Made by a program: the position numbers and the translations under genes
Assembly (NCBI GenBank): GCA_947085205.1
Contig: CAMTVO010000010.1
Location: 40,983-104,982 of the forward strand
DNA from: an uncultured Nitrospiraceae bacterium
Lineage (GTDB): Bacteria > Nitrospirota > Thermodesulfovibrionia > Thermodesulfovibrionales > Dissulfurispiraceae
Direction: 5' to 3'
Length of the DNA: 64,000 bases
Notes under the pieces: model-generated
Database searches by the model: none
What the model saw: only the letters and a program-made list of their open reading frames with translations
Told to the model about the DNA's origin: nothing
Shown: positions 1-64,000 of the stretch, piece after piece
How the letters are laid out: each line of letters begins with the position of its first letter
Position numbering within the stretch: position 1 is the first letter of the stretch

Positions 1-22
1 AAGAAAAAATAATCGAGCAGAT

Positions 23-59
23 AAAAAAAGGCGCTGAGTTTTTCTCAGCGCCTTTTTTT
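23..59. terminator. Bidirectional intrinsic terminator closing the dsrC-M-K-J'-fdx unit
   Basis: AAAAAAAGGCGCTGAG-loop-CTCAGCGCCTTTTTTT perfect hairpin with A/T tracts on both sides, 10 nt past the ferredoxin stop. Confidence 0.9.
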
Positions 60-68
60 ATGAATCTT

Positions 69-254
69 TTAAATCTCAGTTATCGTAATTGCATTAGGTG
101 CGCAGACCTGCAAACATGTCTCACAAAAAACACATTCAGATGACTGATACGGATCAGACTTTCCGTCAACCATTCTAAATACTTCTTGCGGACATTGATT
201 GACACACTCTTCGCATCCTTCACACTTAGCTGTATCCACTGTCACAATGTACAT
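69..254 (-). CDS. 4Fe-4S dicluster ferredoxin
   Basis: CEGCEECVNQCP and CVFCETCLQVCA motifs in 61 aa; GGAGG RBS upstream. Confidence 0.93.
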   Translation of the reverse strand: MYIVTVDTAKCEGCEECVNQCPQEVFRMVDGKSDPYQSSECVFCETCLQVCAPNAITITEI

Positions 255-301
255 CTTCTAATCACCTCCCTAATAATTTCATCTACTTAAGTCTATAATC
301 A

Positions 302-619
302 TTACTTCTGAGGAACTATCTTTTTAGCCCCTACATAATCATGACACCTGTTACAGAACTTATCAATTTCCATGTGACAGCCGAGACACTCCTCCATTTT
401 CATCTTACCAGCACTCAGTTTGTCCATATGGGTGGCTACCCATTCCCTTGTTGGTTTATGGTAATCAGGAGCAGGTAATCCTTCCATTACCTCAAGTGCA
501 AGTGGCCCTTTCCCTTTTACCGCAGGTTTTTCAATCTTTTGACATGCAACAGAAAACAGGACAACGAGGACTAACAGTGCAACAAAAGCTTTGAACCTTA
601 AACCTTGAACTTTAAACAT
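302..619 (-). CDS. Diheme c-type cytochrome lipoprotein, DsrJ-like (lacks third heme site)
   Basis: Lipobox-like LFSVA-C; HMDKL; CLGCH and FCNRCHDYVG resemble the DsrJ core; directly after dsrK; start placed at ATG 619 after GAGGGG. Confidence 0.7.
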   Translation of the reverse strand: MFKVQGLRFKAFVALLVLVVLFSVACQKIEKPAVKGKGPLALEVMEGLPAPDYHKPTREWVATHMDKLSAGKMKMEECLGCHMEIDKFCNRCHDYVGAKKIVPQK

Positions 620-620
620 A

Positions 621-2174
621 TTATACCCCCTCTTTTGCGCCAAGTACTATTGCCCTGCCTACTAACTGATGTATCCCTCCGACCTCTTCCATCGGATAGC
701 CATAAGTTGGGAACATCTTGCTCATTTGCGCCTTGCAAATTGCACAGATAAGGGCAAGGAAGTTTACATCGTGGCTGTCCTTTACTGCCTTTACTGCCTG
801 CATCCTCGGCATGGCTCCCTTCACCCTTATTGGCAGCATATCATCACCGAGGAGCCCCTGCCCTGCACCACAACAGAATGTCTTTTCTTTGATTGTATTT
901 TCAGGCATGTCAACATACTTATTAACACACGCCTTTATTACTGCCCTCGGTATCTCGTATTGTCCGTGTGCTGAACCTCCCATCTCCATTCCCCTCGCAA
1001 CCTGACAGGAGTCATGGAAGGTTACGGTAAACGCATCATTTGCAGACTTATCAAGCTTCAAAGCGCCTTTATTTATAAGGTCAAGTGTAAATTCGCATAT
1101 ATGTTGAGGTATCGGGTGCTTCGGGTCAAGAAAGTCAAATGGTCCCCATAATGTGTTACTGTATGAGGACAGCACCCTCCACATATGACCACACTCACCA
1201 CCTACAACCCTTTTAACACCTAACTCCCTCGCTGCATCCCATATCCTCTTGTTGATAATTTTTACATGGTTGTAGTTGCTTGAAAATAATCCGAAGTTTC
1301 CACCCTCTGATGCATATGTGCTCATTGTCCAACTGATGCCTGCCTGGTGAAAGACCTTTGCATACCCGTAGAGGGATTCAATATGGGGCGATGCGAAAAA
1401 GTCTGCTGAAGGTGTCACAAAAAGCACTTCTGCACCCTTTACATCCAGCGGGATCTTTATATCCATTCCTGTCTGGTCTTTCAAATCACTCTCTACAAAT
1501 TCAATGGAATTTCTCACAGCATCAGGAATCATACCGAGATTGTTTCCTATATACTGAGCCTTATCAATAATCTCGTGCATATACTTCTGGACCAGTCCAA
1601 CGCTGTTGAGGATCTCCCTTGCAGCCATTGTAATCTCTGCTGTATCTATTCCGTAAGGGCAAAAGACAGAGCAGCGTCTGCATTCAGAACACTGATAGAA
1701 ATAGATATACCATAATGCAAGCAGCTCTTCACTTAACTCTTCAGCAGCGCCGAGAGACTTGCCAAATACTTTGCCCGGGGTTGTGAAGTATCTCCTGTAA
1801 ACCCTCCTCATCAACTCTGCCCTTGCAACAGGCATATTGAGGGCGTCTTTGGTCCCGAGGAAGAAATGGCACTTGTCTGCGCATGCGCCGCATCTCACGC
1901 ATATATCCATGAAGAGCTTCACAGACCTGTATTTCCGTAATATTTCATCGAATTTCTCAAGGAACTTTGTCTTCCAGTCAGGGATGAGTCCTTCTATTGG
2001 ATAGCCAAGCCTCTGCAGGGCATCTTTATTTTTAAAGAGCTGTGATGTGTACTTTCTGGATGCAAACTCTTCTATCTTTGGAGTTTCTACCATTCCTGTA
2101 AGATCAGGCACTTCGTATTTTATCTTTTCCCATTTAATTAACTCTTCCACATTCTTCTCTACTTCTGTCCCCAT
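621..2174 (-). CDS. dsrK: DsrK, Fe-S/CCG-domain subunit of the DsrMK complex
   Basis: CVRCGACADKC, CSECRRCSVFCPYGIDTAEIT, GECGH, FHDSC, FCCG, CAICK motifs; overlaps the dsrM stop. Confidence 0.95.
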   Translation of the reverse strand: MGTEVEKNVEELIKWEKIKYEVPDLTGMVETPKIEEFASRKYTSQLFKNKDALQRLGYPIEGLIPDWKTKFLEKFDEILRKYRSVKLFMDICVRCGACADKCHFFLGTKDALNMPVARAELMRRVYRRYFTTPGKVFGKSLGAAEELSEELLALWYIYFYQCSECRRCSVFCPYGIDTAEITMAAREILNSVGLVQKYMHEIIDKAQYIGNNLGMIPDAVRNSIEFVESDLKDQTGMDIKIPLDVKGAEVLFVTPSADFFASPHIESLYGYAKVFHQAGISWTMSTYASEGGNFGLFSSNYNHVKIINKRIWDAARELGVKRVVGGECGHMWRVLSSYSNTLWGPFDFLDPKHPIPQHICEFTLDLINKGALKLDKSANDAFTVTFHDSCQVARGMEMGGSAHGQYEIPRAVIKACVNKYVDMPENTIKEKTFCCGAGQGLLGDDMLPIRVKGAMPRMQAVKAVKDSHDVNFLALICAICKAQMSKMFPTYGYPMEEVGGIHQLVGRAIVLGAKEGV

Positions 2175-2977
2175 TTTTCCCTCCATTGCTCCATTGACCA
2201 TGGTTTGTAGGCATCAGGTTTTCCTTCAGCCTCTGCCAGTCTTTTACCCCACTCCTCATCTGCCCATGGATTGATATGTCTCTTTGTCCTCGGGTTGTTG
2301 ACCATTGCCCTTGTTGGTGTTATGAAAACACCTCCGGCATGCATCAGCTTACTAAACGGAAAGAGGAAAATCAAAAGCAACACCATTATAAGATGCAGAA
2401 TAAACATGCCGTCCAGAGAGTCAGGCAAGGGTATGGGACTTAATGCCATTAAATGAAGCATAAAGTCCTTTATGTCTACAATAATAGGCCTTGCGACATA
2501 TTTCATTATCAGTCCTGTTGTTCCGATTGCAATTATCAGTGCAGGATAAAGGTAATCCATAAAATTTGAAATATATCTTACTCTGTCAATAGCAAGTCTT
2601 CTTAACAGGAGATAGAGCAGTGAAAGAACCAGCGTGAATCCTGCATAAATTCCGATCTCTGAGAAAAACATAACCCATTCTGGAACAGGATAAAAGAAGT
2701 AGCGGAGATGCCTCAGAATAACAATCAGGAATGAAAGATGAAAAATGTATCCACCAAGCCAGAGGCCTTTGTCCGCAGCAAAGAGACTCCGGAAAAGAAC
2801 AACCTCGCTCAACACCCTCAGCGCTGTCCCCCCCTGTGTTACAGGAGCAGGTCCTGTCGGGATTTTAAGAGGATTTGGAGAGGCAAGCCATCTTGCAAAA
2901 TGGCCAACAAAACCAATTATGAAAATACATGTTACGGCATATACCAAAACTGCAAAAATAATTCTATCTGTTCCCAT
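2159..2977 (-). CDS. dsrM: DsrM, NarI-like membrane cytochrome b
   Basis: Multiple TM helices; FH..LRHLRYF and FPFSKLMHAGGVF motifs. Confidence 0.93.
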   Translation of the reverse strand: MGTDRIIFAVLVYAVTCIFIIGFVGHFARWLASPNPLKIPTGPAPVTQGGTALRVLSEVVLFRSLFAADKGLWLGGYIFHLSFLIVILRHLRYFFYPVPEWVMFFSEIGIYAGFTLVLSLLYLLLRRLAIDRVRYISNFMDYLYPALIIAIGTTGLIMKYVARPIIVDIKDFMLHLMALSPIPLPDSLDGMFILHLIMVLLLIFLFPFSKLMHAGGVFITPTRAMVNNPRTKRHINPWADEEWGKRLAEAEGKPDAYKPWSMEQWREKWGQK

Positions 2978-2991
2978 ATGCTCCCCTCTCT

Positions 2992-3034
2992 AAAACAAAG
3001 GCAATGCCTTTATAAAAGCCATTGCCTTTGTTTT
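2992..3034 (-). terminator. Intrinsic terminator-like hairpin between dsrC and dsrM
   Basis: AAAACAAAGGCAATG...CATTGCCTTTGTTTT inverted repeat. Confidence 0.75.
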
Positions 3035-3059
3035 TAAATTGTTATCGGCTTTTCTGGGT

Positions 3060-3395
3060 TTACACGCAGCCTGTTGGCTTTGGCAGCCCTGCATATCTAC
3101 ATGCCTGTTTTGCAGGTCCATCTGGGAAGAGCTCGTAAAGGTACTTTGTATTGCCCTTCTCAGGTCCCATTATCTTGGCGATCTCCTTCACGAGGATCTT
3201 TATCATTGGGGCAATCTGATATTTCTGATAGTAATCCCTCAGGAAGTTTATAACCTCCCAGTGGCCTTCTGTTAGCGTTAAACCATCCTGTTTTGCCATC
3301 TGCTCACCGAGATCCTTTGTCCAGTCGTCAAGGTTTACAAGATACCCGTCCTCGTCCACCTCGATTTGTTTCTCCTGAAAATCAACTGTTGGCAT
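3060..3395 (-). CDS. dsrC: DsrC sulfur carrier
   Basis: C-terminal C-X10-C (ACRYAGLPKPTGCV), DEDGYL, LYELFP; AGGAGG RBS. Confidence 0.96.
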   Translation of the reverse strand: MPTVDFQEKQIEVDEDGYLVNLDDWTKDLGEQMAKQDGLTLTEGHWEVINFLRDYYQKYQIAPMIKILVKEIAKIMGPEKGNTKYLYELFPDGPAKQACRYAGLPKPTGCV

Positions 3396-3432
3396 TGTGC
3401 TACCTCCTTTCTCTGTTTTAATTTTGTTGAAG

Positions 3433-3462
3433 ATTATACTACTATCGATGGTTTTTATTCAA
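3433..3462 (-). promoter_or_regulatory. Putative sigma70 promoter for dsrC
   Basis: TTGAAT-18-TATAAT on the minus strand upstream of dsrC. Confidence 0.5.
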
Positions 3463-3539
3463 AACAAAAGTGGTAAGAAAATAATATAGACTTATAAGCC
3501 AGGTCAAATAAAATAATATTATATATATATTTGCTATTT

Positions 3540-4634
3540 TTATTTATTCTGTTGAGTAACTATCTTATTTATTGCTTCTTTAACTATTTCGCTAACCGTT
3601 TTCTTTATCAGCTCTCCATCATGATAAAAATTTATTGTGCTGGCATCGTTTACAAGGCTGCTTATATCCTCCGAAAGGATCTTCTCTCCAAGGATTCCGA
3701 CAACCCATGCGGCATGTCCCCTGACAGAAGGATTGCTGTCCTTTATCATTAGCTGCAAATCTTTTAATATAAATTTAACAAGGTCCGGCCTAACAGCAGC
3801 TATCCGCCCCATTGCCCATATTACGCCCGCCCTGAACATCTCTTCATCACGGAAAGACCATACTATGGGAATAATGTCGCTGAATTCATCCGGATCGCTT
3901 CTGATAATCTCCCCAAGCATATCTGCGGCGCTCCATCCGATGCCTCCCGACTCCTCGCGCATAGACCACAAAAGTCTCCTGATTGTGTCCCTTATCACGT
4001 CTCTCCTGTCTCTTGACAACTCTCCTGCTACTATTCCTATTGCCTCTATTGCCCTCCAGCTTATGACATCTTCCTTATCGTATGCCAGAGAAATGAGACG
4101 CCTCATTACGCCTTTATCCATTTTTGCAATCTCTGTGATTGCATTGTATGAGCTGGTTTCCAAAAAATTCCTGATCCTGCCCTTCAAGTCTCGCTTTTCT
4201 GGCATCCACTCTTCCTCTGTATTATTTTGATTCTTATTTTCGTTTTTGTCATTGCGAGCAGAAGGCGAAGCAATCTTGAAATTATTGGATTGCTGCGGCA
4301 TATCATGCTCCTTGAGTTTAACAAAAACAAGCTTTCCCCTTGCTTCACCGCCCATTCCGGTCGAATAAAGCCTCATATGGTTTTTTAAATCATAACCCAT
4401 ATCCTGAGTCTGATAGTCCGCTTCTTCTCCGATGAGGTTTATATCCCAGTCTCCCTTTGCCATTGCAAGGGCTTCCATGTAAGCCTCTCCTGCATTATGC
4501 CCTGTCGGGTCGCAGACATAAACAGCACCGCAGTCGCATTTCCCGCTCAGCACTTCACCAAACTCCGTCCTCGTTTCCTCTGGACGGGCAATATAACGTC
4601 CGCAAAACGGGCATTCAGACGGATATTTATTCAT
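3540..4634 (-). CDS. Cys-rich (Zn-ribbon-like) domain fused to a HEAT/PBS-lyase repeat domain
   Basis: CPFCG...CDCGAVYVCDPTGHN N-terminus; C-terminal helical repeats with RRLLWSMREESGGIGW. Confidence 0.75.
   Translation of the reverse strand: MNKYPSECPFCGRYIARPEETRTEFGEVLSGKCDCGAVYVCDPTGHNAGEAYMEALAMAKGDWDINLIGEEADYQTQDMGYDLKNHMRLYSTGMGGEARGKLVFVKLKEHDMPQQSNNFKIASPSARNDKNENKNQNNTEEEWMPEKRDLKGRIRNFLETSSYNAITEIAKMDKGVMRRLISLAYDKEDVISWRAIEAIGIVAGELSRDRRDVIRDTIRRLLWSMREESGGIGWSAADMLGEIIRSDPDEFSDIIPIVWSFRDEEMFRAGVIWAMGRIAAVRPDLVKFILKDLQLMIKDSNPSVRGHAAWVVGILGEKILSEDISSLVNDASTINFYHDGELIKKTVSEIVKEAINKIVTQQNK
4248..4276. repeat. GTCATTGCGAG...CGAAGCAATCT REP-like half element, in frame in an inter-domain linker
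   Basis: GTCATTGCGAGCAGAAGGCGAAGCAATCT, read as KIASPSARND. Confidence 0.6.
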
Positions 4635-4651
4635 AGCTCATAGTTCATAAT

Positions 4652-6166
4652 TCATGGTTTATAGTCCTTGCTATCAGCTACAAGCCATGAGTTGCGAGCT
4701 AATTTATACTCCTTTGCGTTTCTTATAAGTCCTTCGACCCATTCCCTTGTGCCGAGGGCGTGAATATGCGTGTACGTGGCAAGGACATTTTTATAACATA
4801 TGCCGTCCATTTTATCTTTTATACCATGGCCCCTCTTCATTCTGAATGCTGAGTATACCCCCCCTAATCCCCCCCTTAATAAGGGGGGATTAGGGGGGGT
4901 GAAAGAATTCTCCACAACAGCCGAATAATGGAATTCATGTCCGTGCAGCAAAGTCCCTACAGGATAAAATGGGTTTTCTTTCTCCACCTCAACAATTGTA
5001 TATCCGTGCGCCTGAGGCTTATTTTTCATTTCAAAAGTTATTGGAAAGATGTCCACCATCGGATATTTTTTGCCTTCGACTATAATGGAGTTTCCCAGAA
5101 ACATCAGTCCTCCGCACTCCGCGTAGATCGGAAGGCCGTTTTCTGCCGAGTTTTTCAAAGAACTTCTGAATTCAGCATTCTCTGCAAGCCTTATGGCATT
5201 GGTCTCAGGAAAGCCTCCGCCGATGTAGAGGGCATCAATATCCGGCAGATGTTTATCTTCAAGTGCATTGATTTTGACAATCTCCGCACCGTTTCTCTGG
5301 AGTTCTTCGATGTTTTCAGGATAATAGAATTGAAATGCGGAATCTCTTATAACACCGATTCTAATTTTATCCGAAACGGTGAATGGGTGATACGGTGAAT
5401 CGGTGAATGAATGAACGGACATGTCTTCTCCATTTCTCCATTTCTCCGTTTCTCCGTTTCTCACATAAAGTAGTTCAGCTTCCTTTGCGATATTTATTAT
5501 CCCATCAATATCTATATATTTCTTCGCAATCTCCCCCACAAATGATATCGCATTCTCCATATCGCGGTGCTCTTGATACGGCGTCAGGCCCATGTGGCGT
5601 TCAGGGAACTCTCCTTCCTTCAATCTCGGCATTGCACCGAGAACAGGCATTGAACAATATTTCTCAACAGAGGCACGCACTACTGATTCGTGCCTGCTTC
5701 CTGATACCTGATTCAGAACAACTCCTTTTATTCTGACATCTTTATCGAGATTCATACAGCCCAGAACAACTGCTGCAGCAGTTCTTGTCATCTTTGTGCA
5801 GTCAATTACGAGTATCACAGGCGATTTTAAAAGTTTTGCAAGCTCTGCAGTGCTGTAAGAGCCTTCCGTATCCATGCCATCATAAAGCCCCCTGTTGCCC
5901 TCTATAACCGCAATATCGCCTTTAAAATGCGATATAAAGGAATCCCTTACCTTTTCTTTCGATATGAGAAATGGGTCGAGGTTATAGCATGGATTCGCTG
6001 CTGCAACAGACATCCAGCCTGCGTCTATAAAATCCGGCCCTTTTTTAAAGGGGATAACCTTGAAGCCTTTCTGAGACCTGAATGCGGCAATAATTCCGAG
6101 AGAGAGGGTCGTCTTTCCGCTTCCGCCTCTAATTCCGGCAATAGTCAAACGGGGATAATTATTCAT
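4652..6166 (-). CDS. dsrN: DsrN, siroheme amidase (cobyrinate a,c-diamide synthase family)
   Basis: GGSGKT, KKGPDFID, IEGNRGLYDG, YAECGGLM, HEFHYS; located in the dsr cluster. Confidence 0.9.
   Translation of the reverse strand: MNNYPRLTIAGIRGGSGKTTLSLGIIAAFRSQKGFKVIPFKKGPDFIDAGWMSVAAANPCYNLDPFLISKEKVRDSFISHFKGDIAVIEGNRGLYDGMDTEGSYSTAELAKLLKSPVILVIDCTKMTRTAAAVVLGCMNLDKDVRIKGVVLNQVSGSRHESVVRASVEKYCSMPVLGAMPRLKEGEFPERHMGLTPYQEHRDMENAISFVGEIAKKYIDIDGIINIAKEAELLYVRNGETEKWRNGEDMSVHSFTDSPYHPFTVSDKIRIGVIRDSAFQFYYPENIEELQRNGAEIVKINALEDKHLPDIDALYIGGGFPETNAIRLAENAEFRSSLKNSAENGLPIYAECGGLMFLGNSIIVEGKKYPMVDIFPITFEMKNKPQAHGYTIVEVEKENPFYPVGTLLHGHEFHYSAVVENSFTPPNPPLLRGGLGGVYSAFRMKRGHGIKDKMDGICYKNVLATYTHIHALGTREWVEGLIRNAKEYKLARNSWLVADSKDYKP
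4857..4900. repeat. 44-bp palindromic REP-like insertion, in frame in dsrN
   Basis: ACCCCCCCTAATCCCCCCCTT-AAT-AAGGGGGGATTAGGGGGGGT encoding TPPNPPLLRGGLGG. Confidence 0.85.
5377..5462. repeat. Paired octamer tandem arrays, in frame in dsrN
   Basis: (CGGTGAAT)-like x5 followed by (TTCTCCRT)x4. Confidence 0.8.
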
Positions 6167-6174
6167 GGACATTT

Positions 6175-6203
6175 ATTATACCTTCCGCCCAAACTTTTGT
6201 CAT
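6175..6203 (-). promoter_or_regulatory. Putative sigma70 promoter for dsrN (near-leaderless)
   Basis: ATGACA-17-TATAAT ending 8 nt before ATG 6166. Confidence 0.55.
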
Positions 6204-6364
6204 TCCATTGTAAACGAGAAAAATTGCATAAAACTGGCTCTTTCTCATTTCAAGTGAATAAATATCCCCTCCCCCGGTTTTATCTGTTCTTTTTCGGAAT
6301 CATCCTTTATTGCACATAATTACAACAAATACTGTACCCACAGAAATGCCGGAAGAACCAAACA

Positions 6365-6402
6365 AAAAGGCAGTCCGCCACCCTCTAAGTGGACTGCCTT
6401 TT
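6365..6402 (-). terminator. Intrinsic terminator after dsrABD
   Basis: AAAAGGCAGTCC...GGACTGCCTTTT hairpin with T tract on the minus strand. Confidence 0.8.
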
Positions 6403-6426
6403 GAAAACTAAGAATACTAAAATTTA

Positions 6427-6642
6427 TTACTTTGGTGGAATCTCTACGAAACTGCCGCCAAAATATGTATATATAAGCTTGCCTTCGTCGACTAAATCCT
6501 TTAATGCATCTTTTACCTCATCCCTTGAAATACCGGCCTCTGCTGAGACTGTCTTCTGGATGTCGCTTGATTTCAGCTTTTTCTTGCCCGTAGACTTCTC
6601 TACCAACTCGTAAATCTTCCTCTTTACTTCTTCCTTTTCCAT
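6427..6642 (-). CDS. dsrD: DsrD
   Basis: 71-aa basic winged-helix protein with LVDEGKLIYTYFGGSF, directly after dsrB. Confidence 0.9.
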   Translation of the reverse strand: MEKEEVKRKIYELVEKSTGKKKLKSSDIQKTVSAEAGISRDEVKDALKDLVDEGKLIYTYFGGSFVEIPPK

Positions 6643-6681
6643 CTCGTACCCCTTTTTAGCAGTTTAGCGGTTAATATTTTT

Positions 6682-6718
6682 CTGCCGGGGGATATGCAAT
6701 CCGCACATCCCCCGGCAG
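6682..6718. other. GC-rich hairpin between dsrB and dsrD (mRNA stability/processing element?)
   Basis: CTGCCGGGGGATATGC...GCACATCCCCCGGCAG; no U tract in the sense direction. Confidence 0.55.
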
Positions 6719-6733
6719 CTTCTAACATATATT

Positions 6734-7804
6734 TTACCACTTGAATGTTGCTGCTGTTCTGAAGGTCTCCCTTGCAATGACAAAGTCATCAATATGCTGG
6801 AATGTAAACGGTAACCCTGTAACCTTGAAGAACTTCTCCCAGCCTATCCTCTCAATCCACTCGCCGACCCTCTCATGCTTCTTTGCATCTGCAACATAGG
6901 CATCGAGGATATTCTTCACTGCTGCGGTGACTTCAGGCCACCTCGGAGGATTGTTCTTGATGAACGGCACCGCGAGCTTGGAGAATTTCGGGTTGCTCCT
7001 GAGGTTTCCAACCTTACCGCCTACCACGATTGCAACACCGTCATACTCGGGGTCGTGTATCTCTATAGGAGGGCAGACAGTAAAACAGTTGCCGCAATAC
7101 ATGCACTTCTCTGCATTGATCTTCACGCTCTTCTTTGAAGGCTCAGGGCTGATTGCTCCTGTAGGGCATGATCCAATTGTAGATGGAACCTCACACATGT
7201 TCTTAACCTTGTCATGGTCAATTGTCGGAACCTTCCTGTGGACGGCAACAACGGCAATATCGGAGCAATGAACAGCACCGCACATATTAACGCAGCATGC
7301 AACAGCCATCCTGACCTTGTTAGGCAAAGTCTTTGTAGTAAAATAATCTGCAAAGTCATCCATCAATGCCTTTACAATGCCTGAAGCATCTGTACATGCA
7401 GAATGGCAGTGAACCCATCCCTGCGTATGGACGATATTGCTTATCATGTTGCCGATACCGCCAACCATGTATTTCTTGTCTTGCAGTTCTTTCTGCAGCG
7501 GCTCAAGGTTCTTCTCATCAGAGACGAGAAACTCGACATTGTTCCTTGTTGTAAACCTGATATAGCCGCCGCAATATTTCTCGGCAATGGCAGCCATATC
7601 CCTGATTGTATCTGTGCTGAGAAGCCTTGGAGATGCTACCCTTACAGACCAAATTTTATCGCCGCTATTTGCCACATGCACCATAACACCAGGATTAATA
7701 ATCTCATGATGTTTCCAATCTCCATAGTTTTTCTGGATAACCGGCGGCAAAAAGTCCTTATAATGAGGCGGACCTATATCTGTTCTTCTTTGTGGTAATG
7801 TCAT
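6734..7804 (-). CDS. dsrB: Dissimilatory sulfite reductase beta subunit
   Basis: [47 protein letters not shown]. Confidence 0.98.
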
Positions 7805-7835
7805 ATATTCCTCCTTATATTTATAATTTCTCTAT

Positions 7836-9020
7836 TTATTTCTGCAAGTCTGCTTCTGTCCAGAAGAAGAATGGGTCTCTTCTCGGCTCTTTAACCTGCT
7901 GAGGAACAGGCTCAACACCAATGAACTCAAGGAACTCTCTCATTCCTTTTCTGATGATAAGCTCGCCAATTCTCTCCCTGTTCTTTCCATACTCATCCCA
8001 GAACTCCCACATCTTCCTGATAAGATCTTTGAACTCATCATAGGGCGGCTCCATCTTTATAAATGGAACAATTACCCATGAAAGTGTTGCGCCGATAACA
8101 AATGGAGCCTTGCTGCCGATGAGAATTGTTGCGCCCTTTTCACCTGTAGGCTTAAGCGCCTTTGTCATTTTTGCAATACAGTGCATACACCTTATACAGT
8201 CTGCGTCAGTTATCTTTAATTCCTTTCCATCATAGCTCATGCACTTGCTTGGGCACATATTTACGATTTCTTCCTGAATATTCATGCCGCCCTTTGCATA
8301 GTTGGCAACCTCAGACTGATCAACTGCTATACTGCCTTTCCATGTGCCTATGATTGAGCAGTCTGCACGGGCAATAGATGCGATACAGTCAACTGCGCAT
8401 CCTGCTGTCTTAAATTTAAACTTGTAAGGGAATGCAGGCCTGTGCATTTCGTCCTGCCACTCCTGTGTTATGCTGTAATTAATATCGAGAGTGTCGATAT
8501 TTGACCACTCACACCTTGCCGGGCCAACGCAGCAGCTTGGTGTTCTCATTGCTGAACCTGAACCACCGAGGTCCCATCCGCGGGATGTAAACTCTGCAAA
8601 AATAGGCTCAAGGTTTTCGCTGTTTGTTCCAAGAAGAATAAGGTCACCTGTAGAGCCATGAAGATTTGTGAGACCGCTTCCATACTTATCCCAAATATCG
8701 CACATCTCATTTAAAAACTTTGATGTGTAGAAAAACCCTGAGGTGGAATTAATTCTTACAGTATGAAAGTTTGCAACATTAGGGAATTCTTCAGGAAGGG
8801 ACGAGTATCTTCCTATAACACCTGCACCATAACCGCGGACACCGACTATACCGCCGTGTTTCCAGTAACCGCGTTTGTCCCTGTATGACTTTTCAAGCTG
8901 GCCAAGCTCGTCGGCAGCCATATCGCTCTTTGCCGCCGCTTTCTTAATCTCTGTCACGAAGCTTGGAAACGGGCCTTTTTCCAGTTCGTCCAACAGCGGA
9001 GTCTCATACTTCTTTGGCAT
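7836..9020 (-). CDS. dsrA: Dissimilatory sulfite reductase alpha subunit
   Basis: [27 protein letters not shown]5C and CX3C siroheme motifs, FPYKFKFK. Confidence 0.98.
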
Positions 9021-9087
9021 AAAATCCTCCTCTTTATTTAATTTTAAGGCTTTTAAACATATTAAACATATTAAACATAGAAGGTAA

Positions 9088-9192
9088 AGACTAATACAGA
9101 AGCCGATGGCTCGTCAAATAAAAAAAATTTATCGCTATATTAGCTTTATTTTAAAGTTTAACTTGACCGTTTTGATGCCTCATGCGTAAAAT
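9088..9192. promoter_or_regulatory. Divergent putative sigma70 promoters for dsrA (-) and smc (+)
   Basis: Minus strand TTGACG-18-TAGTCT (9117-9088); plus strand TTGACC-18-TAAAAT (9163-9192). Confidence 0.45.
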
Positions 9193-9201
9193 TAAAGGCG
9201 T

Positions 9202-12200
9202 ATGAAAATTAGACAGATCGAGTTTATTGGTTTCAAATCCTTTGCCGACAAGACCTTATTTCCTCTCCACAACGGCATTACCTGCATCGTAGGGCCGAAC
9301 GGCTGCGGAAAGAGCAACATTGCAGATGCATTCAGATGGGTGCTCGGAGAGCAGAGCGCAAAGAGCCTGCGCGGCGAAAAAATGGAAGAGGTCATATTTC
9401 AAGGGTCAGCCACAAAAAAACAGAAGGGAATGGCTGAAGTCACGCTCATCTTTTCCCAGTCAAGCCGTACCGTGCCGAAAAGCGATTCCGGCAACGGAAA
9501 CGGCTCCTCCTCTGATGAGAGCGTTTCGGATGAAATCTCAGTATCGAGAAGGCTCTACAGGTCAGGAGAGAGCGAATATCTCATTAATAAAAAACAGTGC
9601 AGGCTTAGGGATATTAAAGATATATTCCTCGACACAGGCCTCGATGTCAAAAGCTATTCCATATTGGATCAGGGCAGGATCGGCGAGATTATCAATGCAA
9701 AACCCCATGAAAGAAGATTCCTCATCGAGGAAATTGCAGGGGTTATGAAATATAAGGTCAGAAAGGCGGAGGCGCTTTCGAAACTCGAATCTTCAAAGCA
9801 GAATCTCTTGAGGATAAACGACATCGTATATGAAGTCAAACGCCAGATAAACAGCCTCGACAGGCAGGTAAAAAAGGCAGAGAGATATAAAAGACTGATA
9901 GGAGAGCTGAAAGAGGTCGAATTAAGAACGGCAAAGAGGGAGCACGCAAGACTCAGCAATGCCCTAAACGCTCTCTTATCAGAGATAGCGAAACAGAGAG
10001 AAGCGGATTCCGCAAACAGGGCCGAGCTAGCAACTTTAGAAAATCTGATAGAGACTAAACGCCTCGAACTCGCAGAGAAAGAAAAAACACTTTTAGAACT
10101 CGAAAACAGCCTCTATGAAAAAGAACGGATAGTCTCAGACACAGAAAAACGCATAGCAGTATTGAAGGCAAATATAGAAAATAAAAAGGCCGACATTGTC
10201 AGGCTCACAAACCAGCAGGAAGAGATAAAGACCAAAAAAGAGGAGCTTTCCGGAAAGATTGTAGAGCTCGATGATGCCGAAAATGCCCTGTTGTCCAGCA
10301 TGGAAAACATATCGCTGGAGCTCAACGAGAAAAAGGATTGGGCAGCAGACATCGAGATGTCGATTGCGGATAAAGAATCGGAGATAGAAAACAAAAGAAA
10401 AGAGCTATTCAAGGTATCGGAAAACCTGAGCAATAAAAAGAATGAGCTTCACAAGCTCCAGTCTTCTCACGCAACCCTGAAATACAGGGAATCCGTATCC
10501 CTGAAGGATATGGGGAGCATAAAGGCCGGAATTGAGGATTTGCAAAAGTCCATAAAAGAAGCCGAAGATTCTATAAAAACCAAAACCGAAGAGCGCCTCA
10601 AACTCAATTCCGAAAAGGAAGCAATAGCTTCCGAGATAACAAAATTAAAAGGTGAAATCGAAAACAGTAAGACGCTACTTGCCAAAGAAAGGGAAGACCT
10701 TGCCTCAAACATATCCAGACTGAATTCATTAAAAGAGTTGATTGTCGACAGGTCTTTGATGGATTTCATGTCCGAAGGAAAAAGTTATAAAGTCCTTTCT
10801 GACGCCGTCTCGGCAGAGAAGGACTTTGAAATGGCCATTGAGGCCGTCCTTTCAGAAAAGATCAACTCGCTCATAATCGACAATATCGAAGACATCATTT
10901 CAGTAGTGAATATTGTTAAGGAAAAACACCTCGGAAGGACAGCAATACTATACACGGAAATCAGAAGTCGGAAGTCAGAAGTCAAGAGTCAGGAGTCCCA
11001 TCTCTTCACTCATCCATCACTTATCGGCAGGGTATCTGACTTCGTAACATTCGAAAACCCCGATGCTCAGAACATTATAGGCAATCTTCTGGAGAATACA
11101 TACATAGCAAAAGACTTTCAATCTGCCGTTGAAATACTTAACTCTGAACTCTTAACTCATAACTCTGAATTAACCCTTGTTACCCTCGACGGCGAGGTTA
11201 TAAACAGCGAGGGGTGGCTTTTCGCAGGTCACGGGAAGGATATTCTAAAAAAGAAGAGGGAGATAAAAGAACTTCAGACCACAATAGACGAACAGCAGAA
11301 CAAGATAAGCGCTCTTGAGAGCGGTTTAAACACATTGAACGACGGTTTGGCTGCTAAAAAAGATTCTTTGAAAAACATCGAGGACTCCATTATCGACATT
11401 GAAAAAAACATATCCCTCGCCAATCAGTCGTTAAATAACCGGAGAGAAGAATTGGAAAGAAAGACAAGGCGGCTTTCTTTCTTAGACACAGAAATCTCGA
11501 CTATTTCGCATGAGATAGAGTCTCTTCAGAATCTTATGAACTCGAAGACAGAAGATATTGCCCTGCTCGAAAAAGAGATAAAGGAGGTTAACGATGCAAT
11601 AGCTTCCATGCAGGAATCACTTTCTGCGATAAAGGGAGAGTACGAAGATGCAAGGTCTCACATCACAGACCTGAAGCTCTCAATGACATCTTACAAAGAG
11701 AAGGTGGATGCGCTCAGAAAAGGAAGGGATAACATTAACAATACAATCGCAGAGTTTGAGAGCAAAAAAGAGGAGGCATTAAAGGAGATTCAGGAGGCTG
11801 AGGAAAGGATAAAAGAATATGTCGAAGAGTTACAGAATCTTGAGGAAGGCATAAAAGACCTTATTATTGAGGCCGACAAGATACAGATAGAGAGAACAAA
11901 CCTGAAAGAAACCATACATTCGGAGAATCAAGAGTTAATCTCAAAGGGCAATATCCTCAGGAATATAAGGGTGCAGATAGACGAAATATCCCAGCAACTC
12001 TCTGAGCTTAACTCCAGAGCAGTAGAAAACAGGCTCAGGATAGAGAATATTGAAAGTTCGATTTCGCAAAAATACGGGCTCGATATAAAGACCGAGGCAG
12101 TAGAAACAGAAGGGTTCGACGCATCAGAAGACGAAAACATGATAAATGAATTGAACAACAAGATACGGGAACTCGGGCCTGTAAATCTCGGCACTATTGA

Positions 12201-12777
12201 AGAGTACGAAGAACTCAAAAACCGCTATGATTTCCTGATAAAGCAGCAGCAGGATCTGACAATGTCCATTGCAGAGCTTGAAGAGGCGATAAGCAGGATA
12301 AACGCAACAACAAGGAGAAGGCTCCGCGAGGCCTACGATGCGCTGAGGACAAAATTCTCTGAAGTATTTACCACGCTGTTCGGCGGTGGAAAGTCCGATA
12401 TTATACTAACGGATGAGGAGAACATACTTGACTCAGGTCTGGACATCATAGCCCAGCCTCCCGGCAAAAGGCTTCAGAATATAAATCTGCTTTCAGGAGG
12501 AGAAAAGGCGCTCACCTCGCTTGCTCTTCTCTTCGCAGGATTCCTGATAAAGCCAAGCCCTCTCTGCATCCTCGACGAGGCAGACGCTCCACTGGATGAA
12601 TCAAACACAGTCAGGTTCGTCCGGATGATAAAAGAACTCTCTAACGAGACGCAGTTTATAGTGATTACTCATAACAGGACAACAATGGAGGTCGCTGATT
12701 ACCTTTACGGCATCACAATGGAAGAGCCTGGTGTATCAAAGGCGATTTCACTGCAGTTTGCTGATGTGGAAATTTAA
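9202..12777 (+). CDS. smc: Chromosome segregation protein SMC
   Basis: GFKSF, GPNGCGKSN Walker A, long coiled coils, hinge, LSGGEK, LDEADAPLD. Confidence 0.97.
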   Translation: MKIRQIEFIGFKSFADKTLFPLHNGITCIVGPNGCGKSNIADAFRWVLGEQSAKSLRGEKMEEVIFQGSATKKQKGMAEVTLIFSQSSRTVPKSDSGNGNGSSSDESVSDEISVSRRLYRSGESEYLINKKQCRLRDIKDIFLDTGLDVKSYSILDQGRIGEIINAKPHERRFLIEEIAGVMKYKVRKAEALSKLESSKQNLLRINDIVYEVKRQINSLDRQVKKAERYKRLIGELKEVELRTAKREHARLSNALNALLSEIAKQREADSANRAELATLENLIETKRLELAEKEKTLLELENSLYEKERIVSDTEKRIAVLKANIENKKADIVRLTNQQEEIKTKKEELSGKIVELDDAENALLSSMENISLELNEKKDWAADIEMSIADKESEIENKRKELFKVSENLSNKKNELHKLQSSHATLKYRESVSLKDMGSIKAGIEDLQKSIKEAEDSIKTKTEERLKLNSEKEAIASEITKLKGEIENSKTLLAKEREDLASNISRLNSLKELIVDRSLMDFMSEGKSYKVLSDAVSAEKDFEMAIEAVLSEKINSLIIDNIEDIISVVNIVKEKHLGRTAILYTEIRSRKSEVKSQESHLFTHPSLIGRVSDFVTFENPDAQNIIGNLLENTYIAKDFQSAVEILNSELLTHNSELTLVTLDGEVINSEGWLFAGHGKDILKKKREIKELQTTIDEQQNKISALESGLNTLNDGLAAKKDSLKNIEDSIIDIEKNISLANQSLNNRREELERKTRRLSFLDTEISTISHEIESLQNLMNSKTEDIALLEKEIKEVNDAIASMQESLSAIKGEYEDARSHITDLKLSMTSYKEKVDALRKGRDNINNTIAEFESKKEEALKEIQEAEERIKEYVEELQNLEEGIKDLIIEADKIQIERTNLKETIHSENQELISKGNILRNIRVQIDEISQQLSELNSRAVENRLRIENIESSISQKYGLDIKTEAVETEGFDASEDENMINELNNKIRELGPVNLGTIEEYEELKNRYDFLIKQQQDLTMSIAELEEAISRINATTRRRLREAYDALRTKFSEVFTTLFGGGKSDIILTDEENILDSGLDIIAQPPGKRLQNINLLSGGEKALTSLALLFAGFLIKPSPLCILDEADAPLDESNTVRFVRMIKELSNETQFIVITHNRTTMEVADYLYGITMEEPGVSKAISLQFADVEI

Positions 12778-12780
12778 GCA

Positions 12781-12809
12781 TTTACAATTAAATGCCTCTG
12801 GTTTATACT
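12781..12809 (+). promoter_or_regulatory. Putative sigma70 promoter for the RRM gene
   Basis: TTTACA-17-TATACT. Confidence 0.65.
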
Positions 12810-12896
12810 AATGAATAGCTTTTCAAAGTTAAAGAATCCATGGAGACTTTAAAAGCTCTGGGGTTTTTTATTTTTACCAAATTAAGGAGGGTAAGT

Positions 12897-13220
12897 ATGA
12901 GCAAAAAAATCTATGTGGGAAATCTCTCGTTTAGGGCAACAGAAGATGACATCAGAGGAATCTTCTCAAAAGTCGGCGAAGTGGAATCGGTTAACATACT
13001 AACCGATGCGCACACAGGCCGCTCCAAAGGGTTTGGCTTTGTTGAGATGGCATCAGAAGAAGATGCAAAAAAGGCGATAGAATCCCTGAACGGCTCATCA
13101 TTCATGGAGAGGACTCTAACCGTTGCCGAGGCAAAGCCCCAGAAGCCAAGAGAAAGAGGTGGTTTTGAAGGCAGAAGAGGCGGTTATGGCGGAGGCAGGG
13201 GGCACGGAAGGAGAGGATAA
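12897..13220 (+). CDS. RRM RNA-binding protein with Gly/Arg-rich tail
   Basis: RNP2 IYVGNL, RNP1 KGFGFVEM; AAGGAGG RBS. Confidence 0.95.
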   Translation: MSKKIYVGNLSFRATEDDIRGIFSKVGEVESVNILTDAHTGRSKGFGFVEMASEEDAKKAIESLNGSSFMERTLTVAEAKPQKPRERGGFEGRRGGYGGGRGHGRRG

Positions 13221-13262
13221 AGGCTGCAAGATCCAAGAGACCTGTAGTATAATTTTCATTGT

Positions 13263-14618
13263 ATGAAGAATCCTTCTGGTATCTCCGGCATTCAAATCTC
13301 CGCGGATAAAGAAGACCTAATATGCTACAGCTTTGATGCATCCATTGCAGAGTCAAAACTTCCGCAGGCTGTTGCATGGCCGAAAAATACAGATGAGGTA
13401 GTAAGGCTTGTCAAATACGCAGGCGAAAACAACCTCTCGATCATACCTCGCGGCGCAGGCACAGGCATGTCCGGAGCGTCAGTTCCATCAGGGAATTGCA
13501 TGGTCCTGAGCTTCGAAAAGATGAGAAAGATTCTGGATGTCGATACCAGAAACATGACTGTAGTTGTTGAGCCTGGCATTGTAAATGTCAGGCTTCAGAA
13601 AGAGTTGGAATACTTAGGATACTTTTACCCGCCCGACCCTGCAAGCCTCGATATATGCACTATCGGAGGCAATGTTGCAACAAACGCAGGAGGCCCGAGG
13701 ACGATAAAATACGGTGTTACAAGGGATTATGTCATGGGCATAGAGGCTGTTCTGCCTGACGGAAGCATAATAAACACAGGAGGCAAGACCTACAAAAAAG
13801 CTGTTGGATATGACCTGAAAAATCTGCTCATAGGCTCTGAAGGAACCCTCGCTATTTCTACAAAGATAAGGCTTAAGATGCTACCCCTGCCGGAGGATGT
13901 GATAACGCTCCTTGTGCTTTTCAATAATCTTGAGGCGTCAGGAAATGCGGTCACAAAGATTCTCTCGTCAAAGATAATACCGAGGACAATGGAATTCATG
14001 GACAGGCTCTCAATAGAGGCCATAGAAAATTACAAGCCTACAGGGCTTCCGACAGATGTGGAAGCGCTTCTCTTAATAGAGCTTGACGGATACCCTGCAA
14101 CAATCAAAAAAGAGGCTGAAAGGGTCGTCGATATCTGCCGTTCGCTCGGAGGCGAGGCTGTTGTCGCAGAAGACGACATGGCGCGTAATGGGCTTTGGGA
14201 GGCGAGGAGGTCTATCTCCCCTGCCCTTTACCACATCAAGCCCACAAAGATTAATGAAGATATCGTTGTTCCGAGGGATAAAATTCCATCCATTCTCATG
14301 GAATTAAGAAAATTATCAGAACAAAGCGGGATAAAGATTATCAGCTTCGGCCATGCAGGAGACGGAAACATCCATGTGAATATAATGGTTGATAAAAACG
14401 ATAAAAATGAATACGCAAAGGGCATGGAAATCGTAAAAAAGATATTCGCGCTTACCGTCAACCTCGGCGGCTCAATCTCAGGCGAGCACGGAATAGGCAT
14501 AACAAAAGCGCCTTACATCGGCATGGAGACAAAAGAGAAAGAACTGGAACTAATGAAAGGCATCAAGGGATTATTCGACCCAAAGGGAATAATGAATCCG
14601 GGGAAGATATTCGGGTAA
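13263..14618 (+). CDS. FAD-linked oxidase, GlcD/D-lactate dehydrogenase family
   Basis: PRGAGTG, YPPDPAS, TIGGNVATNAGG, GHAGDGNIH, GEHGIG, NPGK. Confidence 0.9.
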   Translation: MKNPSGISGIQISADKEDLICYSFDASIAESKLPQAVAWPKNTDEVVRLVKYAGENNLSIIPRGAGTGMSGASVPSGNCMVLSFEKMRKILDVDTRNMTVVVEPGIVNVRLQKELEYLGYFYPPDPASLDICTIGGNVATNAGGPRTIKYGVTRDYVMGIEAVLPDGSIINTGGKTYKKAVGYDLKNLLIGSEGTLAISTKIRLKMLPLPEDVITLLVLFNNLEASGNAVTKILSSKIIPRTMEFMDRLSIEAIENYKPTGLPTDVEALLLIELDGYPATIKKEAERVVDICRSLGGEAVVAEDDMARNGLWEARRSISPALYHIKPTKINEDIVVPRDKIPSILMELRKLSEQSGIKIISFGHAGDGNIHVNIMVDKNDKNEYAKGMEIVKKIFALTVNLGGSISGEHGIGITKAPYIGMETKEKELELMKGIKGLFDPKGIMNPGKIFG

Positions 14619-15644
14619 ATGGAAAAAACCGACCTCAAGGCCTTATCGAAGCAGGAATTGGAATCTTTTGTCAAAGAATCAGGACTGCCTTCGTTTAGGG
14701 CAAAACAGATACTGCACTGGATTTATGAAAAGCATACACAATCGATTCAGGAGATTACAGAACTCTCAAAAGACCTGGGAGAAAAACTTTCGGAAAAGGC
14801 GTATATAAGTAATCTTGAACTGCTCGACAGACAAATCTCTAAAGATGGCACAGAAAAATTTCTTTTCGGGCTTGAGGACGGAGAGACCATCGAGAGCGTC
14901 TTAATTCCTGACGAAGACCGCTTAACGCTCTGCATTTCATCACAAGTAGGCTGTGCAACGGTTTGCAGATTCTGTCTTACAGGCAAATTTGGACTAAAAA
15001 GAAATCTCAATGCCCATGAAATAGTTGACCAGATAATATTCACAAGCAGAACCATTAAGCCAAGACGGCTTACCAATGTTGTATTAATGGGCATGGGAGA
15101 GCCTCTGGCGAATTTCGAGAATGTTGTTGAGGCATTGTGGCGGATTACAGAATTTATGAAAATCTCTCCGAGGAGGATTACCCTTTCCACATCAGGCATT
15201 GTGCCTAAAATCCTGGAACTCCCCCAAAAAGCTCCTATGGTGAATCTGGCCATATCTCTGAATGCAACAACGGATGCTGTAAGGGATTACATAATGCCAA
15301 TCAATAAGACCTACCCGATTAAACAATTGCTTGATGCATGCCGTAAATTCCCGCTTCCGGCAAGGAGAAGGATAACCTTTGAGTATGTGATGCTGAAGGA
15401 TATTAATGACACACCTGAAGACGCAAAGAGGCTTATAAATCTACTTAAAGGGATACCCTCAAAAGTGAACTTAATACCCTTCAATCCCTATGAAGGCTCT
15501 GAATTTAAGAGGCCGGATGATAAAAGGGTTTTGGAATTCCAGAATATTCTCATTAAGGGCAATGTAATCGCCCTTATCAGAAAGAGCAAGGGGCAGGATA
15601 TTCTTGCAGCCTGCGGACAGTTAAAGGCAAGATATGCGTTATAG
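14619..15644 (+). CDS. rlmN: Dual-specificity RNA methyltransferase RlmN
   Basis: SSQVGCxxxCxFC, MGMGEP, AACGQL. Confidence 0.95.
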   Translation: MEKTDLKALSKQELESFVKESGLPSFRAKQILHWIYEKHTQSIQEITELSKDLGEKLSEKAYISNLELLDRQISKDGTEKFLFGLEDGETIESVLIPDEDRLTLCISSQVGCATVCRFCLTGKFGLKRNLNAHEIVDQIIFTSRTIKPRRLTNVVLMGMGEPLANFENVVEALWRITEFMKISPRRITLSTSGIVPKILELPQKAPMVNLAISLNATTDAVRDYIMPINKTYPIKQLLDACRKFPLPARRRITFEYVMLKDINDTPEDAKRLINLLKGIPSKVNLIPFNPYEGSEFKRPDDKRVLEFQNILIKGNVIALIRKSKGQDILAACGQLKARYAL

Positions 15645-15672
15645 CGACTTCCTTGCGCTACAACGCTCAACG

Positions 15673-16443
15673 CTATAATGCCTTACACTTCAGCGTTTCT
15701 TCCATCATCAGGATGTATTTTGTGTAGTCAAAGCCGAATTTCATCAGTTCTATTTCATCACTCTTTATTTTTTCTAAGGTTTTTTCATCAACATTAAACA
15801 TCTCAAGGAACTTGCTCTCGAAGACAAATCTCCTGAATCTGTCGACATCATAGCATGCCATGTAAAATGCCTTCTGTTTTTTCTCGTCAAGGGAATGCCC
15901 AGGGAGGTTTCTTCTGAACAGGATTTCCTTCCATCCCCTGTTCATGTCGTCATAGACATCCACTCCCTGATCATCCCTCCAACTCTTTATTGTCCACGCT
16001 GCATCTTCGTTGAAGCCGAGGCAGTGCGGCTCTTTAATGAAGAAATAGAATTCCTCGGTTATAGGCTCGTTTATTTTATCGTCCATTTTTTTAAGTGATG
16101 CCTGTCCAACAGGATAGTACCTGCAGTTTGCAGGCCTGTCCGAGTATATTGTGCAGCCCTCTGCTGTTACAAAGGGACATTTTCTTTCTGCATCTTCGTT
16201 CATCTTCAAGAATACGAAGGGATGGGAAGTCTTCTCGTCTATCTCTATATAAGTAGAGTTGGCCAGAAAATCGCCTGATGAGATGCCCATCCTGTTTTTA
16301 AGCCTGAGAATGTCGTACGGGGTGAGCATAATATCAATATTGCTGCAGCATTTTGTGAAACATCCGATGCCTTTATGACATCTGAATTTGAATCGTGAAT
16401 CTATGGAAAGTTGTACTTTCTCTACATGCTTCATGTTTAACAT
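15673..16443 (-). CDS. YkgJ-family cysteine cluster protein
   Basis: CFTKCC, CPF, GCTIYSDRPANCRYYP; GGAGG RBS before 16443. Confidence 0.85.
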   Translation of the reverse strand: MLNMKHVEKVQLSIDSRFKFRCHKGIGCFTKCCSNIDIMLTPYDILRLKNRMGISSGDFLANSTYIEIDEKTSHPFVFLKMNEDAERKCPFVTAEGCTIYSDRPANCRYYPVGQASLKKMDDKINEPITEEFYFFIKEPHCLGFNEDAAWTIKSWRDDQGVDVYDDMNRGWKEILFRRNLPGHSLDEKKQKAFYMACYDVDRFRRFVFESKFLEMFNVDEKTLEKIKSDEIELMKFGFDYTKYILMMEETLKCKAL

Positions 16444-16508
16444 CGCGGGCCTCCAAAAAAACAATTTATTTATTTTAACACGCGGCAGCCAAAAAGGGCT
16501 ACCGCAAA

Positions 16509-16538
16509 TTGACTTTTATCAAGGCGTTTTAGTATTCT
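16509..16538 (+). promoter_or_regulatory. Putative promoter of the tRNA cluster
   Basis: TTGACT-18-TATTCT just upstream of tRNA-Pro. Confidence 0.55.
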
Positions 16539-16547
16539 AAATGTTTA

Positions 16548-16625
<78 letters not shown>

Positions 16626-16626
16626 T

Positions 16627-16703
<77 letters not shown>

Positions 16704-16712
16704 TATACGAAC

Positions 16713-16788
16713 GGTGGGCGTAGCTCAATGGCAGAGCACTGGACTGTTGCTCCAGTGGTTGCGGGTTCGATCCCCGTCGCCCACCCCA
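16713..16788 (+). tRNA. tRNA with His identity elements (G-1:C73) but GTT (Asn) anticodon
   Basis: G-GTGGGCG...CGCCCAC-C-CCA acceptor stem; anticodon arm CTGGA-CTGTTGC-TCCAG. Confidence 0.85.
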
Positions 16789-16886
16789 AAAATCGTGATG
16801 GGTAAAGCGTGAAGCGTAAAGAGTCAAAAATTTTTAGCATTAAAATCCATACTCATTACCGATTACTCGTTACGGATTACGAATAT

Positions 16887-16960
16887 GCGCCTGTAGCTCA
16901 GCGGATTAGAGCATCGGCCTCCGGAGCCGAGGGTCGGAGGTTCGAATCCTCTCAGGCGCG
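16887..16960 (+). tRNA. tRNA-Arg(CCG), CCA not encoded
   Basis: TCGGC-CTCCGGA-GCCGA anticodon arm; GCGCCTG/CAGGCGC acceptor stem. Confidence 0.93.
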
Positions 16961-17023
16961 TTATTAGTGAATAGTTATTAGTATTTAGTTAGTTTATTTT
17001 TACTATTCACTGTTCACTATGCA

Positions 17024-18238
17024 CTATACACTATCTAATAAGTGGCCTAATTTCTTCTTCTTTGTTTTCAGATAAACGATATTTTTGTCGTGAGGTCTTG
17101 ACTCTACCGATACCCTTTCAACAACCTTAAGTCCGTATCCTTCGAGGCCTATTATTTTCTTTGGATTATTTGTCATCAGCCTCATCTTTCTTACGCCGAG
17201 GTCAACGAGTATCTGTGCGCCGATTCCATAGTCGCGCAAATCCGGCTTAAACCCGAGTTTGATATTGGCCTCAACAGTATCGAGCCCTTTATCCTGAAGC
17301 TCATATGCCTTCAGTTTGTTTGCAAGACCTATACCCCTTCCTTCCTGCCTCATGTAGAGTATAACACCCTTTCCTTCTTTCTTTATCATCTCCATTGCCT
17401 TGTGAAGCTGGTCGCCGCAGTCGCATCTCTTCGAGCCGAAGACATCGCCTGTGAGGCATTCTGAATGCACTCTTACAAGCACCTTATCCTCAGGTTTTAT
17501 CTCTCCTTTTACAAGCGCTATATGGACATTCGGGTCAACATCATTGGAATAGGCTATTGCTGTAAAATCACCGCCGTATTCTGTCGGCATCTGGACAGTC
17601 GCAACCCTTCTTACAAACCTCTCTGTCCGCATCCTGTACTGAATCAGGTCTTTCACTGTTATGATTTTCATATTATGTCTTTCTGAGAACTCCATTAACT
17701 GGGGAACCCTCGCCATTGTCCCGTCGTCGTTCATTATCTCGCATATAACGCCTGCCGGATAGAGACCTGCGAGTCTCGCAAGGTCAACAGAACCTTCGGT
17801 CTGGCCGGCCCTCTGCAAGACACCTCCGGGCTTTGCCCTGAGAGGGAAAACGTGTCCAGGCCTTGCAATGTCTTCAGACTTTGATTGCGGATTTATGGCA
17901 GTAAGTATGGTAACTGCCCTGTCATGGGCGGATATTCCTGTTGTAACGCCTTTTTTTGCCTCGATGGATACTGTAAAGGCAGTGCCGAATGAAGATGTGT
18001 TGGCGTCGGTCATCATAGGAAGCTTCAGCTCTTCGACCCTTTGAGGCGTTAAAGAGAGGCATATAAGTCCCCTTCCGTGTTTTGCCATGAAATTTATAGC
18101 CTCCGGCGTGACCTTCTCTGCAGCCATGCATAGGTCTCCCTCGTTTTCCCTGTCCTCATCATCCACAAGGATAACCATCTTGCCCTTTGTTATGTCTTCA
18201 AGGGCATCTTCTATTGTGTTGAATTTATGTTTTTCCAT
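17024..18238 (-). CDS. ribBA: Bifunctional DHBP synthase / GTP cyclohydrolase II
   Basis: [33 protein letters not shown]. Confidence 0.97.
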
Positions 18239-18259
18239 CCTGAATCCTCCATAAAAACA

Positions 18260-18332
18260 GGCTATGGGCAATAGGCCATAGGCAATAGGACAATCTATCG
18301 CTCTATTGACTATCGCCTCTTGCCTTTTGCCT
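18260..18332. repeat. Inverted pair of heptamer tandem arrays
   Basis: (GGCAATA)-like x4 followed by complementary (CTATTGC/CTATCGC)-like units. Confidence 0.75.
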
Positions 18333-18451
18333 AACCTATTGAGTATAGCAAAATCGGTATATATCTTTCCATTTGGCTTATTTTATGAGAAAAATGTGGG
18401 AAAGGCCGAAAGTTCTGGTATAATTTAGTCAATATTTGCAAAGGAGCTGCA

Positions 18452-19309
18452 ATGGAGCAACTATCGCTGAAGACAGAGAAATTTTTCGACATCCTCAATA
18501 CCGTCCTTTCTACTCTGAATATCGATGAAGTGCTCACAACTGTCGTCAGAGAGATAAAATTCCTCCTCGGCGCTGACAGATGCACCTTGTTTTTGGTCGA
18601 CAGAGATAACAACGAACTCTATTCAAAAGTCCTTCAGGCGGACAATCTTATAGAAATAAGGGTTCCACTCACAAAGAGCAGCCTTGCAGGCTATTCGTCC
18701 ATAACAGGGACGGTCATGAATATAAAAGACGCATACGATGAAGTTGAATTGAAAGCAATAGACAGCGGCCTGTCTTTTGACAAAAGATGGGACGAAAAGA
18801 GCGGATACAGGACAAAAGGCGTGCTGGCAATACCTGTCAAGGCAAAAGGCGAGATTGTCGGGGTATTTCAGGCGCTTAACAAGCCGGACGGTTTCTCTGC
18901 CTCTGATGTCAGCATGATGGAGCAACTGTCTTTTCTTTTAGGAATTGCCGTAAACAATGCACTTTCATACCAGACCATAGAGGAAGAAAAGAAGCTCAGA
19001 GAGTACATCATAGACGATATAGAAGAGGGCATTTGCATTCTCGATACAAAAAAGAGAATTATCGCTGCAAACAAATTCTTAGAAGTCATGAGCGGCATGA
19101 GATCTTCAACAGATGCCATGGTTGGAGAATACTTCTTTGAACTCTTCCCGAATTTTGCAAATACACAGCTTGAAGAAAAGATAAACGAGGTATTCCTTTT
19201 TGGTTTTAAAAAGATAGCATTGCTTGAAGTGCTCGAAGTAAAGATTATTCCGTACCTTGATGAAAAAGGAAGAGTAAAAAAGTTGATACTCATCTTTACG
19301 AGGGTATAG
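18452..19309 (+). CDS. GAF + PAS sensor protein without output domain
   Basis: ADRCTLFLVD, DEKSGYRTK, ALNK..F...D GAF motifs; IIDDIEEGICILD PAS start. Confidence 0.85.
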   Translation: MEQLSLKTEKFFDILNTVLSTLNIDEVLTTVVREIKFLLGADRCTLFLVDRDNNELYSKVLQADNLIEIRVPLTKSSLAGYSSITGTVMNIKDAYDEVELKAIDSGLSFDKRWDEKSGYRTKGVLAIPVKAKGEIVGVFQALNKPDGFSASDVSMMEQLSFLLGIAVNNALSYQTIEEEKKLREYIIDDIEEGICILDTKKRIIAANKFLEVMSGMRSSTDAMVGEYFFELFPNFANTQLEEKINEVFLFGFKKIALLEVLEVKIIPYLDEKGRVKKLILIFTRV

Positions 19310-21042
19310 TGGCGTTTAAGAGACCAACAGGCAAAAGCTTTGAAGAGCTGCTCATAGAAAGAGGTCTCCTGACAAAGGAGAAACTACAGGAGTTTCTCAC
19401 AAAGATAACAAAGGAGAAAAAGAGCCTCGAACAGCTCCTTCTTGAATCCGGATTTTCGGAGGAGAAGATATCCTCCATTAAGGCGGAATACCTCGGCTAC
19501 GAATTCGTAGATCTATCCTCCTATCCCCAGCCGTCAATGGATTTATTGAAGCACATCAAGCCTGCCTATGCAAAAAACTATAAGGTGTTGCCTGTGAAAT
19601 TCGAAGATGAAGCCCTGACCATCGCAATGGTAGAGCCAAGGGATTTTATGGCTCTGGACGAGGTTATCCGTCTTTACAGGGATTCAAAGTTCAGGATAAA
19701 AGATTCTAAAGTAGTAATGACCACAACAAAACACCTCTTTTCGGCCATCGAAAAATTTTATGCCATCCCGAAGGAGGAGATGGGTCTCGGAAGCATACTA
19801 TCACAGGTTGCAGAGACATACAGGGCCGAGATAGAAGTGGCAGAGGTTGCAAGAGAGGATGCCACAGAAAACAGCGCTCCGATTGTCATGCTCGCAAATA
19901 AGATAGTGGAAGAGGCATTCCGGAAAAGGACAAGCGACATACATCTTGAACCGGCAATAGACCATCTCCGCGTCAGATACCGCGTAGACGGTGAACTGGC
20001 GGAAGTAATGCGCGTGCCGAGATATGCGCAGGATGCCCTTATTACCAGATTTAAAATCATGTCAGACATGAGGATAGACGAAAGACGACAGCCTCAGGAC
20101 GGCAGGATAGACTTTACAAAATACAGTCCCGCAGTCGAGATAGACCTCCGTGTCTCTACGGTTCCGACGCCTCATGGAGAGGACATTGTGATGAGGATAC
20201 TTGACAAGAAGAGCTCTATCCTCTCGCTCGATATGTTGGGATTCAATGAACATAATATGAAGTTGTATAAGGAAGCAATAGCTTCACCATATGGCATCCT
20301 TCTCCATGTCGGACCTACAGGAAGCGGAAAGACAACCGGCCTTTACGCTGCCTTGAAATCCATGGACACCCCTGATGTCAAGATAGTCACAGCAGAAGAC
20401 CCTGTGGAATATACCCTTGGAGGACAGATTATACAGAGCAATATCAATCCGCCTGCCGGTTATACCTTTGCAAAGGCAATAAGGGCATTTATGAGGCACG
20501 ACCCTGATATTATCCTCATAGGTGAAATCAGAGACCTCGAGACAGCAAAGACAGCAGTTGAGGCATCACTTACAGGACATCTTGTTTTTTCAACACTTCA
20601 TACAAACGATGCCATTGGAACAGTAACGAGGCTTACAGAGATGGGAATAGAGCCTTACCTCGTTGCAGACTCCCTACTTTTAGTCTGCGCCCAGAGGCTT
20701 ATGAGGAGGATATGCAAAAAGTGCAAGGAGTCCTACATCGTTACAGACGAAGAGGTGGAGATGTCCAAAGGCGATATCAAGCCCGGAACTACGCTCTATA
20801 GGGGCAAGGGCTGCGATGCCTGCGAAGGTACAGGCTATAAAGGACGTACAGGAGTTTATGAGATACTTGCAATGAACAAAAAGCTAAGGAGCCTTTTGAT
20901 AAAAGGGGCTTCCACAGAGGAATTGAGGAAAACGGCCATCGAGACAGGAATGCTGACATTAAGGCAGGATGCAATAGAAAAGGCATTGACAGGCGTCAGC
21001 ACCATAGAAGAAGTCGTTTCTACCACACTGGCAGAAGGATAA
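19309..21042 (+). CDS. PilB/GspE-family secretion/pilus ATPase
   Basis: SDIHLEP, PQDGR, GPTGSGKT, EDPVEY, DPDIILIGEIRD, STLHTND, CxxC...CxxC. Confidence 0.93.
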   Translation: MAFKRPTGKSFEELLIERGLLTKEKLQEFLTKITKEKKSLEQLLLESGFSEEKISSIKAEYLGYEFVDLSSYPQPSMDLLKHIKPAYAKNYKVLPVKFEDEALTIAMVEPRDFMALDEVIRLYRDSKFRIKDSKVVMTTTKHLFSAIEKFYAIPKEEMGLGSILSQVAETYRAEIEVAEVAREDATENSAPIVMLANKIVEEAFRKRTSDIHLEPAIDHLRVRYRVDGELAEVMRVPRYAQDALITRFKIMSDMRIDERRQPQDGRIDFTKYSPAVEIDLRVSTVPTPHGEDIVMRILDKKSSILSLDMLGFNEHNMKLYKEAIASPYGILLHVGPTGSGKTTGLYAALKSMDTPDVKIVTAEDPVEYTLGGQIIQSNINPPAGYTFAKAIRAFMRHDPDIILIGEIRDLETAKTAVEASLTGHLVFSTLHTNDAIGTVTRLTEMGIEPYLVADSLLLVCAQRLMRRICKKCKESYIVTDEEVEMSKGDIKPGTTLYRGKGCDACEGTGYKGRTGVYEILAMNKKLRSLLIKGASTEELRKTAIETGMLTLRQDAIEKALTGVSTIEEVVSTTLAEG

Positions 21043-21103
21043 GCGTTATAGCGTAAAACGATATAACACCGTAACGCAACGCTATAAATGCTATAACGAT
21101 GAT

Positions 21104-23059
21104 ATGAAGAAAAAAACAGGCATCTTCATAGGATTATCCATTACTATCTTTGTCGCTGTATTAATGCTCCTCAAACTATCCCCTCTCGAAACCTTTGAAG
21201 AAAAGCTCTACGATTATAGATTCAAAATCAGAGGCACAATCAAACCGCCGGATACCGTCGTAATTGCCGCCATAGATGAAAAGAGCATAGAAAGGCTCGG
21301 CAGATGGCCGTGGAGCAGGGACAAGATAGCGAGGCTTGTAGAAAAGTTAAATGAGGCGGGAGCAGAGATAATAGTCTTTGATGTGATTTTCAGCGAGAGC
21401 GAAAGAAACGACGCCATGCTCGGCAAAGCTATTAAGGATGCGGGGAATGTGATACTGCCGATAGCCTTTGACTTCGAAAAAGAATCAGCGATACAAGACA
21501 AGGAATTCCTCCTCCGCGCATCATTTTACTCGGTCAGCAATCATGAGATGTTTGATAAATATAATCCTATTACGGCAAAGAGCATACTAATGCCTGTTTC
21601 AGAACTTATCAGGGAGGCGATAACCTTAGGACATATCAATATGTTCCCTGACAGCGACGGCACTCTGAGGTGGGAATCTCTCGTAATAGCATATAACGGC
21701 TATCTTTATCCTTCAATTACGCTTAATGCTGCAGCCTCTTATCTCGGCATTCCTCATGAAAAGGTTGTTTTGAAAGCAACAGAAGGGGTATATGCCGGGA
21801 AAAGGTATATACCTACAGACAGATGGGGCAGAACGCTTATAAACTATTACGGCTCTAATCAGACTTTCAAACATATATCCATATCGGATATTTTAGAGGG
21901 CAAGGTTAATCCAGACGAACTTCAGGGCAGGATAATACTCATCGGCGCAACTGCAATCGGCATCTATGATTTGAGGGTCACTCCGTTTTCTCCTGCTATG
22001 CCCGGAGTCGAAAAGCACGCAAGCGTCATATCGTCCATAATGGAAAACAGATTGCTGAGATGCGTTCCACTGCATACAAATCTGATTATTATCCTGTTGT
22101 CAGGAATTTTGTTCTCCTTTCTTATTGCGAGATTTAAGGCATTGGGCGCAGCTTTCGTCACAGGAATATTTCTTTCGGTTATATTTTCTACAGGCTATTA
22201 CCTGTTTGCACAAAAAGGTTTGTGGATAAACATCACGTATCCGTCCATCAACATCCTTCTCATATTCATAAGCGTTACTGCTTACAACTATGCGGTTGAG
22301 GAGAGGTATGCAAGGAGAATAAGGGCGATGTTTTCAAGTTATGTAACAGAGAAGATTGTGAATGAATTGATCAGAAACCCTGATATGGCAAAACTTGGAG
22401 GCGAAAGGAGAGAAATTACAATTCTTTTTTCCGATATAAAGGATTTTACATCATTCGCGGAAAAACACTCCCCTGAAGAGGTTGTTTCAATACTTAATGA
22501 ATATCTCGGCGAAATGACAGATATAGTCTTTAAATGGGAAGGCACTTTGGATAAATTCATCGGCGACGCCATTTTAGCCTTCTGGGGCGCGCCAATGAAA
22601 CAGGAGAACCATGCAGAGCTTGCTGTCAAATGTGCATTACACATGGTGAGAAGACTCGAAGAGCTCCAGCAGAAGTGGCAGTCCGAAGGCAAGCCTGTTC
22701 TGGATTGCGGAATAGGCATAAACACAGGAGAGGTGCTCGTGGGAAACATCGGCGCAGAAGGCAAAAAAATGGAATACACTGTAATCGGAGACCATGTAAA
22801 TCTTGGCTCAAGGGTAGAAGGTCTCACAAGGAAGTATAATGTGCATATCCTGATAACAGAATTTACTATGAACAGGATAAAGGATTTAATCTCATCAGGC
22901 AAGCTATGGCGCACTGAAGTCACAGGGCTCGAAAGGGTGGTTGTTAAAGGAAAGGAAACACCCGTCTCTATATACGAACTCAAATCCGCAGAATACGGCG
23001 TTGAGTCAAAGATTACAGAGGTTGCAGAAGAAAAGGTCGTCACAATGAAGGAAAAATAA
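21104..23059 (+). CDS. CHASE2-domain class III adenylate cyclase
   Basis: IDEKS..GRWPWSR CHASE2; 3 TM helices; FSDIKDFT, DKFIGD, YTVIGDHVNLGSR. Confidence 0.93.
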   Translation: MKKKTGIFIGLSITIFVAVLMLLKLSPLETFEEKLYDYRFKIRGTIKPPDTVVIAAIDEKSIERLGRWPWSRDKIARLVEKLNEAGAEIIVFDVIFSESERNDAMLGKAIKDAGNVILPIAFDFEKESAIQDKEFLLRASFYSVSNHEMFDKYNPITAKSILMPVSELIREAITLGHINMFPDSDGTLRWESLVIAYNGYLYPSITLNAAASYLGIPHEKVVLKATEGVYAGKRYIPTDRWGRTLINYYGSNQTFKHISISDILEGKVNPDELQGRIILIGATAIGIYDLRVTPFSPAMPGVEKHASVISSIMENRLLRCVPLHTNLIIILLSGILFSFLIARFKALGAAFVTGIFLSVIFSTGYYLFAQKGLWINITYPSINILLIFISVTAYNYAVEERYARRIRAMFSSYVTEKIVNELIRNPDMAKLGGERREITILFSDIKDFTSFAEKHSPEEVVSILNEYLGEMTDIVFKWEGTLDKFIGDAILAFWGAPMKQENHAELAVKCALHMVRRLEELQQKWQSEGKPVLDCGIGINTGEVLVGNIGAEGKKMEYTVIGDHVNLGSRVEGLTRKYNVHILITEFTMNRIKDLISSGKLWRTEVTGLERVVVKGKETPVSIYELKSAEYGVESKITEVAEEKVVTMKEK

Positions 23060-23082
23060 AAATCGGTCAGTCTTAAAACTAA

Positions 23083-23114
23083 TGCGGGAGCAGGTTTGCA
23101 AACCTGCTCCCGCA
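23083..23114. terminator. Hairpin between convergent cyclase and FecR genes
   Basis: TGCGGGAGCAGGTTT-GC-AAACCTGCTCCCGCA. Confidence 0.75.
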
Positions 23115-23120
23115 GGATAA

Positions 23121-24944
23121 TCACGGCAGTATAAATCCGGACTTCATTTCTCCTATTGCCTTGGCATCCAATGTGCCTGATGTGCTTCCTGTCATCTTGC
23201 CTAACATTACACCTCCGGCGTCTGTGGCAGTGGTAGATCTGATATTTGCGCCGACTATGGCAGTAGTGCTGTCAATAGATTTTATGCCCCCCTCAACTTT
23301 CATACCAAAGGTTGTGTCAATGGATGTAGAGCCGCTAATAGTCCCGTTGATACCCTGCAGATTTGTGATGTTTCCCGATGAAACGCTCCAGTTCCCCTTG
23401 ACATTGACATCAAAAAATCCGCTTCCAGGAGTCAGTTCAATGCCTTTACCTGCCAATCCTGATGTAATAGTTACATTGCCTACGGATGTGCCGCTTGCAT
23501 TCTCGAGGGTTAATGATTGCTCTGTATTAAAATTTATATCAAAGGTTCTGAGAGCTGTTTCTGTAATTGGCACAAAGAAATCTGGCTTTGCACCTGGAAG
23601 GGTCGGGATTATCTTATCAAAAACCTCCCAGAAAGGTCTTGAGCCGTCCCAGAAGAGTCCGTCAGCTTTTGTAGAGAATGTACCGCTCTGACCTGCCCGT
23701 GATCCATAGTCATTATTATAGAAGATGGTTGTGTAACTGCCTGAAAGCCCACCTATATACCAGTACTTCTTTGAGCCGTCCTCTATCCAGCCTATATTCC
23801 CGCCAGACCAGAGTTTATCTGGATGCACAAGACTGGAGTTATTAGGGTCACGAAGGATATCGCCGACACTGGCGCCATAAAACGGCTTTCCATCTGCGCT
23901 TCCTGAATAAAACATATAAAACCAGTCATCGGTAGCCGCATATGGTGAAGGGTCTACAGACCTTCCGGCAACCCATGCATAAGAGCCGCTCATATCCAAT
24001 TTATAATACCCACCTTCAAGGATTGTCTGATTAAATGTGCCTGATATTGAGCCGCTCTGAATAACTGCTGCAGTTCCCTCGTTAGTACCAGAAGTTGCAA
24101 ACCAGTGTATCTCTCCATCCAGTATGCTGGCTGAGGCATCGAATACCTTGTTTAATGAAATATCCTTAATGTTAGGGAGATCCTTCGGAGGCAGTGGTTG
24201 TAATGCTATCTCAGGCGGCTTTGGTGGTGCTGCAGGTGGTGGCGGAGGCGCCTCTGGAGCTTCAGCCCTTCCTGGCGGCGCCGGCGTTACCTGTTTTTCC
24301 TGCTGCTGGTATTCCCTCTCACTGTAAGGTCTTTCTACAGGCGCCCTTCCATAAAATACCTCGCCAACCTCACCTTTAGAAACTATTACACTGCCGAGTG
24401 GATTCTTAAACTCTATTACGCCATCCTTCACATACACCCTCTCTACACCATCTGTATAGATTATCCCCTCTGTGCCTCTAACACCGGCAACTGCTGTCTT
24501 TGTCTTCATCTCAAATTTGCTTCCTTCAGCAGGATAAACAGGCTTTGGAATTTGAAACCCCGTCCTTCCCCTGTAAATTTTTAAAGATGCTGCCCTCTTT
24601 TCATCTTCTGGTTTGTAAAGATATTCATCTATTCCGAGCCTTGATTTTGGGCCAACTGACATAACACTCTGGTCAATAAATGTTATCTCTGCCTTGCCGT
24701 CGCTCTTTGTCCTTAAAACATCTCCTACGTTAACAGCATCTCCAACCTTCACAGCTACAGCAGCAGCCCCTGCCCTCAGTATATCCACCCTGCCCTCAAC
24801 CTTTGTTATCTTGCCAGCAAGTTGTGCCTCGGCACTACCAGTGAATAGTGAACAGTGAATAGCGAATAGTAAAAAAAGGCAATAGGCAATGGGCAATAGG
24901 CGATAGGCTTTATTAAGTAGTTCTTTACTTTGTATCCTTACCAT
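23121..24944 (-). CDS. Exported FecR-domain protein with Pro-rich linker and Gly/Ser/Thr-rich beta-strand C-terminal region
   Basis: Signal peptide ending AEA; GDVLRT, TKTAVAGVRGT FecR motifs; PAPPG...PPPPPAAPPKPP linker. Confidence 0.8.
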   Translation of the reverse strand: MVRIQSKELLNKAYRLLPIAYCLFLLFAIHCSLFTGSAEAQLAGKITKVEGRVDILRAGAAAVAVKVGDAVNVGDVLRTKSDGKAEITFIDQSVMSVGPKSRLGIDEYLYKPEDEKRAASLKIYRGRTGFQIPKPVYPAEGSKFEMKTKTAVAGVRGTEGIIYTDGVERVYVKDGVIEFKNPLGSVIVSKGEVGEVFYGRAPVERPYSEREYQQQEKQVTPAPPGRAEAPEAPPPPPAAPPKPPEIALQPLPPKDLPNIKDISLNKVFDASASILDGEIHWFATSGTNEGTAAVIQSGSISGTFNQTILEGGYYKLDMSGSYAWVAGRSVDPSPYAATDDWFYMFYSGSADGKPFYGASVGDILRDPNNSSLVHPDKLWSGGNIGWIEDGSKKYWYIGGLSGSYTTIFYNNDYGSRAGQSGTFSTKADGLFWDGSRPFWEVFDKIIPTLPGAKPDFFVPITETALRTFDINFNTEQSLTLENASGTSVGNVTITSGLAGKGIELTPGSGFFDVNVKGNWSVSSGNITNLQGINGTISGSTSIDTTFGMKVEGGIKSIDSTTAIVGANIRSTTATDAGGVMLGKMTGSTSGTLDAKAIGEMKSGFILP

Positions 24945-24956
24945 GTCATGCCTCCT

Positions 24957-26516
24957 TTAAAACCTATACTCAAGGCTTACTGTATAAAGGTTTTTCTTAA
25001 ATTCATAGACAGCTATATTGGAAAGGGTCTTCATATATGTATAACCTACGCTTATATCCAGCGGCTCCATGATGTTATAGGTTAAGGATGTCTGAACAGT
25101 GTAGTTATCGTCCTTTCTTGTATTCCTTGGAATGTTTTTGTAAATAGAATGTACATTAGAGTAGTTTTGTCTGTATGCCTCTGCAAAGATGTTTGCCTTA
25201 AGCTTGTTATCTATAAACGGATATAAAAGTCCGGCAGATACCTTCATTCCCGTATAATCCCAGTTGGGGCCGTCAGCGTCATTGATGTCTCCCTCCAGTC
25301 TTACATTAAACAAGCCATTGCCCTTTTTAAATGTATAGATATAGCCGACACCTAAGGCAAAATAACTTGCATCCCTGTCCTCTGCCTTGCTGAGATACGC
25401 TCCAAATTTCCTTCTATTGTATTCAAAATTAAACTCGTCCTTCCTGTATTTAAGGAAGACTTGCCCCAGATTATTGCCTTTGATAATAAACGTATAGGAG
25501 GGACTTACAGTGAATGACTGCTTATACTTTATGTAGTCGACTTCAAGATAATTATAAGAAAGCAAGAGGCTTGTCACACTGGTTTCTGTATTATAAGAGG
25601 GCATTATAGAGAATGTATGACTTACTGTGTCCTGGCTGAAAATCTTCTCCCCTCCATTTTTTTTAGGATAATCTTTCTCAAAGTGCTGCGTAATATTAAG
25701 AGCATAGGATGCCCTTATGTTCCATGGCCCTTTTTCATAAACAGTATATTCTCCAAGCAAAGAATATATCCTTTTCCAGTCTTCCTGCTTTGTTATGTCA
25801 ACGAGGGACTCATCTATGGGATTGGCTAAGACATTGTCGTCATACTGAAGACCAACACCTAAGATGAGTCTGTAAGGAGGAGGCATCTTTTCTATTACAT
25901 CAAGATAGTCCTTTGAAAACAAAGCCCAATCGGATGTCGGGTCTACTGTCATTAATCCTTTAAATGCCTCCTTAGCCTTTTTAAACTCCTTTTCCTGAAT
26001 ATAAACAGTGGCAATCTGGAAATCAGCCTGCTGGGCCAATGAAGGGTCAAGCTCTTTTGCCTTTTTGAATGCCTCAACCGCCTCTGTATTCTTTTTCAGT
26101 TTAAGAAGTATCAGTCCCTTAAGGTAATTGGATTGTGCAATTCTGACGCCCTCTTTTATAGCAGCCTCAATAACACCTAATGCCTCTTCATAATTTCCCA
26201 TGCCCAAAAGCATTTCTGACAGGAGAATCTTCACCTCTGCTGCCTTTGGGTCAAGTCTGAGGGTCTCTTTGAAAAACTTCACAGCCTCGGGGTAATTCTG
26301 CATTTCACGGTGGGTAAGTCCGAGATACGATGTTATGCGAGGGTCATTTGGATTTTCTTTGTATGCCCTTTCAAAAAAGGTGAGTGCTTCCTCATAGTTT
26401 TCTGCCTTAAATTCTGCGATGCCTTTTTCAAACAAATCTTCGGCACCGAAAACTGTGTAAGGGCTTACAAAAAAGAAGACTGATGCAATAATAAAAACAA
26501 ACCTCCATTTTTTCAT
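24957..26516 (-). CDS. TPR-containing outer-membrane beta-barrel (Slam-like architecture)
   Basis: Signal peptide, several TPRs, YDDNV barrel start, alternating beta strands, C-terminal LEYRF. Confidence 0.8.
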   Translation of the reverse strand: MKKWRFVFIIASVFFFVSPYTVFGAEDLFEKGIAEFKAENYEEALTFFERAYKENPNDPRITSYLGLTHREMQNYPEAVKFFKETLRLDPKAAEVKILLSEMLLGMGNYEEALGVIEAAIKEGVRIAQSNYLKGLILLKLKKNTEAVEAFKKAKELDPSLAQQADFQIATVYIQEKEFKKAKEAFKGLMTVDPTSDWALFSKDYLDVIEKMPPPYRLILGVGLQYDDNVLANPIDESLVDITKQEDWKRIYSLLGEYTVYEKGPWNIRASYALNITQHFEKDYPKKNGGEKIFSQDTVSHTFSIMPSYNTETSVTSLLLSYNYLEVDYIKYKQSFTVSPSYTFIIKGNNLGQVFLKYRKDEFNFEYNRRKFGAYLSKAEDRDASYFALGVGYIYTFKKGNGLFNVRLEGDINDADGPNWDYTGMKVSAGLLYPFIDNKLKANIFAEAYRQNYSNVHSIYKNIPRNTRKDDNYTVQTSLTYNIMEPLDISVGYTYMKTLSNIAVYEFKKNLYTVSLEYRF

Positions 26517-26642
26517 GACTTTCCCCCCAGAAGCTGCTCTATAGAAGATTAGTTATCACATTATATTACAAGTTGCAACAAAAATATTTAAAGGCTAAAA
26601 TTTGGCTAATTCAATTGAGATTTGTGCTAAAATTTAACCGTC

Positions 26643-27734
26643 ATGACAGAACTAACAGAAAAGATAAAACAACTCAACACGTTGATAGAGTTGTCCGCCC
26701 TTATTAATTCATCCCTAGATATTGCAGAGATACGGAAAAGGGCAATAAAGGCTGCGACAGAGCTTGTTAATGCAGAGGCGGGCAGCCTGCTTTTCATTGA
26801 TGAAGAGACAGGCGAGCTTTATTTTGATGTGGCCATCGGAGAAAAGGGGGAAAAGGTCAAGACCATTCGTCTTAAAAAGGGACAGGGAATTGCAGGATGG
26901 GTCGCAGAGAATAATGAGCCGGTGATTATAAATGATGTTCAGAGTGATTCACGATTTTTTAAAGGCGCTGATGAAAAGAGCGACTATGTTACTAAAAATA
27001 TGATATGCGTTCCTATAAAGACAAAGAATAAGCTTATCGGGGCGCTTCAGGCTATAAATAAAAAGAATACAGCATTTAATAATGAGGATTTAGATATATT
27101 AACTGCCCTTTCCAATCAGGTTGCCATAGCAATAGAAAACGCACGGCTGTATGATGAACTGCGGGAGACATTCTACGCAACCGTTCATTCCCTTGCAGAG
27201 ACCATAGAAAAGAGGGACCCTTACACAAGCGGACATACAAAGAGGGTGATGAACTACAGCCTTGCCATCGGAAGGGTTAGGGGTCTGCCTAAAGAAGAGA
27301 TTGTCAACCTCAAGTTAGCTGCGATACTGCATGACATAGGCAAAATAGGCATAAGGGACAATGTCCTCTTGAAAAACGAAAAGTTGAACTCCGAAGAATT
27401 TAATACAATAATGATGCATACTGTATACGGGGCAGAGATACTTAATCATGTAAGGCAGTTAAAGGATATCGTCCCGGGAGTAAAACACCACCACGAAAAG
27501 CATGACGGCTCCGGTTATCCTGATGGCTTAAAAGGTGATGATATTCCAGTTATAGCGAGAATCATTGCTGTTACTGACACCTTTGATGCAATGACAACAG
27601 ACAGGCCTTATAGAAAAGGGTTGAGCTTTGACGCTGCCTTTGAGGAACTAAAAAAGAACGCAGGCTCTCAGTTTGATCCGGATGTGGTCAATGCATTCTT
27701 TAGGGCATATAAAGAGCTTGAAATTATAGTATAG
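26643..27734 (+). CDS. GAF + HD-GYP phosphodiesterase
   Basis: AINK...F...D GAF; DPYTSGH, HDIGK, HHEKHDGSGYP, RPYR. Confidence 0.93.
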   Translation: MTELTEKIKQLNTLIELSALINSSLDIAEIRKRAIKAATELVNAEAGSLLFIDEETGELYFDVAIGEKGEKVKTIRLKKGQGIAGWVAENNEPVIINDVQSDSRFFKGADEKSDYVTKNMICVPIKTKNKLIGALQAINKKNTAFNNEDLDILTALSNQVAIAIENARLYDELRETFYATVHSLAETIEKRDPYTSGHTKRVMNYSLAIGRVRGLPKEEIVNLKLAAILHDIGKIGIRDNVLLKNEKLNSEEFNTIMMHTVYGAEILNHVRQLKDIVPGVKHHHEKHDGSGYPDGLKGDDIPVIARIIAVTDTFDAMTTDRPYRKGLSFDAAFEELKKNAGSQFDPDVVNAFFRAYKELEIIV

Positions 27735-27749
27735 CTCCGGGGAGGGGAT

Positions 27750-28517
27750 ATGAAGATAAGGGTTCTTGGTTGCTCGGGTGCGGAATTCCCAGGGCATAAC
27801 CCGCCGGGTTTTCTATTGGACAATGAAATATTGTTTGATGCAGGAAGCCTGACTAATGTTCTTGATGAGAATGCCCAGCACAAGATAGGGAATATATTTA
27901 TCACGCATGCACATCTTGACCATATAAGAGGCATTTCTTTCCTTGCGGACAATATCATTGTTGCGAAAAGAAAGCAGAGAGTGAATATCATAAGTATTCC
28001 ATCAGTGCTTAACACGATAAAGAAAAATCTTCTGAACGACTCGCTCTGGCCGGATTTTACTATGATTCCCGATTATGAGAATGCCGTCCTGAGATATAGG
28101 GCGGTGAAGGCCGGAAGTTCGTTAAGAATCGGCGACTACAAGATTTCCCTCCATAAGGTCAATCATTCCGTTCCTGCGGTAGGGTATTTGGTAGAGGGCG
28201 GAAATAAAAAAAGATTCTTTTATACGGGCGATACCGGGCCTACCGGGTCTACGTGGGAAAAGATAGGCGACAGAAAACTGAACTGCCTGATAATCGAAAC
28301 GTCATTCCCGAATAAAATGCGGGATATGGCCGTATTGACCGGACACCTTACCCCGCAGTTGTTGAAAGAGGAAATTATGAAGATAAAACAGATGCCTGAA
28401 CATATATATATTACCCATCCGAAACCGCAGCACTTTAAGGTTATTAAGGCGGAACTCGAAAGGCTTAAGATCAAAAACCTCAAGCTATTGAAAGACGGCG
28501 ATATTATCAGGATATAA
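27750..28517 (+). CDS. Class II (metallo-beta-lactamase fold) cyclic-nucleotide phosphodiesterase
   Basis: RVLGCSG, THAHLDH, WPDF, VNHSVP, YTGDTG, GHLTP. Confidence 0.88.
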   Translation: MKIRVLGCSGAEFPGHNPPGFLLDNEILFDAGSLTNVLDENAQHKIGNIFITHAHLDHIRGISFLADNIIVAKRKQRVNIISIPSVLNTIKKNLLNDSLWPDFTMIPDYENAVLRYRAVKAGSSLRIGDYKISLHKVNHSVPAVGYLVEGGNKKRFFYTGDTGPTGSTWEKIGDRKLNCLIIETSFPNKMRDMAVLTGHLTPQLLKEEIMKIKQMPEHIYITHPKPQHFKVIKAELERLKIKNLKLLKDGDIIRI

Positions 28518-29172
28518 AGCCTGATTTTTTGAGCGCAGATAAGAGTTCGGAATCCTTTTCTTCTGCTGACTGCTGACCGCTGACTGCTGACTGCAGAAAT
28601 TTCGCCACATACTTTCCCAAAATATCGGGCTCAAGATTAACCGTATCTCCAATATTTTTAATCCCGATTGAGGTCACTTTTGCAGTATGGGGTATGATTA
28701 CAATGCTAAAGGCATCCTTCAAAACATCCACAACAGTAAGGCTAATGCCATCAACAGCAACAGAGCCTTTTCCGACAAGATATTTCAATACATTATCAGG
28801 TGCTTCAATCTCTATTTTCACGGCATTGCCGAGAGGCTTTTTTGACCTTATTCTGCCGACCCCTTCAACATGGCCTGTAACAAAGTGTCCGCCCATTTTT
28901 GAATTGGGCTTGAGGGACGGTTCGAGGTTAACCCTGTCACCCCTTTTCAGATTTCCAAGGTTTGTGCTTCTCAAGGTTTCGACTGAAACATCAAAGGATA
29001 GGCCATCTTTTTCGATATCTACAACCGTAAGGCAGACGCCGTTCACTGCAATGCTATCTCCGAGGGCGACATCCTTAACAATTTCATTCCCTTTTAAAGA
29101 CAGCTTTGCGCTCTCTGTCTTTTTCTCAAGAGAGATTATTTCGCCTAATTCTATGATTATGCCTGTAAACAT
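28507..29172 (-). CDS. ribE: Riboflavin synthase
   Basis: MFTGII, SIAVNGVCLTV, GGHFVTGH, KGSVAVDGISLTV. Confidence 0.96.
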   Translation of the reverse strand: MFTGIIIELGEIISLEKKTESAKLSLKGNEIVKDVALGDSIAVNGVCLTVVDIEKDGLSFDVSVETLRSTNLGNLKRGDRVNLEPSLKPNSKMGGHFVTGHVEGVGRIRSKKPLGNAVKIEIEAPDNVLKYLVGKGSVAVDGISLTVVDVLKDAFSIVIIPHTAKVTSIGIKNIGDTVNLEPDILGKYVAKFLQSAVSGQQSAEEKDSELLSALKKSGFIS

Positions 29173-29176
29173 AGCA

Positions 29177-29782
29177 TTAATGTATCAGTTTCCCCATCCT
29201 TCCGAGCCTCGGCATTTTCTTCATGTTATCCCAAGACCAGTATATTATAAAGGCCTTGCCTTTTATATCCTTCATGTCTACATAGCCCCAGTATCTGCTG
29301 TCGTAACTCTGATCCCTATTATCTCCCATAACAAACAGCTTATTGGGGGGTACAAGATACGGGCCGAAATTGTCCCTCGGCTCTATGCCTCCTATTCTCA
29401 TCGAATTATCTGTATGCTGAGCATAAGGCTCGCTTATGGGTTTTCCATTAATGAATATCTTTCTGTTTCTCGATTCGATCATGTCGCCCTCTACGCCGAC
29501 AACCCTTTTTATGAAATCCCTTTTAGGGTCTTCCGGATACTTGAATACAATAATGTCGCCTGTTTTTGGTTTTGTAATAACAATAATTCTATTGTCGGAA
29601 AACGGTATCTTTGTGCCGTATATGAATTTGTTCACGAGTATGTGGTCTCCAATGAGAAGCGTCTGGAGCATTGAGCCCGAAGGAATCTTGAATGCCTGAA
29701 TCACAAATGTCCTGATGATAAGGGCAAGTATTAATGCGGTGACTATTGCCTTAGTATATTCCCATAATTTGCTCTGTTTCAT
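29177..29782 (-). CDS. lepB: Signal peptidase I
   Basis: IPSGSM, FIKRVVG, MGDNRDQSYDSRYWG. Confidence 0.96.
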   Translation of the reverse strand: MKQSKLWEYTKAIVTALILALIIRTFVIQAFKIPSGSMLQTLLIGDHILVNKFIYGTKIPFSDNRIIVITKPKTGDIIVFKYPEDPKRDFIKRVVGVEGDMIESRNRKIFINGKPISEPYAQHTDNSMRIGGIEPRDNFGPYLVPPNKLFVMGDNRDQSYDSRYWGYVDMKDIKGKAFIIYWSWDNMKKMPRLGRMGKLIH

Positions 29783-29821
29783 TTCTTAAACTTTATGCCT
29801 CCTATTAATTGTTAATGACAG

Positions 29822-29987
29822 CAGCATAGAAGGGCAAACTCGCAGCGAAATCACGGTCTTGGAGCCGAACAAAAGCCCTGAAGGCTTTTGTGGGAGTTGC
29901 ACTTCAATAAACAAATATCTTCATCAATAAAACAACTCCACTGGCACTCAGGTAGTTTATTTCGCAAGAGTTTGTCCTTCTATGCTG
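29822..29987. mobile_element. 166-bp MITE-like element with 20-bp terminal inverted repeats
   Basis: CAGCATAGAAGGGCAAACTC / GAGTTTGTCCTTCTATGCTG (19/20 match); no convincing ORF; no clear TSD. Confidence 0.65.
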
Positions 29988-29998
29988 AATAGGCGCTG

Positions 29999-31795
29999 CT
30001 ATTCCTTCACTTGCAAAACAGACAGGAATGCCTCTTGCGGTATCTCCAGCTTTCCTATCTGTTTCATCCTCTTTTTGCCTTCCTTCTGTTTTTCGAGGAG
30101 TTTCCGTTTCCTTGTCACATCGCCACCATAGCACTTTGCAAGGACATTTTTCCTGAGGGCTTTTATGCTTTCTCTTGCAATAACCTTCCCGCCGATGGCA
30201 GCCTGAATCGCGATTTCGAACAACTGTCTCGGTATGACTTGCCGCAGCTTTTCGGCAATCTGCCTGCCCTTATAATAAGCCTTGTCCTTATGCACAATCA
30301 AGGAAAGCGCATCCACAGGCTCTCCGTTAAGCAGTATATCGAGTTTAACAAGCTTTGACTCCCTGTATCCCAGAAATTCGTAATCCATGGATGCATAGCC
30401 CTTTGAGACGGATTTAAGCCTGTCATAAAAATCCCAGAGAATCTCGTTCAGCGGCAGTTCGTAAGCGACCATAATCCTGTCCTGGCTTATATAATTGAAT
30501 TCCTTCTGCACTCCTCGCTTTTCCTGACAAAGTTCGAGTATCTGTCCGATATATGCCTGAGGCACAAGGATTGATACCTTCACATAGGGCTCCTCTATTT
30601 TCAGAAATCTCTCAGGAAGGCTGCTTGGGTTGTCCACATATATCTCCTTGCCATCCATGTCTGTTACTCTGTATATAACTGTCGGCGCTGTGCTTATAAG
30701 TGAGAGCTCGAACTCCCTTTCGAGTCTCTCTTTGATTATCTCCATGTGTAAAAGTCCTAAAAATCCGCATCTGAAGCCGAATCCAAGGGCAGACGATGTT
30801 TCTGGCTCAAAACGGAATGAAGAATCGTTCAGCCTCAGTTTTTCGAGGGCTGTTTTTAAATCCTCATATTGGTGCGTTTCTACCGGATAAAGGCCGCAAA
30901 AGACCATCGGCTTAATCTCTTTATATCCAGGTAGAGACTTATCTGCAGGGTTACTTACATCTGTTATGGTATCTCCTATTTTTGTGTCAACCACATTCTT
31001 TATCCCTGCAATCACATATCCCACCTCACCTGCTGAAAGCTGCGACACCTCCTGTATCTTGGGCGTAAAGACGCCTACCTTCGAAATTTCGTACTCTTTA
31101 TCTGCTGCCATCAATTTTATCTTCATCCCCGGACGTATTGTTCCATCGAATACCCTCACAAGGACTATGACACCTTGATAGTTGTCAAACCATGAATCAA
31201 ATATTAAAGCCTTTAAAGGTTTCTCATCACTACCTGCCGGGGGAGGTATTTTTTTTACAATCGCCTCCAGTATCTCTTTTATGCCTATTCCTTCCTTTGC
31301 GCTTGCGAGAATTGCTTCAGAGCAGTCAATGCCAATGCCGTCCTCTATCTGTTCTTTCACTCTTTCAGGCTCTGCGCCAGGCAGGTCTATTTTGTTGATT
31401 ACAGGGATTATCTCATGGTTGCGCTCCACAGCAAGATAAGTGTTTGCAAGGGTCTGCGCTTCAACTCCCTGTGTAGCGTCAACCACCAGCAGACTTCCCT
31501 CGCACGAAGCAAGGCTCCTCGACACCTCGTAAGAGAAATCCACATGCCCCGGCGTATCGATGAGGTTCAGAATGTACTCATTGCCGTCGTCTGCTTTATA
31601 AATTAGTCTTACGGCATGAGCTTTGATTGTGATTCCCCTCTCTCTTTCGAGATCCATCGAATCGAGCACCTGCTCCATCATCTCCCTTGAGCTCAGCGCA
31701 CCGGTAAACTCCAGCAGTCTGTCCGCGAGTGTGGACTTGCCGTGGTCTATGTGGGCGATAATCGAAAAATTTCGTATATTTTTAGTCATAGTCAT
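29999..31795 (-). CDS. lepA: Elongation factor 4
   Basis: [41 protein letters not shown]. Confidence 0.98.
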
Positions 31796-31801
31796 TCCCC
31801 A

Positions 31802-32743
31802 TTACTCCATCACCTTACACTCCTCAAACACAAGTTTTGCGGCACCGATAATGCCGGCATTATCCCCTAAAGAGGATGGAATAATTTTCACCTTTGCGTA
31901 GAGCTCCTTCAATGCCCTCTTTGACGCCTCCTGTATTGCAGACTCTACATAGATATTCCATGCGCCAAGAAGCCCTCCTGTCAGGATAATTGCATCAGGG
32001 CTTAGGATGTTTATCAAGTTTGCAATACCTATGCCGAGGCTCTTGCCGGCCTCCCTCAGAACAGTCCTCGAAAGGGTATCGCCTTCGAGTGCGGCTTTAT
32101 AAATATCTTCGGCAGTAATCTTGTAAAAGTTTCCGTTGTAGAGGTCTTTTAAAATACTACTGTTGCCTTTCTCTAGATTTGACACCGCATTCCCTATGAT
32201 GGCGGTTGCCGAGGCATAAGACTCAAGACATCCCACATTGCCGCATGCACACTGCTGTCCATTTGCATTTATGCTCATATGCCCCACTTCCGCGGCAATG
32301 GGTAACAATTTATTGTTTATTACAACACCTCCGCCTATACCGGTTCCAAGCGTAAGAACTATAAAGCTATTGAAATCCTTTCCGGCGCCCGCGCATTTTT
32401 CTCCGTAGGCAGCAGCGTTTGCGTCATTTTCTACAACAACACAGGCTTTGTAACGTTTTTTTAACTCGGATTCGAGCCTTTCGCCTGCAAGCTCCGGAAT
32501 GTTCGGCGACCTTAAAATAATGCCATCTTCTCTGTCTATAATTCCGGCAACGGCAATTCCTATTCCGCATACCTGCTTTGAGTGCTTGGAATACAAGGAA
32601 TCTATAAGCTTATGAATCACTGCACCCGGTTTTCTGCCTGTTGATTCCTTAACCTTCATCTCTACTTCTCCGCTGCTGTTGACCAGCGCAGCCCTTATAT
32701 TTGTGCCGCCTATATCCACGCTGACTGCATAGTTTTTTGCCAT
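31802..32743 (-). CDS. glk: ROK-family glucokinase
   Basis: DIGGT, ENDANAAA, LGTGIGGG, EVGH, CxCGxxGCLE. Confidence 0.88.
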   Translation of the reverse strand: MAKNYAVSVDIGGTNIRAALVNSSGEVEMKVKESTGRKPGAVIHKLIDSLYSKHSKQVCGIGIAVAGIIDREDGIILRSPNIPELAGERLESELKKRYKACVVVENDANAAAYGEKCAGAGKDFNSFIVLTLGTGIGGGVVINNKLLPIAAEVGHMSINANGQQCACGNVGCLESYASATAIIGNAVSNLEKGNSSILKDLYNGNFYKITAEDIYKAALEGDTLSRTVLREAGKSLGIGIANLINILSPDAIILTGGLLGAWNIYVESAIQEASKRALKELYAKVKIIPSSLGDNAGIIGAAKLVFEECKVME

Positions 32744-32883
32744 TACACTTTCACCTTCCACACTCGATTTTTGAAAACTATTTATTATACCAGACTGAGA
32801 GGCTATATTTTTTATTCCGCCTTTTTTGCATTTTTTATCTTTGTCCCGAAAAATCGACATAGAAAGTTGTTATTCTTCTCAAA

Positions 32884-32906
32884 CCCCCTCCCGTCAAGGG
32901 AGGGGG
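32884..32906. repeat. Short REP-like palindrome
   Basis: CCCCCTCCC-GTCAA-GGGAGGGGG in the divergent glk/bamA spacer. Confidence 0.6.
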
Positions 32907-33025
32907 AACTTTTGGAAAGTTATATGTCTATTTTTGGTTTGTTTTTATAGATTTTTTTGGGATTAAATTGTGTTATACTACCCTTCAATTTTAAGGACAG
33001 TTCTTTTGGCATAAACGGAGGATAT

Positions 33026-35281
33026 ATGAGGAGAAAGGGAATAGCCACGGTTGCAATACTGGTGTTAACCGCGCTGATTATCGGCGCTGCATATGCTGAA
33101 GATCTTCCCCTTGTAACAGCCATCGGCGTTAAAGGACTGAAACGCATCGAGGAAGGGTCTATAAGAGCAAGGGTATCACAGAAAATAGGAGAGCCGCTCT
33201 CTCAGGAAAAGACGACTGAAGACATAAAGACGATATATAAAATGGGATATTTCGACGACGTAAAGATCGAAATAGAGCCATTTGAAGGCGGAATAAAAGT
33301 CGTATATATTGTCAGGGAAAAACCGACTATCGTAAGAGTAGAGTTTCAGGGAAACAAGAAGTTCAAAGACGACGAATTAAAGGACAAGATCGGATTAACT
33401 GCGGGTGCAATATCGGACGTCACTCTCATTAATGATAATGCATCTAAATTAAGGGCATTTTACGAGGATGAAGGCTACTATCTTGCCAAAATAGTTCCGG
33501 TCGTAAAAAAAGCGGAGGAAGGCGAGGTTAACGTAACATATCAAATAGAAGAAGGCGAAAAGGTAAAGATAAAGGAGATAAAGATAGAAGGCAACAAAGC
33601 AATGTCCTCAAGCGCCATCAAGAAGGCGATGAAAACGACAGAGAGAGGTATGTTTTCTTTTATATTAGGCGGCGGATACTATAAAAAAGATGTGATGCGC
33701 GCCGATGTCGAGAGAATAAGAGACCTGTATTTCAACAACGGATACATCAAGCTTACTGTAGGCGAGCCTATCATACAACTAACCGATGATAAAAAGGGTA
33801 TGAGGATTACTGTTCAGGTTTCCGAAGGCGAGCAGTTCAAGGTGTCCTCCGTGGAGGTTGCCGGCAATAAGGCATTTTCTGAAGAAGAAATAAGGAAGCT
33901 CATAAAACTCTCTCCAAAGAAAATATTCAATAAAGAAATACTGCGCAAAGATGTAGCCGCAATAACAGACCAATATTCCAACAACGGATATGCCCTCATT
34001 GTCGTCTCCCCTGACCTTATACCGAATGAAGAGACAAAAGAGACAAAGGTGGTTTACAAGATTGACGAGGGCGATAAATACAGGGTCGGAAGGATAGAAA
34101 TATCAGGAAACATAAAGACGAGGGACAAAGTAATAAGAAGGGAGATACGTTTGGACGAAGGCGATGTCTTTAATGCCTTTGCTCTGAAAAGGAGCTATGA
34201 AAGGCTCAACAACCTGCAGTTTTTCGAAGCGGTTGAAGTAGGGCCTAAGCCTAAGCCTGAAGAAAAGCTTGTCGACCTCGATGTGAAGGTAAAAGAAAAG
34301 CCCACAGGATTCCTGAGCATTGGCGGCGGTTACAGTTCCGTAGACAAATTTGTGGCGATGGTTGATTTAACACAGGGCAATCTCTTCGGCAAGGGCCAGT
34401 ATATAAAACTCCGCGGAGAGCTTGGAGGTAGAAGCTCTTTTTATGAACTCTCTTTCAGAGATCCGTGGTTCATGGACAAACCAATATCATTCGGTACTGC
34501 TCTTTATAAAACCACAAGGAAATACGGTAACTTTGAAAGAAAGGCTACCGGTTTTGAGGTGTCGTTCGGAAAGAGCTTCTGGGAATACTGGGGCGCTTCC
34601 ATAGCCTACAATTACGAGCAGTCAACAATATTTAATGTGAAACCGGACGCATCCACAACAGTAAAAGATCAAGAAGGAACAAAAACGACAAGCAGCATAA
34701 CGGCTTCTGTCGGAAGGGATACGAGGGATAACCATCTCGATCCCTTGAAAGGCTCTAAAAATACATTGGCCATGACATTTGCCGGTTTAGGAGGAACAAA
34801 CGCATTTTATAAAACAATCTTCGATTCAGGCTGGTACTATCCTTTGTTCGATGTTACCACCGTACATCTCCGTGGAAGGATAGGGTATGCATCAGGATTG
34901 TTCGGCAAAAAGCTTCCGCTCTACGAGAAGTATTATGTAGGCGGAATATATACAGTGCGCGGTCTCGGATACGGTCAGGCAGGGCCTATAGACACCCAGA
35001 GCGGCGAGGCATTGGGTGGAGAAAAACAACTGGTATTCAATGCAGAATATATATTCCCCATCGTGTCTGAATACAAATTCAAGGGCCTCGTATTCTTCGA
35101 TGCAGGTAGGGCATACGATAAAGGGGAGACATTGGGAAGCGACCTCAGATATACGTCAGGCGCCGGTATAAGGTGGATATCACCTATGGGCCCTATAAGG
35201 ATTGAATGGGGTTATAATCTGGATAAAAAACCAGGCGAGTCAGCCAGCAAGGTAGAATTTACCTTTGGGACATTCTTTTAG
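33026..35281 (+). CDS. bamA: Outer membrane protein assembly factor BamA
   Basis: POTRA repeats, VRG(L/Y) loop, SPMGP, C-terminal FTFGTFF. Confidence 0.96.
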   Translation: MRRKGIATVAILVLTALIIGAAYAEDLPLVTAIGVKGLKRIEEGSIRARVSQKIGEPLSQEKTTEDIKTIYKMGYFDDVKIEIEPFEGGIKVVYIVREKPTIVRVEFQGNKKFKDDELKDKIGLTAGAISDVTLINDNASKLRAFYEDEGYYLAKIVPVVKKAEEGEVNVTYQIEEGEKVKIKEIKIEGNKAMSSSAIKKAMKTTERGMFSFILGGGYYKKDVMRADVERIRDLYFNNGYIKLTVGEPIIQLTDDKKGMRITVQVSEGEQFKVSSVEVAGNKAFSEEEIRKLIKLSPKKIFNKEILRKDVAAITDQYSNNGYALIVVSPDLIPNEETKETKVVYKIDEGDKYRVGRIEISGNIKTRDKVIRREIRLDEGDVFNAFALKRSYERLNNLQFFEAVEVGPKPKPEEKLVDLDVKVKEKPTGFLSIGGGYSSVDKFVAMVDLTQGNLFGKGQYIKLRGELGGRSSFYELSFRDPWFMDKPISFGTALYKTTRKYGNFERKATGFEVSFGKSFWEYWGASIAYNYEQSTIFNVKPDASTTVKDQEGTKTTSSITASVGRDTRDNHLDPLKGSKNTLAMTFAGLGGTNAFYKTIFDSGWYYPLFDVTTVHLRGRIGYASGLFGKKLPLYEKYYVGGIYTVRGLGYGQAGPIDTQSGEALGGEKQLVFNAEYIFPIVSEYKFKGLVFFDAGRAYDKGETLGSDLRYTSGAGIRWISPMGPIRIEWGYNLDKKPGESASKVEFTFGTFF

Positions 35282-35298
35282 AAAAATTGGAGGATAAA

Positions 35299-35838
35299 AT
35301 GAAAAAAATTCTGGTTGTTATGCTCGCAGGACTGTGCATACTTGCATCGGGCATGCTTTCAAGCGTTTCTGCCGAAACATTCAAGGTCGGTATAGTCGAC
35401 ATCTTCAGGGCGCTTAATGAGTCGGAAGCAGGAAAAAGGGCAAAAGCTGATCTGGAGGCGCTGATTAAATCCAAGCAGGCAGCTATCGAAGAAAAAGGGA
35501 AAAGTATTGAAAAACTAAGGACTGACATGGAAAAACAGGCAGCCATAATATCTCCTGAAGCAAAAAAGAAAAAAGAGGAAGAGCTTGAGCGTCTTATCAG
35601 AGATTTTCAGAGAATAGTTGCCGACTCGGAGGCTGAGGTAAAAAAGAAAGAAGGGGAATTGACAGGGGAGATATTAAAAGAGTTGAGGAATATCATTAAT
35701 AAGATCTCCCAAGAAGAAGGGTATTCCTTAATGCTGGAACATGCTGAAGGCCTTATTCTGTATGCCAACAAGTCCCTTGACATTACGGATAAAGTGATAA
35801 AGAGATATAACGAGGCAAAAGCAAAACCGGCAAAATAA
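35299..35838 (+). CDS. skp: Skp/OmpH periplasmic chaperone
   Basis: KVGIVD, coiled coil, DITDKVI; between bamA and lpxD. Confidence 0.92.
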
Positions 35839-35843
35839 TAGCA

Positions 35844-36854
35844 ATGAAGCTCAAAGATATAGCTGGCTTTATAAATGGCAAGGTTATCGGTAATGGAGAA
35901 GTCGAGATAGCCGGTGCAGCGGGTATTTCTGATGCAAAAGAGGGAGAGATCACATTCTTATCATCGGTGAAGCTGTTAAAGGCTCTAAAAAGCAGCAAGG
36001 CATCTGCGGTAATTGTAAAAGAGCGGATTGAGGACATAGAAAAACCGCAGGTAATTGCAAAAAATCCACAATATGCCTTTGCAATGCTTTTATCCCATTT
36101 CTATGTAAAACAGCATCCATATAAGGGTATAAGCAAAAACTCCTATGTCTCAGATAATGCCAACATCGGAGAGAATACTACAATCTATCCATTTGCATAC
36201 ATATCCGACGGTATAAAGATAGGCTCGGGAACTGTCATCTATCCGGGAGTTTTTATCGGCGAAAACAGCATTATCGGCAAGGGCTGCACATTATACCCGA
36301 ATGTTACGATAAGAGAGGGCGTTGTGATAGGCAGCAGGGTCGTCATCCATGCAGGCTCTGTCATAGGCTCCGACGGCTTTGGATATGTATTTGAAAACGG
36401 CGCGCATCAGAAAATACCCCAGATCGGCAGCGTTATAATAGAAGACGACGTGGAAATAGGCGCCAACGTAACAATTGACAGAGCGACAACAGGCAGTACC
36501 ATAATCGGCAAAGGCACAAAGATAGATAATCTTGTACAGATAGGGCATAATGTTCGGGTAGGGGAAAATGTTATATTAGTAGCTCAGGTGGGAATAGCCG
36601 GAAGCTCAATTATAGGCGACGGAGTAATTCTCGGCGGTCAGGTAGGAGTTGCAGACCATACCGTTGTAGAAGCTGGTACAATGGTTGGTGCAAAATCCGG
36701 CGTTATGGGAGAAATGAAAAAAGGCATATATTCAGGCATACTGCCTATGCCGCACAGGGAATGGCTGAAAGCAATGTCGGTATTCTCACAGCTGCCGGAG
36801 TTGAATAAAAAAGTAAGGGAGTTAGAAGAAGAAGTCAGGCGATTAAAAGGTTAA
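35844..36854 (+). CDS. lpxD: UDP-3-O-acylglucosamine N-acyltransferase
   Basis: Hexapeptide repeats, [18 protein letters not shown]. Confidence 0.96.
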
Positions 36855-36945
36855 GAGGCAAAGAGTCAGAGTGTCAGAGCTTTAATACCTTTGATGCTCT
36901 GACTCTTTGATGCATTGGCACTTTGACGATATATAAGGAGGTAGA

Positions 36946-37380
36946 ATGATAGACATAAGAGAAATTTTATCCATACTTCCCCACAGATACCCATTCTTGC
37001 TCGTCGACAAGATTGTAGAGTTAGAGCCTAATGTAAAGGCCGTAGGAATTAAGAATGTGACCATCAATGAACCTTTTTTTCAGGGGCACTTTCCTCCTGA
37101 CAACCCCATAATGCCCGGTGTATTAATTGTGGAGGCAATGGCTCAGGTAGCAGGTATTCTTGCGTTCAAGTCAGGGGTTCAGGGAAAGGCGGTATATTTT
37201 ATGAGCATCGAAAAGGTGAAGTTTAGAAAGCCGGTATTGCCCGGCGACCAGCTCAGGTTCGAAGTGCAGGTTACGCATACGAGGGGGAGCGTCTGGAAAT
37301 TTTCAGGAAGCGCCTTTGTCGGAGATAAATTGACATCCGAGGCTGAATTTACTGCCATGGTCTCGGACAGGGAATTATAG
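36946..37380 (+). CDS. fabZ: 3-hydroxyacyl-ACP dehydratase
   Basis: [29 protein letters not shown]. Confidence 0.97.
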
Positions 37381-37455
37381 TAAGCACTAAGAACTATGCA
37401 GTAGGGAAGATCTGGTGCTTACTGCGTAGTGCTTAGTTAAGAATATGGAGGATGA

Positions 37456-38235
37456 ATGGCAAAGGAAATACATGAAACAGCAGAAATAAGTTCAAAAGCA
37501 GAAATAGATGACGATGTCTCTATAGGGCCTTTCTGTATTGTCGGAGAAGGCGTGTCGATAAAAAAAGGGACAAAACTCTTGTCAAATATAGTCATAGAGG
37601 GCAACACAGAGATAGGAGAAGAGTGCACGATTTATACGTTTGCGTCCATCGGGCTTCCGCCTCAGGACCTCAAATATAAAAACGAAAAAACAGGCGTAAA
37701 GGTCGGTAATAAAAACATTATAAGGGAGTATGTGACAATCCACAGGGCGTCTGTGGGAGGAGACCGGCTTACAGAGGTCGGAGACTCTAATTTCCTTATG
37801 GCATATGTCCATATAGCCCATGATTGCAAGATCGGGAATGGAGTGATTATGGCAAATGCAGCCACCCTTGCCGGGCATGTGCTTGTCGAGGACTTTGCAT
37901 TTATAGGAGGGATTGTTGCTGTTCATCAGTTCACCCGCATTGGAGCATATTCCATGGTCGGAGGCTTCAGCGGAATAGGACAGGACATTCCCCCGTATAC
38001 AATGGCATCAGGTCCCCGTGCAAAATTATATGGACTTAATGCACTGGGCCTTAAAAGGCACGGCTTTTCGGATGACGCTATAAACATTCTGAAAAAGGCA
38101 TATAAAATACTCTTCAGGGAAAAAAGGACACTGAAGGATGCGCTAAAAAAGATAAAATCAGATATCCCTGAGACGCCTGAGATAAAGCACCTGCTCGAAT
38201 TTATAGAAAAGAACAAAAGGGGAATATGCAGGTGA
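37456..38235 (+). CDS. lpxA: UDP-N-acetylglucosamine acyltransferase
   Basis: PQDLKY, HIAHDC, LAGHV, HQF. Confidence 0.96.
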   Translation: MAKEIHETAEISSKAEIDDDVSIGPFCIVGEGVSIKKGTKLLSNIVIEGNTEIGEECTIYTFASIGLPPQDLKYKNEKTGVKVGNKNIIREYVTIHRASVGGDRLTEVGDSNFLMAYVHIAHDCKIGNGVIMANAATLAGHVLVEDFAFIGGIVAVHQFTRIGAYSMVGGFSGIGQDIPPYTMASGPRAKLYGLNALGLKRHGFSDDAINILKKAYKILFREKRTLKDALKKIKSDIPETPEIKHLLEFIEKNKRGICR

Positions 38236-39134
38236 GTCGAGAGTCGAGAGTCGAGAGTCGAGAGTCAGAAATTTTAGAAAAAAATGAAAATAAACTTATT
38301 GGAATAATAGCAGGAACAGGAGATCTCCCCAAGATAATCGCCATGGACGCCAGGGAGCGAGGTTTTAAGGTAATCACGATTGCCCTGGAAAATCTTGCCT
38401 CTCCTGATTTAAACAAACTGTCCGATGAGATAAAATGGATCAATGTAGGCAAGTTCGGAGAGTTAATAGATACCCTGAAAGAATTTGATGTAAACGAGGC
38501 TATAATGGCAGGGAAGGTCTCAAAGTCCCTTCTCTACAAATCGAAAATAACGCCAGACCTCAAGGCAGTGAAGCTTCTTTTCTCCCTTAAGGACAAAAAC
38601 GACGACTCGATATTAAATGCAATAACAAAGGAACTGCAAAAGGAAGGGATAAGCATAATAGATACGCCGACTTTCAGTCCGCATCTATTAACACCTGAGG
38701 GAGTATTGACAGAAGAGCCTCCCGCTATTGATGAATGGAAGGATATAGAATTCGGCTGGAGGATAGCTAAGGAGATAGGAAGGCTCGACATAGGCCAGAC
38801 AGTTATTGTAAAGGGACAGGCTGTTATGTCGGTTGAGGCGATTGAGGGTACTGATGAGGCGATACTCAGGGGAGGAAAACTATCAGGCGAGGGAGCCGTA
38901 GTAATTAAAGTATCGAAACCCCATCAAGATATGCGTCTTGACGTTCCTGTTGTCGGCATAGATACCCTCAAGTCAATGATAGATGTTCGGGCGAGGGTGC
39001 TTGCTGTTGAAGCGCACAAGAGCATGATAATAAACAGGGAGAGATTTGTCAGGGAAGCGGAAGAGGGAGGCATTTCCGTAGTTGGGATATCCAATGAAAA
39101 AATTGTAAAAAAGATAGCCCATACGAAACATTAA
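38226..39134 (+). CDS. lpxI: UDP-2,3-diacylglucosamine hydrolase LpxI
   Basis: GIIAGxGxLP, DIGQT, VEAIEGTD, KPHQDMRLDVP; N-terminus extended by a (GAGTCGA)x4 repeat. Confidence 0.92.
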   Translation: MQVSRESRVESRESEILEKNENKLIGIIAGTGDLPKIIAMDARERGFKVITIALENLASPDLNKLSDEIKWINVGKFGELIDTLKEFDVNEAIMAGKVSKSLLYKSKITPDLKAVKLLFSLKDKNDDSILNAITKELQKEGISIIDTPTFSPHLLTPEGVLTEEPPAIDEWKDIEFGWRIAKEIGRLDIGQTVIVKGQAVMSVEAIEGTDEAILRGGKLSGEGAVVIKVSKPHQDMRLDVPVVGIDTLKSMIDVRARVLAVEAHKSMIINRERFVREAEEGGISVVGISNEKIVKKIAHTKH

Positions 39135-39143
39135 AAAACAGCT

Positions 39144-40136
39144 ATGTCTTATATCTCAATAATAAAAGAAGGAATAAGCACCGTACATAAAAACTGGCAA
39201 TTGATAATAGTGCAGTTCGTCTCGATGGTTCTCAGCTTCATGGGCTTTTTTGTCATTGTCGGCATTCCTATTGCCATTGCATTCATAATGTTCGGCCTCG
39301 ACCTTACGGAAATCCTCAGACTCAAAGACCTGGCAAGCGCATTTAAAGGCTCAGCAGAGCTGTTACAGAAATACTTTGCAATGGCGATAATAATCATCTT
39401 GAGCCTCCTCCTCTATATAGCATTTATCGTTATCTTATGGGTATTCACCATCAGCGGCACTATGGGCATACTTAAAAACGACATCCTGAACACCGGCATT
39501 AGATTCAGCATGAAGACCTTTTTTGCCGAAGGAAGGAGTTTCTTCTTTCCGGCATTTTTCTTTTCAGCGCTAATCGGCGCTGTCTTTATACTCCTCGCTT
39601 TCATGCTCGGACTCCTCGGCGGCGGGGCATCCGCAATAATAGAAATGGCAAAGACTCAGGAGGCAGCCCTTGCCCTCTTTCTCGGCGTGTTCTTTTCTCT
39701 GCTCATTCTCTCTGTCGGCATTTTTTTAATCATAGTAACGCTGTCGATAACAACTTATGGAATTGCATATCTGGCGTTCAACAGGTCGAAGTCGCTCGAA
39801 ACCTTCACAGAAACAGTCAAATACCTTTACTCAAAACCTTCATCTGTAGGCTTTTACGCTGTTTTATTGCTCGGGTATATGGCAGTAGGCTTTTTGGTGA
39901 TTTTAATAGGCTCGCCCCTTGCATTCATACCGATAATTGGCCCCATTTTAGCCCTGCCGTATCAGCTTATTACCTATGCCATTCAGGGATACCTCAGCCT
40001 TGTAATGCTTTCTTCAGTATTTCATTATTATCACAAGACAGAATATCCTTCACCGCTCCCTGAGTCCATCGAGGGTTCTGATACTTCTCAGACAATAGCA
40101 GTAGAGCAATCTCATGCTCATGAGGAGAAGGCTTAG
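39144..40136 (+). CDS. Multi-pass membrane protein of unknown function
   Basis: About 6-7 hydrophobic segments; co-oriented with the lpx operon. Confidence 0.75.
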   Translation: MSYISIIKEGISTVHKNWQLIIVQFVSMVLSFMGFFVIVGIPIAIAFIMFGLDLTEILRLKDLASAFKGSAELLQKYFAMAIIIILSLLLYIAFIVILWVFTISGTMGILKNDILNTGIRFSMKTFFAEGRSFFFPAFFFSALIGAVFILLAFMLGLLGGGASAIIEMAKTQEAALALFLGVFFSLLILSVGIFLIIVTLSITTYGIAYLAFNRSKSLETFTETVKYLYSKPSSVGFYAVLLLGYMAVGFLVILIGSPLAFIPIIGPILALPYQLITYAIQGYLSLVMLSSVFHYYHKTEYPSPLPESIEGSDTSQTIAVEQSHAHEEKA

Positions 40137-40842
40137 AATCAACAAGAGTAATACGAAAGGTCTCTTCAAAGGCTGATTTTGTATGCTCCTTAAATTTTTC
40201 ATGGTCAAAGTCCGGAAGCAATTCTTTTAAACCGGACATGCCTTGCATGGAGTATTGGGGTGTTGGAGTATTGGCTTTAAATACCAAGCAGGCCTTTTCA
40301 TAATCAATGAAATAAGGAATAGAGCCTTGTTGCAAAAATCCGTCACTCCACCTCTTCTGCGCGGAGCCTATAAGTTTTTTGTCGCTGAAGCTTATCTCTC
40401 CGTAGGATGTGGATTGAAAACAAATAGGACTCCGCATAAGGCTCCTTCCAGATTCCCTCTCCATCTTCATTGTTACATTTAAACCTGCTTTATTCAGAGC
40501 CGACTGAAAGGCAGCGCTTAACTTACGGTAGGTTTCTAAAAGACCTGCTGAGAATTCTCCTGCGTTTTTTGCGGAAAAGCTGTACGTGAGTTCGTCTCCG
40601 TGAAGAATCCCTCTGCCTCCGGTTGGTCTTCTGACAACCGGAATATTATTATCAATGCAATATTGCAGGTTAATGTCTGTTATCTTCTGGAATGAGCCGA
40701 GGCTCACGGACGGACCTGACCATCCGTATAATCGAATAGTAGGAGGAGCTTCTCTATTTCTAACATGGATGGCAATGGCCTCATCAAGAGCCATGTTATA
40801 TGTGGCATCACAGCAACCGGAATCTATAAATCTCCACTCCAC
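39994..40842 (-). CDS. Lipoate-protein ligase/octanoyltransferase (LipM/LplA family)
   Basis: NMALDEA, RRPTGGR..LH, KLIGSAQ. Confidence 0.9.
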   Translation of the reverse strand: MEWRFIDSGCCDATYNMALDEAIAIHVRNREAPPTIRLYGWSGPSVSLGSFQKITDINLQYCIDNNIPVVRRPTGGRGILHGDELTYSFSAKNAGEFSAGLLETYRKLSAAFQSALNKAGLNVTMKMERESGRSLMRSPICFQSTSYGEISFSDKKLIGSAQKRWSDGFLQQGSIPYFIDYEKACLVFKANTPTPQYSMQGMSGLKELLPDFDHEKFKEHTKSAFEETFRITLVDSKPSPHEHEIALLLLSEKYQNPRWTQGAVKDILSCDNNEILKKALQG

Positions 40843-40843
40843 A

Positions 40844-41035
40844 CTACTTCGCTTCTTCCAGCACTATCTTGTGTCTCAGCAGGGATATTTCTTTGACATA
40901 ACCCTCAAAGGTCTTTTGTTCGCCAAAAAGATTTCTGAGATAGATTTTGCTTCCTTCAGGTATCAGGACATCCACATTTTCGAGATAGAGATATTCCTTG
41001 CCGTCCTTGTAGATATATGCATTTGCTTCGCACAT
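40844..41035 (-). CDS. CooT-family nickel-binding protein
   Basis: MCEANAY...NLFGEQK...HKIVL; AGGAGG RBS. Confidence 0.85.
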   Translation of the reverse strand: MCEANAYIYKDGKEYLYLENVDVLIPEGSKIYLRNLFGEQKTFEGYVKEISLLRHKIVLEEAK

Positions 41036-41092
41036 ATTAATCCTCCTTAAAAACAAATTCCAAATCCCAAATCTCAAACAAACACCAATGGG

Positions 41093-41180
41093 AATAAAGG
41101 GGACGGTTCTATTTAATTGACAAATCAGGCAGTGAAATTATAATTGACAACTCAAATTAAATAGAACCGTCCCCTTTATT
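41093..41180. repeat. REP doublet (REPIN-like) with 26-bp perfect inverted arms
   Basis: AATAAAGGGGACGGTTCTATTTAATT ... AATTAAATAGAACCGTCCCCTTTATT. Confidence 0.85.
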
Positions 41181-41584
41181 TTCTCTTTTATAGTATCTAT
41201 CAGCTTCTCTATCAAATGCGGCAAGGGCTCTTTTGCCGTGCCGATCATCTCTACTCCTTCCTGATTCAGCGGAATCAGAAATTTTTTAGCCGGAGAAGAT
41301 GCTATTGCCTCTGCCATTTTAGGCGTAAGCTCGCCGAGCATTCCGTTTGCCATAACAATGCTTAAAGGTCCGGTTATTATATCTACCCTGCTCGAATTCC
41401 AGACAATAGCATTTTCTCCGGTAGCTCCTTTGTTTGCCCTTGCCTTCATCATTGCGCTTGTAGCTGTAGAGTTTGTTCCGAGGGCTGTGATTTCGATGTT
41501 GTCTCCGAATTCTTCTCTCAGCATCTTTATGATAAGGCTGCCGATTCCCCCGCCCTGTCCGTCTATAACAGCGATCTTCTTCAT
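41138..41584 (-). CDS. DUF3842-family protein
   Basis: IAVIDGQGGGIG, ALGTN, GATGENA, GELTPKMA. Confidence 0.85.
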   Translation of the reverse strand: MKKIAVIDGQGGGIGSLIIKMLREEFGDNIEITALGTNSTATSAMMKARANKGATGENAIVWNSSRVDIITGPLSIVMANGMLGELTPKMAEAIASSPAKKFLIPLNQEGVEMIGTAKEPLPHLIEKLIDTIKEKIKGTVLFNLSCQL

Positions 41585-41687
41585 AAAAATAAGTATACCC
41601 AAAAGGCAACTTAAAAAACAAAGGTAACCATTCATCCGGTCATTTAAAAGAGTGAACGATTACAAAAAAAGCATGTTATAATTTCTG

Positions 41688-42878
41688 ATGCTCGACATCC
41701 TGAAAATCTTTATTGTCTTTACTGCAATACTTATTTTTCTAAGGCTCAAATGGAACATAGGATACGTCTTGCTTGTTGCATCAGGATTATTGGCAATCCT
41801 TTATCTGATGCCCTTCCCTGAGATACTTTCTACAATCGAATCCACTGTTAAAGACACTGTGACAATAAAATTATTTTTCGCCCTGACACTGATAAGGATT
41901 CTTGAAATGGTATTAAGGGAAAAAGAAGTTCTGGCAAGAATGATGGAGGCATCGAGGACTCTGCTGAAAAGAAAAAAGGCTGTCATCATCTCTATGCCGA
42001 TGTTAATCGGTATGCTTCCATCACTTGGAGGGGCATACTTTTCAGCTCCGATGGTCGATGAATCAACAAAAGGACTCAAAATGTCGCCTGAAGAAAAAGG
42101 CTTTATCAACTACTGGTTCAGGCATCCGTGGGAATACATATTGCCTCTGTATCCCGGAATCCTCCTTGCTTCTGCCGTAACAAAAATCGAGCTCAGAAGC
42201 TTAATATTAGCGAATATGACATATGCTGCCGTTATTTTCATTACAGGCTTTTTATTCAGCATGAGGAATATAAACAGTCAGGAGTCGAGAGTCGAGACTG
42301 TTGACTATAGACTTATGCTGAGCTTTCTGCCTGTTACTTTGGTTTTGATTCTGGTCATGGCGTTTCACATGGAACTTCATTACGCACTTGGAATAACCAT
42401 ATTGCTTTTGTTTATATTTTATAAATTCAGTCCCAGAGACATATTCAGAACATTTAAGTATGGCTTTGCAAAGGATGTAATTGCGATAGTCTTTGGAACA
42501 ATGCTCTTTAAGTTCACAATGGAGAATTCAGGTGCAGTAGCGCATTTAAGTAAATACTTTGCTGAAAAAGGAATCCCACTTCTGCCGGTCTTGTTTATCC
42601 TTCCCTTTGTAAGCGGCATCTTAACGGGCATTACAGTCGGCTTTGTCGGAGGCACATTCCCTCTTTTGATAAGCATCGCAGGAGGCGCACACCTGAATGC
42701 GATGACCTTTGCCTTTGCAGCAGGATTTGTGGGTGTACTGCTATCGCCAGTCCATCTCTGCCTCGTCCTCACCAGGGAATATTTCAAGGCAGACATGTGG
42801 GGCATCTATAAAAAGACCATACCGGGATGCGCAATAATAATGGCAGGGGCATTGATTATGTATTTTATTTTATCCTAA
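41688..42878 (+). CDS. DUF401-family membrane transporter
   Basis: IGMLPSLGGAYFSAPMV, NYWFRHPWE, SPVHLCL. Confidence 0.85.
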   Translation: MLDILKIFIVFTAILIFLRLKWNIGYVLLVASGLLAILYLMPFPEILSTIESTVKDTVTIKLFFALTLIRILEMVLREKEVLARMMEASRTLLKRKKAVIISMPMLIGMLPSLGGAYFSAPMVDESTKGLKMSPEEKGFINYWFRHPWEYILPLYPGILLASAVTKIELRSLILANMTYAAVIFITGFLFSMRNINSQESRVETVDYRLMLSFLPVTLVLILVMAFHMELHYALGITILLLFIFYKFSPRDIFRTFKYGFAKDVIAIVFGTMLFKFTMENSGAVAHLSKYFAEKGIPLLPVLFILPFVSGILTGITVGFVGGTFPLLISIAGGAHLNAMTFAFAAGFVGVLLSPVHLCLVLTREYFKADMWGIYKKTIPGCAIIMAGALIMYFILS

Positions 42879-42952
42879 AAAGAATAAATTTCATATTTCC
42901 TATTTGTCTTTGTCAATTTGAAGCATGCATGCTCTCCATAAAATCGCTCAAT

Positions 42953-43924
42953 TTAACTGTTAAGGATCTTTGCTGCGTCTTTTGCAAAATAGGTGAGGAT
43001 AAGGTCAGCGCCTGCCCTTTTTATGGATGTGAGGATCTCCATCATCACCCTCGTCTCGTCAACCCATCCGAGTTTTGCAGCGGCTTTGACAAGCGAATAT
43101 TCTCCGCTCACATTATATGCTGCCACAGGAACAGCAAAGGACGACTTTATGTCAGAGATAATATCAAGGTAGGAAAGCGCCGGCTTGACCATTACAATAT
43201 CAGCGCCTTCTTCAATATCGAAGGCTGCTTCTTTCAATGCCTCGCGTCTGTTTGCAGGGTCCATCTGGTATGAGCGCCTGTCGCCAAACTGCGGAGTGGA
43301 TTCTGCCGCCTCCCTGAACGGCCCGTAAAATGCAGATGCATATTTTGCTGCATAGGACATTATTGGAATTTCACCGAAACCCTCTCTGTCGAGAGCTGTC
43401 CTTATTGCAGCAACCCTTCCGTCCATCATGTCAGAAGGCGCAACCATATTAGCTCCGGCCTTTGCATGCGATACAGCCTCCATTGCAAGGAGGCCGAGGG
43501 TTTTATCGTTGTTCACATCCCCTTTTTCTATAACACCGCAGTGTCCGTGGCTTGTGTATTCGCACATGCAGACATCTGTAATTACATAAAGTTCCGGAAC
43601 TGCGTCCTTGATGGCTTTAATCGCATTCTGAACAACACCATTGTCGTCATAGGCGCTGGTTCCAAGCTCGTCTTTATGTTCGGGTATGCCGAAGAGTATT
43701 ATTGCAGATATGCCGAGTGAGTGGACTTCTTTTGCATTTTTGACTATTTCGTCAACGGATTCCTGATAGCAGCCGGGCATTGAGGAAATTCCCTTTTTTA
43801 CACCCTTTCCGTAAGTCACAAAGAGGGGATAGATAAAGTCATCAGGAGAAAGGGATGTCTGCCTCACCATCCTCCTGATGGTCTCGTTCTTTCTTAATCT
43901 CCTGCACCTGTGTACAGGAAACAT
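42953..43924 (-). CDS. hemB: Porphobilinogen synthase
   Basis: [39 protein letters not shown]. Confidence 0.97.
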
Positions 43925-43925
43925 C

Positions 43926-44270
43926 TTATCCGCAGCTGCTGCAGCCTGAACTGCAGGATGAACCAGATGCCGAACCGGATGATAATCCAGCGCCGCCGCT
44001 GAGTATAAAGCCTTCCCTCTCGCCGTCATCGTAATAGTCAAGCTGCATTCCGGTTAAAGCCGGTAGCGTGTTCTTATCAACGAATATCCTGAGGCCGTTC
44101 TTTTCAATTACCTCGTCATCGACTGACGGCCTTTCGTCTATATCGAGGCCGTATGAAGGACCGCAGCATCCTCCGTCGGCATTATAGATTCTGAGACCCC
44201 AGCTATCTTTTCCTTCTGCTGCAAGAATGGCTGTTGCCTTTTCTGCAGCCTTGTCTGTGATTGTAACCAC
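43926..44270 (-). CDS. HesB/IscA-family Fe-S carrier
   Basis: ITDKA, GLRI..GGCCG, C-terminal CSSGCSSCG. Confidence 0.85.
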
Positions 44271-44383
44271 TTCATAACCTCCAAAAATTTGATACTTATA
44301 GCATAAAAAATTATTCCTTCAAAAAGCAAATTTGCAAATTTTGACTTTTGACCTTTCCCTTTTAGATAGGATATTTTATATAC

Positions 44384-45451
44384 TTGTTCATGTTACTGAT
44401 ACATAGGTCAATTCTGAAGGAGCTTCTGTCCTCGTTCCTGCTGTCCATCCTTTTCCTGAACTCCACGCTCATGATGGAAAAGCTCTTGAAGTTGAGCAGA
44501 ATGCTGTCAGGGGTCGGCGCATCCATTGCCGACATCACACAAATAATCCTTTATCTCCAGCCGCAACTGCTTATACTTACGATACCTATGGCAATGCTCC
44601 TGTCTGTGCTTCTTACATACGGAAGGATGAATGCAGACAATGAACTGATTATTCTCCGAAGCAGCGGCATGTCTTTTAGAAGTTTATCCTTGCCTGTTGT
44701 GTATCTGGGACTGGCATGTTTTGTCATCAGTCTTGCCATGAGCTTTTATCTCAGCCCAAAGGGAAGCTCTCTGTTGAGGGGAAAGGTGGCGGAGATACTG
44801 ATCACAAGAGCGCCAATGACCATAGAGGAGGGAATCTTTAATACATCATTCAAAGACATAATTATTCTGGTTAAAGAAAAACCAGCGCCTGACAGGCTTT
44901 CGGGAATATTCATTGTTGATGAAAGGAAAAAGGAAGAGCAGAAAGTAATCGTTGCAAAAGAAGGAAAGATAGTCCCTGAAAACGAGTCGCTGAGCTTTTC
45001 CTTAAGCAGCGGCCACATTTATATAACAAAGAAAGCGATATTTACAGATATAGCCTTCGGCAAGTACCACTTTGAACTGAATCCATTTGTTGAATCTGCG
45101 GAGAAAAAGAACAGAGAACTAATGCCGTTAGAGCTGCTGAAGGCAGCAAAAGAGGCGCCCGACAAAAAGATTCAGGTCTTTCTTGAATTCCACAGGCGGC
45201 TTTCTATGCCCGCAATATGCCTGATAATAATACTCTTGGGCCCGTCCCTTTCCCTTATGGCAGGGAAATCAGGGAGGCTTGGGGGACTTACAGTGGGATT
45301 GTCGGTGTTTGCGGTTTATTACACTTTGATGCTTTATGGAGAAAATCTTGCGCGGTCGGAAAAACTTCCGCACATAGCAGGCGCATGGATGTCATTTGTC
45401 ATACTTGGGGTGTTTTCGCTTTTTATATTTGAAAGGGTGAATAAGAAATAA
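44384..45451 (+). CDS. lptF: LPS export permease LptF
   Basis: YjgP/Q-family motif GRMNADNEL...SSG; adjacent to lptG. Confidence 0.88.
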   Translation: MFMLLIHRSILKELLSSFLLSILFLNSTLMMEKLLKLSRMLSGVGASIADITQIILYLQPQLLILTIPMAMLLSVLLTYGRMNADNELIILRSSGMSFRSLSLPVVYLGLACFVISLAMSFYLSPKGSSLLRGKVAEILITRAPMTIEEGIFNTSFKDIIILVKEKPAPDRLSGIFIVDERKKEEQKVIVAKEGKIVPENESLSFSLSSGHIYITKKAIFTDIAFGKYHFELNPFVESAEKKNRELMPLELLKAAKEAPDKKIQVFLEFHRRLSMPAICLIIILLGPSLSLMAGKSGRLGGLTVGLSVFAVYYTLMLYGENLARSEKLPHIAGAWMSFVILGVFSLFIFERVNKK

Positions 45452-46573
45452 ATGCTGATAATACAGAAACTATACATAAAAGAGTTCTTGAAAGTCCTCT
45501 TAATCCTCGGCATCGGGATATCCGGTGTCTTCAGCATCATAGGACTCATCGACAAGATAGACGACTTCATGCCGCACAAGCCTCCATTCGGCTTGCTTAT
45601 GAAATATACTTTTTTAAGCATTCCAAAATACACCCATTATCTCCTGCCGATGGCGATTCTTCTGAGCAGCCTCTTTATATTTTCACAGGCGATTAAACGC
45701 AAGGAGATTGTCGCAATAAAGGCTGCTGCGGGAAAGATGAAGAGCATTCTTGCGCCATTTATTGCAATCGGCGTAATACTTACTCTTTTCGGCTTTGTCC
45801 TCGGCGAGATTATTGTTCCCACTACATCCAAAAGGCTTCATGCCATTAAAAACAAGATAACTAAAAAAGAAAAAGGGGTGACCTTTAAAGAAGGAGCTCT
45901 CTATATGAGGGGAAAAGACGGCTCCATCGTGAGAATATCCCTCTATCTTCCTGATAAAAACATCTCAAAAGGCGTCAGCATCTTTAAATTTGACGAAGAA
46001 GGGCTAAAGGAGAGGATAGATGCTGAGACTGCGGAATGGGAAGGAAATACATGGAAGCTAAAAGACGTAACGCTTTATGACATGGCAAAGGGCAAAACCA
46101 TGGCAATAAAAGAGATGACTTATCCTGCCATAGAATCTCCGAAGATATTTCAGGAAGACATGTGGAAGGTCGAGGAGATGACCATGATGGAGCTTCTGAA
46201 ATATCAGAAAAGACTGAGCGAGGCGGGATTTAAGAATATAAAATTGAGCGTGGATATAAGTTCAAGGCTGTCTTACCCGTTGATAAACTTTTTCATGCTC
46301 CTGCTCGGCATATCTCTCTCCATAGGCGGCGACTTTGCAGAGCAGAGGGTCTTGCAGATTTTCTCCTCGCAGAAGATAAAGGAAGGGACCGTGGGAAGCG
46401 GCATCATTGCAGCAGGCCTTGGACTATTGATAAGCCTTATTTATTGGTTCAGTTATTCTCTTTTCTTATCACTCGGATATGCAGGAACAATTCCGCCGAT
46501 TATTGCGCCGTGGATTGTTCCTGCAATATTCGCAGTTGTTTCTATACATCTTTACACTCAAATACCGGAGTAA
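45452..46573 (+). CDS. lptG: LPS export permease LptG
   Basis: EIVAIKAAAG, 3+3 TM architecture, AW-P-like end. Confidence 0.88.
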   Translation: MLIIQKLYIKEFLKVLLILGIGISGVFSIIGLIDKIDDFMPHKPPFGLLMKYTFLSIPKYTHYLLPMAILLSSLFIFSQAIKRKEIVAIKAAAGKMKSILAPFIAIGVILTLFGFVLGEIIVPTTSKRLHAIKNKITKKEKGVTFKEGALYMRGKDGSIVRISLYLPDKNISKGVSIFKFDEEGLKERIDAETAEWEGNTWKLKDVTLYDMAKGKTMAIKEMTYPAIESPKIFQEDMWKVEEMTMMELLKYQKRLSEAGFKNIKLSVDISSRLSYPLINFFMLLLGISLSIGGDFAEQRVLQIFSSQKIKEGTVGSGIIAAGLGLLISLIYWFSYSLFLSLGYAGTIPPIIAPWIVPAIFAVVSIHLYTQIPE

Positions 46574-47259
46574 CCCTCCTTCATTATCTCAACACCTGCA
46601 CTTGTCCCTATCCTTGTAGCTCCTGCTTTTATAAAGTTCAAGACCTGAGATAAGGTCTTTATTCCGCCGGCTGCCTTTACCTCTGCCCTGTCTGCTAAAA
46701 TCTTTTTAATGAGCTTCACATCCCTTATGGTTGCGCCTTTTGTGCCAAAGCCTGTTGATGTCTTAATGAACTTTGCGCCGAATAGAGATGCGATTTTCGT
46801 GGCTGCAATCTTTTCCTCTTCTGTGAGATAGCAAGTCTCGACGATAACCTTGTGCACAGCGGATTTTGTGGAAGAGATGATTTCTAAAATCTCCTCTCCG
46901 ATATAATCCCAGTTGCCTGACTTTGCAGCGCCGATGTTCATCACAATATCAAGCTCGTCTGCTCCGTAAATGACTGCTTGTTTTGCCTCATGGATTTTTA
47001 CATCTTTTACGGTCATTCCTAATGGAAATCCTATGACGGTTGTAACTTTTGTGTCGTATCCTTTTAGTATTGCATTGCAGAGAGGCACAAAATAAGGATT
47101 TACGCAAACAGAATAAAAGTTGTATTTTATTGCGGACGTGCACAATTTGATGATATCCGCCTCTGTTGCCTGCGGTTTTAAAAGGCTCTGGTCTATGAAC
47201 CTTGCAATTTCATTCCCAGAGAGACGGGCCTTCTCCCTTTTTCTCTTTGACATATCCAA
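46558..47259 (-). CDS. deoC: Deoxyribose-phosphate aldolase
   Basis: VIGFPLG, GADELD, KTSTGF, VKAAGGI, RIGTS. Confidence 0.95.
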   Translation of the reverse strand: MDMSKRKREKARLSGNEIARFIDQSLLKPQATEADIIKLCTSAIKYNFYSVCVNPYFVPLCNAILKGYDTKVTTVIGFPLGMTVKDVKIHEAKQAVIYGADELDIVMNIGAAKSGNWDYIGEEILEIISSTKSAVHKVIVETCYLTEEEKIAATKIASLFGAKFIKTSTGFGTKGATIRDVKLIKKILADRAEVKAAGGIKTLSQVLNFIKAGATRIGTSAGVEIMKEGYSGI

Positions 47260-48094
47260 GCACCTCTTGTCTGTATTTTTTCAGGAGCAGTCTCAATACA
47301 TCCCCGACCTTGAAATTAGTCTTATCGACCCTGCAAACCGGCATTACCTCCATCGTGGTATTTGTTATAAAAACCTCGGATGCACGATACAGTTCATCTT
47401 GAGTGAATGCTCCCTCTTTCACTTCGACCCCATTTTTTATTGCAAGGTCTATAACCATTGCCCTTGTTATGCCGTCGAGGATTCCGCATTCTACAGAGGG
47501 CGTGCATAAAATCCCATCCTTAATAAAAAAGATATTGCTTATGGTTCCTTCTGTGAGATGACCTGAAGCATTCAACATTATTGCCTCATAAACATCTGCC
47601 TGCTTTGCCTCTATCTTTGCAAGGATGTTGTTCAGAAAATTAAGTGATTTAATCTGCGGATTCAACGCCTCTTTCAGATTCCTTCTGACATCGGCGATGA
47701 TTAATTTTATTCCATCTTCATAATACGCCTTTGGATAATTCTTGAATTCGTTTGTTATTACAACAAATGTCGGTTCCTTGCAAAGGTCGGGATCAAGACC
47801 TATCGGGCCTTGTCCTCTGGATACTGTTAATCTGACATACGCATTTGTCAGTTTATTTGCCTGCAGGGTTTCGTAGATTGCGATTTTTATATCAGGTATG
47901 TTTTTGGGGATATCAAGGCCAATGAATGACGCAGAACGGTAAAGCCTCTGAAGATGCTCATCCAGCATAAAGACCACGCCGTCATATACGCGCATGGTCT
48001 CGTATATACCGTCTCCGTATAAAAAACCGTGGTCGAATACAGAGACCATTGCCTCTGATGCCGGAACAATCTTGTCGTTGAGATATACAAACAT
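47210..48094 (-). CDS. ilvE: Branched-chain amino acid aminotransferase (class IV)
   Basis: DHGFLYGDGIYE, KSLNFLNN, EGTISN, LDGITR. Confidence 0.88.
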   Translation of the reverse strand: MFVYLNDKIVPASEAMVSVFDHGFLYGDGIYETMRVYDGVVFMLDEHLQRLYRSASFIGLDIPKNIPDIKIAIYETLQANKLTNAYVRLTVSRGQGPIGLDPDLCKEPTFVVITNEFKNYPKAYYEDGIKLIIADVRRNLKEALNPQIKSLNFLNNILAKIEAKQADVYEAIMLNASGHLTEGTISNIFFIKDGILCTPSVECGILDGITRAMVIDLAIKNGVEVKEGAFTQDELYRASEVFITNTTMEVMPVCRVDKTNFKVGDVLRLLLKKYRQEVLGYVKEKKGEGPSLWE

Positions 48095-48096
48095 TT

Positions 48097-48441
48097 TTAA
48101 AACGCCTCCGCTATATGGTTTACTTCTGCATTTTTGTCTCTGGATATGATGCTCACAACATCAAACCTTACAGGTGATTCTATTCTATTGTGCTTTAAAT
48201 AATAAAGGGCGATCTTTTTGAGCTTCTCCTGTTTTCTGTAATCCACTGCCTCAAAGGGCTGGCCAAAGGCACCGCTGCTTCTTGCCTTCACCTCCACAAA
48301 TACAATCGTATCCTTGTCTTTAACAATGATATCCGCTTCGCCCAAAGGTGTTTTATAGTTACGATGGAGAATCTTATAGCCCTTTTTCTTTAAATAATTT
48401 GCGGCGATATCTTCGCCTGTTGAACCGAGGGGTTTCATCAA
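48097..48441 (-). CDS. YraN-family protein
   Basis: GEDIA, GEADI, VFVEVKAR, RFDV. Confidence 0.92.
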   Translation of the reverse strand: MMKPLGSTGEDIAANYLKKKGYKILHRNYKTPLGEADIIVKDKDTIVFVEVKARSSGAFGQPFEAVDYRKQEKLKKIALYYLKHNRIESPVRFDVVSIISRDKNAEVNHIAEAF

Positions 48442-48875
48442 ATATCACCCAAGAAGCCTTCCATCTCTTTGTCTTTGCCGACCTTCACTTCCTCTCCTGC
48501 AAGCCTTTCAAGGAGCGCTGGAATTCCTTCAATGTCCTTAATATCCTTCTGGCAGAGGATCTTTATTATTTCTCTGAATGGCGCAAATTCTTCCCAATGC
48601 CCCTTCAAATGCCCTGATAATGTTTTATAAAGGCTATCTCCCTTTTCATCCCAGTCCATGAGGAGGATTATCCTGTGAAATCTTTCAGTAATATCCTCAC
48701 AAAACTCATACATTCCCTTGCCACCATGAAGAACTATTATTTCACCAATGAGTCCTATTCTTCTCAAGGCGCGGACATCCCTTTTGCCCTCGACAATAAT
48801 TGGAATGCGCTTATTTACCTCATAGAGAGCCTCAAAGACCTCTTTCAGCCTTTCCGCCCTTTCAAAATCGTTCAT
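48438..48875 (-). CDS. Small TOPRIM-domain protein
   Basis: IIVEGKRD...LMDWDEKG. Confidence 0.8.
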   Translation of the reverse strand: MNDFERAERLKEVFEALYEVNKRIPIIVEGKRDVRALRRIGLIGEIIVLHGGKGMYEFCEDITERFHRIILLMDWDEKGDSLYKTLSGHLKGHWEEFAPFREIIKILCQKDIKDIEGIPALLERLAGEEVKVGKDKEMEGFLGDI

Positions 48876-48908
48876 ACTCTTTCCTCATGGCATGTCTGCC
48901 ATAGCAAA

Positions 48909-49139
48909 CTACTCCACTGCCACAAATGTCTCTGTGCGATTTATTCCTTTTATCCTTCTTATTTTCTTAATAATCTTGTCAAATATCTCGGCTGCATCCT
49001 TAGCCTCTAAAACAGCTATGATGTCATAATGGCCTGTGACAACATCAGCATTTACAACACCTTTTATACCCATTAGTGTATCCCTTATGGATACATCCTT
49101 TCCCGGCAATACATTCACAAGCAAATAGACCCGTGCCAT
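48909..49139 (-). CDS. Lrp/AsnC ligand-binding (RAM) domain protein
   Basis: VTGHYDIIA...IKGINRTET. Confidence 0.85.
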   Translation of the reverse strand: MARVYLLVNVLPGKDVSIRDTLMGIKGVVNADVVTGHYDIIAVLEAKDAAEIFDKIIKKIRRIKGINRTETFVAVE

Positions 49140-49204
49140 GACATCCCTCCTGATAGTTTTATTAAAATTATACGATTTTTGCGGCAAATTAGCTAAAGGT
49201 AAAA

Positions 49205-50470
49205 TTAACGGCAGGTAGCTGGCTCTAATAGATAGCCAAATCTCTTCTTGAATTCCTCAGGTGTTAAATTCGCTGTCTTTGCGAGGCGTTCTAAATTCTC
49301 TCCTTCGAAGTCTTCCTTTTCGAGCCTTATCATATATTTTCTTCCAACCTCGTAGGTCTCGGAGGAAATATCAACAGTCCTTACCTTTACCCTTCCTGTG
49401 GCATAATCTATCACCTCTACGAATGGTATGGGCCTCAGGCGTCCTTCAAAAAAGGTTATCATTGAACCTGTGCCTCCCCTTAAAAGATAACGCACAGCGC
49501 CATAGCCGAGATTTCTCGTGTATTCGATGTCGAATGGTATAGGGTCTGCTGCCCGCAATTCATAGCCGATGTTTTTGTCCACTATTGTGACCTTTATACC
49601 GAATGAATCGAGGATATTTTTCACTATGTTTTTAAGCACCCTGCCGAGTTGGATTTCTGAAAGCCTTATCCTGCCTGTCTCATCCTTTTCGAGATGCTCG
49701 AATGTGCTTAATTCTTCAAGGTCGAACTTTTCTGCTATTCCCTCTGCAAGGACTGCAACGCCGTGATCCTTGCCCATAGAGAGCCTTTTTATGATTGAGC
49801 CGGCAAGCATGTCCGCAACTTTTTTAAGAGAAAGCTTTTCTTCGAATTCTTCTGAAATGAGGGTTATTGTTGCGCCTGCTGCCTTTCCCATACCCAGAGC
49901 CAAATGTCCTGCATGCCTTCCCATAGTTGTTATAAAGTACCATCTGCCAGTAGTCTTTGCGTCTTCCATTATGTTTTTGACGATTTCGACCCCCCAGTGC
50001 CTTGCTGTCTGGTACCCGAATGTAGATACGCCTCCGGGCAGAGGAATGTCATTGTCTATGGTTTTGGGTACATGGACGACATTTATAGAGCCTCTCGCCT
50101 CTTTTTCTATCCAGTTTGCCATGAAGAGAGTTCCTTCGCCGCCGATGGTGATGAGATATCGGATTCCGAGCTGCTTGAGGGTGGCCATGAGAACTTTAAA
50201 CTTCTCTTTTACCCTGTCTGGATAGTCACGGGAAGTTCTGAGTATGGAGCCTCCCTGCGTATGTATCCTTGAGACATCGTCTATGGTGAGGGGAATTGCA
50301 CTGCTTTTATCGCCGTTGAATAGGCTCTTAAAACCGCCCATGATTCCCAGAACGCTCTTGCCTTCATTGATTGCCTCAATCGCAGCAGAGCTTATGACGC
50401 CGTTTATTCCCGGCGCAGGCCCTCCGCCGACTATTATACCGACTATGTCCTTAGCTTTACTCGCCCGCAT
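49205..50470 (-). CDS. 6-phosphofructokinase (Pfp-like clade)
   Basis: GGGPAPGIN, IGGEGT, PKTIDND, MGR, GYELR. Confidence 0.9.
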   Translation of the reverse strand: MRASKAKDIVGIIVGGGPAPGINGVISSAAIEAINEGKSVLGIMGGFKSLFNGDKSSAIPLTIDDVSRIHTQGGSILRTSRDYPDRVKEKFKVLMATLKQLGIRYLITIGGEGTLFMANWIEKEARGSINVVHVPKTIDNDIPLPGGVSTFGYQTARHWGVEIVKNIMEDAKTTGRWYFITTMGRHAGHLALGMGKAAGATITLISEEFEEKLSLKKVADMLAGSIIKRLSMGKDHGVAVLAEGIAEKFDLEELSTFEHLEKDETGRIRLSEIQLGRVLKNIVKNILDSFGIKVTIVDKNIGYELRAADPIPFDIEYTRNLGYGAVRYLLRGGTGSMITFFEGRLRPIPFVEVIDYATGRVKVRTVDISSETYEVGRKYMIRLEKEDFEGENLERLAKTANLTPEEFKKRFGYLLEPATCR

Positions 50471-50541
50471 TTTTTAATATCTCCAGAATAAGCGCATCTT
50501 TTAAATAGAAACCTATTTCTTTTAATTTGTCCATTACCGTT

Positions 50542-50796
50542 TCATGCATTCTGAATATCCTGCTGCAATTCTTCAGAACTTAATTCAAAAATAGGCACAC
50601 CGTATCGTGAAAGTGATTGCAGAAAACTTACTCTTGGAATACCTGCAAGTTGAGCGGCCCGTCCTGAAGACAATCTGCGCATCTGGTACAGATGAACAGC
50701 AGCCAGCATACGGATTTCTCTTGAAAACTCTTCAGAGGGTTCCTTTAATGAGATTAACACTTCATCAGGGATATCCAAAACTATTTTTTCCATCAT
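50542..50796 (-). CDS. UPF0175-family putative antitoxin (orphan)
   Basis: LAAVHLY...LSSGRAAQLAGI.RV.F. Confidence 0.85.
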   Translation of the reverse strand: MMEKIVLDIPDEVLISLKEPSEEFSREIRMLAAVHLYQMRRLSSGRAAQLAGIPRVSFLQSLSRYGVPIFELSSEELQQDIQNA

Positions 50797-50811
50797 GCAC
50801 CTCTTTGGTGT

Positions 50812-51510
50812 TTATTTGTTTTCACTTTCAGTTTTTTCGACATTGTCTTTTTTTATAATTTTAGAATCACCGTCTTGGTTGTGCTGTGGATGATATTTAC
50901 CATACGGCAATGAAGACATGGTCATAAAATTTGCTTGTCTTGCTACAGGCATATAATCAGCAGCGGCTGTTTGAACGGCTGTTAGAACTACTTTAACAAG
51001 TAAGCCCGCTAAACCACCGGCACCGCCATCGCTTCCAGTGGTATCAAGCACCATAGTCCCATCATATTTCCATAAGTTTTCTCCAGAAATAGTAGACTTT
51101 AGTGCACAATCTACACTAACTTTCACATTACCGCCTATAACATAATAAGATGTATCCCACTTTAAAATTTTGATATACATTACGGCATCAGCACCAAAAT
51201 ACTGCCTAAACTTCTGCGGAGGAGTATTTATTAGCAATTCTGTATCATAAAATCCTTCATTCTTTAATATCTCCGATGTAACCTCCATGGGGAATACATA
51301 ATAACCCATTAAGCTAAGTGGTTCTGTTACTGTAACGCTATAATATTCTTTTGCATCCGCTGCAGTAGTCTGATTTATCGGAGGTAAAACTAAAATTGAT
51401 AAAGGGCGGTCGGTATACATTTGCGGGAAAGCCTCTTTTTTAGTTGTATAGCTTGCACACCCTGCAGTAAAAATTAACACAAATAATATTAGTACTTTAA
51501 AGAGACGCAT
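50812..51510 (-). CDS. DUF799/GNA1162-family lipoprotein
   Basis: TAGC lipobox, SILVLPPIN, GYYVFP, FGADAV. Confidence 0.85.
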   Translation of the reverse strand: MRLFKVLILFVLIFTAGCASYTTKKEAFPQMYTDRPLSILVLPPINQTTAADAKEYYSVTVTEPLSLMGYYVFPMEVTSEILKNEGFYDTELLINTPPQKFRQYFGADAVMYIKILKWDTSYYVIGGNVKVSVDCALKSTISGENLWKYDGTMVLDTTGSDGGAGGLAGLLVKVVLTAVQTAAADYMPVARQANFMTMSSLPYGKYHPQHNQDGDSKIIKKDNVEKTESENK

Positions 51511-51914
51511 TATATACCCTCCTTTTTCTTTGCTGTTTCAGAACTGCTAATGTTAGCATTACTCGATTTGTCACTTTTATTTAGATATGATTTAAGGTTT
51601 TGCATAAACACAGCCGATTCTGGGTATGTCTTTTCCTCGAGATCAAAATATTTTAACGCCTCATCTTTTTTTCCTTTCTTTAAGAGGATAAATCCATATT
51701 CACAATAAACACCGGGAGGAACCCTCAAGTCTTTTTCTTTAGAATTTTCCATGATGGCTACAAGCATTTCTTTGTGTTTTTGCAAGTTTTCATCTGTAGG
51801 GTCTTTTTTATACTTGTAAAGCGAAAAGGGATACCGCTCCCAATTGTATAATTGCTGTTTAGCGCAGCCTGAAATTAAAAAACCTATTAAAAGGAAAAGA
51901 AGCAATTTTTTCAT
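51510..51914 (-). CDS. DUF4810-family lipoprotein
   Basis: ISGC lipobox, LYNW, VPPG, EEKTYPES. Confidence 0.85.
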   Translation of the reverse strand: MKKLLLFLLIGFLISGCAKQQLYNWERYPFSLYKYKKDPTDENLQKHKEMLVAIMENSKEKDLRVPPGVYCEYGFILLKKGKKDEALKYFDLEEKTYPESAVFMQNLKSYLNKSDKSSNANISSSETAKKKEGI

Positions 51915-52252
51915 GGCACAAAAACCTCCATAATAGCCTGATTTTCTAATAATAAAATTCTGTTTACAACTATAACTCCATCTTTATAAATTTTTATCGT
52001 ATGTTTCCCGGGTGAAAGCTGATATAAGTTGTCTTCAGGAGATTTTTTTTCCGTCGTTCCGGTTTCGCTGTTGCTAACAATAAAACTTTCGAGCTTAAAT
52101 TGTGCTGTATCATCGATCTGAACTAATGCATTCTGCCAATTGCCTACAAACTTGAGATAACTTTTTTCTGCTTTCTGTATAATTCCTTCTTTATATCCAC
52201 ATGAGCTTAAAAAAAACAATAATACAAAATATATAAGAATTATTTTTTTCAT
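51911..52252 (-). CDS. Lipoprotein (PEGA-like)
   Basis: LSSC lipobox; PGKHTIKI. Confidence 0.7.
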   Translation of the reverse strand: MKKIILIYFVLLFFLSSCGYKEGIIQKAEKSYLKFVGNWQNALVQIDDTAQFKLESFIVSNSETGTTEKKSPEDNLYQLSPGKHTIKIYKDGVIVVNRILLLENQAIMEVFVP

Positions 52253-52265
52253 TCTATCCTCCAAA

Positions 52266-53216
52266 TTATTTTTCAAGCATGTACAAATCAGCAAAGTTAT
52301 AAGCAGCCATATTCCCTTCTAATAAAGTACAAATAGAAATTTCATTATTCGGATCGTCTCCTGTTGTAGACAAGACCTTGAGTTTTGCGACTGGCTGCCC
52401 GGGGAGTTCAATAATCATCCCCGTTTGTGGGTTTTTAACTTTATTGCCTTTTTTATAGACGGTAAATACATCTCCCTCTTTTATTCCTTGAGCCTTGCCT
52501 CCGGAAATTATATAATTGCTGCTTTCTTGGGAAAGGATATATGCTTTCCATGGTTTATCTAAAAGTTTTTCTACGACGTTGTTTGACAGCTTAGATATTG
52601 CTGCAGAAATAGCTTTGTCATTTAAACTGGAATCATAATCTGCTCTGGCCCCTATCCCCATAACAGACCCTGCCTCGGAGAAAGCCTGCCCATCCCCTTC
52701 TTCTGAATAAATAATCTGGCCTGTCTGAACATCTATCAATCTTACGTTTACTTTAGCGTATGCCTCCTGCTTTTTTACACGGCTGAACCAGCCTACATCG
52801 CTTGTTGTTTTCCTTCCAAATTCTGAAACAGATCCAATGATTAAGTAATCTGCTGGAATATTTAAAGAGGCTAAGTTACCTATTTTTAGTTCTTTATTAA
52901 TTTTTTCAATATCGGCTCTTTCAAGCAAGATAAACTTGTCTGTAGCTGCAAGTTTTGCCGACAATATGTCCATAGCCTGTTTTCCTATCTGATCTTTATT
53001 TTCATCTACAAAAAAACCTTTCCCGTATATTGTTTCGTTAGTAAACCGTGCTATGGCTACCTTTCTTTTAAGCATTCTTACAGCCGGTTTTTCGAGGACT
53101 TTGCTGACTTGCGGTTTTTGTTCGATAATTTCAACTTCTTCTTTTTTTACGGTCGCACAGGACTGCAGTAAAAAAATTGCTACAAATAAAAAAATAACAA
53201 CCAATCGCTGAAACAT
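52266..53216 (-). CDS. CsgG/HfaB-family lipoprotein
   Basis: LQSC lipobox, LKRKVAIARFTNET, LLER, GSVSEFGR, RLIDVQTG. Confidence 0.88.
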   Translation of the reverse strand: MFQRLVVIFLFVAIFLLQSCATVKKEEVEIIEQKPQVSKVLEKPAVRMLKRKVAIARFTNETIYGKGFFVDENKDQIGKQAMDILSAKLAATDKFILLERADIEKINKELKIGNLASLNIPADYLIIGSVSEFGRKTTSDVGWFSRVKKQEAYAKVNVRLIDVQTGQIIYSEEGDGQAFSEAGSVMGIGARADYDSSLNDKAISAAISKLSNNVVEKLLDKPWKAYILSQESSNYIISGGKAQGIKEGDVFTVYKKGNKVKNPQTGMIIELPGQPVAKLKVLSTTGDDPNNEISICTLLEGNMAAYNFADLYMLEK

Positions 53217-53366
53217 AAACTCCTCCCGATTAATATTAGCTTCAGGCAATGTAACTTGCTGGTAACTATGAGGAAGTATATCATAAAACTTTTTCAATGG
53301 AAAGCGCAGAATAATATCGCAGAAATCTATTGGTCAATAGGTTAAGACATCATCGGAAAACAGGAT

Positions 53367-53420
53367 AATGGGTTCAGTTGTTTCAAAGGGTCAAACTAAA
53401 GCGGAACAACTGAACCCATT
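53367..53420. repeat. REP-like inverted repeat (16-bp arms), possibly terminating the aldolase gene
   Basis: AATGGGTTCAGTTGTT ... AACAACTGAACCCATT. Confidence 0.75.
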
Positions 53421-53443
53421 CATTATTATTATTGTTCTTGAAA

Positions 53444-54802
53444 TTACAATCCCAGCAGGTCTGTATTTATCTCCTTTTTAACAACCACAGGCTTCACTGT
53501 CCTTTTCACAATGTCCACAGTATTCATAACCCTCAGCTTCTCAAACAATAGTCCGAACTTTGCCTCAAGCTCTTTCATTATAGGCTCTTTTACGCTTGAT
53601 GGCAAATCCCACCACTTCTTTTTCATAGCGCCGAATCCTTTTTTCCTTACACTGTAGAAGAACTGCTCGTCTGTCTGTCCTTCTTTCCTTTCTTTGGCGC
53701 ATTCCTGCTTCAGGTATTCATAAATCTCATTCTTAAAATCAGCAGGAAGATGATTGCTGTCATAAATAATATTCTGGAAGCCTGTTGCCAAATGAACTTC
53801 CGAAGTGCTTGTCTCAGGGAACATATGAAATGCCTCCTCTGGAAGGGTTGATGCTCCGTGCTGTACACAGCCCGAAAGCCCGTACTCCTTTCTCGCGAGG
53901 TCTGACAGCTGCCTTAATGTGTCGAAGTCTATCTTTACCTTTGCAAGGCTTCCGTCTGGAAGGACAACTCCACCGTGACTGGTGCCTGTCTGGACACTGA
54001 GCTTGCTCAGACCCTTTGTCCCCTTGAAGGTCTCTCTAAATCCGTCAAGATATGCCCTTAATTCATCGGGATTGCTGTTTTTGCCGCCGATTTCGCCGAT
54101 TTCACCGCCTATGGATATTTCCACGCCAGACGGCTGTAATTGTCTTACATGTTCTGATAGCTCCGCGGTCTTTTCGAAATTCGGCCGCTGCTGCTCCTTT
54201 GTCGTAGGCTTATCAAGGTCAACGAGAGTGGAAGAGTCGATGTCTATATTATAGAACTCAGCCTCTACTGCCTCTGCTATAAGCCCTTTTACATAGTTTG
54301 TTTCGAGATCAGGGCCGCTCAGATAATTCTTCCTCACAAGCTGAAAGTGGTCACCCTGTACAAATACAGGACCTTCAAATCCCTCTCTTACTGCAGCGGC
54401 AAGGACAACGGTTGCATATTCCAGGGGTTTTTGTTTTGTGTATCCAATCTCTGAGCGCGCAATCTCGAATATCAATGCACCAACATTCATCTCCAGCGCC
54501 TTTCTGAATATTGCCCTTGCAACATCATAGGTGAGTCCCCTGATATTTATTGCAGGTACTGTAAATCCGGGATAGTTCCTTCCCATATCTTCGTACAATC
54601 CCTGAATAGATGCAGGCACAGCGCCGCATGCCTTTGCGACTTCCCTGACAATGGTAAAGAGCGCTTTTCTCTTTTCGTCGTCCGCTTCGAAAACAGCTTC
54701 ATAAATAAGGCTGTCCATGAGGTTTTTGACAGCATTTTTGTCTTTAACGGAAACAGAACCGTCTTTGATTTCGATAATATCTCTTAGCCCTTTTAAAGAC
54801 AT
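53444..54802 (-). CDS. Class II fructose-bisphosphate aldolase-family protein
   Basis: VPAINIR, QGDH, GEIGEIG, GTSHG, VQHGAS. Confidence 0.85.
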   Translation of the reverse strand: MSLKGLRDIIEIKDGSVSVKDKNAVKNLMDSLIYEAVFEADDEKRKALFTIVREVAKACGAVPASIQGLYEDMGRNYPGFTVPAINIRGLTYDVARAIFRKALEMNVGALIFEIARSEIGYTKQKPLEYATVVLAAAVREGFEGPVFVQGDHFQLVRKNYLSGPDLETNYVKGLIAEAVEAEFYNIDIDSSTLVDLDKPTTKEQQRPNFEKTAELSEHVRQLQPSGVEISIGGEIGEIGGKNSNPDELRAYLDGFRETFKGTKGLSKLSVQTGTSHGGVVLPDGSLAKVKIDFDTLRQLSDLARKEYGLSGCVQHGASTLPEEAFHMFPETSTSEVHLATGFQNIIYDSNHLPADFKNEIYEYLKQECAKERKEGQTDEQFFYSVRKKGFGAMKKKWWDLPSSVKEPIMKELEAKFGLLFEKLRVMNTVDIVKRTVKPVVVKKEINTDLLGL

Positions 54803-54889
54803 AAAATCCTCCTGAAAGAATTTTTGAAACTATTATACCAAATCCCGCCGCATTTGACATTACACTTGACAACAAGAAATAATTAAAAC

Positions 54890-55813
54890 ATGAGCCGGAG
54901 ATATAACACATTCGGGCCGTATCTCAAGAATAAATTCGGCGCTGTAGTTTACAAGGTAAATGTCGATGCAGGCTTCACCTGTCCGAACAGGGACGGCGTT
55001 TTGGGGGTAACAGGCTGTATATACTGCAACAACGACAGCTTCAGGCCTTCTAAATGCAAGCCGGAGCTTTCTTTAAAGTCGCAGATACGGAACGGCATAC
55101 AATATCTATCTGGACGATATGGGGCAAGGAAGTTCCTCGTATATTTCCAACCCTATACGAACACCTATGCTCCTGTATCAGAGCTGGAACGGCTTTACAG
55201 AGAGGCATTGTCCGAGCCTTCTGTAATCGGACTTGCCATAGGCACAAGGCCTGATTGTGTTGATGAAGAAAAGATAGAGTTATTGGAAACATTGGCAAAA
55301 GATTATTTCATCCTCGTGGAGTATGGGTTACAGTCCATATATGATAAATCCCTCGACTATATCCTCAGGGGACATGACTACCGGACATTCCTCGATGCAA
55401 TAGAGATGACAAATGATCGGGACATCCATATTGGGGCGCATATTATTGTGGGCTTCCCCACAGAGACAAGGGATGAGATGCTCGCAATGGCTGATAAGAT
55501 TTCAGGGCTTCCTGTCGGATTCTTGAAGATACATCAGCTCCAGATAGTCAAAGATGCTGTTCTTGCAGGGCAATATTTGAGAGAGCCTTTCCATACATTT
55601 GAATATGAGGAATATCTGGATTTTCTCGTGGATTTCATTGAGAGGCTTTCTCCTGAGATAGTCCTCCAGAGGCTCTTTGCCACAGCGCCGGACGACATAC
55701 TCATTGCTCCCCGGTGGGGAAAGACAAGGCAGCAGATAATCCGAGATATAGAAGAGAGGTTTATAAAAAGGGATGCTATCCAAGGCTCTAAGCGCTTATG
55801 TCATAGGCATTGA
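54890..55813 (+). CDS. TIGR01212/YhcC-family radical SAM protein
   Basis: GFTCPNRDG..GCIYC, YFQPYTNTY, IGTRPDC. Confidence 0.92.
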   Translation: MSRRYNTFGPYLKNKFGAVVYKVNVDAGFTCPNRDGVLGVTGCIYCNNDSFRPSKCKPELSLKSQIRNGIQYLSGRYGARKFLVYFQPYTNTYAPVSELERLYREALSEPSVIGLAIGTRPDCVDEEKIELLETLAKDYFILVEYGLQSIYDKSLDYILRGHDYRTFLDAIEMTNDRDIHIGAHIIVGFPTETRDEMLAMADKISGLPVGFLKIHQLQIVKDAVLAGQYLREPFHTFEYEEYLDFLVDFIERLSPEIVLQRLFATAPDDILIAPRWGKTRQQIIRDIEERFIKRDAIQGSKRLCHRH

Positions 55814-57305
55814 TGCGCATTTAGTAGAGGTAGAGGTTGATATAACATCAAAGGGTCTTCCCCATTTCTCAATGGTCGGACTCCCCGATGCTGCCGTAAA
55901 AGAGAGCAAAGACAGGATAAGGGCTGCCCTGAAGAATATAGGCTTTAACTTCCCGTTAAAGCAGATTATTGTAAACCTTGCGCCTGCCGATTTAAGGAAA
56001 GAAGGCTCATCATTTGATCTCCCCATCGCCATAGGAATCGTAGCAGCAGAGGACGTAATACCAAAAAATTCCCTCAATGACTACATCTTGGCCGGAGAGC
56101 TTTCACTCGACGGAAAGATAAAACCTATCAGGGGCGCTTTACCCATTGCGCTTGAGGCAAAGAAGCAGGGATTAAGAGGCGTTATCATGCCAAAGGAAAA
56201 TGTAGCAGAGGCCGCAGTAGTAAATGGAATAGATGTATTCAGCATGGAGAGCCTGCCTGAAGTCATAGAGTTTTTAGGAGGGATCTCAAAAAGAGAGCCT
56301 TTTACAATCGACTTAAATACGGCAATTGCAGAAAGCTCTTTATACGAAGATGATTTCTCTGATGTAAAAGGGCAGGAGCATGCAAAGAGGGCATTGGAAG
56401 TGGCTGCCGCAGGCTCGCATAATGTATTGATGGTAGGCCCTCCGGGCAGCGGCAAGACAATGTTAGCGAAGCGGATACCTTCGATACTTCCGCCAATGAC
56501 ATTCGATGAAGCATTAGAAACTACAAAAATCCACAGCGTTGCCGGACTCTTGAAAAACGGGCAGTCGCTTCTTGCAATCAGGCCTTACAGGTCGCCGCAT
56601 CATACCATCTCGGATGTCGCTTTAATAGGCGGCGGACAAACACCGAGGGCAGGCGAGGTATCACTGTCGCATCACGGGATATTGTTTTTGGACGAGCTCC
56701 CTGAATTCAAGAGAAATGTCCTTGAGGTCTTAAGGCAGCCGCTGGAAAACGGCATTGTTACTGTTTCGAGGGCTGTCGCATCGGTTACCTATCCTTCACA
56801 GTTTGTTTTGGTTGCAGCAATGAACCCATGCCCATGCGGATACCTCGGCGACAGCAGGCATCAATGCACATGCACGCCAAATATGATAAGACGCTACAGG
56901 TCAAGGGTTTCAGGACCATTAATGGACAGGATAGACATCCACATAGATGTTCCTGCCGTGCCTTACAAGGAGCTTTCGAATGATTATGCAGGAGAAAAAT
57001 CAGAGGTAATAAGGTGTCGTGTAACAGAGTCAAGGGAACAGCAGTTAAAGAGATTCAAAGATGACAAGATATTTGCCAACGGCCAGATGAAGACAAGGCA
57101 TATGAAGAAATACTGCAAACTGACAGAAGATGCCCACAGCCTTTTGGATACAGCAATGCAGAGGCTCGGATTGAGCGCAAGGGCTTATTCGAGGATATTA
57201 AAAGTTTCAAGGACAATTGCTGACTTGGAAGGCTCAGAAAACATCCACAGCCACCACGTCTCAGAGGCGATACAGTACAGGACACTGGACAGGGGACAGT
57301 TTTAA
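55773..57305 (+). CDS. comM: YifB/ComM Mg-chelatase-like AAA+ ATPase
   Basis: VGLPDAAVKES, NLAPADL, GPPGSGKT, RSPHH, NPCPCG. Confidence 0.92.
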   Translation: MLSKALSAYVIGIDAHLVEVEVDITSKGLPHFSMVGLPDAAVKESKDRIRAALKNIGFNFPLKQIIVNLAPADLRKEGSSFDLPIAIGIVAAEDVIPKNSLNDYILAGELSLDGKIKPIRGALPIALEAKKQGLRGVIMPKENVAEAAVVNGIDVFSMESLPEVIEFLGGISKREPFTIDLNTAIAESSLYEDDFSDVKGQEHAKRALEVAAAGSHNVLMVGPPGSGKTMLAKRIPSILPPMTFDEALETTKIHSVAGLLKNGQSLLAIRPYRSPHHTISDVALIGGGQTPRAGEVSLSHHGILFLDELPEFKRNVLEVLRQPLENGIVTVSRAVASVTYPSQFVLVAAMNPCPCGYLGDSRHQCTCTPNMIRRYRSRVSGPLMDRIDIHIDVPAVPYKELSNDYAGEKSEVIRCRVTESREQQLKRFKDDKIFANGQMKTRHMKKYCKLTEDAHSLLDTAMQRLGLSARAYSRILKVSRTIADLEGSENIHSHHVSEAIQYRTLDRGQF

Positions 57306-57350
57306 GGCTTCGCGAAACACTTATCTCACAAATGGTTTAGAACGGATGAA

Positions 57351-57552
57351 TTAAGAATTAACGGTCGAGACTCTTTTATACCGTATTACGGTTTCATATT
57401 TGATACTTGCATGTTCAGAGGGAAGGGTATCGATGGTGCCATGACAAACGATCGCCCCCTTTCTCACCTTCTTGTAAGTTTTTACCATATTGGTAACTAC
57501 AGAAGTTAGATCAAACCCGCCTCCGTCACAGCCCTTTATCATACAGTCCATA
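57351..57552 (-). pseudogene. Probable 5'-truncated remnant of a Cys-containing hypothetical protein
   Basis: Protein-like CMIKGCDGGGFDL...VCHG begins abruptly at an octamer repeat array; no clear RBS. Confidence 0.4.
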
Positions 57553-57619
57553 CTAATGTTCTTCCGCACTTCCTAACTTCCGAACTATGGCACTTCTGCA
57601 CTTGATCGGATTCTTTTAC

Positions 57620-57648
57620 TTGACAGGGTTTTCCCGAAGTGTTAGTGT
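57620..57648 (+). promoter_or_regulatory. Putative sigma70 promoter for rhlE
   Basis: TTGACA-17-TAGTGT with extended TG. Confidence 0.6.
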
Positions 57649-57747
57649 TAAGTATTAAAACAACTGCAGTACGCGGATGAAAACTACGTCATTGTAAGCC
57701 CCGGGATATACCCTGGTTTTTTCCCCAAACGCAGAAAAAAGGAGTCT

Positions 57748-59001
57748 ATGGAATTTAACAAGTTTAATTTTCACCCACAAATCGCTGCCGGGATTAAGGC
57801 AGCTGGCTTTGTAACGCCAACACCGATTCAGGAGCAGGCGCTTCCCCCCGTACTTCAGGGGAAAGACGTCATGGGCCTTGCCCAGACCGGAACAGGCAAA
57901 ACAGCAGTCTTCGTGCTGCCGATCCTGGAGCGCCTGATAAACAAACCGCGCGGCCGCATCCGCGCCCTCGTCATTGCACCGACGCGCGAGCTGGCAGAGC
58001 AGATCAACACGACCTTCTCGGATCTCGGCGGCAAAACGCACATGCGCAACATCACGATCTACGGCGGCGTAGGCATAAACCCGCAGATACAGAAACTGCG
58101 CGCCGGCGTCGAGATCGTCGTCGCCTGCCCAGGCCGCCTGCTCGATCATATCAATCAGGGAACGATAAACCTTTCAGGTGTAGAAGTCCTCGTCCTGGAC
58201 GAGGCGGACCGGATGTTCGACATGGGCTTTCTGCCTGATATCAGGAAGATCATCAAGCATATACCGGCCAGGCGCCAGACATTGTTGTTCTCGGCAACAA
58301 TGCCCGATGATATCCGTCGGCTGGCCCACGAGGTACTGCAATCCCCTGTCACGGTGCAGGCCAATCACGCCGCACCGGCAAGCACGGTCGCGCATGCCCT
58401 CTACCCGGTGGATCAGCACCTTAAGACCGCTCTCCTCCTCGAACTGCTGCGCCATACCGACACGGAGTCGGTCCTGATCTTTACGCGCACCAAGCACCGC
58501 GCCAAGCGCGTGGGACAGCAACTGGAAAAGGCAGGCTACAAGGCTGCATCGCTTCAGGGAAACCTGTCGCAGAATAAGCGCCAGGCCGCACTGGACGGAT
58601 TCCGTGACGGCTCGTATCAGGTACTTGTTGCCACCGATATTGCTGCCCGTGGCATTGATGTCTCGCTCATATCCCACGTCATCAACTACGACATCCCCGA
58701 CACCACCGACGCCTACACACACCGGATCGGCCGCACCGGCCGGGCTGCAAAGACCGGGGATGCCTTCACGTTCGTTACCCGCGAAGACGAGGATACGGTG
58801 CACGGCATTGAACGTGTTCTCGGCGAAAAGATAGAACGGCGCACGCTGAAAGGCTTCGATTACAAAAAACCAGCACCGGCGCGGGACAGCGAGTTTGCCC
58901 GTCCGCCGCGCGTGGTTGCTCATCGGGGTTCCGCTCCTCAGCGCCACTCTGATTCAGCGCCACTCAAGAACAGGGCGCACAAACCCTTCACCGGTCGCTG
59001 A
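57748..59001 (+). CDS. rhlE: DEAD-box RNA helicase, RhlE-like
   Basis: AQTGTGKT, PTRELA, DEAD, SAT, HRIGRTGRA; AGGAG RBS. Confidence 0.92.
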   Translation: MEFNKFNFHPQIAAGIKAAGFVTPTPIQEQALPPVLQGKDVMGLAQTGTGKTAVFVLPILERLINKPRGRIRALVIAPTRELAEQINTTFSDLGGKTHMRNITIYGGVGINPQIQKLRAGVEIVVACPGRLLDHINQGTINLSGVEVLVLDEADRMFDMGFLPDIRKIIKHIPARRQTLLFSATMPDDIRRLAHEVLQSPVTVQANHAAPASTVAHALYPVDQHLKTALLLELLRHTDTESVLIFTRTKHRAKRVGQQLEKAGYKAASLQGNLSQNKRQAALDGFRDGSYQVLVATDIAARGIDVSLISHVINYDIPDTTDAYTHRIGRTGRAAKTGDAFTFVTREDEDTVHGIERVLGEKIERRTLKGFDYKKPAPARDSEFARPPRVVAHRGSAPQRHSDSAPLKNRAHKPFTGR

Positions 59002-59051
59002 GACCTATTTACTAAAAGTCTCAAAGTAATAAACAAATAACTATTTACTTC

Positions 59052-59315
59052 ATGAAAAGTATGGCGCTTTTTACAGATTCGAGCCTGAACCCTAACAATA
59101 AAGCCGACGTGGACGCCTGCCTTATTGTTTCCGGTTCCTTTCTCGATACTCTGCCTTCAGAAATAAAATTCTCCGAAATAGCCGAACTTTTAAAGGTAAA
59201 AAGATTTGAAGAGACTTCGTCTGCAGCACTCGAACTTCGGACGGTATTGTGGGCAATTAAATAGCATAAAAAGATTTTTGGTCGGATGGAGAAATTGCAG
59301 GTATATTCCGATTCC
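59052..59315 (+). pseudogene. RNase HI pseudogene (internal TAG, 3'-truncated)
   Basis: LFTDSS, ELRTVLWA, then in frame past TAG 59262-59264 KLQVYSDS, matching the D/E/D RNase H motifs. Confidence 0.7.
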
Positions 59316-60210
59316 AATTTTTCATTAAGCCCTTTTCCTTAGCCGTTAGCGGAAACTCATATGCAGCGCCTATATTGAGGTTATCGGTAATTTTAAACCT
59401 GAATCCGGCTGCCATTGTAGTAAAGTCCTTGTTTCTACCGGCATGCTTTGCGCCAAGGTTTATGAGGTCGCCGCCTTCAAATGTGGCCAGGTCTTCGAGG
59501 TTAATCGGGGTAAAGTCTGCCTTGCCTTTGCCCGCACTGAGAACACGAAAATGGTTTAATTCAATCAATGGATAAAATCTTTTTGCAATGCCGTAGCTTA
59601 AATGCCAGCTATCATAAAGCATTGTACTTTCCTTGCCGGAGTCAAATGGAATGGTGGCGCCAATCGTTGCTGCAAGTTGAAGGTTTCCAAAGCCCTTTGT
59701 CAGCAGTACTGACGGCGATATGTTTCCATCGCCATTTCCCTGAAAGACCTTTTTATTGCCGGTAGGTAGTTCGATCAAAACCTTTCCGGACAGAGCGAGC
59801 TTGTCTGCCGGGTTCAATATAAATGCGTATTTGACGCCTGCCGCAAGATCGGCAAATCCTGTGGCCTTATTTAATGTCTCTTTGGGCCTAAAATTAATAT
59901 ATCCGTCTTTTGCGGCAACAATTGAAAGTCTTTCACTGACCGCGTATTCGAAGGCAAGAGCGGTTACAGTGAGATGTCCATCAACGGGCACTTGCGTTAT
60001 TGTTTCGCCAACATTTACTTCAACTTTTTTAGGCAGACTTTGATATATAAAAATCGGATGGATATATGTCTGCGGCACTGCAAGATCGAAGTAAATGGGA
60101 TTGGTGACAGGCCGTATAAAATCAAATTTCTTTGCATCACCTGCAATAGTTGTCTTAGAAAAGACAAAAATCATACCAGCTGTCAAAAGACAGACCAAAA
60201 AATTTTTCAT
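59316..60210 (-). pseudogene. Outer-membrane beta-barrel protein, C-terminally truncated/fused
   Basis: Signal peptide and amphipathic beta strands; last strand replaced by antisense RNase H sequence (ORF runs on to 59257 without a terminal aromatic residue). Confidence 0.6.
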
Positions 60211-60327
60211 AACATCCTCCTTTGATTTCCGTTTTTTTAAATAGATACTGCCATAAACAGACGCTATTTCCGATATTATCATCACCTCCATTATTAACAG
60301 GACTGTTTTTATCCTGTTTTTGTCAAA

Positions 60328-60378
60328 AAAACTAAAGCAGGCTTTAGTTTTCGAGCGGAATGCAAAAGCATTCCGCTC
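60328..60378. terminator. Two tandem hairpins after the bd-like pair
   Basis: AAAACTAAAGC-AG-GCTTTAGTTTT and GAGCGGAATGC-AAAA-GCATTCCGCTC. Confidence 0.65.
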
Positions 60379-60385
60379 CTGTATG

Positions 60386-61600
60386 TTATAAATAGTTCCT
60401 CACCGAAATTATAATTCCCAGACCAGCCACCACCACGATCCAGGCTAAAAGCAGGGCTATACTCAGCCTGCCCCATTTATTCATGGAAGGCGTGGCAACA
60501 TATTCACCGCTAACCCTGCCGGATTTATAGGCAACCGACAGGAAATAGCCTATTATTACCAGTCCCATTACAAATGTTGCCAGGAATAAGATAGTGCTTC
60601 CCCAGTCAATGTTCAATTTGTAGTTAAATATGGAATAATCAAAACGGCCTAAATACTCCATCCTCAATGCCTCTCTGGTGTATGACATCGCAAAGATTGT
60701 CACAAAGGCTCCGAGTATCCCTGGTATCGCATATTTAACAGGATCTTTCTGTGCATTATAGAGTAAAAACAGCAATGCAATGCCAAGACCCGCACCTATC
60801 AGAAAGAGTGGATTTGTGTAGAAGTTAAACTCACCTGGAAGACTCAATAACCACCAGAAACCAACCACTGCCTGTATGGCGGTGAAGACAAAAGCCATCT
60901 TTGCTCCCATCTTTCCGACCCAATCAAGGTATCCTCTGTCAAAGTCTGCCCTGCCCTTAAAATACCATACATAAAGCATCAGGAATATGCCTGTCATGGC
61001 AAATAACGGGACAATAAAATGTAGGAACCTCGGAAGCTGAAATGCGTGTAAGGATGTTCCTGACGTATCAACAATGTTCCCCTTTATATACCAGTTAAGC
61101 CATTTCTCAGGTTGTAAAAGCTGATAACCGAGGACATGCATAATAATGCCAGAAAGAAGAAAGAGGGCAAAGGCTATAATGCCGAATATAGCAAAGCCTC
61201 CTCCAGTTTTATGTTCTCTTTTGAGGTAAAAGACATATGTCAGGCTATAGGCAAGCATCATTATAAATACAAAACCTATAACCCATGCAGCAGAAAGTGT
61301 GTTGGATGCATACCAGAACGGGTCATACACAACCTGAACAAAGAGAAGCGGCGCTACCCCTAAAAGTATTGCCATAGACACATTGGCTGTGGTTGCACTT
61401 GCCATAGATTTAGAAAGTCTTCCCCACTTTTCTCCTCCATTTAAATATCCATATACGGATAAGAATGATGTCCCCAGTGTGAAATTCACAAACATTATAT
61501 GAAGGGCAAATGTAAGAACCATCAGAACCTGAAACACAATTGAATAAAAGGGAATTCCCATTGGATCCTGTAGTATCTTTAGCATTGTATTTATTTCCAT
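60386..61600 (-). CDS. CydA-like membrane protein (second subunit of a bd-like complex)
   Basis: About 10 TM helices; LHIMFVN, GVAPLLF, RFLHF, REALR. Confidence 0.65.
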   Translation of the reverse strand: MEINTMLKILQDPMGIPFYSIVFQVLMVLTFALHIMFVNFTLGTSFLSVYGYLNGGEKWGRLSKSMASATTANVSMAILLGVAPLLFVQVVYDPFWYASNTLSAAWVIGFVFIMMLAYSLTYVFYLKREHKTGGGFAIFGIIAFALFLLSGIIMHVLGYQLLQPEKWLNWYIKGNIVDTSGTSLHAFQLPRFLHFIVPLFAMTGIFLMLYVWYFKGRADFDRGYLDWVGKMGAKMAFVFTAIQAVVGFWWLLSLPGEFNFYTNPLFLIGAGLGIALLFLLYNAQKDPVKYAIPGILGAFVTIFAMSYTREALRMEYLGRFDYSIFNYKLNIDWGSTILFLATFVMGLVIIGYFLSVAYKSGRVSGEYVATPSMNKWGRLSIALLLAWIVVVAGLGIIISVRNYL

Positions 61601-61610
61601 GACTTCCTCC

Positions 61611-62924
61611 TTATCTGTTAAGTGAAACTAAATATGTTGCGAGGGCCACTTTTTCAGCCTCTGTTCCAACAAAAGGCGGCATATAAGGGTATCCGCCAAG
61701 TGCATCCAGCCATGCCTTAGCAGCCTCCACTTCTTTAATACCGAGCCTTTTCACCATTTGCGGCATTGGTCTTAAGCCCTTTTCTTCATTCAGCACATGG
61801 CAGATTGAACACTGAATGAGGGCTGTCATCCTTCCAGCGTTTATGCTATTCTCCTCGGTTATCTCCCTTAAATTCGCAGGCACAAATGGTGAACCCTTTA
61901 AAATCCCCATTTCATTGAGCCTTTTAATTTCAGCAGTCACACCCTTTGGCGGGATATCGTGTGCAATTATCTGGTTGGAATACATATATTGGGGAATGAT
62001 ATACGGCTTTCTTATCATCTCCCTTATCCTCTCTGCTGACCAAATCCCTCCAAAAAGAACAGCTATTGCCACGATAGCTGGAACGAGCCTGATGGTTAAT
62101 GGCTTTACATTTGCATAAACTAAATACACAAACATCAGACCCAATGTAATTATTAGCCATGTCTTGAGTCCCTGCGGCACGAATATGCCAATCAAACTGC
62201 TGGCATGAGCAGGAAGGGTCTTTGAATACCAGAAAAACATCAGTGTGCCGAGTATCAAGCCCCCTATGCCCCATTTAGCTGCAGTCTTTGTAATAAATCC
62301 TCTTACTTCAATATTCTTCAGCTTTGTAGCAACAGCGATGGCATAGACTGCCGCAACAGCAAACATCAATGTAGTTCTCATTAGTAAATGCGGCCAGTAG
62401 GTCTGATTAAAGAAACCATCAAAGAAGTTCCCTGTTTCCGGCAGTTTACCGGGTGAAACCATAAAGGCCAGAATACCGACAATTATTACCATGGTTGTCC
62501 ATGCACCTATGGCAAATATCCAGCCAATCTGGAGATGGGTCTTTCTATCTACTTTGCCAAAGGTATAATAATAGACAAATATCCCTATCACCTCTATTAT
62601 GAAAAAGACCCATTCTGTTGCCCATCCCCAAGCATAGGTGTGAATCAGGCCAGATATGCCCCGTGGATTTGCGACCGTTGTGGCATACCAGATTCCAACC
62701 CCGCTCAGAGAGCCAAGCACATACGAGAATGTCAACAGAAGAAGAGTATATTTTTTTATGAATTCAAGAAGCTCCGGTCGATTTTCTTTATATGCCTTTG
62801 TCTCTAAATACACATTAAACCACATAGCGCCTATTAAAAGATGCGATGGCAGTATGTGAAAAGTCGCTATTATTGCCAGTATGATACCGGCGCTCAGGTA
62901 AGGAACCTCCCATATTGGATACAT
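61611..62924 (-). CDS. Cytochrome bd-like subunit I with fused C-terminal cytochrome c
   Basis: FHILPSH, GVGIW, WATEWVFFIIE, ERIREMIRKPY, CSICH...MPPF. Confidence 0.75.
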   Translation of the reverse strand: MYPIWEVPYLSAGIILAIIATFHILPSHLLIGAMWFNVYLETKAYKENRPELLEFIKKYTLLLLTFSYVLGSLSGVGIWYATTVANPRGISGLIHTYAWGWATEWVFFIIEVIGIFVYYYTFGKVDRKTHLQIGWIFAIGAWTTMVIIVGILAFMVSPGKLPETGNFFDGFFNQTYWPHLLMRTTLMFAVAAVYAIAVATKLKNIEVRGFITKTAAKWGIGGLILGTLMFFWYSKTLPAHASSLIGIFVPQGLKTWLIITLGLMFVYLVYANVKPLTIRLVPAIVAIAVLFGGIWSAERIREMIRKPYIIPQYMYSNQIIAHDIPPKGVTAEIKRLNEMGILKGSPFVPANLREITEENSINAGRMTALIQCSICHVLNEEKGLRPMPQMVKRLGIKEVEAAKAWLDALGGYPYMPPFVGTEAEKVALATYLVSLNR

Positions 62925-63090
62925 AGTCTAACCCCCTTTTTTTAAATCAGGACATATTAACAGTCTCATAATAGTACAGTACACACCTGACCCCGTAATC
63001 TGCCTCCCGTGTTACATACATGGCTTATTTGCGTTTACAAGCTCCATAGTTTTTGCCCCCTTTCCTAAATAGGATAATTTTAGTCTTTTT

Positions 63091-63453
63091 TTAGCACATA
63101 TAAAAATATTTGTCAAGTTTTTTGGGTATTGCAGCGTAGAAAAATGAAGTCTCCCCACCCAGCCCCACGTCGAGCACCATCATCACCGCAAAGCCTAAAA
63201 TCGCTCCCATTGTGGCAATATCCGTATTGCCCCCCCTCTGGGATTCGGGAATCAGTTCTTCCACGACAACGAATATCATTGCGCCGGCGGCAAAGCTCAA
63301 CGCATAAGGCAATATGGGCTTAGAAATCAGAACCGCAGCCGCGCCGATAACACCTGCCATTGGTTCAACAATTCCTGATAACTGTCCGTACCAGAAGCTC
63401 TTCAGTCTTGTTAACCCCTCACGCCTGAGCGGCATTGATATTGCGAGACCTTC
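63091..63453 (-). pseudogene. 3' fragment of a ZIP/ZupT metal transporter
   Basis: [32 protein letters not shown]; homology stops at the E of the (NxP)EG motif, where foreign sequence begins. Confidence 0.85.
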
Positions 63454-63539
63454 GATCTTGCGGCTGCGGGATCTATAATAGAAAAAAGGGGAGAATAGGG
63501 AATAAGACAAGGAGCCTTCTTTATGTAATAAGATAAACA

Positions 63540-63690
63540 AAGTGGCAGCGGGAGCATCTGTGGCTAATGGGGTCCGTCAAAGTGACTCGACTTGAACTGC
63601 CGGATGCTCCCGGCCAGTACCCTGTCCAATGGGAAGATGCCTTTAAGTGGCTATTATAGACAGGACAAACGGTATTGGCAGAGCCATAGA
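63540..63690 (+). ncRNA. Candidate bridge/seek RNA of the IS110 element (boundaries approximate)
   Basis: Two tandem stems with large internal loops; G-U pairs favour the plus strand; CTATTATAGA (63651-63660) is the exact reverse complement of the element end TCTATAATAG (63472-63481). Confidence 0.6.
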
Positions 63691-63714
63691 CTATCAAACA
63701 CACAAAGGAGTCAA

Positions 63715-64000
63715 CTATAAAGAATTCTCCTTAACCGAGAAATAAGAATTATGAGAAAGCATAGCGAAAACAGTTCTAATCAACTTATGAGCAGTAGCCA
63801 AGACAGCCTTTCTGAAAGGCAGGCCGTCCTGTTTTCTTTTAAGGAAATAAGCCTTAAAGAAGGCATTACATCTGATAACGCCGATAGTCATAAGATAGAC
63901 AATTCTCCTGAGATGGCGATTGCCTCTTTTAGAGATTCTGCTTGTGCCCTGAAACTTACCGGACTGAAAGACAGTAGGGTCCATACCTGCAAAAGCATTA
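63715..64000 (-). CDS. IS110-family recombinase/transposase, C-terminal part (5' end outside window)
   Basis: AFAGMDPTVFQSG...ISKRGNRHLRR...AHKL motifs of the IS110 Tnp domain. Confidence 0.92.
   Translation of the reverse strand, partial: NAFAGMDPTVFQSGKFQGTSRISKRGNRHLRRIVYLMTIGVIRCNAFFKAYFLKRKQDGLPFRKAVLATAHKLIRTVFAMLSHNSYFSVKENSL

What the first reader, a model, noticed from the sequence alone, without database searches (positions are those of the whole stretch)
63454..64000. IS110 element with a candidate bridge RNA encoded downstream of and antisense to the recombinase, with readable guides
Seen: the IS110 ORF ends at 63715 (minus strand) and is followed by ~240 nt of non-coding DNA. 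On the plus strand this folds into two stem/internal-loop modules. Module 1 has stem 63549-63560/63601-63612 and inner hairpin GTCA-AAG-TGAC. Module 2 has stems 63613-63621/63671-63679 and 63621-63626/63659-63664. Both outer stems need G-U pairs that work only on the plus strand. Module 2 contains CTATTATAGA, the exact 10-nt reverse complement of the element end TC|TATAATAG, which itself carries a TATAAT -10 box pointing into the RNA. Module 1 loops read TAATGGGGTC and TCGACTTGA, consistent with a TC core and a target near ATGGGG-TC-AAGTCGA. The observed flank CGGGA-TC matches with two G-T wobbles. Established: IS110/IS1111 elements encode bispecific bridge/seek RNAs with target- and donor-binding loops, and circularisation can form their promoter. 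Inference: this is such an RNA in a convergent layout, which differs from the co-oriented arrangements I know. AATGGG occurs in both loops, so part of the left guide could be structural.
Basis: partly seen in the sequence, partly recalled or inferred. Interest (0 to 1): 0.82.

Follow-up and report, generated by a model that had tools for sequence, protein, structure and literature searches.

The report
Two nested IS110 elements, not antisense
The folded stretch is the predicted guide-RNA end of one jumping gene, and a second, distantly related jumping gene has likely landed backwards in its ribosome-binding site, so the 'antisense' layout is an accident of nesting; the second element keeps a stop-free backward reading frame that likely spares the gene it lands in front of.

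Summary
The stems, loops and motifs are real, and the segment looks like a true IS110 bridge RNA. It does not belong to the minus-strand recombinase. That element (A) ends 4 nt after its stop, at a CT core (63709-63710): 32 of 32 close homologues end there, and 0 of 59 A loci carry the segment. The segment is the left end of another IS110 (B; recombinases 23% identical). In 12 of 25 other loci a co-oriented B recombinase follows it, never an opposite one. B guides track B flanks, and B right ends supply the -35 box. A has its own upstream guide region spelling an anti-Shine-Dalgarno target, and here sits in B's ribosome-binding site. The other junction lies beyond the contig end and was not seen.

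Side result: A's clade keeps a stop-free antisense frame across the whole element (1 stop-making codon in 1,702 eligible, against 17% in relatives), like IS900 hed. Synonymous sites still drift, so the open frame rather than a protein seems selected. This scan noted that frame before on other DNA (e1-8051719).

The parts
63091..63453 (-). 3' fragment of a ZIP zinc-transporter gene; its 5' half is not in the assembly
   Evidence: PF02535; 82% DNA identity to the intact paralogue on G000:C64 stops at 63453
63454..63471 (+). 18 nt that are neither ZIP nor element B; the last 7 (63465-63471) are B's left target flank
   Evidence: Homology to B loci starts at query position 13-16; no close second copy in G000; flank matches the left target guide by 3 identities plus 2 wobbles of 7, tied for weakest of 15
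63472..63473 (+). TC core of element B (left junction)
   Evidence: TC|TATAAT starts every full-length homologue; B right ends finish in TC
63474..63708 (+). Left non-coding end of IS110 element B: -10 box (63474-63479), right donor sequence, predicted bridge RNA, and the remnant of the recombinase's Shine-Dalgarno site
   Evidence: Followed by a co-oriented IS110 recombinase in 12 of 25 other loci, by an opposite one in 0
63549..63612 (+). Predicted target-binding loop of B: left guide 63566-63574, right guide 63587-63595
   Evidence: Helix covariation; guide/flank agreement 78 of 105 and 34 of 40 against permutation means 68.7 and 21.7
63613..63679 (+). Predicted donor-binding loop of B: left donor guide from 63629 (ATGGGAAG), right donor guide 63651-63660
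   Evidence: ATGGGAAG lies just before the TC core at 8 of 8 complete B right ends; the right guide complements the start of the left end
63702..63710 (-). Right target flank (63702-63708) and CT core (63709-63710) of element A; on the plus strand this is B's AAAGGAG ribosome-binding site
   Evidence: The second A copy on G000:C24 is identical down to 63707 and differs from 63706; 29 of 32 close A homologues have a flank starting CC
63709..64000 (-). Right part of IS110 element A: last 94 codons of the recombinase, stop at 63715-63717, 4-nt right end, core; cut by the contig end
   Evidence: 98% identical to the full copy at G000:C24:126-1316; window ends at the end of contig C10
63721..64000 (+). 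Start of a stop-free antisense frame (first ATG 63751) that in complete copies runs through the whole of element A

Best explanation
The 63474-63708 segment is the left end of an IS110 element (B) with a predicted bridge RNA on the plus strand, and a second IS110 (A) has likely inserted in the opposite orientation into the ribosome-binding site of B's recombinase gene. B would work like IS621: excision joins its right end (-35 box) to this left end (-10 box), the junction promoter makes an RNA whose first loop reads a GGGG-TC-AG-type target and whose second loop reads B's own ends. A would work the same way with its own upstream RNA, a CT core, and target guides that spell the complement of a Shine-Dalgarno site plus start codon, so any gene with a strong GGAG site, including B's recombinase, is a target. 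Shown: boundaries, homologue layout, guide/flank agreement. Inferred: transcription, circles, RNA-guided recombination, order of insertion (B first, then A), and that B's recombinase lies or lay beyond the contig end.
For: (1) A's second copy in this genome diverges from the window 3 nt beyond the core. 32 of 32 A loci of at least 60% identity with the C-terminus end in the TAGTTGA-(C/A)T motif, with 31 different flanks; 0 of 59 A loci carry the segment at E 1e-5. (2) Of 25 other loci that match the segment, 12 have a B recombinase starting just downstream on the same strand and 0 on the opposite strand; 13 are truncated, at contig ends or followed by unrelated DNA. Of the 22 found by DNA search alone, 9 are co-oriented. 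(3) B's recombinase has PF01548 and PF02371 and is 23% identical to A's. (4) B guides follow B flanks, with exact 9 of 9 left matches in L012, L155 and L159, the last carrying a matching G-to-T change. (5) 8 of 8 complete B right ends carry TTGA(C/T)(A/T) placed 17-18 nt from the TATAAT box once ends are joined, and the left donor sequence ATGGGAAG. (6) A's own left end (G000:C22, overlapping C24 by 141 nt) has guides that match its flanks; across the family 177 of 273 and 149 of 185 positions match against permutation means 124.0 and 68.8. (7) The B-A junction is bridged by contigs of runs X1 and X2; contigs of X3 and of RNA run X19 continue from the same segment into B-type recombinase starts.
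Against: The far junction (A's left end joined to B's recombinase start) was not seen: the contig ends inside A, and G000 (89.7% complete) holds only an 83-codon B-type fragment on C20 and no B right end. X1 may be the source sample and X1, X2 share one study, so they are not independent of the assembly. The window's own left flank fits its guide weakly (3 plus 2 wobbles of 7). Homologues are related, so permutation p-values overstate. No strand-resolved RNA data and no circle junction were observed.
Confidence: 0.93

Rival explanations
1. One reading: the segment is the bridge RNA of the minus-strand recombinase, encoded downstream and antisense.
For: Adjacency in the window and a valid two-loop fold with readable guides.
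Against: A ends at 63709-63710 in 32 of 32 close homologues; 0 of 59 A loci carry the segment; A has its own left-end guides and a CT core, not TC; the segment's donor guides match B's ends and nothing at A's ends; 12 of 25 homologous segments precede a co-oriented, 23%-identical recombinase.
Confidence: 0.01
2. The segment is an orphan left end of B that lost its recombinase earlier, or A's insertion was followed by a rearrangement, so that B's gene no longer lies beyond A. The juxtaposition is then a relic, not an intact nest.
For: No full B recombinase or B right end in G000; 13 of 25 other B left ends are truncated or orphaned, and L009 has an unrelated gene behind the same ribosome-binding site; the ZIP gene beside it is also cut.
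Against: The left end is intact up to the exact base where A's core sits in the Shine-Dalgarno site; the contig break inside a repeated element explains the missing part. This rival shares the main conclusion (two elements) and differs only on what lies beyond 64000; its number is the chance that B's gene is no longer there.
Confidence: 0.35
3. The segment is a non-autonomous RNA cassette that rides downstream of A and is moved by A's recombinase, like ssr9/MITEPpu9 beside ISPpu9.
For: Such cassettes exist downstream of an IS110 gene (PMC12288879, passages).
Against: MITEPpu9 is bounded by copies of its host element's end boxes. This segment has a different core and ends from A, no second end, and never accompanies A elsewhere.
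Confidence: 0.02
4. The junction is an assembly chimera of two repeats.
For: It lies 290 nt from a contig end in a metagenome-derived assembly with repeated IS copies.
Against: Contigs of two runs bridge it with no differences (X1 63373-63736; X2 63632-63736), and the joint falls exactly at A's core inside a site that fits A's target.
Confidence: 0.03

Closest known systems
IS621 and IS110-group elements with a left-end bridge RNA (Durrant et al. 2024, PMC11208160; passages and section 6 read)
   Same: Long left end, short right end, two stem/internal-loop modules, first loop variable and matching the target, second conserved and matching the donor, junction promoter with -35 from the right end and -10 from the left end, DEDD plus PF02371 recombinase downstream and co-oriented. 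Holds for both B and A.
   Different: B's core is TC and its target G-rich (GGGG-TC-AG type); A's core is CT with an anti-Shine-Dalgarno target. No 5' stem-loop is supported in B's alignment. Neither was tested biochemically.
IS900 of Mycobacterium avium subsp. paratuberculosis and its hed ORF (PMC8141618, passages read; Doran et al. 1997 seen only as a title in that reference list)
   Same: Element A has the same kind of target (paper: CATGNNNNNNTCTCCTT; A: CAT, a few bases, C-CT-CCTT) and an antisense ORF that spans the whole element and lacks its own ribosome-binding site.
   Different: A comes from 43% G+C genomes; its 52-58%-identical relatives have other targets and 5-17 antisense stops, so the trait is likely of separate origin (IS900 itself was not fetched or placed in the tree). 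Here the targeting can be read from RNA guides and selection on the frame can be counted.
IS1111-group elements (bridge/seek RNA in the right end; PMC11208160 passages)
   Same: Non-coding guide RNA found downstream of a recombinase gene, which is what the window resembles at first sight.
   Different: A's right end is 4 nt plus core, and the downstream RNA belongs to another element.
ISPpu9 with ssr9/MITEPpu9 (PMC12288879, passages read)
   Same: An RNA-coding unit beside the 3' end of an IS110 gene that is not part of the minimal element.
   Different: MITEPpu9 shares end boxes with ISPpu9; B shares none with A and has its own recombinase family.

Membership tests
IS110 group (IS621-like), element B | DEDD (PF01548) plus PF02371 recombinase | tested here: met
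   Homologue L036:724-1926: PF01548 E 8e-27 (94.3 bits under this call's listed cut-off of 29 is over it), PF02371 E 1e-17. The window's own B gene is beyond the contig end or lost.
IS110 group (IS621-like), element B | Long left end upstream of and co-oriented with the recombinase, short right end | tested here: met
   About 245-nt left end, 30-50-nt right end; 12 of 25 loci co-oriented, 0 opposite
IS110 group (IS621-like), element B | Two internal-loop modules with base-pair covariation | tested here: met
   97.9% paired, 7 of 33 pairs with two-sided change, 0 of 500 shuffles; structure derived from the same alignment
IS110 group (IS621-like), element B | Target loop agrees with flanks; donor loop agrees with element ends | tested here: met
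   78 of 105 (15 pairs, p 0.003) and 34 of 40 (8 pairs, p 0.00015); left donor motif in 8 of 8 right ends. Related sequences, so p overstates.
IS110 group (IS621-like), element B | Junction promoter on circularisation | tested here: met
   Sequence level only: -35-like hexamer at 17-18 nt from TATAAT in 8 of 8 complete elements (spacing counted by eye); none at that place in the linear window
IS110 group (IS621-like), element B | RNA expressed, bound by the recombinase, directing recombination; circular intermediate | not testable with these tools
   One RNA-run contig holds a relative's left end (X19) but contigs show neither strand nor transcription
IS110 group (IS621-like), element A | DEDD plus PF02371 recombinase with own left-end guides matching its flanks | tested here: met
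   on the C24/C22 copy and homologues. Single-sequence folding of that left end is not significant (z -1.45) and no structure covariation was run for A.
IS1111 group | Long right end carrying the guide RNA | tested here: not met
   A's right end is 4 nt plus core in 32 of 32 close homologues; B's RNA is in its left end
IS1111 group | Sub-terminal inverted repeats of 7-17 bp | not tested
   No repeat search was run on the ends
IS900-like RBS-targeting elements with hed (element A) | Oriented insertion in translation-initiation signals | tested here: met
   ATG 3-11 nt from the core on the left side in 20 of 23 close homologues against 7 of 20 relatives; right flank starts CC in 29 of 32
IS900-like RBS-targeting elements with hed (element A) | Antisense ORF spanning the element | tested here: met
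   0 internal in-register stops in 21 of 22 intact recombinase genes; frame ends 3-6 nt from the left core in 14 of 19
IS900-like RBS-targeting elements with hed (element A) | Common descent with IS900 | not tested
   IS900 was not fetched; nearer relatives lack both traits
IS900-like RBS-targeting elements with hed (element A) | Antisense ORF translated from host signals | not testable with these tools
   No canonical start codon at normal spacing from the host site

The most novel reading that the evidence does not exclude
Element A is an RNA-guided transposon aimed at ribosome-binding sites that makes its insertions non-polar: host ribosomes run through a 455-472-codon antisense frame kept open by selection against stop codons only, stop inside a Shine-Dalgarno site that the element's left end rebuilds, and restart on the host gene. 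It arose separately from IS900, which would explain hed as a pass-through frame rather than a protein gene, and would let a host IS110 such as B stay active while carrying A inside it.
Probability: 0.45. Interest if true: 0.65.

Novelty: new member of a known kind. Interest (0 to 1): 0.36.

Why it matters
The claimed new layout (antisense, downstream bridge RNA) is not real, and the case shows how nested IS110 copies can mislead end and guide assignment. Two uncharacterised IS110-group systems are defined with readable guides, one with a TC core, which widens the cores available for bridge recombinases if active. The more interesting lead is element A: guides that read Shine-Dalgarno sites plus a conserved stop-free antisense frame give a countable, testable handle on the function of IS900-type hed ORFs, described as unknown in PMC8141618, and suggest a design for insertions that do not silence downstream genes.

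Tried and rejected
Rfam scan of 63000-64000: no real match. Folding energy as a strand test: both strands fold well. Promoter scan of 63300-64000: one minus-strand hit (63681-63653) against 1.1 expected; its TATAAT is the complement of the right donor guide, rejected. Search of G000 for B's recombinase, B's right end and further A left ends: only an 83-codon fragment on C20 and the C22/C24 copy. Source of the 18 nt at 63454-63471: no close match in G000. One weak hit of the segment beside L152 (23 nt, E 0.003) was rejected as chance. Plasmid collection: no relative of A above 34% identity among the 25 listed of 1,430 records. Tree of 56 proteins: the careful search did not finish; the quick tree places the 22 RBS-targeting rows together but with one long-branch relative (L147) in the same unresolved fork, so a single origin is not shown. 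Four frameshifted or stopped genes (L046, L062, L137, L142) and one duplicate (L138) were dropped before codon counts; the last six codons were excluded. Seven literature searches found no paper on an antisense downstream bridge RNA or on bridge guides that read Shine-Dalgarno sites; the library lacks most subscription papers. PMC7823733 (passages) gave nothing relevant. Look-ups of earlier findings by sequence and by genome were empty.

Full report
Observation. The window ends at the end of contig G000:C10. The minus-strand ORF ending at 63715 is the last 94 codons of an IS110 recombinase (PF02371). The stems, the G-U pairs, the two loop sequences and the 10-nt complementarity between 63651-63660 and 63472-63481 are all present. 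The region folds better than 200 of 200 shuffles on either strand. Rfam has no family for it.

Where the minus-strand element (A) ends. A second copy, 98% identical, lies at G000:C24:126-1316. It matches the window down to 63707 and differs from 63706 on, so it lacks the 240-nt segment. I examined 59 loci of A homologues (29 of the 80, chosen as the closest, and all 30, one being the C24 copy). All 32 with at least 60% identity and a visible C-terminus end in the same motif just after the stop, followed by 31 different flanks, 29 of which start with CC. None of the 59 carries the segment at E 1e-5. More distant relatives keep the end motif and change the flank, which fixes the core as CT at 63709-63710. 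A's left end, on C22 and overlapping C24 by 141 nt, is a non-coding stretch of about 230 nt upstream of the gene, with guide-like loops. Across the family the left guide matches the left flank at 177 of 273 positions (39 pairs; permutation mean 124.0) and the right guide the right flank at 149 of 185 (37 pairs; mean 68.8); 0 of 20,000 permutations reach either, though clade structure inflates this. A therefore has the ordinary IS110-group layout described in PMC11208160 and does not need the downstream segment.

What the segment is. A DNA search of 301 genomes of the same order matched 28, many only weakly; strong matches begin at the TC|TATAAT boundary. Of 30 loci examined, four had no match to the segment and one is the window. 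Of the other 25, 12 have an IS110 recombinase starting just behind the ribosome-binding site on the same strand, 0 have one on the opposite strand, and 13 are truncated, at a contig end or followed by unrelated DNA. This recombinase (B) has both IS110 domains and is 23% identical to A's. Named records with B-type genes are labelled Nitrospirota, Deferribacteres and Desulfobacterota assemblies. In 16 aligned left ends the two modules keep 97.9% of cells paired with 7 two-sided changes among 33 pairs. The first loop varies and follows the flanks: 78 of 105 left positions (mean 68.7, p 0.003) and 34 of 40 right positions (mean 21.7, p 0.00015); L155 and L159 show matched changes in guide and flank. 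The second loop is conserved and matches B's ends: ATGGGAAG precedes the TC core at 8 of 8 complete right ends, each of which also has a -35-like hexamer that would sit 17-18 nt from TATAAT in a circle.

Why the two meet here. In close homologues of A the target guides spell CAT, a few bases, C-CT-CCTT, the complement of a Shine-Dalgarno site and start codon. An ATG lies 3-11 nt from the core in 20 of 23 such loci, against 7 of 20 more distant relatives. In the window A's core sits in the AAAGGAG at 63704-63710, which in intact B copies is the recombinase's ribosome-binding site. The simplest history is B first, A second (inference). Contigs of runs X1 and X2 bridge the junction without differences, and contigs of X3 and X19 run from the same segment into B-type gene starts; X1 may be the source sample. 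The far junction was not seen. G000 holds no full B recombinase and no B right end, only an 83-codon fragment on C20, so B's gene is unassembled or lost.

Side result on A. In 22 intact recombinase genes of at least 60% identity to A (grouped by identity, not by the trait), the three codons that make an in-register antisense stop are nearly absent: TCA 0 of 803, CTA 1 of 800, TTA 0 of 99, while other boxes use third-position A at 5-22%. In 19 relatives of 52-58% identity the figures are 124 of 463, 54 of 683 and 35 of 104, with 5-17 stops per gene. 48 of 51 distant loci with a readable gene have 4-46, and six B genes have 13-27. Among 513 ORFs of at least 390 codons in G000 the median is 12, and only A's gene and its mirror ORF have 0. 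The frame continues through the left end and stops 3-6 nt from the core, inside a Shine-Dalgarno site that the element rebuilds for the host gene, in 14 of 19 copies; it stops earlier in the left end in four and is broken inside the gene in one. Four-fold sites outside the Ser and Leu boxes diverge almost as freely as in the relatives (0.35 against 0.39 at 10-15% protein divergence, with only 2 pairs in the second group; 0.50 against 0.57 at 20-30%). That argues that an open frame, not an antisense protein sequence, is under selection. Against a simple pass-through model: no canonical start codon lies at normal spacing from the host site. There is an ATA at 6 nt in another frame, an in-frame ATT at 13 nt (ATG in L132) and the first in-frame ATG at 40 nt (63751). 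The sequences are related, so the counts are not independent events.

Comparison with what is known. B and A both meet the sequence-level features of IS110-group elements with a left-end bridge RNA; the IS1111 feature of a long right end is not met. RBS targeting with an element-spanning antisense ORF is known for IS900: PMC8141618 gives the target motif CATGNNNNNNTCTCCTT and calls hed a gene of unknown function without its own RBS or start codon. I did not fetch IS900, and the quick tree does not prove a single origin for A's clade; separate origin is inferred from the nearer relatives that lack both traits. This scan had noted the same frame on another genome (e1-8051719), after I had recorded it. 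Seven literature searches found no report of an antisense downstream bridge RNA or of bridge guides reading Shine-Dalgarno sites; supplements were not consulted, and those of PMC11208160 may list such elements.

Verdict. Observation confirmed, headline interpretation refuted. Two new members of a known family, nested. Interest 0.36, carried mostly by the antisense frame of element A.

Noticed in passing
window 63721-64000 (+); G000:C24:126-1316 and C22:1-250; L044-L060, L125-L132: Stop-free antisense frame across the whole of element A, limited to the clade whose guides read Shine-Dalgarno sites; ends in the rebuilt host site.
   Followed up: yes
window 63952-64000; run X1 record 7: The contig closest to the window's A copy continues into sequence that maps about 210 nt further upstream in the C24 copy (positions 809 and 1020): the window's copy may carry an in-frame deletion of about 70 codons, which would keep both frames open.
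   Followed up: partly
window 63091-63471: ZIP transporter gene cut at 63453 with its 5' half absent from the assembly, then 18 nt of unknown origin before B's core; an intact 82%-identical paralogue is on G000:C64.
   Followed up: partly
L018:1500-1960 (G220:C30); run X2 record 11; window 57615-57748: A variant B left end with a different first hairpin, cut after the target loop, lies upstream of a DEAD-box helicase gene whose leader resembles window 57615-57748; a contig of X2 appears to show the same variant behind the ZIP fragment (could be a misjoin).
   Followed up: partly
L007, L014, L017, L022 left flanks; L016, L017 downstream: B's target resembles repeated GGGGTCAG-type motifs; L007 also has a gene that looks like a REP-associated tyrosine transposase (label recalled, not scanned). 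B may target such repeats.
   Followed up: no
L034:around 1489-1506 of the oriented locus (G256:C10): A 17-nt tandem duplication of the left flank, core and first bases of B's left end.
   Followed up: no
L133, L143, L152: Relatives of A with a CA core instead of CT; the right target guide changes to match while the left guide still ends in CT.
   Followed up: no
window 57748-59001 (+): The DEAD-box helicase gene has only one in-register antisense stop in its first 390 codons (genome median 12), giving a 257-aa antisense ORF at 58174-58947.
   Followed up: no
G000:C20:80993-81241: Isolated 83-codon internal fragment of a B-type recombinase, 83% identical to the L036 protein.
   Followed up: partly
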